From Octopus sinensis (Eukaryota), in contig NC_043011.1 of NCBI RefSeq assembly GCF_006345805.1, positions 54,696,464 to 54,760,463 of the forward strand: 64,000 nt of DNA, given 5' to 3'. Under the pieces are notes generated by a model. It worked only from the letters and a program-made list of their open reading frames with translations, had not been told where the DNA came from and searched no databases. Both the position numbers and the translations under genes were made by a program. Of the stretch, positions 1 to 64,000 are shown piece after piece. Every line of letters begins with the position of its first letter. The first letter of the stretch is position 1.

Positions 1-600
1 CAAGGCTGAGTCATCGGCGTAATCCGGATCTGTGATTGTAAAAGCTCGGTATTTGGAACTTCCTTTTGTTGGGATCTACTTAAGTGCAAAGAAAGGATCA
101 AGATAAAGTAAGAATGGAAAATGGACAAGCGTATCTCCTTGTAAAACAACACAAAGAATGAAATAATTCTGTGTTTCCTTCAGGTAAATCTACCTTTTAT
201 CAAGTCTTTTTGTAGAGCATCATTATTACACCTATTATTTCTTGAGGGATTTCAGAAGCTTGTAGAATTTGTAGCATCTTAAAATTCACCAGTAACAGAA
301 TGGCAGGAAGCCCTTTTTTTGCCCCAATGTCATCTATAATTCATCTGAGAGTTAATATTTACCCAGTTGTCGAATGATTCTTTCAGAATTTATTCTGGTT
401 TCTAATAAAAACTCTTAATGGGTTCCGGCCATATATGGTGGTCGTATATCATTATGTCATCATTCTTTACAACAACAGCTGTTAAAGAAATACTCCGATA
501 ATTCCGTCCAAAGTCTAAATCACTTTTTATAGGGAAAAGATCCATTTACTGGATGGGTTACGATCGTAGATAGAGTTGCGCAGTCGGAGAAGTACAGCAG
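1..600 (-). mobile_element. Degenerate RTE-type LINE reverse transcriptase fragment
   Basis: Minus-strand translation across stops and frameshifts gives NYRSISLTAVV, RNQNKF, KMLQILQA..IP..II..IMMLY, VLQGDTL and ITDPDYADDSAL. It runs off the window edge. Confidence 0.85.
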
Positions 601-1758
601 TAAATACTCCAGCTTTCCGGACCGCTTGGCGGTATGTTACCTCAGACAGGAACTCTTTCTGTTTTCGATTTTAGTCAGAGCTTCTGTCAATTTATAAGCT
701 TAACTTATCCAGTTTGATATTCAGTTTGTGTTTTATGATTGTTACTAAAGATTATTGCCGCTGACTGATGTTTTCCCCAAAAAATTCCGACTTTATAAGA
801 TTGTCTCATTAATTCGGATTAATTTGGTGCGCGAGCAAAACTGAAGTTTATTTACATTAAATTAAAAGAAGCAGTTACTAAATACATCGGAAACCACACA
901 CGGTGCATTGAGGTTTTGTATGCGTTCCTTTAATTATTATTTTGACTTTTTTTTTTTAATTTATTGTTGATCTTCATGAAAGACTGTCTTCCATTTGCCG
1001 ATCGTTGATCGATCACGACTGCTTTTAACTGAAAAACAAATCAACCACATCTGGATATATTTACTCTAATCCAGTCAATTACAGGAAGTTTTAGTAATGA
1101 TTATCCGTTTATAGATTGTCTTCTGATGTGGCCACACTTCTTGACTGGTAGCAAACCTCCGTTCATTAACAATTATAACGCTAACAACGTAGATGACACA
1201 TTATGCGGCAAAAAGAGATTACCAATCAGTCTGTAACTAAAAGCTTCGGATCAAAACGTATCGGGACTGGTGCTTTGAAAAGAAAACTATAAAAAGAAAA
1301 CTGCAACACGTATTAATTCGGCATTCAGTCTCCTTCGAACTGGTTCCCTTTTGAAGTCACAGACTTTATCCGGCGTCGTTTCCGTGGATAGCAGCATCCC
1401 TGAAACACCGTTTTTTAGAACAGCGAGCAGTTTTCTCCTCGCATTTTCTTGGATATCCTCTCGATGTCTTGAAATCTTGTTGGGGATCTTCCACTATGAA
1501 GATTGAGGCTTGGTTTTGGGGTCGACCGTTTTCAGAAAGTTTTCCACTTCCTCAACATAATCAATAAGATCCTGCGCAGCTGAAACCCGATCTGCTTTTC
1601 AAAACGACCACACTCTACACACTCTACACACTTTGTTGTCACGCTTTTCTTCGAAGCACTGCTGTAAACAAACGGAAGTGAGTGAGAACGTTATAACTTA
1701 GTGTGCATGCGTGTCAGCGTTCAAGGCCAAACGCCTTCACTCTGCGCACTTTGGCATC

Positions 1759-1772
1759 GTTACTATAGCAAC
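1759..1772. promoter_or_regulatory. RFX X-box motif in a CpG-richer promoter-like patch
   Basis: GTTACTATAGCAAC fits the X-box consensus RTHNYY-WT-RRNRAC; ETS-like CGGAAGTG at about 1673-1680. The target gene was not identified. Confidence 0.35.
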
Positions 1773-2188
1773 AGTTCCGATACTTTTTTTGTCAGTAACT
1801 AAAAATATAATCAGTGAGTTTAGGTTCAGAGAGGAATAATGCTTGAATTGACCTTAAAGATTGACTCGAACCTTTGACCCCTTTAGACAAACCCTTTCAT
1901 CGTTCATTCATTTATCTCTTTCAATCAAACTACAACCCAATGTGTTCTTATCAAAATGCAATGTGTTGTTTGATCGTTTCTTTGGGTGTTTAACGCAAGA
2001 AATTGAGTAGAACACAGCAGGAACTAGAAGTGACGAAGATCTAGGTTCACTGACTGGGTTTGGACAGAGTGGCACATGGTTTTCTGGTTCGTGAGAAGAC
2101 AGGCTTTTGTCTGTATGAGAATGAGTGCAACGTATTCAGGAGCGAAAGTTTACATACGAGGCTGATGATCTTCTTATGGATACGGTGT

Positions 2189-2243
<55 letters not shown>

Positions 2244-2700
2244 GCAGCATTACTATCTTGGACATGTGAGCAGTAAGTTAATGGAAGATGCACTTCTGCC
2301 CTTATAGGCATTCACAACTGCAGAATTTACAGACGCCGAAAGGGAAACCTAATGTTTGTTGTCAGTTATAGTGACTGTTAAAGATCATCAGAAATTTTGA
2401 AAAGTGTTTACGTTTGTATCATTTTACGTTCAGTTTAAAATTTAGCTGGCCTATACAGTTTGATTGACCAAAACACTTGGTATGGAGTCTAAATGATGAT
2501 TCAAAGAAAACGTGACAACAGACGGTAACATGGATGCTAGAAGATGTAGTCAGGTGGTAAGTGAATATTCAGCCAATCAATTTTCTTATAGCTTCCTTGC
2601 AGTTGTGGTTTAGGATGTCTATGTGTGTAGCAACAGTAAAAGCAGTAGCAGTATCCCATTGATGTAAATAGTATTGTAATGCGAGTCTTACTTGTGCTTA

Positions 2701-3089
2701 GTGGAGGCGCAATGGCCCAGTGGTTAGGGCAGCGGACTCGCGGTCGTAAGATCGCAGTTTCGATTCCCAGACCGGGCGTTGTGAGTGTTTATTGAGCGAA
2801 ATCACCTAAAAAAAAGCTCCACGAGGCTCCTGCAGGGGGTCGTGGTGATCCCTGCTGTACTCTTTCACCACAACTTTCTCTCACTCTTACTTCCTGTTTC
2901 TGTTGTACCTGTATTTCAAGGGGCCGGCCTTGTCACTCTCTGTGTCACGCTGAATATCCCCGAGAACTACGTTAAGGGTGCACGTGTCTGTGGAGTGCTC
3001 AGCCACATACACGTTAATTTCACGAGCAGGCTGTTCCGTTGATTCGGATCAACCGGAACCCTCATCGTCGTAACCGACGGAGTGCTTCC
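2701..3089 (+). mobile_element. tRNA-derived SINE, family A, full length with 28-bp target-site duplication
   Basis: A box TGGCCCAGTGG, B box GTTTCGATTCC; identical flanks ATTGTAATGCGAGTCTTACTTGTGCTTA at 2673-2700 and 3090-3117. Related copies or heads near 5340-5500, 18885-19180, 50445-50770, 51925-52218(-) and 57190-57477(-). Confidence 0.9.
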
Positions 3090-3829
3090 ATTGTAATGCG
3101 AGTCTTACTTGTGCTTAATTGGGGAATAGAAAACCGATCTGAGTTAGAATATTTTCCTGTCTATGGAGAAGAAAACTAGTTCGGAGGATGTAGTTGTGAC
3201 TCACTCGTCTCTCTTTCGCGTCTCATCAGATACATTCGCTCCACCTCTCTTTGCAAAGTAAGCTTCTTAACTATGCTGATTCGCTAAAATTCCCTAATTA
3301 TTTTTATTTTATTTTTATTTAGATTCCAGTCCTATAACTCGAGTCCTGAAATCGGTTAAGCCAATGATTTCCGTCGGCGAGTGTCTGGAAGAGGTAGAGG
3401 TGTAGTTCTATTTAATCAAATTAAAATGGTTTTAAATTTGTTAAATTTTGCCATGGCGTAGAAAAATCAATTTTATGGATGGATGGATGCAGGCTGGCAG
3501 GATCGTTAAGGACGTCGGACAAAATGCTTGCGTTATTTCTTTTAGCATGTTACCTTCTGAATTCAAATCCCGCCGAGATCAATTTTGGTTTCCGCCTTCG
3601 AGGTCGATAAAATAAAGCGCCAGTCAAGTACTGGGGTCAGTGTTATCTGCTCGTTCCCTCACTGCTAAATTTGTTGGCGTTGATTCCCACAGGGAAATGT
3701 TGTGATCTCAGTCAATAAAACGGCATGGAAATTGGATAACCAGCTTTATGAGCGCTTGGGCTCAAGAATAATAAAGGTTGTTCCGTTGATCGAATCAACT
3801 GAACACTTTTCGTTGTAACCGACGGAGAG

Positions 3830-3916
3830 CCAGGCCAGACCAGGCCGAACCAGGCCAGACCAGGCCGGACCAGTCCGGATCAGGCCGGACCAGGCCGGAC
3901 CAGGCCGGGTCAAGCC
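3830..3916 (+). repeat. GC-rich decamer tandem repeat (CCAGGCCRGA)n
   Basis: About 8-9 units directly after the family A SINE 3' sequence GTAACCGACGGAG. Confidence 0.9.
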
Positions 3917-4959
3917 GTTCAGCAATGGATGCAGGAACCACCACCTTTACCGCACAATTAAGGACTTGAGATGCAGCAAAGGAGTTCCTCGCGGAAAAAG
4001 AGTCTCTCAAAGCATAGGAACTCCTCACAGCAAAGAGCCCTTCATATGTAACATCTACCTGTAACCTAGGGTCAAATAAAGAGTACATGGGTTTCTTCCC
4101 ACCATCCTTACACAAAGTGTTCAGAAGATATTAAACCTTGATTAGGGATCGTTTAATCATCAAGTTTACTCGTACCTTGTTGCGGCGACCAATGCAATCT
4201 GCATTCTGTCGACATAATATTCAATAAAGATCTCTCGAAAAGAACTCTATACAATTACATTTCCATTCTACACTTACATCAGCTCTGACTCTGAGGACGA
4301 TAGAAGTATGGAGCTCATCAGAGCTAAGTTAGTCACTGATGTTCATCACAGACAAAGCTTCAAATCAATATTTATCACATTGATCAAAAAGAGAATTGAG
4401 ACAGTGTGTTTTGTTTGACTGTAAACTGTTCCAACTTCTCTGAGTCAATTTGTCCGGCTCGGGAACCAAAAATCCAATTCCCTTCACAGCTGTAATATTT
4501 CATCCACTTTCCTCTCTGAGCTTGACTCTGTTAGAAAGGACAAAATGTTGCCAATCAAAAAGAAAGAAGCATGAATGAAAGAAATCAGGAGAGTGATAAA
4601 TATAGACTTCTATGTAGACCCAGACTTCTTAAATTTTCTAGGCTATGCTACCCGGAGAAGGAATACTTAAAGGAGTTTATCATTGACCAAGCTTTTGAGT
4701 TTCTCATGTATTATAATGTGAAAGAGCTGTTGAGATGGCAAGAACCTGTGCAGGGGACATACACTCAGGTCGTAAAGGAACTTCATGAATTGGTAAAGAA
4801 TTTATAAGAATAAGAATTTTAAAAAAATGAAGCTGTTGCACAATTACACCGATGTTCTTGCGTAAGTGTTTGGGCTTTTGACATCTCAGAAGAGTGAGTT
4901 TGGAAACAAGATTGGAAATGGGGCTCCGAGAGAAAACCATGCTGATGGGGGAAAGATGA

Positions 4960-5267
4960 TGATGAAGAAGAAGAAGAAGAAGAAGAAGAAGAAGAAGAAG
5001 AGAAGAAGAGGAGGAGGAGGAGAAAAAGAAGGAGGTGAGGGGGGAGGAAGAGGAGGAGAGGGAGGAGAGGGAGAAGGAGAGGAGGAGAGGAAGAAGAAGA
5101 AGAAGAAGAAGAAGAAGAAGAAGAGGAGGAGGAGGAGGAGAAAAAGAAGGAGGTGAGGGGGGAGGAAGAGGAGGAGAGGGAGGAGAGGGAGAAGGAGAGG
5201 AGGAGAGGGAGAAGAAGAAGAAGAAGAAGAAGAAGAAGAAGAAGAAGAAGAAGAAGAAGAAGAAGAA
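4960..5267 (+). repeat. Purine-rich (GAA)n/(GGA)n tract with an internal duplicated block
   Basis: Near-pure A/G strand; an 80-90 bp GGA-rich block occurs twice between GAA runs. Confidence 0.95.
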
Positions 5268-6469
5268 TTGGGTAAATAGCCTAATGTAACACAAAGATGG
5301 ATGGTTGGGTAACCAAAGTTCAAAATTTGAAATCATTTACTTGGACTCGCGGTCGGAGGATCGCGGTTTCGATTCCCAGGCCGGTGTGTGTTTATTGAGC
5401 GAAAATACCTCTAAAGCTCCACGAGACTCCGGCAGGGGGTGGTGGCGGTCCCTATTGTACTCTTTCGCTCCAACTTTCTCTCACTCTTTCTTCCTGTTTC
5501 TTGAGTAATGCTGCGATGGACTAGCATCCCATCCAGCTGGGAGGAACACATACGTCACAGAAACAGGGAAACCGGGCCCATGAGCTTGGCTAGGCTTGAA
5601 AAGGGCGCAGAAATAAATAAAAAATAATTTAACAGTAGGGGAACCAGTTCTGTCTTGAAGACATCTACGTCTACCTTATGTAGGTATCTCAAAACCTTCA
5701 AAAGGATATTAAAGAGCTGTGGGCCCTTGAATCTCATACTATCACAGTATCTAATCCTGTATTTTGATGGCAAGGATGGGATCTTTGGCACAATACGATG
5801 GCACCCTGTCCTTGTGTTAGTGTAACTGTCAACGTCAAAGTCTGGGATAAGAGCAAACGAAAAAAAAAATATCTGTCCTATCGACGCATTTAGAATTTTT
5901 CGTTTCTTTACTACCCACAAGGGGCTAAACATAGAGGGGACAAACAAGGACAGACATACGGATTAAGTCGATTATATCGACCCCACTGCGTAATTGGTAC
6001 TTATTTAATCGACCCCGAAAGGATGAAAGGCAAAGTCGACCTCGGCGGAATTTGAACTCAGAACGTAACTGCAGGCGAAATACGGCAACGCATTTCGCCC
6101 GGCATGCTAACGTTTCTGCCAGCTTGCCGCCTTTCCTGTCGACGCATTTAGAATTTCTGCGAAACGCCGAAACAATGCTATTAAGTATGGCAAGAGTTAC
6201 GTCCCTTATAATTGAAACTTAATGCACGAATCTCTGGCAAGACGAGTCGGTGCCAGACCACTTAACTCGCTAGAAATAGCAATGGCACCAATGAGACATT
6301 AGGTAAAGTAGTCCTACGTATTCCTAAGAGGGCGGATAATCATGACTAAAATGTTTTTGGTCACAAGTCTGCTGAATTAGGATTGACCTGAAGTTTCATA
6401 ACAGTAGAGATGGAAGGTTGAGGTTATTCAAATTTAAAGCAGCCCAACGAATTTAACTCGATATTAAAG

Positions 6470-6508
<39 letters not shown>

Positions 6509-7599
6509 TATATATAATTATAACAATGATTAAGGGCTTAGCAACAAGTTGCTTCACCACATACCGAAAATTTAGAAATAGCAGCCAAAGGACCGCTATT
6601 TATTTTTCTACAAAATATGTCTCCACAGATAATATTTGTAACTCACATAGGTAAAAAGAAGAAAAATAATGAAATCAAACAGTCTTCGATATGTATATAT
6701 ATTTATAATTAATTATTTATATTTTTGTAGAAACATGAACTTTGTACTTCGTTATCCAAATTGTAATTTCGTTTTTTCACCATCGAATTTCAGAGACATC
6801 TCAGCTTTCGCGTGTAGTTTTAGAATGGGAGTTACCTCCCTTGAATCCTTCACCCACTGTTCTGAGAATTTGTATGAAGAATTTGTATGAAGAATTTGAG
6901 CATAAGCAGTATCTGAAGTCGCTAAAGATGCAATAAATTGAATTTCTCTTGATTTAGTTTGTTAGTGATATGAAAACGTGGTTAAATTAGAGCTGGTCCC
7001 CAAAGTGTTTGTTGTAGCTGTAATTGTTGTTGTAGAATTGGCTGCAGCCCCGATCATCGGCTGTGGGTTGAATTAAGAAGGGGCTGATGCTGGGTCAGTT
7101 GTTGTTGTGGTGGTGGTGGTGGTCGTCGTCGTCGTGGTGGCGACGGCAGCGGTGGTGCTGGTGATTGTTGTTGCTGTTGAAAAGTATGTGAAGAATTGTT
7201 GCTGTAGTTAGAGATTTGTGGTTATAAACGCATCACTACACATGTATCTATATGAACAGAGACGGACATTAAAAAGTCATTTTATTTCTACTAATCAGAG
7301 AGGATTATTATTATTCGCGAAAAAGGAAAGAAAATTTTTGAAATTTCCCAAAATATACATTCAGAAAGGATTTTTCTGGTGAGAACTTTCACTGAATAAA
7401 TTTTCCTATTCTTTGAACAAAGTTTATACAGAAATTATTTTGTGTTTTAAAAAAAAAAGCATAACTTTGAAGAAATTGAAAAACAAAATTGCTTGAACTG
7501 AAATCTCTTACGAGTTTAATTTTAAAATACATAGATTTTAAGAAATTGTTACTCTTACTACGGTATTATACCTTAGAATTAATTATTGCGAATATCAGT

Positions 7600-9844
7600 G
7601 CCCAAAAATAACGAATCACTACCGAAAAAGAGAACTGAAGCAATCATTGCTGAATTTCCAATCTGATTCATCTAATAATGCTAAGCAGAAGAGAATTGCA
7701 AACGAAGTTTCACAGCTCAAGGCAGGTCTTGCAAAGTCTTTGACACCCTCATTGCATGATCTAGGATAGGTCTACTGCCAACCAGTGCAGCCAGTTCTAG
7801 CAAAGTTTGATCCAAAACTTTATGGAAATCAGAGACGTGACTTCTCGTCAAGTTGGTATACTGGTCATCCATGGTTAGAGTATTCTCTTTCAAAGAAAGT
7901 CTTGTTTTGTTTTGCTTGTCAGCACTTTAATACTTCTGCTCAAGCTGATACTTGTTTTATTAAGAATGGATATTCTAATTGGCATCATGCAAAAGAAAAA
8001 AACAAAGGTTTAAATAAGCACGCAAACTCTGCATCCCATATCCAAGCTATGGTAACATGGAAGGAACGCCAACAGCGTTTATCCACAACTACATCCGTGT
8101 CTTCAATCTTGCAAAACGATCAGTTGAGCAAAAACTGTTATTATATCAGTTCCATTGTTGATATTGTTTTCATTTTCTTTGTGCACACGAATTGCCTTTT
8201 CGAGGAAACGAAAATGAAGCTTTTCAGGATCTTTATTTGGAAGATGACACGCAGCCTTGTGGTCTTTTTATGAAATTATTCCAGTACACATCAGAGAAAG
8301 ACTCTAAGCTACTGGAATATTACAGCACGATTCCAAAAAATGCGACCTCCACCTCAGCAGCAATGCATAACGAAATCATCGAATTGTTGAAAAGACACGC
8401 TGTCAGCCTCGTGGTCGATGAAATAAAATGTTTCGATGTTCCTAATTTTACGCTGAAATGTGACAGAACGCATGATTTGAGTAATACTGAAAATCTTGCA
8501 ATTGTTATTAGGTACTTGCAAAACGGCAGGATTCTGGAAAAGTTAGTTGCCATGCCAACTACTCAACATTATGATGCTGAAACATTGGCCGACTTGATGA
8601 TTAAGGAATTAACCAACCTTTGCAGTGACCCAAAGCGTATGTTGTTACAATGCTTTGATGATGCTTCTGTGATGTCTGGCAAAATAGGTGGCGCTCAAAG
8701 AAAGATTCAGAATCGACTTGAGGAATATATACCTTATGTTCATTGTCTTAATCATCAGTTGCATCTTGTTGTGGTTAACACAATAAAGCGGATTCCGGAG
8801 TTAGCTACGTTCTTTGACACCATTAATATTCTGCATAATTTTATTAAACGGCCAAAGATAGCTAGTCTCTGGAAAGGATTGAAGTTGCCACGTCTTATGG
8901 AGCATAGGTGGTTGGGTCATTTCACTGCCATAGAAAATCACTCCAAAATTGTTGGTTTGCTAACCGAATGCACAGATTCGTCAGATTCAAAAACGTGTAT
9001 AGAGGCAACTGGAATTTTACATCAAGTTCGTTCCCCCAAGGTTTGTTTTTCTAGCCCTTGTTCTTAGCAAATTTCTGCACATAAATATAGCAGTAGACAA
9101 ACAGCTTCAGAGTCACAAATGTGATATATACCATGGCCTTGGGCTTCTTAAGATTGCCAAGAGTGAAATAACCAAACCGAGAAACTCTTTAATATTTGAT
9201 GAGATTCTGAAACAAATGAGTCAGTTTAATGTTATTGAGGAACGCATGTGTCGAAAAGTTGCGGGTCCCAACGTTTTTCAGATTATGTTGCTGAAGCCCT
9301 GGTACCATCACGACTGGATAACTTTTCATCACAAAATTTATTTCGCCATCATCGATGAAAGCTTGGGAGAGCTAGATAATAGATTTTCAGAGCAAAGCGA
9401 TAGTCTATATTCTTCCTTGGCAAGTCTACTACCAACGTCCGAGACATTTTTGGATTTTGATGCTTTAAAACCTTTGAGCAATTTAGTTAATTGTGATAAA
9501 TCTGCCTTACTTTCTGAACTTACTGTGGCAAAAGCATACATTTCCAAACAAATTATGATGACACTGCTCGATAGTTTGGGATCTTTACGTATTGCAAAGG
9601 ATGCCTTACCAAATGTTTATCTTTTGTATGGTGCAGCATTAACATTGGATCTAGCACAGCTACATGTGAATCATCATTTTTGACACTAACTCGAATTATG
9701 ACACCCTTTCGATGAAATATGAAACACCAGCGAAAACCAAACCTCGTGAAACTTGCTTCTCTTAATAAATACAAATCAAGTACAGAGAAGGACGATTTTC
9801 TTAAATTTTTTGCCTTGCGTTGCCGTAGATTGCAGTTGTATTAA
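7600..9844 (+). mobile_element. Decayed hAT-superfamily transposase (ZnF-TTF / ZMYM1-ZNF862-like type)
   Basis: Overlapping ORFs 7785-8273 (W..HPWLEYS....LFCFACQHF..NW, TTF zinc finger), 8192-9067 (LKCD, QCFDDASVMSG, YVHCLNHQLHLVV, RW) and 9216-9683. A C-terminal dimerisation motif TATCESSF follows in another frame. Frameshifts and stops are present; TIRs were not found. Confidence 0.85.
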
Positions 9845-11881
9845 ATAAATATAACCTGATTTTATTTAATGTTCTGAATTTTTTTGAGAGACTTGGGTCA
9901 TACAGTTCTCATACGACATAATAAAATAAAACATTAAGTCCGTTTAAGAGATAGTACTAGATGCTTGTATTCTCACTGGTACTACTCAAACTCCCGAGTC
10001 GACACATTGCTCATGAGCTGTCGGGTCCGTCAACCCATTGGCATTACTCCACCATATCCTGGTGGACTAATCCATCCATTCTACCTTGGGGCTGTTCTAT
10101 TTCCACACAACAGAGACATAATTAAATTTTATAAACAGTATGGTTTTTAGAGTTCTGTTCAGCGGATGTATTACAAAAGACCCTTAGGAAAAAAGCTCCA
10201 TTACACCAAAGCACATGATGAATAAAAAATAATCCAAATAAAGCTTTATTTCATTACTTATATGTTATATGTTTTAATAAATTGACACTAAATATTCGTA
10301 GCATGGCAACAAAATTACAAAAGCAAAACAAGGGTTTTTTTTTTTCATATATATATATAATCCATTGTTTGTTCAATTAATATTTATGTTCAGCCAAACA
10401 CACACACTGTCAGTTCTAATTATGAATATTTCAACTATTTGACCAACCAAACTATCAACTTGTATTAACAGGTACTTCCTACCAAACTTCTTGTACCAAC
10501 ATGTATGTAAAGAGTGAGACATGGACCCTTAAGGCTGACAGTGTATAACAAGGCTGGCTTTTTGAATTACAGGGCCCAAATGAGAGGATCTCCATTCAAA
10601 TTTCTGCCTCCCTAATTTCACTCAGAATGCTCGTGTCAAACCAAGGCTTTTGGTATTTTCTCAAGAAGCTTTTGAAGTCAGATCAAACCCAGTACACGAT
10701 GATTGCAAAGTGAATTTCTTAAGCATCCGACCATGACTGCAATTTTGTGTACCTCATCGTCATGGACATCATCATCATCATCCTTTTACATCCATTTTAC
10801 TTCTCAGCATGGATTCAATGGGTCACTTTAGATGGGTCACTTCAATGGGTCGCTTTAGATGGGTCAGAGAAACACGTGCATTATTTAGATGTGTCAATAC
10901 ATACATGTGTCTGTGTATGTACGTGTGTGTATGTGTGTATATGTGTGTGTGTATATGTATGTATGTGTGTGTGTGTATGTGTACATATATGTATGTGTGT
11001 GTGGATGTGTATGTATTTGTGTGTGTATGTGTGTATATGTGCATGTATGTGTGTGTGTGATGTCTGTGTTATTAAGAAGATCACTTTGCAACCATGTTGA
11101 TCCAGGTTCAGTCCCACTGCACAGCACCTTAGACAAATGTGTTCTGTTAAAGCTCAGGGCCAACCAAAGCTGTGAGTGGATTTTCCAGGCAAAAACTGAA
11201 AAGAAGCCAGTTGTGTAACTATATACATGTATGTATGTATATGCATGTGTCAGTGTGTGTGTGTCTTAGTCAGGGTGTATATTCCAGGTGTGCTAGGTGC
11301 CATTGCAAATGGCAAATTCATTATACTCATTAATTTAATCATAAATCTTACTGGTAAACTTTTGTTATACCCCTGCTTGAAATTTGGTGGCACAATAACC
11401 ATCATACGTCACTGGTCTCAGTGTGTGTGTGTGTGGTGTGTGTGTGTGTGTTTGTCTGGACAATGAGAAACACTCAGAGTCAATTTTAAAACTAATAAAA
11501 CATCATAAAAGCAGTGTCATTTGTTTGCAGTCTTCCAAGAAAATGTCTGAAGGGAGGAAGAGAAGGGGAGGAGAATATTACCATGCTTGGGACCAGGTGG
11601 GGTGGGGTTGGCAACAGGAAGAGCATCCAGCCAGAAAAAAATCTGGCAACAAAATCTGACTGATGCAAACATGGAAAAACAGACATTAAAACAATGACAA
11701 TGATGATGATGATGATGATATTGATGATATATACAAAACATACATATATATACATATATAGATGTAAATGAGATATGTGTGTGTGTGTTCATATGTATAC
11801 ATATGGAGTGTCAAACATGGAAATAGAAACAGGAGATAAAAAAATAAATATTTCTCTGTGATATTTGAAAGAAAAAAAATT

Positions 11882-14813
11882 CTACAAAACATAATCATCT
11901 AGAAGAGAATCAGGAATTTCATTTTGGATTTCATCAAAATCACTGCCAGACAATACTGTTGGCGATGTTTCGTTGGAGTCCTTGTTTTTAACGTTCGAGG
12001 TTTCTTCGCTAAGTTTCTGTTCAGTTTGTTGGTTGGCAAATTCAGGAATGGTGACCAGTTGTTCAATTTCTTCTAACAAAGCTTCTCTCTTTTCATCTAG
12101 AAGCAGCTACAAGACAAAGCAATAAACAATAATTAGATACACTGAACCCTTTTGATACCAATTCACCCAAGATCATCCTTCATTCTTATTTCTTTATTGC
12201 TCACAAGGGGCTAAACATAGAAGGGACAAACAAGGACAGACAAATGGTTAAAGTTGATTACATCGACCCCAGTGCGTAACTGGTATTTAATTTATCAACC
12301 CTGAAAGGATGAAAGGCAAAGTCGACCTTGGCAGAGTTTGAACTCAGAACATAAAGACAGACGAAATACCTATTTCTTTACTACCTGCAAGGGACTAAAC
12401 ATAGAGGGGACAAATAAGGACAGACAATGGTATTAAGTCGATTATATCGACCCCAGTGTGTAACTGGTACTTAATTTATCGACCCCGAAAGGATGAAAGG
12501 CAAAGTCGACCTCGGCTGAATTTGAACTCAGAACGTAAAGACAGACGAAATACCGCTAAGCATTTTGCCCGGTATCCTAACGTTTCTTATTTCTTTACTA
12601 CCCACAAGGGGCTAAACATAGAGGGGACAAACAAGGGAGGCAAACGGATTAAGTCAATTATATCGACCCCAGTGCGTAACTGGTACTTAATTTATCGACC
12701 CCGAAAGGATGAAAGGCAAAGTCAACCTCGGTGGAGTTTGAACTCAGAACGTAAAGACAGACGAAATACCGCTAAGCATTTTGCCCGACATGCTAACGAG
12801 TCTGCCAGCTCGCTGCCCCGAGACCACCCTTCATTCTGTGATATCTAGGATATAAGCTTTGTTTTTTTAAGCTGAACAAAACTAAAAGCTTCCATCAAAA
12901 TTCCAAGTTACTTTACGTCCTGAACATCAGATGAATAATGACAAAGTTATACGAATAAGTTCTTCATTTTTTTCAAAATAAATTGAAACAAAACAATGCA
13001 TTTTAACAGAAATGGACTGAAATATCTGAGGAAATATAAAAGCCGTACCAATTTATTACAATAAAGCATAGGAATAGTTAGGTAGTGGTAGCTATAGTGG
13101 TATGAAAACAGATGTAGAAATGTTGTAGTTTATGTCATAGTATATAGTAGTGATAAAGAGGCGTGGTAGTGCTTATAGTGGTGTGATAATAGACTGGATG
13201 AAAGCTGGACGATGGAACCAATAGGATAAGAAGATAAAGCACAAAGAATGAGTGAGAGTAAGAGAAAGAGCGAGAAAAAAAAGATCATGTTGTGGTCATT
13301 TGGTAACTTATTTACCTGCGCTGAAGCGATAATCTGTCGAGCAAGTTTCTTGGACATGTGTTCTATATCTTTCACCAAATCCTTCACGCTAGCTTTGGCT
13401 ACGAGTGCCAACGTTTTATAGCCAGCATTATACAGCTGGTGAGCACGGCCCTGAAACAGAAACAAAGCAAAGATATTGGTCAGTTAATGAGAGCACTTAC
13501 ATAGGCGTAGGAGTGGCTGTGTGGTAAGTAGCTTGCTTACCAACCACATGGTTCCGGGTTCAGTCCCACTGCATAGCACCTTGGGCAAGTGTCTTCTACT
13601 ATAGCCTCGGGCCGACCAAAGCCTTGTGAGTGGATTTGGTAGACGGAAACTGAAAGAAGCCCGTCGTATATATATATATATGTATATGTGTGTGTATGTG
13701 TTTGTGTGTCTGTGTTTGTACCCCCAGCATTGCTTGACAACCGATGCTGGTGTGTTTACATTCCCGTAACTTAGTGGTTCGGCAAAAGATGCCGATAGAA
13801 TAAGTACAAGGCTGACAAAGAATAAGTCCTGGGGTTGATTTGCTTGACTAAAGGTGATGCTCCAGCATGGCCGCAGTCAAAATGACTGAAACAAGTAACA
13901 GAGTACAGAGTATATAAACACACATATATACATTTAGTGTTAGGAAGGGCATCCAGCCGTAGAAACCATGCCAAATCAGATGAAATAAACGAGGACTCCA
14001 TTCAAGTCTATGTTCTTTTCTTTCTTAATATTGATGTGCTCTTTATATTATGTTGCAGCCCTCCTCAGGATGCATAGGATCTTATATGATCACACAACGG
14101 TGAGTGTTTAATCCTTTAGCATTTAATCCAGCCATATCTGGCCCAAATATTCTACTAGCTTTTTTATGCTAAAACTGGCTTGATCCCACCTCTCACACCT
14201 ACCCTACTATGTCATTCTAAAAATTTTACAAGTACACCATTGAAATCTAGAAGCTCTAAGATACTCTTTACTCTTTCCTTGTTTCAGTCATTTGACTGTG
14301 GCCATGCTGGAGCACCATCTTTAGTCAAGCAAATCGACCCCCAGGACTTATTCTTTGTAAGCCTGGTACTTATTCTATTGGTCTCTTTTGCCAAACTGCT
14401 AAGTTACGGGGACGTAAACACACCAGTATCGGTTGTCAAGCGATGTTGGGGGAACAAACACAGACACACAAACATATACACACAGACATACATATATATA
14501 TACATATATACAACAGGCTTCTTTCAGTTTCCATCTACCAAATCCACTCACAAGGCTTTGGACACTTGCCCAAGATGTCACGCAGTGGGACTGAACCTGG
14601 AATCATGTGGTTCGTAAGCAAGCTACTTACCACACAGCCACTCCTACGTCTATGATTAATTCAAAACAATGTGAATAACTAGGATTACATTTGACAAAAG
14701 AAATCAGAATGCTAAAGGGTTAACGTGATTAACAGCAATATGAGGTGAAACCTGAAGGGTAAAATCTTTTCATACTGAGCACAACCATTCCTCTGTGTGT
14801 GTGTGCGTGTGTG

Positions 14814-14846
<33 letters not shown>

Positions 14847-15488
14847 ATGTGTGCGCTACTGTCTTCTTGCTTTGATATTTTGTGATAGTTGTAAGCAACT
14901 GTCAACCTCATTCAAACAGTGTCTTTCATTTCCAACCTTCTGTGAGATGTCTGGTTGGGGAGATGGGAGGGGCGCTGATATTACCTTGCCTGGAAACAGG
15001 TGAATGTTGTTGGTGACAGGAAGCAAATTCCATCAGAAGCAATGATACAGAGAAACGGGGACATTAAACAATGACGATGGTGATGACGACGAAGAACTAT
15101 CATCATGACCACCTCTATGTCAACTGACGATAAAACTTAACCCAGACAACAGACAACAAGATGAGATGATGCTTACCTTTTTCACTCCAGGTATCTCTAT
15201 CAGTGGAATAAGATCAAGAATGGTGCTGTATGACAGTTGCTGAATGAATGGCTCAAATAAGGCACTGAGGCCCCAGAATTCTTTCATTTCCTGCAATATT
15301 TACAAAGATTCTTTCACAATATGTCAACAACACATTATTATCTACATTATTTACATTTGATGGATATTTGTCCTCATCTTGTTTGTTGTTAACACAACGT
15401 TTCGGCTGTTATATCCTCCAGCCTTCTTCAGGTGTCTTGAGGAAATTTCGAACCTGGGTTCTCATTCCTAGGGTATTTTTCGATGTTA

Positions 15489-15521
<33 letters not shown>

Positions 15522-16124
15522 GTGTTCAGGTCACTGCTTGGAATTGAACTCGGAATCTTGGGGTTAGTAGCCCGCACTCTTAACCACTACGCCATATGCC
15601 GTGGGTCAGGTTCAAAATTTCCCCCAAGACTCCTGAATAAGGCTGGAGAGTATATCAGCTGAAACGTTGTGTTAGCAACAAACAAGATGAAGACAAATAT
15701 CCATGAAATGTAAATAATGTAAATAATGTACATAATTCCTCATCTCTTAAATACAGAACTACATTATTATTTGTTTTATAAATTACAAAATTCTAACTGA
15801 TTAGCATTTTGATTACACCGTCAAATGTAATGCTTATTATTTCCATTGTTTTTAATTAATAATTCATTATCCCATAGCTTTAAGATTTCAATGTTGTGAT
15901 TACTTTTAGAATGATATCGTCCATGCCAGTGTCACATAAAAAGCACCCGCTACTCTCTCGGAGTGGTTGGCATCAGGAAGGGCGTCCAGCCATAGAAACC
16001 ATGCCAAACCAGATTGGAACCTGGTGCCACTCTCCAGCTTACCAGTTTCAGTCAAATTGCCCAACCCATTCCAGCATGGAAAGCAGACGCTAAATGATGA
16101 TGGTGATGGTGATGGTGATGGTGG

Positions 16125-16164
<40 letters not shown>

Positions 16165-16244
16165 AAAGATGATGATGATGATGGTGATGATGATGATGAT
16201 GATGATTATGATGGTGATGATGATGGTGGTGATGATGATGGTGG

Positions 16245-16291
<47 letters not shown>

Positions 16292-18813
16292 GTGGTGGTG
16301 ATGGTGATGATGTTGATGATGATGATGATGATAATGATTGTAGGGTAGCAAAGTTAGATCTGGCCAGTTTGAACATAAGACAGGAAAGATATTTTGACCA
16401 GATGTGGTCAGTTTACATACTGCTAAAGTGTTAAACCAGTGGTTCTCAATTTGGGGTGTCCATATGATCCCTAAATTACTACTGTGGATCCCCATCATTG
16501 TCGTTTAATGTCCGCTTTCCATGCTGGCATGGGTTGCATGGTTTGACTAAGGGCTGGCAAGCTACAAGGCTGCGCCAGGCTCCAATCCGATCTGGCAAAG
16601 TTTCTACAGCTGGATGGTCTTCCTAACGCCAACCACTCCCACTACACTCATGGAGTGTTTGGTGTTAGGAAAGGCATCCAGCTGTAAAAACTCTGCCAGA
16701 TTGGATTGGAGCCTGGCGGTGCCTTCTAGCTTGCCAGCCTTCAGTCAAACCGTCCAACCCATGCCAGTATGGAAAGCAGACATTAAACGATGTTGGGGAT
16801 CCACAGTAGTAATTTAAGGGTCCATGAAAAAATGTTACATTGGATGTATTTACAGCAAGAAACAACAAGGGTTTCTTTCTCTGACTTTTTACAGAGTTCA
16901 ACTTATTTTGGGTGTTAAACAAAATAAGAATTTTGAAAGAAGAATCTATAAAACTAGTTTTTAAAAATCAAATGGCTTTAGGGGTCCAACAGAATAGAAT
17001 AGAAATCAAAGGGGTCCATAGATAAAAAAAATTGGTTGAGAACCCCTGGGTTAAACGAAAAAAAAGAACTAACTTGAAACTTACATTTATGCTTGGTTTT
17101 ATGTAATTTCAGTGAATCTACATTTTACACATTAACAATTAGCAACGCAGGTTTTTCATTTATGTTATGGACCTGATTTCTTGAGGATTTTAAAAGATGG
17201 TAGGTAACCAAACTTGGAATTTAAATCAAGATAATGCCAATAAAAACAATGAAGCAGACATATTATAAAATTTAAAGGCAGCTTCGGGTTTCACAGTTTG
17301 TGCAAGAACCACCATGCATATAGAGAAAAAAATGCTCTCCAAATTTCTAATATTTAAACTTTCATACATACTGTTGATACCTTGGCATTAGGAAGGGCAT
17401 CCAGCCACAGAAAACCATGCCAATTCAAACTGGAGTCTGGTGCAGCATCCCACCATCCCAGCCCAGGCAAACCATTCAACCCATCGCAACATTGGACTAT
17501 GGATGTTAAATGATGATGATGATGATGATACCAGCATGGAAGGTGGATGTTAAACAATGAAGATGATGATGATGATGATGATGATGATGTGCAAGAATTC
17601 AAAGGAACGTTGTTTACGCATATGTAACATGCACAAACCTTGCAGAAGTAAGAAATGCATGTAGCAAAACTCGAAGCACTGCTGACCAGATTCTGCACAA
17701 AACCTCTTGGCACTTGGAAGATTTCAGCCACTTCCCAGATGGTCTTCTGTTTCCACACTTCAAACAGCATCAGGGTTAGATAAAATCTGTTCACAGCAAA
17801 TTCATCAACAGACTACAAGATAAACAACAGAGAAAAAGAAAAATTGTGGCAACGAGTCATACAGTCTTCAGATGCTGAAATTTTGAAAGATATTATTTAC
17901 ATTATTTACATTCGATGAATATTTGTCCTCGTCTTGTTTGCTGTTAAAACGTTTCGGCTGATATACCCTCCAGTCTTCATCAGGTGTCTTGAGGAAATTT
18001 CAAACCTGGGTTCTCATTCCTAAGGTATTTTTTGATGTTATTATTATTATTATCATTCAGGTCACTGCCTGGAATCGGATTCAGAATCTTGGGATTAGTA
18101 GCCTGCACTCTTAACCACTATGCCATGTGCCCACGTAATGTTCTCTTTCTCACACACACACTACAATGCTTACAGAAGGCTACTGAATTGTAATCTCTAT
18201 GTTGCTTGAGGGGAAGGTAAAACTTGACAAACTGCTTCTCCCTCTGTTGTTGGACTACAGTGGTGTTTGTTTAAAAGAGAGAGATTATGACTGTGATAAA
18301 ATAATGAAAGCAATATTTACTAAGCAAGTGAGCACTATTATACAAAGAAATAGACATAAAATATAATTGGGAATCAAATGTGAAAATATTATCAAGAGAC
18401 TAGCAGAAAACAGCCTGGAGGGCAGTCTTTCTGCTATTTCAATGAATAATTTTTTTACATTAGAATAAACTGTGGGTTTTACAAATAGCAAATTAAAACT
18501 TGAAATTAAAACATTGAAATGAATATCTATTAAGTAATTATTAGTGAAAATAGAGGCAAGAGAGAGTGAGAGACTTGTAAATGAATAATATTGTTTATTA
18601 AACATTAAAATCTACTCTGCAGTGAATGCAATGAATATTTAAATTTGTGAAAAACTTGTAGTCCAAATATTCAGTAAACTTCAGAAATCAAATTTACCCG
18701 GAATTTCTTGGAACATGAATTTATAAAATATTTCCAGACAGTCAAGTCTTTGATAATTGCTTTCTGTTAGTAACTATAACATACCAAATTAATAAGCATC
18801 TTTCTCCACTATA

Positions 18814-18860
<47 letters not shown>

Positions 18861-20392
18861 TATACACTCTCCCAAAATTGTGGAGGCACATGGCCTAGTG
18901 GTTAGAGCAGCGGACTTGCAGTCAAGGGATCGTGGGTTCGAATCTCAGACCGGGCGAAGTGTGTGTTTATGAGCGAAACACCTAAACTCCACACAGTTCC
19001 GGCAGAAGGTAATGGCGAACTTCTGCTGACTCGTTGGCCAAAACTTTCTCCCACTCTTTCCTCCTGCATCTTACAGCTCACCTACAATGGACCGGCATCC
19101 CGTCCAGGTGGGGAACCTATACGCCAAGGAAACCGGGAAACTGGCCCTTATGAGCCAGGCATGGTTCGAGAAGGAACAAACAAACTCTCCCAAAATTGCT
19201 GGCCCTGCGCCAAAATTTGAAACCTGTATTAAAATACTTTTTTAACAGTTCTTACCTGTTTCACCACTTGACCAGAAGCTTTCCGAGCTACAAAGTTCAC
19301 AGTGACCCCCATGTGATTGGCAACAGAGAGTTCATCTGATTTTAGGCTACTCAGCTGAAAATATATACATACAACAGACAGCCATACATTAATACACATA
19401 TATATACTGTTAAAACTGAGATGTGAATAAACAATTTCTTAGCAAATTCTTTTGGTCATTCCATTGTCTGTGGAATTGCCAACAAAATTCAATTGATATC
19501 ATCACCATCATCGTCATTTAATGCCCTCTTCCCATGCCGGCTTGTGTTGATCAGTTTGAAAAGAGCTAGCAAGCCAGAGGGGAGTGCCAAGTCCCACTCT
19601 CTGCTTTGGCATGGTTTTCTCAGCTGGATACTCTTCCTAACACCAACCACTTTCCAGAGTGTGTTGGATGCTTTGTTTACATGGCACCAGGACCAATGCG
19701 GTCACAAAGTAACCCACAATACTACTCCTTCCCGACTCAACTGACATGGGGAATAGTCCTGATGGAGGTGGCTTTGTGCCAGGTGATGAGAGGTTAATGC
19801 ATGATAGGGGGACAAAAAGAGGTGCCTTGCTGCTTCACTTGGAAGAGAGGGGGTGAGAGAGAGAAACAGGGACAGACAGATAGACCAACAGATACAGAGA
19901 AAAGATGGTGGTGAAGATGTGTCAGTGTATGCTCTCAAGGTACGGAAAAAAGGTTAAGGTTACCAAGGTTGCCTTACTGGCACATGTGCCAGTGGCACGT
20001 AAAAAAATAACATTTGAGTGTGGTCGTTACCAGTGCCGCTGGACTGGCTCCCATGCAGGTAGCATGTGAAAACACCTTTGAGTGTGGTCGTTGCCAGGAC
20101 CACCTGACTGGCCCTCATGCCGGTGGCACGTAAAAACACCCACTACACTCTCAGTGTGGTTACTGTTAGGAAGGGCATCCAGCTGTAGAAACACTGCCAG
20201 ATCTGTCTGGGCCTGGTGCAACCTTCTGGCTCACCAGTCCTCAGTCAAACCGTCTAACAAAGAGACAGATGCAGGGGTCTTTCAACAACAGAGGGGGCAT
20301 CAAAGGAAGAGATCCAATATCAAATAATGAAAGGTTAGAGTGTAAAAGAGAAATAGAGAGGCAGAAATAGGTGTCTTGCTATAGAGGGGGTA

Positions 20393-20442
<50 letters not shown>

Positions 20443-20803
20443 TACAGGAAAGAGGCCAGAAACATGTATAAGTATAATGAAAATATACAAAGTCAGAAAC
20501 TAAAGAACCTGAGCCCAACTAATAAGCCATACCTGTTTGAAATAAATTATCCAAGAAGGTGTTATTGTAGAGACAATGTCATAGGGCGTTGTAAGGGCCA
20601 GCATGTGTAAATAGTTGGACACAACCAACATCTCAGTGGACTTCTTTAAATCATTATACAGCTTGTTACTGATATCAATATCAATGGACCCTGAAATAGA
20701 AAGGTTACACAATGTACGTGTATTTAAGGAGAGTAGTGTGAAGCAGGAATAATACTACAATTACACCTACTATTGTACAGGTAACGAGAAAAAGTAAATG
20801 AGG

Positions 20804-20862
<59 letters not shown>

Positions 20863-21253
20863 TTATATATAAAAGAAAGGTTGTGTGTCTGTCTACTCCG
20901 ATTTAGATTCCTAACTACTCCCACATTTTGCAGTGCAGTTTAACCAAAACCGGGTATCTTATAGTCGTGATTCATATCGAGCCCTTCTGGGTATAAGCGC
21001 ACGTCTACAATGAGTCTACGATTTTAAAAATAATTTACGATCATTTTTTTCCATTTTAATGCATATTTTTTTAATATAAGGGAAGTAACTCTCTAAAAAT
21101 GTCTACGATGAGTCAACGATTTAAAAAAAAATCTACCATAATTATTTTTTCCATTTTTAATGCATTTTTTGCTATTTTTTGGCTATAACTCTCTAAAAAT
21201 GCTTTAAAGTTATTTCCCTTACAAACCCGAGCAAAGCCGGGCGATACTGCTAG

Positions 21254-21285
<32 letters not shown>

Positions 21286-22798
21286 GTTGAAAAAAGATTA
21301 GAGATCTATAGGAATCAAATTTTTATGTATAAAAGATGGAAATGGAAATAGCACAGAAGTAAGTTTAAAACATTTCAATTTAGGAGGGAATTTAATAACC
21401 TCCATCTTTTATGTGTGTGTGTGCGTGTGCATGTGTGTGTGTGTTTGCCCCCCCCCCATCACTGCTTGACAATCAATGTTGGTACCATCTACTACCTGTC
21501 ATTTGCATCTCTTCTCCATTACCGTAAGGCTTTGCTTCCTGATTGTGCTCCAGTCTGGACAATCCGATCCAACCCATTAGACTCGGAGGTCTGACTTGCA
21601 GTGGTTCAGTGGGCTAAAGACCGTTGTAGTGACCAGCAAGTTGTTGGTTTTACATTGGAGTGGCCATCTTCAATACCTAAAATACCTCACACGCCTGGAG
21701 AGCTCTAACTGGTGTTGCTGGAAGGGTGCCAAAGAGGGTACTGGACCACCTTAGAAACTCCACCCCGTGATCTGCAGCTGAAGGTGACTCCTTCAGCCTT
21801 TTCTTTTCTCAAGGCACTCACAAACCAAAGAGGATTTATGCCCAGACTTTCTTCCATAACATGCTAATTTACCCACAGCCAGGACTGGACAAATGTAACT
21901 ACTCCAGGTCAGTGAAGACCTGGAAACAACAGTGGCCAAGAGATGGTTCCAAACTCCTCAAAACCTTGGAACTCCTGAATCAGGGACCGCTACGGGATGC
22001 AGTTTAAAGTTAAACAAAGGACAAATATTGAAAATTAAGTCAGCATTAACCTACCTTTATATACTGCCCTTCCTAAATCACTGATATCCAAATTAAAATT
22101 AGCAGAACTGGAACTGTTTTCTGCTTTATCATCAGCATTTTCTACAGGTGAAGCAGTATTTCGTTTCTGTTTAACAAGGCCCAAGTCCAGCAGGGACTGA
22201 AGGCAGTTTTTCGTTTGTTCATTCATATCACATTCCAGTTCTTTACTTTGGACACTCAACAAGCTATTAGAGATTATTGCAAAGAGACTTGAAACATCTG
22301 TAGCAATCTGTGAAGAGAATCAAAAAAAATTCTTCGATATTTTTATATAAAACTTCCACAAATAGTGTCATACGTTTAAATTGATCGTTATCATCATCAT
22401 CATATTTTAAAAACGCCCAATGACAATTAGGGTTCAGCTGAATAAAATAGGAATCAAGGGTCCATAGTTACAAGAATTGGTTGAGAACTGTTGTTCTAAT
22501 TCCACTGCTAATATTTTACTGTGAAACAGTATTCTATTTTCCCTTATACAGGCATACCTTAACTTAGCAACTTCAGTTGTTTTGAGTTATTTCTTTTTTG
22601 ACTGTCATTTTTTTAATGAAATTAATGGAAAAAAATAAAGGAGTGGCTGTGTGGTAAGTAGCTTGCTTACCAACCACATGGTTCTGGGTTCAGTCCCACT
22701 GCATGACACCTTGGGCAAGTGTCTTCTACTATAGCCTCGGGCCAACCAAAGCCTTGTGAGTGGATTTAGTAGACGGAAACTGAAAGAAGCCTGTCGTA

Positions 22799-22865
<67 letters not shown>

Positions 22866-25800
22866 TTGTGTCTGTGTTTATCCCCCCAACATCACTTGAC
22901 AACCGATGCTGGTGTGTTTACATCCCCGTAACTTAGCAGTTCAGCAAAAGAGACCGATAGAAGAAGTACTAGGCTTACAAAGAATAAGTCCTGGGGTCGA
23001 TTTGCTCGAGTATAGGCGGTGCCTCAGCATGGCCAGTCAAATGACTGAAACAAGTAAAAGAAATAACAAAAAAGACTCAATTTTCAAAAAGCTTTCTTCA
23101 TATTATGTTGTTTCTCAAGTAAAGTTCCATGTTTTGGAATCGTTTACCTGTGTAAGCTGAGGTATGCCTGTCCTGCTTTTCGTTCAAAGAGTGAAAGATT
23201 TTGATTCCCAGTCAGTTGACAGGTTGTCATCATCATCATTGTTTAATGTCTGCTTTCCGTGCTGGCATGGGTTGGACGGTTTGACTGGGGACTGGCAAGC
23301 CAGAAGGCTGTACCAGGCTCCAATCATTGATCTGGCAGTGTTTCTACAGCTGGATGCCCTTCCTAATGCCAACCACTCCAAGAGTATAGTGGGTGCTTTT
23401 TACATGTCACTGGCACAGGAGCCAGTCAGGCAGCACTGGCATCTGCCACGTTCAGATGGTGATTTTTACATGCCACTGGCAGAGGAGCCAGTTGGGGCAG
23501 GGTGGCTAGTATCAACCATGTTCAGATAGTGCTTTTTACATGCCACTGGCATGGGGAGCCAGTCAGGTGGCACTGGCAACAGCCCACACATGAATGGTGC
23601 TCGTTGTGTGCCACCAGCACAAGACCCAGTCAGGTGGCACTGGCATCGGCCACAACTACAATTTCCATTTTAAAAAGCGCTATCCGAATCATGGCCGATG
23701 CCAGCCCCGCCTTGACTGGCTTCCGTGCCGGCGGCACGTAAAAAGCACCATCCGAATCGTGGATGATGCCAGTGCCGCCTCGACTGGCTTCCGTGCCGGT
23801 GGCACGTAAAATGCACCAATCTGATCATGACCGTTGCCAGCCTCGCCTGGCACCTGTGCAGGTGGCACATAAAAAGCACCCACTACACTCACGGAGTGGT
23901 TGGCGTTAGGAAAGGCATCCAGCTGTAGAAACACTGCCAGATCAGACTGGAGTCTGGTGCAGCCTTCTGGCTTCCCAGATCCCCGGTCGAACCGTCCAAC
24001 CCATGCTAGCATGGAGAACGGACGTTAAACGATGATGATGATGATGATCGTGATTTTAATTTTTGATTTTACTTGTCTCAATTAGAATAAACCAACGGAA
24101 TGGCAAATCTTTAGCTGAAAGCTTATGGTGGAATTGTGATTACCTGAAGACCAACAAGAGACAGGATTAGCAATCGAATCCCTTTGCCATCATCAAATGC
24201 CAGACTGCTGTGGCAACTTTCCATTGGCTTACTGATCAGATCTTTAACCTGAAGGAAGACAAAATAGGAAAAATAAAAACAAAAACAAAAAAAAAAACAT
24301 TACAGACTTAATAAATGAATTTCATCATCATCGTCATCGTCATCATCATCATTATTGTTTTAATGTCCATTTTCCCACGTTCGTATGGGTCAAATGGAAT
24401 TTTCTCTAGTTGGATGCCCTTCCTGTCATCAACCCTGACCTGTCTCCAAGCAAGGAGAAACATATCTGGCCCCCGTGTTTCCCACAAAAGACTGGAAGTG
24501 TACACCCTCACTTACACGACAATGATACTCATTTATGACCATTACATAATGTCAAGACAAGAATACACACACACACACACATATATATAGATACATACAC
24601 ACACACACTTACACATACATACATACATACACACATGTGTGCGCACACGCAATAGGTCTTTACCAGTTTCATCATTATCATCATCATCATCATCATTTAA
24701 TATCCGTTTTCCATGCTGGCATGGGTTGGACAGTTTGACTGAGGAATGGTAAGCTAGGGAGCTGCACCAGGTTCCAATCTGATTCGACACGGTTTCTGTT
24801 GGAAATGTTCAGCTTTCTTGAAGTCGCATCGATACAACACCCACCCATATATCCTTTCCTACTCTAGGGCACAAGGCCCGAAATTTTGGGGGAGGGGACC
24901 AGTCAATTAGATCAACCCCAGTATACAACTGGTACTTAATTTATCAACCCTGAAAGGATGAAAGGCAAAATCGACCCCTTTGTACATATTCACGCCAAAG
25001 TAAATTTAAGGTGAACATCTGAATAAATTATGTAAAAATATTTTTTTTACATCTTTAAGAATCCACAGAAATTTAGTTTGCAGAACCTTAACAAAACTCC
25101 TTACCTTTTCTTTGTCCCTTGGTGCAACTATCAGAATGCTTTCTCCTGATTCATCAATACCTGCTCTACCGGCTCTTCCAATCATTTGTAAATACCGAGA
25201 TCTGCTGATGAAGTTCTTACCGATATAAGGGCTGCGCAATATGACTCTAAGCAAAAAAAACAAAAATAAATATTTGAATCTTGTAATAGACGCTGCTCTA
25301 TAGTAAAAACTTATTAATATATTTAATATAAGGTGGCAACCTGGCAGAATCGTTAGCACGCCAGGGAAAAAGCTTAGCAGTATTTCATCGAGTTCTATAT
25401 TTAAGAGATGAGGAATTATTTACATTATTTACATTTGACGGATATTTGTCCCCATCTTGTTTGTTGTTAACACAACATTTCAGGTGATATACCCTCCAGC
25501 CTTCATCAGGTGTCTTGGGGAAATTTCCAACCTGGGTTCTCATTCCTAAGGTATTTTTCGATGTTGTTGTTATTATTATTATTATTCAGGTCACTGCCTG
25601 GAATCAAACTCGGAATCTTGGAGTTTGTAGTCCGTGCTCTTAACCACTACGGGCATATGGCACAGTGGTTAAGAGCACAGGCTACTAACCCCCAAGATTC
25701 CGAGTTTGATTCCAGGTAGTGACATGAATGATAATAATAATAATATTGCATAAACCAGTAGATTGAGAGAAAGATGTACAATTATAAATTTACAAAGTAA

Positions 25801-28800
25801 ACTTTAAAATTTCTTACCGTAAATCCTTGAGTATAGTCCGCCCTTGAGTATAATACGCAGGGGGATTTTTAGGGAGATGTACCTCTGAAAAACCTAAACC
25901 TTGTGTATAATACGCACCCTTTCTCTAACTTAAGTCGTGCGTAATGAAGCCAGCAGCACCTGATCGAACAAACACTTCCACACATGCGTAATACAATAAT
26001 GGTGATGTTCTTAACTGTTATATGGGAATGTAAATATGTTTGCAAATTGTTTTTGTTACATGTTATACTGTGTTCTGAATACTTTTATTTTAATAAATGT
26101 TGCTTACTGCAAGTTATGGATGATTCTTTTATGACTTCATTGCTTTCAGGCTTAGCTTAAGGTATTTTCATGCCCGACATCACAAAATGCGCCTGAATAA
26201 ACATTGCCGGACAGCAAATGGAGACTAGGACATTGCTTAGAAAATATTTTTCATTTTTAACCTCGTATATAGTACGCACTAGGGATTTTGACTGTTAAAT
26301 TTTGGGGAAAAAATGCAGATTATACTCAAGGATTTATGGTACTTTCATTTTGAATGATAAATAATTCAAAACAAACCGTTTAGCAGGAAGATTGACGCCT
26401 GCCGCCAATGTTGAGGTACAAGCTAATAAACACAGAATGTTAGATGAGTATGCATCTTCTATCAACCTCCGTTCATCACTTGTAAGCCCGCTGTGGTGGT
26501 AAGCAATACCAAAAGGAATTGTTTGTGCTAATACTGGGCACAAATGGCCATTGTTGTCAGCTTTCAAATCTTTCAGCAGTTGCTTTTTTTGAGATTTGTG
26601 AATATCTAAGAAGTTCCTGCAAATAGAGATGGCCAAGATATAGAAGAAAGGAAAAGACATTAGCTGCATTTAACAAAAAGATGTTCCATTAACCAATGAG
26701 GGAATTTTAGCTGCTTCACTAAAAGGAAGCACCGTCTTTAGAATGAAAACTGCAGGCTTATAGCACCAAACCAGAAGACTAACTTAGCTAGAAATACTAA
26801 TAAAATGAATCATATGGAAGAGTATGGAAGAGAATGATGGCTGAAATGGGGTTCCTCAAAAGGATCTTTGGAGTAACATTACTTGACAGAGATTGGGGAG
26901 CAGCTACTTCTCCACACTGAAAGGTCACAGCTCTGGCACTATGGACACATGATGAGAATATCACAGAAAAGAATTGCAGGATCCTTTTCTGTTTGGCTGC
27001 CACTTTTTCAATTTCCTCAATTTCTGTTCCAATTCATTTCATATTAGGTGTAATGGTGTAGTTTTGTATGCTAATCATTGACATATAGTAAATCCAAACA
27101 AAACGATGAACAAACACAAAAAAATAACAATGCAAGGACGTGGTACATGTGAAGTATTAGCAGATGCTCAGGGAAGGAAAGAAAGGTGGTTTTATGTTTC
27201 GAGTAAAGCTCTTCTTCAGAAACAGAGGAAAGTCCAATAGAAAAGGAAGACAGAGGTAAATATATATATATATATATATATACATGCATATACACATATA
27301 TACATACACACGCACACACACACATACATATATATAGATATATATCTACACACATGCACATATATACATTTGTGTGTATGTGTATCTTTGTGTTTGTCCC
27401 TCCAACATCACTTGAATACCAGTGTTGGTTTGTTTATGTCCCTGTAACTGAACAGTTTGAGAAAAGAGTTTAACTGAATGAGCACCAGACTTTAAAATCA
27501 AGCACGGGGGCCAATCTGTTCAACTAAACACTGCAAGGCTGTATCCCAGCATGGCCGCAGTCCAATGACTAAAACAAGCAAAACGTAAAATATAAATCAA
27601 AATGATATAAAGACATTGGATACCTTTTATATTTGGCCAACATTTTGGTCAGCATGGTGGCCACATTTTCACAGTTTTTCTTTGTGGAACAAAACACCAG
27701 ACAGGAGTTGTCAGGAATGACTTCCAATACAAGACCCAGCAGATGGTCAGGATCTATTTTGCACATTTCTTTTTTGTACTGAAATAAGGAAAAATACAAG
27801 AATCTTTAACCCTTTAGCATTGAGGTTATTCCGTCAATGTGTAATGCTTATTTATTCATTGCTTTGAAATTTATTATACATCACCTTATAGCTTCAAGAT
27901 TTCGGTGATGAAGTTGTTTACTTTTAGAATGGCGTTGTAGGGTGGATGCAGGATTCCAGCTCTAGTTGGTTTGGACATAAAACAGGTGGAATGTGGTAGC
28001 TGGACATGACCATTTTCAATACTAAAGGGTTGAAAAAAATATCAAGAGGTTCAAGCTGGTCGGCCGAGTTGCTTTCCACCATGATGCTGTGCCTTGAATG
28101 GAGTTCACAGAGATTGTCGGGTGCCTGGCAGAGACCAACATATAGGCAAAGGTGTGGCTGTGTGGTAAGAAGCTTGATTCCCAACCACATGGTTCCGGGT
28201 TCTGTTCCACCACATGGCACTTTGGGCAGGTGTCTTCTGCTATAGCCTCGGGCCAACCAAATCTGTCTTTTCTGTCTGCTTTAAGGCAGTGAGCTGGCAG
28301 AATCGTTAGCATGCCGGGTGAAATGCTTAGCGGTATTTCGTCTGTCGTTACGTTCCGAGTTCAAATTCCGCCACGGTCGACTCTGCCTTTCATCCTTTCA
28401 GGGTCAATAAATTAAGTACCAGTTACACACTGGGGGCGATGTAATCAACTTAATTCCTTTGTCTGTCCCCTCTATGTTTAGGCCCTTGTGGGCAATAAAG
28501 AAATAAGAAGCTTGCTTCCCAACCACATGGTTCCAGGTTCTGTTCCACTGCATGGCACCTTGGGCAAGTGTGTGTCTTCTACTATAGCCTCAGGCCGACC
28601 AAAGCCTTGTGAGTGGATTTGGTAGACGGAAACTGAAAAAATCCTGCCGTATGTGTAGGCATGTATGTATGTATGTCTATCTATGTGTGTGTGATTTTGT
28701 GTTTGTGTTGTATTTATCCCCCACCACTGCTTGACAGTCAGTGTTGGTTTGTTTACATCTTCATAACTTAACAGTTAGGCAAAAGAGTCTGACAGAATGA

Positions 28801-31800
28801 AATACCAGACTTAAACAACAAAACATGTTTACTGCTCTTGTGAAGTAATTGCAAATCTTCATCTCACCCATCAATGCAGAAAAATGAGAAGAAATTCTCA
28901 TAGGGGTAGGAGTAGCTGCATGTTAAGTAGTTTGCTTATCAACAACATGGTTCGGGGTTCAGTCCCACCATGTAGCACCGAAGGCAAGCGTCTTCTACTA
29001 TAACCTCAGGCTGACCAGGGCCTTGTGAGTGGATTTGGTAGACGGAAACTGAAAGAAGCCCATCGTATATATGTATATGTATATATATATATGTGTGTGT
29101 GTATGTATGTTTGTGTGTCTGTGTTTGTCCCCACAAGGCTGCTTGACAACTGGTGTTTTACATCCCCATAACATAGCAGTTCAGCAAAAGAGACCAATAG
29201 AATAAGTACTAGGCTTACAAAGAATAGGTCCTGGGGTCGATTTGCTCAACTAAAAGCAGTGCTCCAGCATGGCTGCAGTCAAATGACTGAAACAAATAAA
29301 AGAATAGCCCACCTCTAAAGAGGTCAGAGAAATCATTTAAAATTCAGTTACCAAATTTTTTTTGTTTTAAATGTGTAAAACAAAATACAAAAATTAATAA
29401 CAAACCTGAAATGTGGCCACTCTGTTATGAACTAGGATCTCTTCGGAAAATTTTGGACACACACGATAGATATTGTCATCAAGCTTGATGTATTCAGTGA
29501 GTGTAACCTTTTTTAAAAAACAAAATATAGTAGATCAAAAAATAAATGAGAAAAGATTAAGTTTAGAGACCACTGCTCCTCCACTTCCCCTCTACACGCA
29601 CACACATAAACAAGAGGTCAAATCTTACCAGTAAAGCCATAGTGGTATGTCCCTGGACAATAATTGGTATGTAACTCAGATTATATTTTCTTAATGTATG
29701 TTTAAGCGGCATTGACCGTGGACTCAAATGTGCTGGAGCAATGCTATGTACTGGACTATATGAGAATAAATACTTATTTATCTCACACATGTGCGTACTT
29801 TATGTAACCAAAAGAAAGGTAACAACCACTGGGGGATTGGGGAACGAGGAAAGAAGAATTATAAGATTGAGATCTCTCTCAAGGTTTTAAAATGAATAAC
29901 ACAGCTACACACGTTAATCAGATACAGGATAGATTCCATTTTTTCCCTCCCTTTTGAGCTTATTTTATTTTACAGATTTTTTTTTTTCGTAGATTAAGAG
30001 CAGGTATGGCTGTGTGGTAAGAAGATTCCTAAACACATGGTTCCAGGTCCAATCCCACTGCGTGGCACCTTGGAGACAAGTGTCTTCTACTATAGTCTTG
30101 GCCAACTGAAGATTTGTGAATGGATTTGATAGACAGAAACTGAAAGGAGCCCATCATGTGTGTGAGTGTGAGTGAGTGCTTGTCATCACCCCCACTAACA
30201 ACCATTTGACAACCAGTGTTAATGTGTTGATATCCCTGTAACCTAGCGGTTCACCAGAAAGGAACCAACAGAATAAGTACCAGGCTTAAAAATTAAAGTA
30301 AGCCCTGGGGTCAATTCATTCACCAAAAATTTCAAGACAGTGCCCCAGTGTGGCTGAAACAAGTAAAGGAAAAGATAAAAGCTACTGGAAGCTGGATGTT
30401 TGTTGAAATTCTGTTTTCTGGATATGATTATCACTGGAATTATATAAGATTTTCGTAGAGTTTACAATCGTCTGCACCTCTCAAATCAACACCCTTTCCC
30501 CATCCTCCCACTCCTCCTCTGCCACCATCCTTGATCGAAATATACATGAGTTCACTCCCTTGGCAACTCATAATGAACTTCCTTCTTAGTATATAAATAC
30601 AATAAGGCGGCGAGCTGGCAGAACACCAGGTGAAATGCTTAGCAGTATTTCGTCTGCCGTTACGTTCCGAGTTCAAATTCCGCCGAGGTCGACTTAGCCT
30701 TTCATCCTTTCAGGGTCGATTAAATAAGTACCAGTTACGCACTGGGGTCGATGTAATCGACTTAATCCCTTTATCTATCTTTGTTTGTCCCCTCTATGTT
30801 TAGCCCCCAGTGGGCAATAAAGAAATGAATATACAAATATGATATCTGGGTGTGCCTCTTTCTGCCCCCACATGGGCATATATATGCATGGGAATGGGTA
30901 CACCTTGCTCAGAGTTGCACTAAACACTAATTGAGATGTTGTAGCCTTGTTTACACGGCCCTAACTTCAGTGGTTTGGCAAAAGGGACCAATACAATAAG
31001 CACCAGGCTTAAAATAAATACCAGGATCACTCGTTCAATTAAACCCTTCGTAAACCCTTCAAGGCAGTGCCCCAGTATGGCCAGAGTCTAGTGACGGAAA
31101 TGAGTAAAAGATGAAAGATATTACTCACAGGTCGAAAATCATTCGTGTAAAGCTCTGCCTTCAGGAACGTCTTCAAGTCACTGATGTTGCTTAATGTGGC
31201 GCTCATACCAATTATTTGGCAGGAGTCTGTAAGAAGGAAAACCAACCATCAACAACAACATCAACAACAATATGTAGCAGATGACAAACGACAACAGCAA
31301 AATTTCTTTCAACTAGAAACAGTCAAATCATTTTTCCTACTTTGGATGTTTTGCAAACAACTTGCACGTGCAAGTGGTACCAATCGAAAGCCCCGCATAC
31401 AGGAAGCCAGCATGTGTGTGGGGGTCACCAGGAGAGAATGCATGCTGTTTCAGGGCCTACCTCTCAACAGCATCATTGCGCACTGGTTCCCCTCAGATAT
31501 GAGGCCCCACTTGCTAGATCAACTGGTTATCAAATAAAGCTCAATAGAGATGCAGGGTTAGTTGTGTGGTAAGTAGCTTGCTTCCCAACCACATGGTTCC
31601 GGGTTCAGTCCCACTGCGTGGCACCTTGGGCAAGTGTCTTCTACTATAGCCTTGGGCCGACCAAAGCCTTGTGAGTGGATTTGGTTGACAGAAACTGAAA
31701 GAATCCCGTGGTATATATACATATATGTTTGTGTGTGTGACTGTGTTTGTTCACCCAGCATTGCTTGACAACCGATGCTCGTGTACTTACGTTCCCATAT

Positions 31801-34800
31801 CTTAGTGGTTTGGCAAAAGAGTCCGATAGAATAAGTACTAGGCTTACAAAGAATAAGCCCTGGGGTCAATTTGTTTGACTAAAGGTGGTGCTTCAGTAAA
31901 AGAATAAAAGGAAAAGAATTCTTCTAGCCATCACTCATCGTCTCTTTTTAACCAAATCCAGTGGCTAGCCTTTTCCACTGTAGTTTGGATATCAGTCATG
32001 GTGGTATTTACAATAAAGTTGAGTTAGGCCTAATGATAACAACAGTCACCTCACACTGTGTCAAACAAAACCTCTACATCCGACTTCAATTGGAAAATTT
32101 TACACTTTAATCTGTATATATAAAAGGCAGGATGTGGGTGTGTGTGTGTGTGTGTGTACTTGAATGTAATTTATGCACGTCTACAAATTAGCACTATGTT
32201 GCTCCAATTTTAGGAGGACATTCGTTATGACCCTAGCTGTATTTTTGTCTACTTATTTTTCCCAGATGCACAAGCGGATAGCAGTAAAAATAAATTTTCA
32301 ACCAAAACTTTTAAGAATTTTCAAGTCGGAGAAATCACCATTGTTTGCAAACAGGAGTTAAGTCCCCTTCTAGCGACGAGTAAGTTTTCGTTAAGACTTT
32401 TGTTGTTTTTTTTTCCATTGAGGAAAAAAGTGTTTTGTTGATATACGGGCAACACACACACATACACACACACGCACAAACATGTATGCAATAGGTGTAT
32501 GTAATATATATATATATATATATAAACCAATTTAAATGTATTTTGCCCAAATTTGATACTGATGTTACTTAGTTTGGTTTGAAATAAAGAACTTGATAAG
32601 CTTAATAATCCTAACTTAATCCCGGACAAAGCCAGGTTATACTGCTAGTATACTCTAAATCATTATCCTGTATTTTATTGTAAGTCAATATTAACAAAAT
32701 TTAGGACGATGAACTGCTAGAAAGAAGAGTTGACATGTCACAAAAGATGCATTGCACCATTTCTTCAAATTTGACATTTTGAGTTTAAATTCCACCAAAG
32801 TCAACTTTGCCTTCCGTCCTTTCGGGGTCGATAAAATAAGTACCAGTTAAGCACTGGGGTCAATGTAATTGACTTACCCCCCCCCCACCAGAAATTACTG
32901 GCCTTGTACCAACATTTGAAACCAATATTAAGAAAATTTATAGATCAAAACAATTATGGTGTCAGTGGTGGTGGTGGTGGTGGTGGTGGTGGTGGTGGTG
33001 GTGGTGGTATCCAAAAGAAAAGTTCCTACCTGGAATGACAGGCTTTTCTCCTTCGTCACAGTAAATTAATTTATTCTACTTTTGAAATGTTTCTGCTCAC
33101 TAATTGCTGAAATAGGTCAACACTAGTCTCCTCTGATCCTATTGATCTCCTTAATGTATAATAATGCCATAAAACCATAAGAATGTACTTCAATAGTTCA
33201 AGTCGAAGTTACTTACATCCATAACTTAAAGTTTTAATTAAAGTTGCTTCCAGCACAGCACCTCTGCGCCCACCTTCACCCAACATGTGCAGCTGAAACA
33301 GAAAGTTGAAATTTTCTTATATTAAATATATTTTACAGAAAATTCTAGATTAAAATCTACATATTTTGAATCAGTGCTTCATTGAGATAGTTGCTACAGT
33401 ACTTGACAACAAACCAAGAGGTCATTGGTTCATATTTCATCGAACCTGGGTTCTCATTCCCACAGGCATACAGCATAGTGGTTAAGAGTATGGGCTACTA
33501 ACCCCAAGATTTCAAGTTCAATTCCGGGCAGTGACCTGAATAATAATAATAATAACAACATCATCGAAAAATACCTTAGGAATGAGAACCCAAGTTTGAA
33601 ATTTCCTCAAGACACCTGATGAAGGCTGGAGGGTATATCAGCCGAAATGTTGTGTTAATAACAAACAAGATGAGGACAAATATCCGTCAAATGTAAATAA
33701 TATCCATAAGCATGTTTAACTCTTTCATTACCAACCCGGCTAAACCCGGCTCAGGCTCTGAGTACAAATGTCTTGTTTTCATAAGTTTTGAATTAAAATC
33801 TTCCACCAAACCTTAGTCACAATTTATGTTCCTAACACTAGCTGAATGATAACTAAGTTATTTTACTAAATTCTTTGTTATATTTAAAGTAATTGAAAGA
33901 CATACAGAGCATCTCAAAATAAATACAGTAACGGAAGTGTTAAGCATTTTTACATTTTGTCAAATATAATCATGAACATACACATCATAATTACCATTGC
34001 TTAACCCCTTACCCAACAATTATTTTGAAAATAAATGTATTTTTTCAGACATATTTTTTAATTGTTTTATTTTACTATGATTTTGGCGAGTCTATCTTTT
34101 AACGAGTTAACTCGCCAGAGATAGAAAAAAACGATTTCGGTCAAGACGCATATATTCGTTTCTGCCGGGTAAGGGGTTAAATAAATTTTTTTTTAAAATT
34201 AACAACAAACAAAATCCTTACTTCATCAACAACCATCAATCCCAATTTGCCCATTCGATTCAGTTCAATAAATTGATTGATCAAACTGTGGGCTTTCTCA
34301 ATGGTTGCAATATACAGGGTTCCCTTCTGGTGACGATTAAGTGGTGGGTATCGACCTTTGCTCCCTGCATACTCTTCTACATGGAAGTTCAGTTCAACAG
34401 CCAGTTCTGCAATGGTCTTCACCTGGGTTGAAAGACAACAAATGAGGATTATGGACTTATTTCTATCCTTAGATAGCTGAAACAATAGACTTCTAAACTT
34501 TAAAAGCATTATTCACAGCAACATCGGGTGCACCCACCTCCTTTGTTTTATTATATTCTATAATAAGTAATAAATTACTAACATGTCTGCATTGGTATTC
34601 ATAGAATCTTTAAATTAATGCAGATATTAAGCAAGGATAAGTGCATGTGTAGATATGTATATATGCATGTGTACATGAGTGTGTGTGTGTTTGTGTGTTT
34701 GTGTGTGTGTGTGTTTGTGTATGTATGCATGTTGTGCGTGTAGTGTGCGCAAGTGTGTGTAGTAAATATAAAGCAAACAAGGTATCATCATCATCATCAT

Positions 34801-37800
34801 CATCGTTTAGCATCCGCTTTCCATGCTGGCATGGGTTGGACGGTTCAACTGATGTCTGGGAAGCCAGAAGGCTGCACCAGGCTCCAGTCTGATTTAGCAA
34901 TGTTTCTACGGCTGGATGCCCTTCCTAACGCCAACCACTCCGAGAGTGTAGTGAGTACTTTTTACATGCCACTGGCACAGGTACCAGGGGAAGCTCACGA
35001 TCGGATGGTGCTTTTTACATGCCACCGGCACGGAGGCCAATGATAAAGTGAGGGTCAGTGTATGACACCTAAAATACAAAAGTGATAATGATGATAGTGA
35101 AATTATCAGACCACTAGCATACATTGGTGGGGAGGTAGGGGCAGTCCACTCTGGGTGGCACTTTTGGGTCTGGTATAGGCAATATGTGTTTTTTGCGGGA
35201 TCCAGGAGCAGCAAATGGAAGAGCCACCCCGGGTTGTACACACCCTGGCTACACTAGTGCATTAGACATAATATGGGATGATTTTGATAATAAATATTTG
35301 TGGTCAGACTTTACCTTTTCTTGTACGATTGAAACGTAAGGTAGGACTAACATGGCATTTTTCTTCTGGCACAGCAACTGACGAAGAATGAGTATTTCAG
35401 CAACAAGAGTCTTGCCACCACTTGTAGGTAAAGAGTAAATGAGATTCTGATTGGTTGATTGTTCAGCCAATGACAAACACTCCTCCTGCCAATCTAAGAT
35501 GAAGACATAAATAAACTGGTTTTGATAAAAATTGATCGGAATGTACATGGTGTTTACAATTGTTCCTCAACAAAACAGCCAATGGTTTAACAAACACACA
35601 TGCAATCATAAACACATACACACACACACACACACACATATGCATACTATTTGGTTTCTGTCAACTTTTGGTCAGCCCCTTGCTATTGGTGACACATGAA
35701 AAGCACCATTCAAGCATGATCGTTGCCAGCATCCCCTTACCAGCACATGTGCCGGTGGAATGTAGAAAGTAACTTTCGAACGTGGTCCTTGCCAGTGCCA
35801 CCGAACTGGCTCCCGTGCAGGTAGCACATAAAAACACCTTTTGAGCGTGGTCGTTGCCAGAACCGCCTGACTGGCCCTCATGCCAGTGGCACGTAAAAGC
35901 ACCCACTACACTCTTGGAGTGGTTGGCATTAGGAAGGGTATCCAGCTCTAGAAACTCTGCCAGATCAGATCGGATTGAGCCTGGTGCAGCCTGTGGCTCA
36001 CCATTCCTCAGTCAAACTGTCCAACCCATGCCAGCATGGAAAGCAGACGTTAAACGATGATGATGATGATGACTGAAAGAAGGGATAAGTATAGACAAAT
36101 ATAGAAGCAGAGGACATGCAAAGGTTAGAGAAGAATGAGGCTAGTATGCTTCACAGGATGTGTGCATATTCAACAGGGTACTAGCATATTGAGAGAGAAG
36201 TTAGGCCCAGGAGGAATTAGATGCTGTGTGCAAGAGAGAAGACTGCACTGGTTTGGTCATGTAAAGCAGATGGATGCTGACAGTTCCATAAAGAAGTGCC
36301 AATCCCTCAAAGTAGATGGAACACTTGGAAGTGGAAGACCCAGGAAGACATGGGATGAAGAACGACCTCATGATGCTGAACCTTTCAGGTGAGATAACAA
36401 ATGACTGAGATACCTGGAACCTTACTGTACTCAAGAAGATCCATATTCTGCAGTAGAAGTGTTAAGGTCAGATTCCCCAGTGGTGAGGATTGACCTGCAA
36501 GAGTTCTCTGCTGGTGTCATGTAAAATCACCCATGTGACACCATGTAAAAGTGCCTGTGCAGTGCCACATAAAAGGCCCCATGTGGTGCTATGTAAAAGC
36601 ACCTGGTGCACTCTGCAAAGTGGCTGGCATTAGGAAGGGCATCCAGCTGTAGAAAGCCTGCCAGATCAGACTGGAGTGTGGTGCAGCTCCCCCACTTGAC
36701 AGCTCTGGTGAAACCATCCAACCCATGCCAGCATAGACAACGGATGTTAAATGATGGTGATGGTGGTGGTGGTGGTGATAAATAATCATAGAATTCAGTG
36801 TTTCATGCATGACATGGCTGTTTGTGTAATGCTAGGATGGAGAAGAGAAATCTAAAGTTTTTCACAAGTTGAATCTGCATCTCAACAAGTCTGTGAGATG
36901 AAGATGGCTTTGCTTATGAAGTCTTCAGTATTTCTAGCATTTTTGATAGCATCTGAATGTGCACATGTTGTGTGCGTGTGTATGGATGCATGTGCACATG
37001 TGTGTGGGGGGTGGATGTGTGTGTGTGGATGTGTGTGTGTGGATGCATGTGTGTGGATGTGTGTGTATGTATGGATGTGTGTGTGTGTATATGTGTGCGT
37101 GCGTGTGTGTGTGTTTGTCTGTCTGTGTCTGTCCCCACAACATCGCTTGACAACCGATGCTGGTGTGTTTATATCGCAGTAACCTAGTGGTTCAGCAAAA
37201 GACACCAACAGAATAAGTACTTGGCTTACAAAGAATAAGTCCTGGTGAATATTTGCTCAACTAAAGGTGGTGCTCCAGCATGGCCACAGTCAAATGACTG
37301 AAACAAGTAGGAGAGTAAAAGAATAACAGAAAATCAACAGAGTCTTGACTCACCATAAAGTTTCTTGATGCCTCTCTGCTTCTCAAAGAGTTCTTTGACT
37401 TTCAAAGGAAGACCATAGAATGGGCCGATATCAAAATTGCCAAGGCCCGTTTCCTTCTCTTTCTGCACAATTTCAAGATCTGCTTCTGCTTCAGCTCGCC
37501 TATCATGTTGCATTTTCTCAACGTATTTAGCAATGTTTTGTGAAATGTGTCCCTGAGCATTCTGGAATAGGCGCTGGTGGATGCGTTTCTTTAGAAAAGA
37601 TGTACCCGTGGTCTTTGGATTTGGAGAAGTTTTGGAATTTATGTCATCTTCCTTAGAAAGGACACTTTCTTCCTAAGCAATTTGAAAACAAAGATTATGA
37701 TTCAAACACGATAAGGACAAATATCCGTCAAATGTAAATAATGTGCAAATAATATGAGTTGAGAAAAAATATCATCATCATCATCGTTTAATGTCCACTA

Positions 37801-38018
37801 TTCTATGCTTGCAATGGGTCAGATGGAGTTTATTTGAGGCAGATTTTCTTGCAGCTGGATGCCCTTCCTGTTGCCAACCCTTGTCTGTTTCCAAGTAAGG
37901 TAAGATTTTCCCATGGCCAGACATCCTTGCAGAATATTGGAACTGAATGTAACTGCTTGAATGAAACTGTCACTTATTTACAACTAAGACAATGTCAAGA
38001 CAAGGAGACACAAACACA

Positions 38019-38053
<35 letters not shown>

Positions 38054-41000
38054 GTGTGTGTATGTGTATATGTATGTATGTATGTGTGTGTATGTGTGTA
38101 TGTATGTATACATGTATGTGTGTATGTATGTATGTATGTATGTATGAGTGTATGTGTGTATGTATGTATGTGTGTATGTGTGTATGTATGTATACATGTA
38201 TGTATGTATGTATGTATGTATGTATGTATGTGTATGTATGTATGTGTGTATGTATGTATGTATGTATGTATGTATGCATGTATGTATGCATGTATGTATG
38301 TGTACATGTATGCATGTATGTATGTATGTATGTGTGCATGCATGCATGCGTGTGTGTCTGTATTTAAAAGTTCTAGCAAAAGAATACTTGATACAGTCAT
38401 AATGTTTAAAGAAGGATTTTCTTAAAAGTTTTAATTGTTTAAAATAATTTTTTGAGCAACAGTAAAGTGCTGACACACAATACAAAAACTAATTTCCAAA
38501 AGGTTTGTGTCGTTTTGCTTTTCAAAAAACATTTTGAAATAATAATTTTCAAGAAACTCTTTCTTAAAATTATATATATACATTTTTTTATTCTTTCTTT
38601 CTAGGCGCAGGAGTGGCTGTGTGGTAAGTAGCTTGCTTACGAACCACATGGTTCCGGATTCAGTCCCACTGCATGGCACCTTGGGCAAGTGTCTTCTACT
38701 ATAGCCTCGGGCCGACCAAAGCCTTGTGAGTGGATTTGGTAGACGGAAACTGAAAGCAGCCCATCATATATATGTATATGTATGTGTGTGTGTATATGTT
38801 TGTGTGTCTGTGTTTGACTCCCTAACATCGCTTGACAACCGATGCTGGTGTGTTTACGTCCCAGTAACTTAGAGGTTCAGCAAAAAAGACTGATAGAATA
38901 AGTACTAGGCTTACAAAAAATAAGTCCTGGGGTGGATTTGCTCGACTAAAGGTGGTGCTCCAGCATGGCCACAGTCAAATGACTGAAACAAGTAAAAGAG
39001 TCAAGGAGTAATGAAGGTAATCACACTAGACACACCTGATAATGCATTTTATAGAAAACCTTTCTCACCTTTGAAGAATTTTTGATTTGTTTCTCCTCCT
39101 GATTCTTGAAATGATTCTGTGACTTCTTTTTGATTTCAAAATCATCATTTCCAAAGATTGAATCTAACATTGTTGAGATTGATGAGGAGAAAATATCCCT
39201 CTGGGAACTACGAGTTGGTGAAAAATGGTCGGCATCAACCGACTCTTTGGAAAGCTTTCTTCGGAAAGGACTGGATTCTGATACTTTTGCACCACTGGTT
39301 TTAGTTGAATCCTTTGCTGGTTTTTGAGGTGGAGACAGACTGAAAAGTTCGGTCGAATAAGTTTTGACCGAGTGAGGAAGATGCTGACCCGAAAAGAGGT
39401 CAGCGCTCTCAGGTTGAGCAATAATTTCATCTGGTGGTGTTTCATATAATCCAGGAACTGGTTTATTTCTTTGGAATTCTTCTGTTCTGTCATTACAGAA
39501 TTTTTTCTGTTGCTGGACGGCATCAGCAGAATGTGTGAGCTGAGCTGTTTGTAGAGCACTTTGCTGCCTGTCATACTGTGTAGTAATTCCAGAAATATCA
39601 AGCTCTGCTAGATCAGCATCACTGTTCTCAAATAAATCTCTCTCGTCATCACAATCACCATCGTCTATTAAAATATCCTGAAAATAAAATAAAACGTTCC
39701 AAAGAAAAGTATGTAAATATTCCTATATGTTAATTTATATTCTAGTGACTACACTATTAACCGTTTAGCATTTAAACCGGTCATACCTGCCAAAATATTC
39801 TTTTCTACTCTAGACACAAGGCCCAAAACTATGGGGGAGGGAACCAGTTAATTAGATTGACTCCAGTACACAACTGGTACTTAATTTATTGACCTCAAAA
39901 GGATGAAAGGCAAAGGTGACCTCGGTGGAATTTGAACTCAGAACGTAAAGACAGACAAAATACCACTAAGTATTTCACCCAGTGTGCTAACGTTTCTTAT
40001 TTCTTTATTGCCCACAAGGGGTTAAACATAGAGGGGACAAACAAGGACAGACAAAGGGATTAAGTCGATTATATCGACCCCAGTGCGTAACTAGTACTTA
40101 ATTTATCGACCCCGAAAGGATGAAAGGCAAAGTTGACCTCGGCGGAGTTTCGACTTGGAATGTGATGACAGAAGAAATACCGCTAAGCATTTCGTCTGGC
40201 GTGCTAACGTTTCTGCCAGCTCACTGTCTGGCCAAAGTATTCTGCCAGATGTATGTTCAAACTGGCCAGATCCAGCCTCTCACACCTACCCAACAGTGAC
40301 ATTCTAACAATAAACAGTTACATCATCAAGCATCTATTTTTCACTGACACAAGAGGCCAAGCAAAAGAAGCTTACCAAGAAGCTCATGATGACCCATTTT
40401 TTCGACAGCAAGAACAGCATCTACATCCACAGAGTTTCTACTCACCAGATGTTCAATAAAAAGTACTTTTATGAAGATTTTGAGGGAATTCAGGAAAAGA
40501 TTTCATTACAAAAGACCAGAGCATCTGAACCAGGACAATGCACCACTCCATGATTCCATCCTAGTAACCAACAACTTGACAGAAATAGGCATCAAATCTG
40601 TCCCTCACCCTCCCTCCAGTCCTAACCATGCTCCCTGTAACTTTTGGTCATTTTCCCAAGATGAGGCAGATGAAGGAGGCTGTGACACCTTTAGACACCC
40701 TTCGGTTTGGAGGACTTCCATGGGGCCTTCATGAAGTGGCCAGAGCACTACAACAAATGCAATGAAGTCATCATATCTTACTTTGAAGGAGATTAGAGTT
40801 TTGTACTTCTTTGAAATTAATAAATTAATTAATTAATTAGGCGTAGGAGTGGCTGTGTGGTAAGTAGCTTGCTTACCAACCACATGGTTCCGGGTTCAGT
40901 CCCACTGCGTGGCATCTTGGGCAAGTGTCTTCTACTATAGCCTCGGGCCAACCAAAGCCTTGTGAGTGGATTTGGTAGACGGAAACTGAAAGAAGCCTGT

Positions 41001-42022
41001 CGTATATGTGTGTGTGTGTGTGTGTGTGTGTTTGTGTGTCTGTGTTTGTCCCCCCAACATCACTTGACAACCGATGCAGTTCAGCAAAAGAGACCGATAG
41101 AATAAGTACTAGGCTTACAAAGAATAAGTCCTGCGGTCGATCTGATCAACTAAAGGCGGTGCTCCAGCATGGCCGCAGTCAGATGACTGAAACAAGTAAA
41201 AGAGTAAAGAGTAAATGTCACTCCTGGAAAAGTCTCAAAACTTCTGGAATGTAATACAGGTACACTATAAAGCAGTAATAAGTTTGAGGAATCATGTCTT
41301 TCGTTTCTCTTGTAGAGAAACCAACTTTAACCCACCTCTAAATGTATATGTTGAACTAGAGGTAAAAATTAATGAAGGTGTAGCGGTCTCTGATATCCTC
41401 ACTGTTTGAGAGACACGGCAGGAATGATCTCGTTTGAGATTACAGCCATCTTTGGCCGAGTTGTTCCTGTTGTAACCACTGACCTGATTGGTTGACATGT
41501 GGCGCGATTTGTCTCTACTTATTTCGTGCCACTGGCCAAAGCCAACCAATCACGGCCTTTGGTTAAGGTCCCTTTTTCCTAGGCTCTGTTGAGCCACCTT
41601 ACGTATTTCCTACAAAGGTAAATAAATCATATATGATTTTTCACAGTGTCAATAAAGGAAAACTTTTTTTTAAGAAATACCTGAGATAAAGGTGTTGATG
41701 ACAGTTTTTTAGATTCTTTTCTACGGTAGCCACTTGTTTTTATTGGAGATATCACCTGTTCTGGATTTTGGGGATTCGGGATGTTTGCATAACCTTCCTC
41801 CGCAAATGTGCTCTTAAACCAAATTTGTTTCTTTTGAGGGGAAATTTTTGATGGTGAAGCTTTAGTGGCATCTTTTGGTGAACGTTGTGATGAGTTTTCT
41901 GTTTGATTATCTTCAGTCTTCCTTCTGCTTGCTGACGGAAACTGAAAGCTATAATGAGACAATGCTCTTTTCTGTACTCTCGCCTTACGGCATGGACCTT
42001 CCTCAATAACGTCATCATTCAT
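11882..42022 (-). CDS. HELQ: Helicase POLQ-like (HELQ), Ski2-like SF2 3'-5' DNA helicase; 19 coding exons, about 1241 aa
   Basis: Exons in transcript order, all GT-AG with consistent phases: 42022-41681, 39677-39069, 37672-37354, 35493-35315, 34422-34222, 33292-33217, 31226-31129, 29507-29406, 27778-27624, 26616-26377, 25246-25105, 24248-24144, 22307-22055, 20690-20533, 19354-19256, 17812-17639, 15290-15177, 13450-13316, 12106-11882 (3726 nt including stop). Motifs: [24 protein letters not shown] (Walker A), [38 protein letters not shown], and C-terminal LYNAGYKT helix-hairpin-helix region. No polymerase domain follows. Confidence 0.95.
15391..15436 (-). ncRNA. Minimal type I hammerhead ribozyme motif (Penelope-like, dimer-dependent type)
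   Basis: Minus strand reads GACAC CUGAAGA A GGCUG GAGGAUAUAA CAGCC GAAA CGUU GUGUU. Stem I is GACAC/GUGUU, the core is CUGANGA, stem II is a perfect 5 bp, followed by GAAA and a palindromic AACGUU in place of stem III. Activity is untested. Confidence 0.7.
16095..16337 (+). repeat. (GAT/GGT)n trinucleotide expansion
   Basis: Direct inspection; it is the expanded tail of a LINE-3'UTR copy starting near 15905. Confidence 0.95.
16437..17048. mobile_element. hAT-type MITE with nested LINE-tail palindrome
   Basis: Ends CAGTGGTTCTCAA and TTGAGAACCCCTG; 8-bp flanks TGTTAAAC / GGTTAAAC (7/8 match). Related fragments lie near 22430-22500 and 62700-63100. Confidence 0.75.
20860..21254 (-). mobile_element. 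Second copy of the Helitron-like element
   Basis: Reverse complement of 61389-61768 over its full length; flanked by (TA)n. Confidence 0.6.
23222..24047. repeat. Inverted pair of LINE-3'UTR-derived elements with internal tandem repeats of about 60 bp
   Basis: The left arm starts (CAT)n GTTTAATGTCTGCTTTCC and the right arm ends CGGACGTTAAAC(GAT)n. GTGCTTTTTACATGCCACTGGCA-type units repeat between them. Solo arms are at about 34785, 35690, 42225, 46330, 49622, 61903, 62448 and 63630. Confidence 0.8.
25815..26341. mobile_element. Tc1/mariner (pogo/Tigger-like) MITE with TIRs and TA target site
   Basis: Left end TACCGTAAATCCTTGAGTATAGTCCGC; right end reverse-complements to TACCATAAATCCTTGAGTATAATCTGC; no coding capacity. 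Confidence 0.85.
33465..33712 (+). mobile_element. SINE-like family D: tRNA-like head, (AAT)n, hammerhead-like module, AATGTAAAT tail
   Basis: Head ..TAGTGGTTAAGAG..GTTC(A/G)ATTCC; then GACAC-CTGATGA-A-GGCTG-loop-CAGCC-GAAA at 33611-33656. Other copies near 15340-15770, 17893-18133, 25405-25745, 47228-47405, 47580-47830 and 50985-51540. Confidence 0.75.
36120..36780 (+). mobile_element. RTE-type LINE 3' end: ORF2 C-terminus, 3'UTR with tandem repeats and (GAT/GGT)n tail
   Basis: [23 protein letters not shown] runs directly into the abundant AGGAAGGGCATCCAGCTGTAGAAA..AACCCATGCCAGCAT..(GAT)n sequence. Confidence 0.7.
38018..38358 (+). repeat. (TG)n/(TATG)n compound microsatellite
   Basis: Direct inspection. 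Similar tracts: 2184-2240 (GT), 10900-11060, 20397-20438 (AG), 20807-20860 (TA), 32965-33008 (GGT), 36970-37130. Confidence 0.95.
38602..39000 (+). mobile_element. SINE family C (GGAGTGGCTGTGTGGTAAG.. head, CORE-like segment, internal TA/TG microsatellite), representative copy
   Basis: tRNA-like head with B box GGTTCAGTCCC-type, then GCACCTTGGGCAAGTG. Copies near 13503-13900, 14268-14650(-), 22640-23060, 28903-29305, 29999-30375, 31553-31910, 40840-41210, 44358-44885(-), 48098-48425(-), 48893-49290(-), 53913-54125(-) and 59915-60090(-). Confidence 0.85.
40300..40810 (+). mobile_element. Mariner transposase remnant
   Basis: ORF 40471-40734 reads [29 protein letters not shown], a degenerate DNA / HPPYSPDLAPxDF mariner catalytic region. 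Confidence 0.8.
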
Positions 42023-43643
42023 AGCAGTCCCTATCAAGGGTGCATGAACTAACAGCAGGCAGACAGATCTGAAATAAGTTATGCGCATATATTAGCTAAA
42101 CCAAAATCAAATCAAATCAAAACAAATCAAATCAAAATAGATGAACATCTTGTGAAGACCTGTTGAGGCAAGTGAAAATCAAAATCAAAATCAAATCAAA
42201 TCAAATCAAAATAGATGAACATCAATGGAATTTGTATCTTTGTGGTACCAGTGCCGGTGGCATACAAGAAAACCATCCGAACGTGGCCGTAGCCAGTACC
42301 GCATCGACTGGCCTCCGTGCTGTGGGCACGTAACAAACACCATCCGATCGTGGCCGTTCGCCAGCCTCACCTGGCACCTGTGTCGGTGGCACATAAAAAC
42401 ACCATCCGAGCGTGGCCGTTTGCCAGCCTCGTCTGGCACCTGTGTCGGTGGCACATAAAATCACCCACTACACTCTTGGAGTGGTTGGCGTTAGGAAGGG
42501 CATCCAGCTATAGAAACACTGCCAGATCTGACTGGCCTGGTGCAGCCTTCGGGCTCCTCAGACCCCAGTTGAACCGTCCAACCCATGCTAGCATGGAAAG
42601 CGGACGTTAAATGATGATGATGATGATGATGATGATACAAGACAAATGGAATACAATGCAATATTTGCTGTAAACTCTAACAAAAACTATTTTTTGGGTT
42701 CAAATTCCATCAGAGGCGACTTCACCTTTCCTCACTGCATCCGTCTGGAAAAGTAACTGTCACTCACAAACTAGTTTCTTTGAGATTTGCCTCTAAACTT
42801 TCATCCTGTACTGATCCCTCCTGTTTGAACTTGGAATCGTGGACAGGCTAAAATTATGAAACATGGTAACATTAGCCAAATCACAAGCCCAAATCCTAAG
42901 AGAGTATTTTAGAACAGCAAACCAATCCACCCACATATCCCATCCACCCTGATAACCAACACATCTTCTGGCTCGTCTTAACAGTATCATTAACTGTATC
43001 AGGTCCTGGGCAAATCAATGCACTGGCCCCTATAATATATATTCACCGACAGCAAGCCACAGAAGATACAAATGAGAATTGAGTCCCTAGATCTGTGTCC
43101 CACTACCGGACAGCTGTGTAATGTACCCTTGCCTTAAGAAACTACAAGTTATAAGGCGGCGAGCTGGCAGACACGTTAGCACGCCGGGCGAAATGCGTGG
43201 CCGTATTTCGTCTGCCGTTACGTTCTGAGTTCAAATTCTGCCGAGGTCGACTTTGCCTTTCATCCTTTCGGAGTCGATAAATTAAGTACCTGTTACGCAC
43301 TGGGGTCGATATAATCGACTTAATCCATTTGTCTGTCCTCTCTGTGTTTAGCCCCTTGTAGGTAGTAAAGAAATAGGTACTAGTTATAATCGGAATAAAA
43401 GAAGAAAAAAATTAACTGTCTCTCGTTACTTTACTCTTTTTCTGTTTAATTAACTTCGGATTAACATCAAGCACACACAGACACACAAAAAACTCCGGCC
43501 AGAAAAGCCGTCAAAACTTTAAACAAGTAAACTATTAATTAAAATATATCTTTAAGAAAACTTTTATAGGAATTTAAAAGAAAAGAATCCAGCAAAAAAA
43601 CACAACGGACAAATACGATGGCTTGAAATATTAGAAAACTAAC

Positions 43644-43922
43644 CTTTTCTTGTTTTGTTTTCTTTTGTTTTACATCAGAATGTGTTGAATTTGTTTACAT
43701 TATTAGAATTGTTGGATCACATCAGCCAAAAATTTGAAAATGTAAATAAAAACTTTTTCTGCTGAGGAAAAAATGTTTGTTTCGTTTTTCAACTCTCAAA
43801 TTAACGCGGGTCACTTATATCAATGACAAAATTAAATTACACTAATTTAAACACTTTTCATTGATGATGTTTATATGTGTACGTTGGACACAATTTGTGT
43901 GTGTAGGTGTGTGTAGTGTGTA

Positions 43923-43953
<31 letters not shown>

Positions 43954-44088
43954 CACACCCATACACACTGATAGGGAGTGAAGGGGTGGGGCGATTTTAT
44001 TTTTTATTGTTCTAAGCGGTTTCATAGGTGTAAGCAGACCGCGAAACGATTTTTAAGTAAATGTTTCTCTGATTGATGAATCTGTCAG
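43644..44088. promoter_or_regulatory. Candidate bidirectional promoter region between HELQ and the CYREN-like gene
   Basis: Outward-facing splice donors: minus AAG|GTTAGT at 43644/43643 and plus CAG|GTAATA at 44088/44089. Both genes' first coding exons begin at acceptors upstream of the ATG (42068 minus; 49998 plus), so both need non-coding first exons. A GGGGTGGGGCG GC-box lies at about 43983. No transcript evidence. Confidence 0.45.
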
Positions 44089-44546
44089 GTAATACGACTT
44101 ATTTATTGTCTTTACTTTGTTTTTTGCCACCCGGCTCTTCTTCCCTCCCAAGATGACGTCCTAAACAAGAAACAGTTCATTACAATTATCATTAAAAAAA
44201 AGCGTACGAACATCACACGATCCTATCTCTTATTGTTATTGTTTAGCACCAGTTCAACCACCCCACCAATAAAAGTTGTTCCAGTCGGTATTATCCAGTG
44301 TTTTATTACGACAGTGTATCTAGGAGTATAATCTCCAATGTATCCGCTCTATATTTGTTGGTCGTATTTGACTGTGATCATGCTGGAGCACCATCTTTAG
44401 TCGAACAATTCGACCCCAGGACTTATTCGTAGTAAGCCTAGTACTCATTCTATCGGTCTCTTTCGCCAAACTAAGTTACGGGGACACAAACAAACCAGCA
44501 TCGGTTGTCAAGCATTGTTGGGAGGACAGACACAAACATATATATA

Positions 44547-44584
<38 letters not shown>

Positions 44585-45708
44585 GGGAGAATTTGCGAAA
44601 AAAACACAAGACGAAGACAGGTGGTGTGCAAAACAAACAGATGTATTAGTATAACGCTCAGGAATAGAAAAAGTCTTTTACGTTTCGAGCCTGCGCTCTT
44701 CTATATATATATATATATATATATGACGGCGGGCTTCCTCCAGTTTCCGTCTACCAAATCTACTCACAAGGCTTTGGTTGGTCTGAGGCTACAGAAGACA
44801 CTTGTCCAAGATGCCACGCAGTGGGACTGAACCCAGAACCATGCGGTTGAGAAGCAAACTTCCTACCACACAGCCGCTCCTGTGTTTGAGAATTTGTTTG
44901 ACAAAAACCCTTCTAGGTTGTGTACGTATATATGTATGTATGATAGTGTCTTATTAAGACAGAAATTCTGATGTAGACATTAAAATGTGGTTGAAGGAAA
45001 TTTGCTTGCTGTTTACATTTCATCCAGTGATCGTGGAGAGTGGGGGGGGGCACTTAATTTGTTCTTCACAGATTTTAGTTGTTGCAAAACATCAGTATTT
45101 GTTATTTTGAACTATTTCATAATGTATTGATATTTCTTGATATGTTTGTTCCTTTCTGTTGTACGTTCTGAGTTCAAATTACGCCGAGGTCAGCTTTCAC
45201 TTTCATCCTTCCAGGGTCGATGAAATAAGTACCAGATGAACACTGGGGTCAATGATATCCATTTATACCCCCGCCCCAAAATTTCAACCTTTTTACCCCT
45301 TCCTTTGAAGTAAGTGTGACACACACCACAGGTACATATGTGATAAAACAAGTTTACATATTTATATTGAGGATAATAATAATAATGATGATGATGTTTT
45401 CATATTTTTGGCCCAAGGCCAGCAATTTCATGGGAGTGGGTGAGTTAATTATATTAACCCAATGTGTCACTGGTACTTACTTTATCAACCCTGAAAGGAT
45501 GAAAAGTAAAGTTGACCTTGATGGAATTTGAACTCAGACCATAAAGATAGGCAAAATGCTTAGCATCATTTTGCCTGACATGCTAATGATTCTGCCAGCT
45601 CACCACCTTAATAATAATAATAATAATAATGAGTGACAGTTGCTTAGTAATTAAAAAATTATTAAAAAAAAATTTAATAGAATTTGTCAATGTGGCTTTT
45701 CACTACAA

Positions 45709-45960
45709 TACAAGGTCTGATCAATAAGTATCCAGATTGTTGCCATAGTAACAAAGCTAAAGCATGCAGAGTGAAGCCGTTTGACACAGATTGACCTTGG
45801 ATTTTGGCTTCTGCATGCCCACTAAGTTTTAACATTCTAGCTTACTTCTACTGTTTACAGCAGTGCTTGGAAGGAACAAGTGTAGTGTGTGATTATTGCA
45901 TTGACCATAACAGAAAGTTGTCATGATGATACCTGCTCAGAGGCCTCTGCAAAGTTGCAG
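45709..45960 (+). mobile_element. Mariner-like element 5' end
   Basis: Begins TACAAGGTCTGATCAATAAGTATCC, resembling a mariner TIR after TA; the partner TIR was not found. Confidence 0.45.
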
Positions 45961-48701
45961 GAAGTGTATGAAGAGAAGGGTATGGGCCACTTGGTCAGAA
46001 TTATCTTTTACATGGCTCGCAGGATGGCCTGTTGTGCTTGAGGAGACCTATTGTGTCAAGTACATCAACATCAAAATAAAAGTTGTATGGATATTGTAGT
46101 TGTGATACCCATGCTGGTGGCACGTTGGGGCTCACAGAGGAAATAACAAAGACCAAGACCTCTGAGATATGCTGTGACTTCGAAGACCCGACAAATGAAG
46201 TGAGTTCATGGCTCGCAGGACAGCCTGCTGTGCTAACCTTAGACCGTAGAGTGACCCGCTGTTCTTGAGGAGACCTATTGAGTCAAGTACATCAACATCA
46301 AAATAAAAATCAAATGGAAATTGTAGTTAAGCTACCCGTGCCGGTGGCACTTAAAAAGCACCATCCGAACGTGGCTGATGCCAGCGCCGTCTGACTGGCA
46401 TTCGTGTCGGTGACACGTAAAAAAGCACCAACCAATCATGGCCATTTGCCAGCCTCCTCTGGCCCCTGTAGCGGTGGCACGTAAAACGCACCCACTACAC
46501 TCACTGAGTGATGATGCAACAAGGAAGGGCATCCAGCTGTAGAAACACTGCCAGATCAGACTGGAGACTGGCGCAGCCTCCTGGCTTCCCAGACCCCAGT
46601 CGAACCATCCAACCCATGCTGGCATGGAAAACGGACGTTAAACGATGATGATGATGATATGTCTATTAATCTATCGGTCTCCATTCATTTATATCTTTCT
46701 GAGTTGATTTTGTTGTTGTGTATGTCCACTCGTCTGATTTATATATTCCTACTCATACTTTGTCAAGGTCAATCTGTGCTTAGCAGCTTCACTTTATGTG
46801 CTTTACCTTCATTACCATGGCAACAGTCCGGATACTTATTGGTCAGACCACATATCTGGTCTATTGACTTGAATAGCTTAATCAGCTTGAACACTAAAGT
46901 TCCTAAGAAAAATGATATTTTTATTTTCTACTACTTTGGCAGGCTTTTGTTCCCATCAGAACTCATTTGGGAGTCCAGACTTACAGCATGTGACCCAGTG
47001 CAAACACTAATTAGGCCTATCGTGGCGATTGGTTCACTCAGTTGAGGCTGACACAGAACAGCCAGAGATGAGGTAGGTAATTGTTTCTCTGATGGTACCA
47101 CAAAAGTGGCAGGTAGGATCAGCAAATATTTTTCAGAATGTTACTTTGCTAATTTCTAATTCCCCCCTTCCGTAAACCACCTGTTCTTGTCCCTTTATCA
47201 TACTTTCACCTTTCTTAATACTATACTCCAATTATTTGCATTATTTACATTTGATGGATATTTGTCCTCATCTCGTTTGTTGTTAACACAATGTTTCAGC
47301 TGATATACCCTCCAGCCTTCATCAGGTGTTTTGGGGGAAATTTCGAACCTAGGTTCTTGTTCCTAAGGTATTTTTCGATGTTGTTGTTATTATTATTATT
47401 ATTATTAAGATAAAGAGCGCGATTCGATTGTAAGATATTTTATTAGTTGAATGATATTTCAACAGTACGTCTGTTTTTGTCAAGTTCAAAATAAGAAGTG
47501 ATAAAAATTCAAAATTACAGAAATTTAAATGTAAAGTATGAATGAGAGCAACCAGCGTCCACACGTTGATGGAATGACATCATCATTATTATTCAGGTCA
47601 CTGCCTGGAATCAAACTCGGAATCTTGGGGTTAGTAGCCCATGCTCTTAACCCAAATGTAAATAATAACAACATTGAAAAATACCTTAAGAATGAGAACC
47701 CAGGTTCGAAATTTCCCCAAGACACCCGATGAAGTATGGAGGGTATATCAGCCAAAACGTGTTAACAACAAACAAGGTGAGGACAAATATCCGTCAAATG
47801 TAAATAATTCTTCATCTCTTAAATATAGAACTGTACTATACTCCAACTCACTTGAGAAGCTCTTGTTTCGCAAGTTACTTGGGGACTTCCCTAGTACTGG
47901 TACCATAAAAAAAGCACCCAGTACACGCTGTAAAGTGGTAGATGTTAGGAAGAATATCAAACTGTAGAAACCACACCAAAGCAAGACATTGAAAGTTGGC
48001 ACAGTCCTCTGGCTCTTTGTTTCCTGTCGATCCATCCAACTGAAACTAGAATGGAAAAAGGGATGTTAACTTATGATGATACACACACACGTTCTTTTAT
48101 TTGTTTCAGTCATTTGACTGCAGCCATACTGGAGCAACACCTTTAGTCAAACAAATTGACCCCCAGGACTTATTCCTTATGAGCCTAGTACTTATTCTAT
48201 CAGTCTCTTTCGCCAAACTGCTAAGTTACAGGGACATAAACACACACACACATATATATATGACGGGCTTCTTTCAGTTTCCATCTGCCAAATCCACTCA
48301 CAAGGCTTTGGTCAGCCTGAGACTATAGTAGTAGACACTTGCCCAACATGCCATGCAGTGGGACTGAACCCAGAACAATGTGGTTGGTAAGCAAGCTACT
48401 TACCACACAGCCACTCCTACGCCTATACATAATATACACATGCATTGTGTATGTATGTGCGTGTGTGTTGATAAATGACAAAAGAACAGGTGTTACATAA
48501 TCACTCTCATTAGCTTACAGCTGTTTCTGCCGTAAGAAATATTGCACGCAGAGCTGCATGCTTATAGCTTTCTTGAAGCCATTTGAAAAGCCATTTATAG
48601 TGCAAAGCAATTAGATGCACAGAATTGGTTACATACAGAACAATATATTTAATAATATAATGCAGTTTGAGAGTGAAAAGCCTGTCCAGAGATATACATA
48701 T

Positions 48702-48736
<35 letters not shown>

Positions 48737-50058
48737 ATTGAGATTCAGTTGAATTAGGTACTTAAGTTGAAGCACCAAGTCAGTCCGGTACTGCACAGCC
48801 CGAAGTAAGGTGAATAAAATCGAAATAAGCAACAGGATATCAAGTAGTGATATCCTGTTGCTTATTTTGATTTTCTATAGATATATATTCTTTTATTCTT
48901 TTACTTGTTTCAGTCATTTGACTGCGTCCATGCTGGAGCACCACTTTTAGTCGAACAAATCGATCCCAGGACTTATTCTTTGCAAGCCTATTACTTATTC
49001 TATCGGTCTCTTTTGCCGAACTGCTAAGTGATGAGAATGTAAACATACCAACATTGGTTGTCAAGTGATGGTGGTGGGTACACGCACAGACACAAATAAC
49101 AAACACACACATACATATATATATATATGACAGGCTTCTTTCAGTTTCCGTCTACCAAATCCACTCACAAGGCTTTGGTCGGCCCGAGGCTATAGTAGAA
49201 GACACTTGCCCAAAGTGCCACACAGTGGGACTGAACCCAGAACCATGGGGTTGGTAAGCAACCTACTTACCACACAGCCACTCCTGTGCCTTAGTTTGAC
49301 ATATCTTGTCAAATACAGCAAATTGCCATATCAATTTTTTGTGTTGTTATATATATATATATATATATACTAATATAACAACATATATATATATATGCTC
49401 GAATATAACAACACAAAAAAACGACCCTTCATTAGTTGTTGACTGTTTTTCTATTCTCGTATGCTAGTCCTTCATAAAAGAAAGATAGAAAAGAAAATAT
49501 AAGGAAAAGGAATGAGAAAAGGTGTTTGAGGACATAATATATGTACATGTGTATATATATGTATTGAAAGATAGAGGGAAAAACTCACATGCACAAACAC
49601 ACACACGCACGCAAATATACATAAATACATGCAAAAAGCACCATCCGAGCGTGGCCGTTCGCCAGCCTCGTCTGGCACCTGTGTTGGTGGCACATAAAAA
49701 GCACCCACTACACTCACGGAGTGGTTGGCGTTAGGAAGGGCATCCAGCTGTAGAAACACCACCCGATCTGACTGGCCTGGTGCAGCCTTCGGGCTTCCCA
49801 GACCCCAGTTGAACCGTCCATGGAAAGCGGACATTAAACAATGATGATGATGATGAAATAGATAGACATGTACTTATACAGATATACATCTATGATTTTT
49901 TGCAAAGAATCTATATTAAAATATAAAATAATAAACAACTGTTTTTTCTTCATTTTTCCTTTTTTTTTTTTCATTTTGGTTGATTTTGTTCTTTCAGGAA
50001 CAAACTAAATTCTTAACTTGTTCTATCTTGGGGCCACACCACTAAACATTCCAACACA

Positions 50059-53000
50059 ATGTCGAAGAGGTCTAATAGAAAGCGGAAACTTCCACAGTGG
50101 ATGCTGTCTTCGGTCAGTTCCAAAACTGAAACTACAAGAGATTCTGATGATGATCAGCTTGATGCCGATTGTGATGTTGAGTCAGAAGATAATGACACAA
50201 AAGAGCATTCTAAGTATTGGTTTATCTTTTATTAAATGTTTTTAGTTATCTCTAACCCTGTGCCTGTCCAAAGCATTTTCATAAGTTTGTCTCAAATGTC
50301 CATACTTTTTTTCAAGCTTTAGCTTAACCATTGTTTCATACATTCTGATTAATATAAAGCTATCCTTTCTTAAGTCCCAAATTCTAAATGATGAATAATT
50401 TTCCAAAGGTGGGAGATCTCTTAGGGTTATTTGCAGAAAGTGGAGCCGCAATTGCCCAGTGGTTAGGGCAGCAGGCTCGCAGTTTCGATTCCCAGACCAG
50501 GTGTTGTGAGTGTTTATTAAGCGGAAACACCTAAAGCTCCATGAGGCTGCAACAGCGGGTAGTGGTGAACCCTGCTGTACTCTTTCACGACAACTTTCTT
50601 CTTGTTTCTGCTGTACCTGTATTTCAAGGGGCCAGCCTTGTCACACTGAATCTCCTCAAGAACTATGTTAAGGGTACACACATCTGTGGAGTGCTCAGCC
50701 ACTTGCACTGAGCAGGCTGTTCTGTTGATCGGTTCAATTGGAACTCTTATCACTGTAACCGACAGAGTGCCACGATTTGCAGAAAACCCACAAAACCATG
50801 ATCACCTTGACCACTAGGACACATGTTGGTGGCTGAAAGAAATCAGGAATGTGTATCATACATGACCTATGGACACTAGGAAAATATGTTCTGTATTTCA
50901 CATGTAATACTAAGAACAGACAAAGAGTTAAGAATTCATGTCAAACATAAAGATTCAAAGTTTTACAAAACAAATTACCATGTACATTATTTACATTTGA
51001 TGGATATTTGTCCTCATCTTGTTTGTTGTTAACACAACGTTTCGGCTGATATACCCTCCAGCCCCTTCATCAGGTGTCTTGGGGAGATTTCGAACCTGGG
51101 CATTCATTCCTAAGGTATTTTTCAATGTTATTGTTATTATTATTATTATTCATCGTTTAGCATCCGCTTTCCATGCTAGCATGGGTTGGACGATTTTGAC
51201 TGAGGGCTGGCGAACCAGATGGCTGCACCAGGCTCCAATCTTGATCTGGCAGAGTTTCTACAGCTGGATGCCCTTCCTAACACCAACCACTCCAAGAGTG
51301 TATTATTATTATTAGTATTGTTATTATTATTATTATTATTCAGGTCACTGCCTGGAATCGAACACGGAATCTTGGGATTAGTAGCCCGTGCTCTTAACCA
51401 CTACGCCATATGCCTGTGGATACCTGATGAAGGCTAGAGGGTATATCAGCCAAAACTCTGTGTTAACAACAAACAAAATGAGGACAAATATCCGTCAAAT
51501 ATAAATAATGTACATAATTGCTCATCTCTTAAATATAGAACTAAATTAGCACGTATTAGCCCATGGTTGGGAATCAAGCTTCTTAACCTCACTGCCATGC
51601 CTGCACCAAATTTTTCCAAATTGCAGTCGCCATAATTAATTAGTTACATGCTGCCTTATTGCATTATTTTTGATATAATGATTGTTCATTATTAAGAAAT
51701 GTAGTTGGTTTACCATATTTCCAACAGCCTTGACCGAGCCAACACAGTAATGTATATGATGAGTGAACAAGAGCTGCTACATGTTGCCATGAAAACACTT
51801 CATACGGTAAGACTAAAGTTGTATATAATGCTTGTCCTAATTCAGCATGAATCACTATATCCACCACTAATAGGGGTTGGACAATCCCCATATTATCTCA
51901 CCATTCATTTCACATTGGTCACACGTTTGTTCTTTCTCGAGCCATGCCTGGCTCATAAGGGCCGGTTTCCTTGGCGTATAGGTTCCCCACCTGGATGGGA
52001 CGCCGGTCCGTCACAAGTGAGCTGCAAGATGCAGGAGGAAAGAGTGAGACAAAGTTGTGGCAGAAGAGTCAGCAGAAGCTCACCATTACCTTCTGCCGGA
52101 GCCACGTGGAGCTTAGGTGTTTCGCTCATAAACACACATTTCACCCGTCTGAGATTCGAACCCGCGATCCCTCGAGCGCAAGTCCGCTGCTCTAACCACT
52201 AGGCCATGTGCCTCCACACATTGGTCACATACAGCAACTGAGAAAATCTTCCATTTCTAACCATAAATTCCATAAGCCTTCGTATATTTGACCAGCAGTG
52301 CTACATAATAGTGAAACGTGTGGAGAGATGTGTGAAGAAATGCCACTCTCAAACAGTTGAAAGAATCCGGGGTAGGGGTAGCCCCAGGAAGACATGGGAT
52401 GAGGTGGTCAAGCATGACCTTCGAACGTTGGGCTTCACAGATGATTTGTCTGTAAAATTAAGTGCTTTATGGATATGAAACCATTGGTCACTCTCTGACT
52501 GGACATAGACTTAACAGCATGTCAGTACATTACAGCTCTAGCCTTTAAAGGGTGTTTCTTTTCTGGATATATGATACACTGATGATATGTATTTTTGTTG
52601 GTCTTTTTATATGTGTGTGTGTATAAAAGCACCCATTACACATTACACTCTCAGAGTGGTTGGCATTAGGAAGGGCATCCAGCTGCTGAAAATCATGCCA
52701 AATCACACTGGAGTCTGGTGCAGTATGCCAGTATAGATAACAAACATTAAATGATGATAATGATGATGATGAGGGTGATGATGATGATAAGTATGTGTGT
52801 GTGTGTGTGTGTGTACACATGACTTTTAATTGCATATATTATCCTTAGTTCTTTCCTATTTTTGATTTGATTTTAGGAAAATGAAGATCTTTGTTCTGAT
52901 GAAAAACCCACCACAAAACCTACCAAAATATGTTTCAAAAACAAAACTCTTGTTAACTTTCAACCATCCAGTCATCGGAACCAAGTAAATTCTGTTGCTA

Positions 53001-53440
53001 TTAACGATAACAGCATCGATGCTAATGACCATGAAGACAACAGTAGAAGGGTTGACACGAGGAAAGAAATCAACGAAAGTCGTCACACGAAAATTAAATC
53101 TCATAAGAAAATTAATGATTCTGTTAAAAACAAAAAATTAAAAACCAAGACACCAAAGACTTCCAGGAAAGATATTGAACCTGTTCCTCCAGATACATTG
53201 TCTGGTCACAGCCATAAAAAACCCACAAGGGTTTCAGGTACAATATTGACTAACCGAGATGTTGAGACAGATCAGATAGCAACAGACAAAGACATTCATA
53301 TTAATAACAAACAGTGGACAGATGAAAATATTCAAAAGGATAAAAATGGACCCACTTTACCCTTCACTATATTCAGCTCCAGAGAAACAATCTCTCGTCA
53401 AAAACCCGATTTGTCAATTTTAGATGAAATATTTTTGTAA
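50059..53440 (+). CDS. CYREN: CYREN/MRI-like NHEJ adaptor (cell cycle regulator of NHEJ); 3 coding exons, 265 aa
   Basis: Exons 50059-50213 (donor AA|GTATTG), 51728-51806 (TTTCCAACAG|..ACG|GTAAGA) and 52877-53440 (TTTTAG|GAA..TAA) join in frame. An in-frame stop lies upstream of the ATG. Motifs: RKRKLPQWML (RxLPxW Ku-binding type), TVMYMMSEQELLHVAMKTL and C-terminal DLSILDEIFL*. These match human CYREN as recalled from memory (RVLPSWL; TVYCMNEAEIVDVALGIL; VLKYVREIFFS). Confidence 0.8.
51031..51078 (-). ncRNA. Second near-intact minimal hammerhead motif
   Basis: GACAC CUGAUGA AGG GGCUG GAGGGUAUAU CAGCC GAAA CGUU GUGUU; two extra nucleotides before stem II. Confidence 0.55.
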
Positions 53441-54113
53441 TAAATTTGGAAATCTGATTAAATTTGATTCTTTTCTTCTTTCCTTTTAACTGCTTTTACA
53501 TCCAGTTTTCCTTTTCCTCATTTTTTCTGGGAGTTGAATAATGAGTCCAAAAATTTAGACACCATTTTGTTTGGTGAATAAGATTGCTTAAAAATAATTA
53601 AGTTTCTTTCTTTAGAACTAGAAAATGCATTTTTGCTCTGAACAGTTATAGAATTAAAAACTAAGATGACGAAGACTCTGGTAAATATTAATCAAGAAAG
53701 ATACCCCTTAGAGTGAATAGCTCAGAAATCAGGGAGGCTGCTTAGCATTGAGGCATCACAACTCTGATACTACAGACGTGATTAGAAATGACAAAGTAAA
53801 GAATCATGAGACAAATTCTTTGAGCCAAGCCAACTGCCAAGAGACCTAGGGGTAGACCAAGAACAAGATGGTTGAATAATATCCATAATCTCAGTTAGAG
53901 CAGGGATTGCTCTTTTTACTCTTTTGCTTGTTTCAGTCATTTGACAGTGGCCATGCTGGAGCACCGCCTTTAGTCAAGCAAATCGACCCCAGGGCTTATT
54001 CTTTGTAAGCCTAGTACTTATTCTATCAGTCTCTTTTGCCGAACCGCTAAGTTACAGGGGACGTAAACACACCACCATCAGTTGTCAAGCGATGTTGGGG
54101 GGGACAAACACAG

Positions 54114-54156
<43 letters not shown>

Positions 54157-55143
54157 CGGCTGTTCAACCAGGTTTCTGAAAGAGTAATTTTTCCCTAGTT
54201 TCAAGTCTATGAGGGTTTTATCCTGTGCTTTTTAGTCAGGATTAACGTGACTGTGTCTCTCAATAAGAAACTTCAATAATAAATAAGAACTGCCAGAATG
54301 TATTCACCTGTATAATACACGACAAGAACAATTAGGCTACGATTTCTCAATGATGACTTTTTTTATCCAGTTTGTATTCATCTCGGGACAACACCTATAG
54401 ACTTTTTTTTTCTCACATTGAATGATACCTTAAATATGTCCCATTTGTATAATTTTTTCATCTGATGTCAAGAGTAAATAATCCAAATAATAATAAGACA
54501 AAGAAAATTCTTCAACACAACTTTAATGATTCGTTACAATTGTTTCTGTACCAAGTCTATTCACAACACCAGTTTACACAAATATTGGAAGTGAAAATTT
54601 ACGTAAAGTTTGTGGTTTTAGACATTAGAGAAGCATTTCATCAGACTTGCAACACACACACACTCATATATATATATATATACACACACAAAATAGATTT
54701 CTGTTTAGTTTCTTATTTCTTTACTGCCCACAAAGGGCCAAACAAGGACAGACAAAGGGATTTAGTCGATTACATCGACCCCAGTGCGTAACTGGTACTT
54801 ATTTAATCGACCCCGAAAGGACGAAAGGCTAAGTCGACCTCAGCGGAATTTGAACTCGGAACCTAGAGGCAGACGAAAAACTGCTAAGCATTTCGCCTGG
54901 TGTGCTACCGATTCTGCCAGCTCGTTTAGTTTCTATTACCCAAATTCACACAACATATTGTTTGGCCTGCAGCTACCACAGAAGACACTTGTCCAAGGTG
55001 CAGTGCAACAAGACTGAACCTGAAACCACGACTGTAAGGCAAGCTTCTTAACCACACAACCATCACTAATAAATTTCTTGTAATAATTAGTTTGTTTGTT
55101 GTACAATAAATTTCAATTTGCAAGAGAAGGGTTTCTCCACCCT

Positions 55144-56391
55144 TCAGTTTAAGGGTTTCCCTCCAGCATGTATCCGTTCGTGTCTTTTTAAAAGGGTGCT
55201 TGTGATAAACGATTTCTCACAGATGTCACAGTGATACGGTTTCTCTCCAGTGTGAACCAGTTTGTGTCGGTTTAAGTCGCTGTTATTGACGAATGATTTC
55301 CCACAGACTTCGCAAGGGCAGGGTTTTTCCCCGGTGTGTCTACGTTTGTGACTTATAAGATCAGAATTCCGATTGAACGATTTGCCACACATCTCACAAA
55401 GATAGGACTTTTCTCCCGTGTGAATCTGCTTGTGGACGACCAGAGTCGAATTTTTACAGAACGAATTGCCACACACATCACAGCGATACGGCTTTTCTCC
55501 CGTATGTATTTGCGTGTGACGTTTTAAATCATGGTTTTTAAGGAAAGCTTTCCCACAGATTTCACAAGGATACGGCTTCACCCCCGTGTGTATTTTTTTG
55601 TGTGTGTTCAAGTGGCCGTTGGTGAGGAAGGCCTTGCCACACACTTCACAACAATAAGGTTTCTCACCAGAATGCATGAGTACGTGTATCGCAAGTTGTG
55701 AATTCACATAGAACGACTTCCCACACAAATCACAGTGATAAGGTTTTTCTCCAGTGTGAACCCGCTCGTGGCTTTTCAAATCACTACTATTCACAAAAGT
55801 CTTCCCGCACAGCTCACAGTGATAGGGCTGTTCTCCCGTGTGTCTACGTATGTGGATGGTAAGCTTGGAATTTTCAATAAAAGACTTTCCACATATTTCG
55901 CAATGGAACGGGTTTTCCCCTGTATGGATTCGTTTATGTCTCGTTAGATTACTGCTATCAACAAAACATTTCCCACAAACTCCACAAAGATATGGTTTCT
56001 CCCCTGTGTGACTACGTATGTGGATAACAAGAGCTGAATTATTAATAAAAGATTTTCCACAAATTTCACAGTGAAATTGTTTTTCTCCCGTATGGATTCG
56101 CTTGTGATTCGTTAAAACACTGTTATACACAAAAGACTTTCCACATATATCACAGTGGTACGGTTTCTTCTTATTGTGTATTTCTTGGTGTGTGAAAAGT
56201 TCATGTTCTGAAGAGAATGTTTTCCTACAATTCTCACACTTATATTCCGGAATTTTTCTTTCCACTGAACTTTGATTCGCAAACGTTTTAGTAAGTACAA
56301 CTTTCTCTCCGCTGCATGTCTGTGTAACTGAACCTACACTGTCGAAAACGGGTGTCTTGTTACAAGACTCCAAGTAATTCACATCCTCCAT
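55144..56391 (-). CDS. C2H2 zinc finger protein, 13 tandem fingers, single coding exon (415 aa)
   Basis: Intact ORF with 13 CxxC-x12-HxxxH units joined by TGEKP-type linkers and no recognisable KRAB/BTB/SCAN domain. Candidate 5'UTR intron 56418-56528 (G|GTAAGT donor; TTTCTCAG acceptor). Confidence 0.93.
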   Translation of the reverse strand: MEDVNYLESCNKTPVFDSVGSVTQTCSGEKVVLTKTFANQSSVERKIPEYKCENCRKTFSSEHELFTHQEIHNKKKPYHCDICGKSFVYNSVLTNHKRIHTGEKQFHCEICGKSFINNSALVIHIRSHTGEKPYLCGVCGKCFVDSSNLTRHKRIHTGENPFHCEICGKSFIENSKLTIHIRRHTGEQPYHCELCGKTFVNSSDLKSHERVHTGEKPYHCDLCGKSFYVNSQLAIHVLMHSGEKPYCCEVCGKAFLTNGHLNTHKKIHTGVKPYPCEICGKAFLKNHDLKRHTQIHTGEKPYRCDVCGNSFCKNSTLVVHKQIHTGEKSYLCEMCGKSFNRNSDLISHKRRHTGEKPCPCEVCGKSFVNNSDLNRHKLVHTGEKPYHCDICEKSFITSTLLKRHERIHAGGKPLN

Positions 56392-58110
56392 ATTAATTCT
56401 AACGGAATTCTTAAAAACTGAGAAATGTCAACGAGCGTAATAATCTGGATCAGCTTCCTCGCCTTGGCATCATAGAGTTGCGTCTACATGTGTAGAAAAT
56501 ATGCAATGTAGATATATTTTCAACTTACCACTAGAACGCTTGTGGATGATTTGGTCCTTTCCAAAATATTGTGATTTGTAAACCAAAATATTGCGATTTC
56601 TTGGCTTAAAATTGTGGATATTGTTAACTGGTGCTTTGTGGAGTAAAATAAAATATTTTGTCTATAGTGTGCGCAATCACTCTGGTGAAATGTGTGGGGG
56701 TTTTTTCTTTCTTTTTTTATTGACAGTTTAAAACCGATGACTAAGAAAGACAGACTAGTTTACACACAACTCCATATATATATATAGTCTTGTAGTCGTA
56801 ATAAATGAGGGTTGTTCACAACGTATGGTAGGAAGGTGTACAATGAGTGGGATGATCACAATTCAACAAAATTCTGGATTTCAACTTGAAGGCTGCTGAA
56901 GCAGTTTTTTCCATGTTCAGCAAATTGGGGCGAAACCAATTCACGTTGTAATGTAATTTGGGGAGAACCTAAATATATGATTGATGGAACATCGACCGAA
57001 AAACATGTTATCCACAAACATTAAAACTCAACTTAACATGAGACGATCATAATAAACGTTAAAGTCTTAATTAATTAGTAATTAAATACAGACGCTTTAC
57101 AGGCGGTGCCAGTTAGAATTTTCCCCACTCGAATGACACCGGTGGCATATGTTACATGTCCCTATTCGTTATTTAGATTTTGTTTGTTCCTTCTCAAGCC
57201 ACACCTGGCTAATTAGGGACGGTTTCCCTGTTTCCTTGGCGTATATGTTCCCCACCTGGACGGGACGCCGGTCCGTCGCAGGTGAGCTGCAAGATGCAGG
57301 GGTGAGAGAAAGTTGTGGCAAGAGAGTCAGCAGAAGTTCGCCATCACCTTGTGCCGGAGCCGCGTGGAGCTTAGGTGTTTTCGCTCATAAACACACACAT
57401 CGCCCGGTCGGAGATTCGAACCCGCAATCCTCGACCGCGAGTCTGCTACTCTAACCACAAGGCCATGTGCCTCCACAAATAAATAATAAATGCGCCCTTT
57501 TAAAGCCTAGCCAGGCTCATGGGACGGTTTCCAGGTTTCAATGGCATATGTGTTTCCCAGCTGGACGGGATGCCAGTCCATCGCAGCGTTACTCATTTTT
57601 GCCAGCTGAAATGAAGTGTTTTGCTCAAGAACACAACGCGTCGCCCGGTCCTGGAATCGAAACCACTCCATCGTTTACTGAACTTATTAAACTCGCAATT
57701 TATTCGATTCGCGTTAAAAATAAATGATTCCGGTATATATCGGGAATCGCGAACTGCAAAAAAAAAAACTAAGAATATCGTGGTTTATTTGAAATACGGA
57801 AACGAAAACAAAATATTATTTACAATCTTAAACTACAAAAAGAAACAAAAAATATTTTAAAAGAATGGAGAGCAAAACGGCCCATTTTTGGTAATTTAGA
57901 GGTACTTAATTAAGAACAACGTTAAAAAACAAACAAATTGTAAGATGATTCGCTGTATAAGTCTGCAGTAATGCAATTATCTTAAGTAACAATGAAAAAA
58001 GCAATGATTCTTTCGTTTCGCTATTTCAGGAAAACACGAAGTGTTTATACAATCTCAATTTCTGCTAGACGGGTCGCGATTCTCTCTATTTACCGATATT
58101 TCATACTTAA

Positions 58111-58341
58111 GGCGGCGAGCTGGCAGAAACGTTAGCACGCCGGGCGAAATGTGTAGCCGTATTTCGTCTGCTGCTACGTTCTGAGTTCAAATTCCGCCGA
58201 GGTCGACTTTGCCTTTCATCCTTTCGGGGTCGATTAAATAAGTACCAGTTACGCACTGGGGTCGATGTAATTGACTTAATCCCTTTGTCTGTCCTTGTTT
58301 GTCCCCTCTATGTTTAGCCCCTTGTGGGCAATAAAGAAATA
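58111..58341 (+). mobile_element. SINE family B (GGCGGCGAGCTGGCAG..; Deu/Nin-like central domain), representative copy
   Basis: 9-bp TSD CATACTTAA. Central GCCTTTCATCCTTTCGGGGTCGAT..AGTACCAG resembles the Deu/Nin domain (from memory). Other copies near 5893-6135(-), 12187-12812(-, three), 28283-28505, 30604-30826, 39830-40226(-), 43155-43376 and 54712-54922(-). Confidence 0.8.
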
Positions 58342-58636
58342 CATACTTAAATTAACTCAATTCAAAAACTAAATACATCTACGATTATTTCAAAGTTTTC
58401 GCTGGAGATATTTTAGAAAGGAAATGCACGTCTCTCTTGACAAAAAGTTAAACATACATTACAAGATGTAGAAATGTATGACAGTCAAAATAAATTTCGA
58501 ATTTAGACGTAAGTATTTCGTTTCAGTTATTCTGTATAGCCAAATTATTTTTGTATATTCCCCATTATTGTTGGTTTCATTTTAATTGACGCCGCTTTTT
58601 GCAAGGATTACCATTTTCTTTTAAATTTTTAACATC

Positions 58637-59336
58637 ATGTCACCACGCGGGAGGCGATTAAGCCCCAAAACTTTATGCACCGATATCGTTGACGATGAAA
58701 AAACTATTCGCGAGTCTTGGACATTTTGTGAACTCGTTCAACATATTTCGACAAATGATAAAGCAATTGAATGGTTGGCGAAATATAAGCTTATAAGCAA
58801 TTCTGTTACATGTCCAGCTTGTGGGAACCCGTGTACGATTATCGGCTATAAGCAAGGAATTGACGGGAAACGATGGAGATGCCCGAATCATAATTTCTCT
58901 CGATCAATTCGTAAAGGATCCGTGTTCGAGAACAGTCGTCTCTCGCTGACAACATTCACATGGCTTATGTATATGTGGTCGAGGGATTATCTACTTTTCG
59001 AAATGGCCCATGAGACGAACGTTTGTATGAAGTCGATTATTGATCTGATCCGACTGGTCCGAGAACTATTAGAACGGTTCCTGGAAGATCATCCGGCAGA
59101 ATTAGGTGATGTCCCACCCGAGATTGGAGGGTTCGATTTAGAGACAGGTGAACCCAAAATCGTTGAAATAGATGTAACTAAATTTGTTAAATCTAAACGT
59201 AATGAAAAGAAACATGCGAAAGAATTTTGGGTTTTTGGTGGAATCGAACGGGGAACTGAGAAATGCTTTCTAGTACCGATTGAGTATCAAAATAAAGAAG
59301 CTTTCGAAGCTGCGATTATCCGATGGATTTTACCAG
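58637..59336 (+). mobile_element. Merlin / IS1595 (ISXO2-like) transposase-derived coding exon, N-terminal two-thirds
   Basis: About 233 codons with no stop. Contains a zinc-ribbon CPACGNPC..RWRCP, SIRKGSVFE..RLSL, KIVEIDVTKF and WVFGGIER..CFLVPI..IIRWILPG. A donor CCAG|GTATGG follows at 59336, after which similarity ends. Confidence 0.8.
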
Positions 59337-59839
59337 GTATGGTTTATAAAATCCGGTTTCACTTTTATTTGTATTGTCTTCAATCTGCTTTTAAATTTGG
59401 CTTCGCAGGGACCATTCTTTACCCCTCCCCTTTAATTATGCCTGTCGTTCTTTAGTTTTAACGCCAATGGTCATCTCTGGCGGGTCGGTACTAAGTACCA
59501 ACGCACCTGTGATCACCCTTCTAAGATACAAACTTCTTGTTTTAAAGTTATCTAAATTCTTCCATCAAAATCTCTTGATTTATGTTCCATACACCAGCTT
59601 AATAATGTTAAGTTTTTTGCTAAATATGATATTTTCGAAATTATTTAAAGCAAAGGCAATTTATTTCCACAGAAATAACAATAGGGTGTTGTGGCATAAG
59701 TACAGATTAGTGCCACAACTTTTCGTGTAACTTTCTGAAAAGGGCAATTTTTTAAATGAAACTCTGTAGAAGTATGCTTGGGAGGGTATAAATTACAATT
59801 GTTCACACGAAACTATATATTTTATGTATATATGAATGA

Positions 59840-59888
<49 letters not shown>

Positions 59889-60094
59889 TATATGTCTAAA
59901 TGTATTTATTATATCAGTCTCTTTTGCCGAACCGCTTAGTTACGGGGACGTAAACACACCAGCACTGGTTGTCAAGTGGTGGTAGGGGTCAAACACAAAC
60001 AAAAAGACACATACATACACGCACATGTATATATATATATATATGGCAGGCTTCTTTCAGTGTCTTCTATCAAATCCACTCCCAATGCTTTGTC

Positions 60095-61170
60095 AGAGCT
60101 GTACAAGCCATGTACAGTGGTGCTGTCAGCCATGAGTACAGTGATGAATTTAGTGTACAGGTAGGCGTTCACCAGGACTCAGTTCTCAGTTCACTCTTAT
60201 TCGTCATAGTCCACCAGGCCATAACAGAGGAATTCAAAACTGGATGCCCATGGGAACTACTATATGCTGACGACCTTGCTCTTATTGCAGAATTGGAGAA
60301 GATATTCCAGGTATGGAAGCAAAACCTGGAATCAAAGGACTTTAAAGTTAACCTGGCAAAGACCTAATTTTTTTGTTTGCAAGAAAGCAGATAAGACTCT
60401 CTTTCCATTGGGTAAACAGCCCTGCTCAATATGTAGGAAAGTAGTTGGAAGTAATTCCATTCGCTGCATCCAGTGTAAGCTATGGACACATAAGAGGTGC
60501 AGTAGAACCACAGGTAGATTAACAGATAAAGTCATCTTTGTTTGTGGCAGATGTGCGGGAACAATAAGCACTAAGGACACACAGGAATTATACTCTCTCA
60601 AATGCCCAAGAGGGCTTTCTTGAGGTTGTAGATAGTTTCTGTTACCTAGGTAACCAAATTAGCAATGGTAGAGGATGTTCTGAAGGTATTGTTTCTAGAA
60701 TAAGAATAGGATGGAGGAAATTCAGAGAGCCATAACCTCCATTGACAACAAAAGGACTCTCTGGGAGTGAAAGGCAGATTGTACAAACAGCTATACTTTA
60801 TAGTAGTAAGACATGGGCTCTGAATGCAAAAGACATGCGTAGACTAGAGAGGAATGAAGGTAGTATGCTTTGATGGATGTGCAACATCAGTGTGCATGAA
60901 CGACGAAGTGCGGATATGTTGAGAGAAAAGTTGGGCATGCAAGAGAAAATACTATGTTGGTTTGGACTTGTGATGCATATGAACGAAGATAACTGTATAA
61001 TAAAATGCCTATTACTGAAAGTGGATAGCACATGTGGAGGAGGGAAACCGTGGAAGACATGGGATGAAGTGATGAGGACCAATCTCAGGACGTTGGGCCT
61101 CACAGAGGAGATGACAATGGAGTTAGATGTCTGACGAGATGTGGTTCTTGAGAAGACCCACCCACTTCAA
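60095..61170 (+). mobile_element. 5'-truncated RTE-type LINE ORF2 fragment (RT plus Cys-rich region)
   Basis: VQVGVHQDSVLSSLLF, CPWELLYADDLALIAE, CSICRK.VG.NSIRC..CKLW.HKRC, and C-terminal LLWFG/GKPWKTWDEV; several frameshifts. Confidence 0.85.
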
Positions 61171-61388
61171 CGAAACTGAATTCTAGTCTCCATTTGTGGG
61201 CCTGCATATGTGATTTGAGAGAGATTTGGCTGCTAAATTTAACAAGTCAAGAGACCAAGTAGTGACCTCATTTATTTACGTACATATACACTCACTCTGC
61301 GTGTCCACAATATGTCTTAGTTAAAGGACAGACTTGAGAAAACCTGGAATGTTCCGTCCACTATGAGAAAATGTTAAGTCTATATTAA

Positions 61389-61768
61389 ACTAGCAGTATC
61401 GCCCGGCGTTGCTCGGGTTTGTAAGGGAAATAACTATATAAGCATTTTTAGAGAGTTATAGCCAAAAATGCATTAAAAATGGAAAAAAAATTATGGTAAA
61501 TTTTTTTTTAAATCGTTGACTCATCGTAGACATTTTTAGAGAGTTACTTCCCTAAGCGAAAAAATGCATTAAAATGGAAAAAATGATGGTAAATTATTTT
61601 TAAAATCGTAGACTCATCGTAGACGCGCGCTAATACCCAGAAGGGCTCGATATGAATCACGACTATAAGATACCCGGTTTTGGTTAAACTGCACCGCAAA
61701 ATGTGGGAGTAGTTAGGAATCTAAATCGTAGGAGACAGACACACAACTTCTCTTTTATATACAAAGAT
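61389..61768 (+). mobile_element. Non-autonomous Helitron/Helentron-like element
   Basis: Starts ACTAGCAGTATCGCCCGGCGTTGCTCGGG and ends GACAGACACACAACTTCTCTTTTATATACAAAGAT. A close inverted copy lies at 20860-21254 and similar termini at 32101-32650. Superfamily assignment is inferred from the termini. Confidence 0.6.
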
Positions 61769-63289
61769 TTCTAAGTTACCTCCCTTGTTACGAGTTAGCC
61801 TCAGCAAACCTTGCTTTTATTTGAAATATTTTGCCTTTTTCTTTTTTCCAAGGAAAAGCTCTGGAACTACTTTTCTGTCCGTTTTTTTGCTTTTTCCAAT
61901 AGTCATCATCATCATCATCATCGTCATCGTTTAACGTCCGCTTCCCATGCTAGCATGGGTTGGACGATTTGACTGAGGCTGGCGAACCAGATGGCTGCAC
62001 CAGGCTCCTATTTGATCTGGCAGAGTTTCTACAGCTGGATGCCCTTTCTAACGCCAACCACTCCGAGACTGTAGTGGGTGCCTTTACGTGCCACCGGCAC
62101 GAGGGCCAGTCAGGAGGTACGACAAATTCAAGCTGAAAGTCAATCACATTGACTTGCAGTGTTTCAGGCTTCAAGAGAAATTCTATGTTTAGACATGGAC
62201 TCAATGAAAACCAATATTAAAGAAATGACTAATGTTGACTGCGATTGCTGTGTGATAGAAATATATCTTTTATGGGATTGAATCATTTTGCTAAAATAAC
62301 ACTTACACTAACTTCAATATAGCCATGGTGAAGGCATATAGCCTAGTGGTTTGGGTGCTGCATTCATGATTGCTTGATCATGGTTTCAATTCTCTTCTGG
62401 GTGGTGCATTGTGTTTTTCAACAAAACAGTTCATTTTACACTGTTCCATCATCATCATCATCATCGTTTAACGTCCGCTTTCTATGCTAGCATGGGTTGG
62501 ACGATTTTGACTGTGGGCTGGCGAACCAGATGGCTGCACCAGGCTCCAATCTTGATTTGGCAGAGTTTCTACAGCTGAATGCCCTTCCTAACACCAACCA
62601 CTCTGAGAGTGTAGCGGGTGCTTTTACGTGCCACCTGCACGAGGGCCAGTAAGGCGGTACTGGCAGCAGCCATGCTCAAATGGTGCAAGAAAAAAAATGG
62701 GTTCCTTATGACCTTTGGGGGTCCATGTAAGATTTTCTTATTCAAATTTATGTGCAATAAATTGATTATATTTCTGAAATGCGCAAAATAGTTTAACACT
62801 TTTTTTTATACAATTGGCGTTAGGAATGGCATCCAACTGAAGAAACCATACCAAATCAGACTGGAACCAGGTGCAGCTCTCCGACTTACCAGTTCCAGTC
62901 AAACCGTGCTACCCATGCCAGCATGGAAAGCAGACGCTAAATGATGATGGTGGTGGTGGTGGTGATTATGAATACCTAATGATATTTAATTATAAAATTA
63001 CAATAGGATTTTTTAAAACACTGAATGGCTATGGGGGTCCACCTGAGTGAAATAGAAATGAAAGGGGGTCCGTAGGTAAAAAATGGTCAAGAACCCCTGC
63101 TCTAGTCCAGTCAGCTGTAAACAAGTATCCCTGTGATAGACTGTGTCCTGTTCAAGAAGAATGTTCTGGTTGCATTCAATATGCCATGCTAACTTGGTAA
63201 CTGATCCTCTGAGACATGGGACTCTAGACAGTAATATCCAAGGGGTTGATGACTGTGAGGAATATCTCCTTTTAGATGCCATGTCCAGA

Positions 63290-63600
63290 ATGTAGGACAT
63301 TGGCACTCATACCCTGCCATGATTCCGTGTTCTTTGTTTTCTATAAGTTTCATTTCCTGATGGTTAATGCCTGTTTCTTCCAACCAGTTTCTCAACCTTG
63401 ACATCCCTATCATCCTTCCCCTTTTCCTTGTGTTCCCTTCAGTCTTTCTTGCCATCATTAAATTCTCCAGGCCCTCTTCTTCACCACATGACCAAGGAAT
63501 CTTAGTTGCTTGGCCCTTGACTCACAAAGCAGTTTCCTACGTACTACAGCCCAGTCTCATCACTTCTTCATTAGACACTGTCTGTACATGCTAACCTCAA
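63290..63600 (-). mobile_element. Decayed non-LTR retrotransposon ORF2 C-terminal fragment
   Basis: GLENLMMARKTEGNTRKRGR resembles the LINE C-terminal (GK.EG.R.RGR) motif; contains stops. Confidence 0.55.
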
Positions 63601-64000
63601 TATTTCCTTACTGCTAGTAGGGTGCTAAGAGCACCATCCAAGCATGATCGTTGCCAGAGTGGCTAACTGGCTTCCGTGCCAGTGGCATGTAGGAGGCACC
63701 ATTTGAGCGGGATTGTTACCAGCATCGCCTTACTGGCACCTGTGCCATTGGCATGTGTAAAAAAATTGAGCGAGGTCATTGCCAGTACCGCCTGACTGGC
63801 CCCTGTGCCGGTGGCATGTAAAAGCTCCCACTACACTCTCGGAGTGGTTGGCGTTAGGAAGGGCATCCAGCTCTAGAAACTCTTGCCAGATCAAGACTGG
63901 AGCCTGGTGCAGCTATCTGGTTCGCCAGCCCACAGTCAAACCGTCCAACCCATGCTTGCATGGAAAGCGGACGTTAAACGATGATGATGATGATGACTAC

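What the first reader, a model, noticed from the sequence alone, without database searches (positions are those of the whole stretch)
50059..53440. Hidden CYREN/MRI-like NHEJ adaptor, identifiable only by three short motifs
The ORF track splits this gene into unrelated pieces. Spliced, it gives a 265-aa, low-complexity and probably disordered protein. It has RKRKLPQWML at 50077-50106 (APLF/CYREN-type Ku-binding motif), TVMYMMSEQELLHVAMKTL filling exon 2, and terminal DLSILDEIFL*. Order and character match vertebrate CYREN (recalled from memory). CYREN is characterised mainly in vertebrates and diverges quickly, so an invertebrate copy would probably be annotated as uncharacterised. It would imply that Ku-adaptor control of NHEJ is ancient; that part is inference.
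Basis: partly seen in the sequence, partly recalled or inferred. Interest (0 to 1): 0.82.

Follow-up and report, generated by a model that had tools for sequence, protein, structure and literature searches.

The report
Octopus homologue of CYREN/MRI repair adaptor
A three-exon octopus gene annotated only as "uncharacterized" encodes a mostly disordered protein that shares its Ku-binding motif, its central motif and both intron positions with mammalian CYREN/MRI, which suggests this DNA break-repair adaptor predates vertebrates.

Summary
Exons 50059-50213, 51728-51806 and 52877-53440 (+) have GT..AG borders. They splice in frame to 265 aa, identical to RefSeq "uncharacterized protein LOC115219763" of Octopus sinensis.

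The CYREN/MRI reading is supported by independent evidence:
- A profile of 102 mammalian CYRENs scores the protein 16.8 bits (E=4e-7 for one target). None of 40,000 shuffles reaches that.
- hhalign gives 81-82% probability (P about 1e-5) over octopus 4-78 against human 6-71.
- Mapped on genomic DNA, gibbon and hedgehog CYREN have three coding exons of 137/76/261-270 nt. Intron 1 is phase 2, just before the central motif. Intron 2 is phase 0, just after it.
- Octopus has 155/79/564 nt, with the same phases at the aligned positions.
- AlphaFold2 gives the same layout in both: a helix after the central strand, a terminal helix, and disorder elsewhere.

Weak points:
- Pfam MRI gives no hit, but that model omits the Ku motif and the TVY strand.
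- The C-terminal match is weak (p about 0.03).
- No relative outside Octopus was found.
- No RNA or binding data were available.

Verdict: a divergent homologue, probably the orthologue, and a new member of a known family. Ku binding is inferred, not shown.

The parts
50059..50213 (+). Coding exon 1 (155 nt, aa 1-51 plus 2 nt of codon 52). Encodes the N-terminal Ku-binding motif and an acidic linker.
   Evidence: ATG and GT donor read directly. Identical to the RefSeq model. The same exon is present in O. bimaculoides. It is the top hit of the mammalian CYREN HMM among 2,132 six-frame ORFs of the window.
50068..50109 (+). APLF-type Ku-binding motif (A-KBM), aa 4-17, RSNRKRKLPQWMLS. It contains the core R9-x-x-P12-x-W14 followed by Met15.
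   Evidence: It aligns to mammalian NKKRVLPSWMTA. 0 of 20,000 shuffles reach its score within the first 25 aa. The core R-X-X-P-X-W and the requirement for the Trp come from PMC4831024. Met after the Trp is the dominant state across species and raises Ku80 vWA affinity more than 30-fold (bioRxiv 10.64898/2026.07.22.740027).
50214..51727 (+). Intron 1, phase 2 (splits codon N52 as AA|C), 1514 nt, carrying transposon-derived repeats.
   Evidence: GT..AG borders. The mammalian CYREN intron 1 is also phase 2, in the codon just before the aligned Leu. A pair of 84-nt inverted repeats lies at 50980-51063 and 51432-51515.
51728..51806 (+). Coding exon 2 (79 nt, aa 53-78, LDRANTVMYMMSEQELLHVAMKTLHT). 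It is the counterpart of the MRI central strand-plus-helix element, which in mammals is the multimerisation domain and the ERCC6L2 HEBO-binding strand.
   Evidence: It aligns to mammalian LPATRTVYCMNEAEIVDVALGILIE, which is itself a 76-nt exon with the same phases. 1 of 1,500 shuffles reach its score. An AlphaFold2 helix at 65-81 is the best-confidence part of the model, against helix 58-79 in gibbon CYREN. The functions of human residues 49-81 and T52/V53/Y54 come from two preprints.
51807..52876 (+). Intron 2, phase 0, 1070 nt.
   Evidence: GT..AG borders. The mammalian CYREN intron 2 is phase 0, directly after the aligned residue E71.
52877..53440 (+). Coding exon 3 (564 nt including the stop, aa 79-265). 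It encodes a long disordered tail rich in K, N, D, S and T, ending in a conserved C-terminus.
   Evidence: The frame is open through the whole exon. pLDDT is below 50 almost throughout. The last 40 aa differ at one residue between O. sinensis and O. bimaculoides, with dN/dS 0.125.
53408..53437 (+). C-terminal XLF-like motif candidate, aa 256-265, DLSILDEIFL, with Phe264 penultimate and R252/K254 upstream.
   Evidence: It resembles mammalian DVLKYVREIFFS: the shared residues are L..[LV].EIF, with Phe next to the C-terminus. It is only weakly significant, 592 of 20,000 shuffles. A terminal helix is predicted at 258-264, against 139-156 in gibbon.
53439..53444 (+). AATAAA hexamer overlapping the stop codon; a possible poly(A) signal.
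   Evidence: Read directly from the sequence. Its use is not verified.

Best explanation
The locus is a real three-exon protein-coding gene, Octopus sinensis LOC115219763. Its product is a divergent homologue, most likely the orthologue, of vertebrate CYREN/MRI, an intrinsically disordered adaptor of non-homologous end joining.

Shown here:
- the gene model;
- its conservation and purifying selection within Octopus;
- statistically supported similarity to mammalian CYREN over the N-terminal 78 residues;
- the same number of coding exons, intron positions and intron phases;
- the same predicted secondary-structure layout.

Inferred from what is published for the mammalian protein:
- The N-terminal motif RKRKLPQWM folds onto the hydrophobic pocket of the Ku80 von Willebrand A domain, with W14 as the key residue. 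M15 would give the high-affinity variant.
- The exon-2 element (strand around T58-M62, helix from E65) mediates self-association and/or forms a beta-sheet with the HEBO domain of the ERCC6L2 translocase. The protein would then bridge Ku at DNA ends to ERCC6L2.
- The hydrophobic C-terminal ...LDEIFL provides a second, weaker contact of XLF-like type.

The central tail is about 110 residues longer than in mammals and has no counterpart there. It is probably just a flexible tether.
For: Gene model:
- In-frame splicing with canonical borders.
- 100% identical to the RefSeq protein.
- Same exons and splice sites in O. bimaculoides.
- dN/dS is 0.50 overall, 0.20 in the three motif regions and 0.60 elsewhere.

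Homology:
- HMM of 102 mammalian CYRENs: 16.8 bits, E=4e-7 at Z=1, with the Ku motif and central motif collinear.
- 0 of 40,000 global or local shuffles reach that score; the maximum was 13.5 bits.
- The same HMM run on all 2,132 six-frame ORFs of the window ranks the exon-1 and exon-2 ORFs first and second (11.9 and 8.3 bits). The next best is 3.8 bits.
- hhalign: probability 81-82%, P=1.1-1.2e-5, octopus 4-78 against human 6-71.

Gene structure:
- Gibbon and hedgehog CYREN on genomic DNA have exons of 137/76/261-270 nt. Intron 1 is phase 2, in the codon before L47. Intron 2 is phase 0, after E71.
- Octopus has exons of 155/79/564 nt. Intron 1 is phase 2, in the codon before L53. Intron 2 is phase 0, after T78.
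- L53 aligns to L47 and T78 aligns to E71.

Predicted structure:
- Octopus has helices at 65-81 and 258-264 and is otherwise disordered.
- Gibbon has helices at 58-79 and 139-156 and is otherwise disordered.
- E65 aligns to E58.

Literature on what the motifs do:
- KBM and XLM (PMC4831024).
- M17 raises Ku80 affinity; residues 49-81 are a multimerisation domain (bioRxiv 10.64898/2026.07.22.740027).
- T52/V53/Y54 bind the ERCC6L2 HEBO domain (bioRxiv 10.1101/2025.11.28.691009).
- The HEBO domain is conserved from human to sea urchin and Neurospora, so the proposed partner is ancient (PMC4886357).
Against: - Pfam MRI (PF15325) gives no match, even for the trimmed protein.
- An exhaustive phmmer search of 1.84 billion representative proteins found only the O. 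bimaculoides orthologue. No intermediate sequences link octopus and mammals.
- 16.8 bits would be only borderline in a proteome-wide search: about 0.01 expected hits in 30,000 proteins.
- The C-terminal similarity is weak (p about 0.03). It lacks the K/R residues found inside the mammalian motif.
- One residue (M60) is inserted between the TV and Y that contact HEBO in human MRI. This could change the strand register.
- The protein is 265 aa against about 157 aa in mammals.
- There is no shared synteny. The mammalian neighbour is TMEM140; the octopus neighbours are a HELQ-like helicase and a zinc-finger gene.
- No transcript contig carrying this protein was on record.
- No binding data exist.
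Confidence: 0.78

Rival explanations
1. Convergence. This would be an Octopus- or cephalopod-specific disordered protein that acquired an APLF-type Ku-binding motif independently, since short linear motifs arise easily. It could still bind Ku, but it would not descend from the CYREN/MRI gene. The central-motif similarity and the intron match would be coincidence.
For: - No homologue outside Octopus was detectable.
- No Pfam hit.
- The minimal core R-x-x-P-x-W occurs in more than 600 human proteins (PMC4831024).
- The C-terminal match is weak.
- No synteny.
Against: - The similarity is not limited to the Ku motif. The 26-residue central element is independently significant (1 of 1,500 shuffles; 7.6 bits with 0 of 20,000 shuffles).
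- The motifs are collinear, and both terminal motifs sit at the same ends of the protein.
- Both introns coincide in position and phase, and the middle exon is 76 against 79 nt. Convergence on motifs does not explain that.
Confidence: 0.13
2. It belongs to another Ku-motif protein family (APLF, WRN, XLF or PAXX) rather than to CYREN/MRI.
For: RKRKLPQWML is as close to the APLF and WRN C-terminal Ku motifs (RKRRLPVWF for WRN in PMC4831024) as it is to the mammalian MRI motif.
Against: - No FHA, PBZ, helicase/exonuclease or XRCC4-like head domain is present. Pfam finds no families at E<=10.
- The protein is almost entirely disordered.
- In those families the motif is internal or C-terminal. Here it is at residues 4-17, as in MRI.
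- The central motif and the exon structure match CYREN specifically.
Confidence: 0.03
3. The gene model is an annotation artefact. The locus would be non-coding or differently spliced, and the 265-aa protein would not be made.
For: - No transcript assembly carrying this exact protein was on record.
- The O. vulgaris model is truncated, starting at M60.
- The protein is low-complexity.
Against: - The open frame, the three exons and all four splice sites are conserved between O. sinensis and O. bimaculoides, at dS 0.13 and dN/dS 0.5 overall and 0.2 in the motif regions.
- Two further independent annotations support the model in part: O. bimaculoides in full, and O. vulgaris for the exon 2-3 junction.
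- The exon structure equals that of mammalian CYREN.
Confidence: 0.04

Closest known systems
Vertebrate CYREN / MRI (C7orf49; Pfam PF15325)
   Same: - N-terminal APLF-type Ku-binding motif at the same distance from the start, with the Met-after-Trp variant that most mammals carry.
- Central TV(x)Y-M-[SN]-E-x-E-[LIM]-[LV]-x-V-A-[LM]-x-x-L element encoded by its own small exon (79 against 76 nt).
- Phase-2 and phase-0 introns at the aligned positions, and three coding exons.
- Hydrophobic ...EIF[FL] C-terminus.
- Largely disordered, with a helix after the central strand and a terminal helix.
   Different: - 265 aa against about 157 aa.
- The linker after the Ku motif is acidic instead of basic and Ala-rich.
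- The long tail is rich in K, N and D instead of S, E and P.
- One extra residue (M60) sits in the strand.
- The C-terminus ends ...DEIFL rather than ...REIFFS and lacks the internal K/R.
- Below Pfam detection.
- Different genomic neighbours.
APLF Ku-binding motif (A-KBM)
   Same: A basic patch followed by L-P-x-W-M, the sequence that binds the Ku80 vWA pocket. Met after the Trp is shared with APLF.
   Different: APLF carries the motif internally, between an FHA domain and PBZ zinc fingers. None of these domains is present here.
XLF-like motif (XLM / X-KBM) of XLF, PAXX, WRN and MRI
   Same: At the very C-terminus, hydrophobic, with a Phe next to the last residue and basic residues a few positions upstream (R252, K254).
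   Different: The basic patch is weak and separated from the Phe by acidic residues. The similarity is only marginally above chance.

Membership tests
CYREN/MRI | APLF-type Ku-binding motif (basic patch, L-P-x-W-[ML]) within the first ~20 residues | tested here: met
   RSNRKRKLPQWMLS at aa 4-17 against mammalian NKKRVLPSWMTA at aa 8-19. 0 of 20,000 shuffles reach the score within the first 25 aa.
CYREN/MRI | Conserved central strand-plus-helix element (human 49-81: TVYCMNEAEIVDVALGILIE) | tested here: met
   NTVMYMMSEQELLHVAMKTLHT aligns with one 1-residue indel. The segment HMM gives 7.6 bits with 0 of 20,000 shuffles. The ungapped BLOSUM test gives 1 of 1,500. The predicted helix starts at the aligned Glu in both.
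CYREN/MRI | C-terminal XLF-like motif ending ...YVREIFFS | tested here: inconclusive
   ...SILDEIFL shares L..[LV].EIF and the near-terminal Phe. However, 592 of 20,000 shuffles score as well, and a mammal-trained segment HMM does not detect it.
CYREN/MRI | Gene structure: three coding exons, with the central motif on a ~76-nt exon flanked by a phase-2 and a phase-0 intron | tested here: met
   Gibbon L003 and hedgehog L004: 137/76/261-270 nt, phases 2 and 0. Octopus: 155/79/564 nt, phases 2 and 0, with the boundaries at aligned residues.
CYREN/MRI | Match to Pfam PF15325 (MRI) above the gathering score of 27 bits | tested here: not met
   No Pfam family at E<=10 for the whole protein, the N-terminal 89 aa or a trimmed construct. 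The model spans only residues 56-157 of mammalian CYREN and is mostly mammal-specific low-complexity sequence. Failing it is therefore weak evidence against membership.
CYREN/MRI | Significant full-length profile or profile-profile similarity to known members | tested here: met
   hmmsearch 16.8 bits, E=4e-7 at Z=1, with shuffle controls and a window-ORF control. hhalign 81-82% probability, P about 1e-5. This is moderate, not overwhelming.
CYREN/MRI | Small, intrinsically disordered protein | tested here: met
   Mean pLDDT 42.8, with only residues 61-80 above 50 on average. Gibbon CYREN is also disordered outside two helices. The octopus protein is about 110 aa longer.
CYREN/MRI | Trp-dependent binding to the Ku80 vWA domain; binding to the ERCC6L2 HEBO domain | not testable with these tools
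   No complex prediction or binding assay was available.
CYREN/MRI | Conserved synteny with the vertebrate locus (next to TMEM140) | tested here: not met
   The mammalian neighbour is TMEM140. The octopus neighbours are a HELQ-like helicase, a C2H2 zinc-finger gene and a DDE transposase-like gene. Loss of synteny is expected at this evolutionary distance.
APLF | FHA domain and PBZ zinc fingers flanking the Ku-binding motif | tested here: not met
   No Pfam domains are present.
XLF / PAXX (XRCC4 superfamily) | N-terminal head domain and coiled coil, with the Ku motif at the C-terminus | tested here: not met
   No Pfam domains are present. The predicted structure is disordered. The Ku motif is N-terminal.

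The most novel reading that the evidence does not exclude
CYREN/MRI would not be a vertebrate invention. It would be an ancient bilaterian adaptor whose ancestral job was to bridge Ku80 (through the N-terminal motif) to the ERCC6L2 HEBO domain (through the exon-2 strand and helix). [quoted passage not shown] Orthologues would then be sitting as 'uncharacterized' orphans in most invertebrate genomes. They could be found using the gene-structure signature: Ku-motif exon, phase-2 intron, an exon of about 76-79 nt, phase-0 intron, tail exon.
Probability: 0.6. Interest if true: 0.68.

Novelty: new member of a known kind. Interest (0 to 1): 0.6.

Why it matters
CYREN/MRI has been studied only in mammals, and its role is disputed. 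It has been described as an NHEJ inhibitor in S/G2, as a stimulator, and as an adaptor to ERCC6L2.

A mollusc homologue would show which parts have been kept over roughly 600 million years (my estimate from general knowledge): the Ku80-binding motif with Met after the Trp, and the central strand-plus-helix element. Those are the parts that recent preprints tie to Ku binding, multimerisation and ERCC6L2 HEBO binding. That points to Ku-ERCC6L2 bridging or multimerisation as the core ancestral function. It also fits the HEBO domain being conserved far beyond vertebrates.

The case also gives a practical recipe for finding fast-evolving disordered adaptors that sequence searches miss: short motifs combined with intron phase and position. 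And it shows that Pfam's MRI model omits the two most conserved elements of the family.

Tried and rejected
- Pfam scans of the whole protein, the N-terminal 89 aa and a construct with the tail trimmed gave no families.
- PDB sequence searches gave nothing for the whole protein. The N-terminal 30 aa gave only irrelevant matches to designed leucine-rich-repeat and knot proteins. Ku-motif peptides in the PDB are shorter than the 20-residue limit.
- The word-indexed search of 5.8 billion proteins with the octopus protein found only three Octopus proteins. Exhaustive phmmer against 1.84 billion representatives found only O. bimaculoides.
- For the third and last large search I built a 74-column mini-profile. 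It combined the octopus motifs, synthetic variants at the variable Ku-motif positions, and X-masked mammalian rows, so as to avoid flooding the list with mammals.
  - The accepted search returned 4 candidates and no hits. It did not even report the octopus proteins, although the closely similar trial profile scored the octopus protein 93.8 bits locally. I treat it as uninformative, not as evidence of absence.
- Segment HMMs trained on mammals alone were over-specific for the 13-14-column Ku and C-terminal motifs. I replaced them with position-restricted BLOSUM62 tests. A first, slow version of that script timed out.
- From predicted isoforms I first inferred a fourth mammalian coding exon before the C-terminal motif. 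Genomic mapping showed the canonical gene has three coding exons.
- Global hhalign gave nothing. Only the local alignment is meaningful, because the tails are unrelated.
- Literature searches found no report of an invertebrate CYREN/MRI. The library is incomplete, so this is not proof.
- Fold search was not run. Both models are too disordered for a fold comparison to mean anything.
Full report
**1. The observation**

The window is part of Octopus sinensis chromosome record CM016873.1. Read directly, the three proposed exons are 50059-50213, 51728-51806 and 52877-53440 on the + strand. They have canonical GT donors and AG acceptors and join in frame to 798 nt, giving 265 aa.

- RKRKLPQWML is aa 7-16, at 50077-50106.
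- TVMYMMSEQELLHVAMKTL fills the 79-nt exon 2.
- The protein ends DLSILDEIFL, followed by the stop.

The mechanical ORF list splits the gene into separate pieces. The spliced product is 100% identical over its whole length to RefSeq 'uncharacterized protein LOC115219763 [Octopus sinensis]'. O. bimaculoides has an 83%-identical 263-aa protein. O. vulgaris has a 203-aa model that begins at M60 and so lacks the first exon.

**2. Is it a real gene?**

The O. bimaculoides locus (L001) has the same three exons (155/79/558 nt) with the same splice-site sequences.
- Between the two species dS is 0.13.
- dN/dS is 0.50 overall.
- It is 0.20 in the three motif-bearing regions (aa 1-17, 52-83, 226-265) and 0.60 elsewhere. 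The counts are small, but the pattern is what a disordered protein with functional short motifs should show.
- The introns are 87-97% identical where alignable, and differ by repeat insertions.
- No transcript assembly carrying exactly this protein was on record, so I have no direct RNA evidence.

**3. What plain database searches say**

- Pfam gives nothing at E<=10.
- The PDB gives nothing.
- Exhaustive phmmer over 1.84 billion representative proteins finds only the O. bimaculoides orthologue.

By ordinary criteria the gene is an orphan confined to Octopus.

**4. Testing the CYREN/MRI idea**

I recalled the human CYREN sequence from memory and used it only as a search probe. It retrieved 295 proteins. 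The 120 listed are all mammalian CYREN with PF15325, and these real sequences were used from then on.

In mammals the three elements are nearly invariant: NKKRVLPSWMTA near the N-terminus, TVYCMNEAE[IML]VDVALGILIE in the middle, and D.LKYVREIFFS at the end.

Pfam's MRI model matches gibbon CYREN only from residue 56 to 157. It therefore omits both the Ku motif and the TVY strand, which explains the Pfam miss and makes it weak evidence.

Results with a full-length HMM built from 102 canonical mammalian CYRENs:
- The octopus protein scores 16.8 bits, E=4e-7 for a single pre-specified target. The Ku motif and the central motif align in order.
- None of 20,000 global and 20,000 block-wise shuffles reach this. 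The maximum was 13.5 bits, and the reversed sequence scored -1.7.
- Against all 2,132 six-frame ORFs of at least 20 aa in the window, the two best hits are the ORFs holding exon 1 (11.9 bits) and exon 2 (8.3 bits). The next best is 3.8 bits.
- Local hhalign of the Octopus alignment against mammalian alignments gives 81-82% probability, P=1.1-1.2e-5. It pairs octopus 4-78 with human 6-71.

Position-restricted BLOSUM62 tests against the mammalian consensus:
- Ku motif within the first 25 aa: 0 of 20,000 shuffles.
- Central motif anywhere: 1 of 1,500.
- C-terminal motif within the last 15 aa: 592 of 20,000.

The first two similarities are solid. The third is only suggestive.

**5. Gene structure, an independent line of evidence**

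I fetched the genomic loci of gibbon (L003) and hedgehog (L004) CYREN and threaded the proteins through the DNA.

| | Exon 1 | Exon 2 | Exon 3 | Intron 1 | Intron 2 |
|---|---|---|---|---|---|
| Gibbon, hedgehog | 137 nt | 76 nt | 261-270 nt | phase 2, splits codon R46 (AG\|A) just before L47 | phase 0, directly after E71 |
| Octopus | 155 nt | 79 nt | 564 nt | phase 2, splits codon N52 (AA\|C) just before L53 | phase 0, directly after T78 |

In the profile alignments L53 pairs with L47 and T78 pairs with E71. The central motif is therefore a separate mini-exon in both lineages. It is bounded by introns of the same phase at the same aligned positions, and it differs in length by exactly one codon (the extra M60).

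Convergent evolution of short motifs does not predict this. It is the main reason I favour common descent.

**6. Predicted structure**

- AlphaFold2 predicts the octopus protein as disordered, mean pLDDT 42.8. Its only better-than-50 stretch is around a helix at 65-81, and there is a short terminal helix at 258-264.
- Gibbon CYREN, predicted with a 42-sequence alignment, is disordered apart from helix 58-79 and terminal helix 139-156. Confidence is raised at the Ku motif.
- The helix starts at the aligned Glu in both (E65 and E58).
- The octopus model has low confidence, so this is supporting evidence only.

**7. How it probably works (inference from the mammalian literature)**

- *Ku binding.* APLF-type Ku-binding motifs bind a hydrophobic pocket of the Ku80 vWA domain and depend on the Trp. 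The minimal core is R-x-x-P-x-W (PMC4831024). The octopus motif has R9, P12 and W14 plus the preceding basic patch and L11.
- *High-affinity variant.* Met directly after the Trp is the dominant state across species. It raises Ku80 vWA affinity more than 30-fold relative to the human Leu (bioRxiv 10.64898/2026.07.22.740027). Octopus has Met15.
- *Central element.* Human residues 49-81 form a strand (53-57) plus helix (58-81) that drives multimerisation and is needed for NHEJ stimulation (same preprint). T52/V53/Y54 form an intermolecular beta-sheet with the HEBO domain of ERCC6L2, so that MRI bridges Ku and ERCC6L2 (bioRxiv 10.1101/2025.11.28.691009). Octopus has T58-V59-M60-Y61 followed by the conserved M..E.E...VA...L pattern.
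- *Ancient partner.* The HEBO domain is conserved from human through sea urchin to Neurospora (PMC4886357). An invertebrate ligand for it is plausible.

I therefore propose that the octopus protein is a flexible adaptor. It would dock on Ku80 through residues 4-17, self-associate and/or bind ERCC6L2 through exon 2, and use its hydrophobic C-terminus for a weaker second contact. None of these interactions was tested here.

**8. Rival explanations**

- *Convergent acquisition of a Ku motif by a lineage-specific disordered protein* remains possible (about 0.13). There are no intermediates, and the overall score is modest.
- *Membership of APLF, XLF, PAXX or WRN* is excluded by the absence of their domains.
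- *An annotation artefact* is unlikely, given the conserved frame, the conserved splice sites and the shared exon structure.

**9. Surroundings**

- Upstream, on the minus strand, lies a 1,241-aa helicase with DEAD, Helicase_C, HTH_61 and POLQ_helical domains, that is, HELQ-like. Its start codon is at about 42022, head-to-head with this gene and 8 kb away. The same arrangement, 4.8 kb apart, is found in O. bimaculoides.
- Downstream are a C2H2 zinc-finger gene (55144-56391, minus strand) and a DDE_Tnp_IS1595-type ORF (58637 onward).
- The mammalian neighbour is TMEM140, so there is no synteny.

**10. Comparison with what is known, and novelty**

The protein works like CYREN/MRI and passes most membership tests: the N-terminal Ku motif, the central element, the gene structure, profile similarity and disorder. 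It fails the Pfam threshold and the synteny test, and the C-terminal motif is inconclusive.

I found no report of a CYREN/MRI outside vertebrates in the searchable literature. Grundy et al. describe conservation among vertebrates only. I classify it as a new, very divergent member of a known family.

**11. Limits**

- My last search, with a custom mini-profile, returned nothing at all, not even the octopus proteins. It is uninformative.
- The deep-ancestry claim rests on one genus plus mammals.

Noticed in passing
window ~13100-42022 (minus strand); start codon at 42022: A HELQ-like DNA-repair helicase of 1,241 aa, with DEAD, ResIII, Helicase_C, HTH_61 and POLQ_helical domains. It lies head-to-head with the CYREN-like gene, 8 kb upstream. 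The same arrangement, 4.8 kb apart, is found in O. bimaculoides. Whether the two repair genes share regulation is unknown.
   Followed up: partly
window 55144-56391 (minus strand): A single-exon ORF of 415 aa made of tandem C2H2 zinc fingers, annotated as a gene in both Octopus species. It lies tail-to-tail with the CYREN-like gene.
   Followed up: no
window 58637-59455 (+), and beyond: An ORF whose annotated product (328 aa) carries PF12762 DDE_Tnp_IS1595. It is a transposase-derived gene, conserved in position in O. bimaculoides.
   Followed up: no
window 7785-9683 (+): Three consecutive ORFs of 162, 291 and 155 aa. By eye they look like a decayed hAT/ZMYM-type transposase with an N-terminal zinc finger. 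No search was run on them.
   Followed up: no
window 50980-51063 and 51432-51515 (intron 1): A pair of 84-nt inverted repeats, 92% complementary, with 368 nt between them. It looks like a MITE-type insertion. Intron 1 is 1514 nt here against 810 nt in O. bimaculoides.
   Followed up: partly
window 51223-51302 and 52644-52723; a similar sequence at ~49714-49834: Copies of a dispersed SINE-like repeat, in opposite orientations, in introns 1 and 2 and upstream of the gene. ARAGORN finds no intact tRNA there.
   Followed up: partly
window 49996-49997 and 53439-53444: A good polypyrimidine tract plus AG acceptor lies 61 nt upstream of the ATG, which suggests an unannotated 5' UTR exon further upstream. 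An AATAAA hexamer overlaps the stop codon. Neither was checked against RNA.
   Followed up: no
P0003 (Octopus vulgaris hypothetical protein, 203 aa): The O. vulgaris annotation starts at the Met corresponding to M60. It therefore misses the exon with the Ku-binding motif and is probably a truncated model.
   Followed up: partly
Pfam PF15325 against gibbon CYREN P0004: The curated MRI model (100 positions) matches only residues 56-157. It therefore leaves out the Ku-binding motif and the TVY strand, the two elements most conserved between octopus and mammals.
   Followed up: yes
window 15967-16498 and 37834-38485: Long low-complexity tracts: Asp/His-rich translations at the first site and (TG/CA)-type microsatellite arrays at the second. 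They generate long spurious ORFs on both strands.
   Followed up: no
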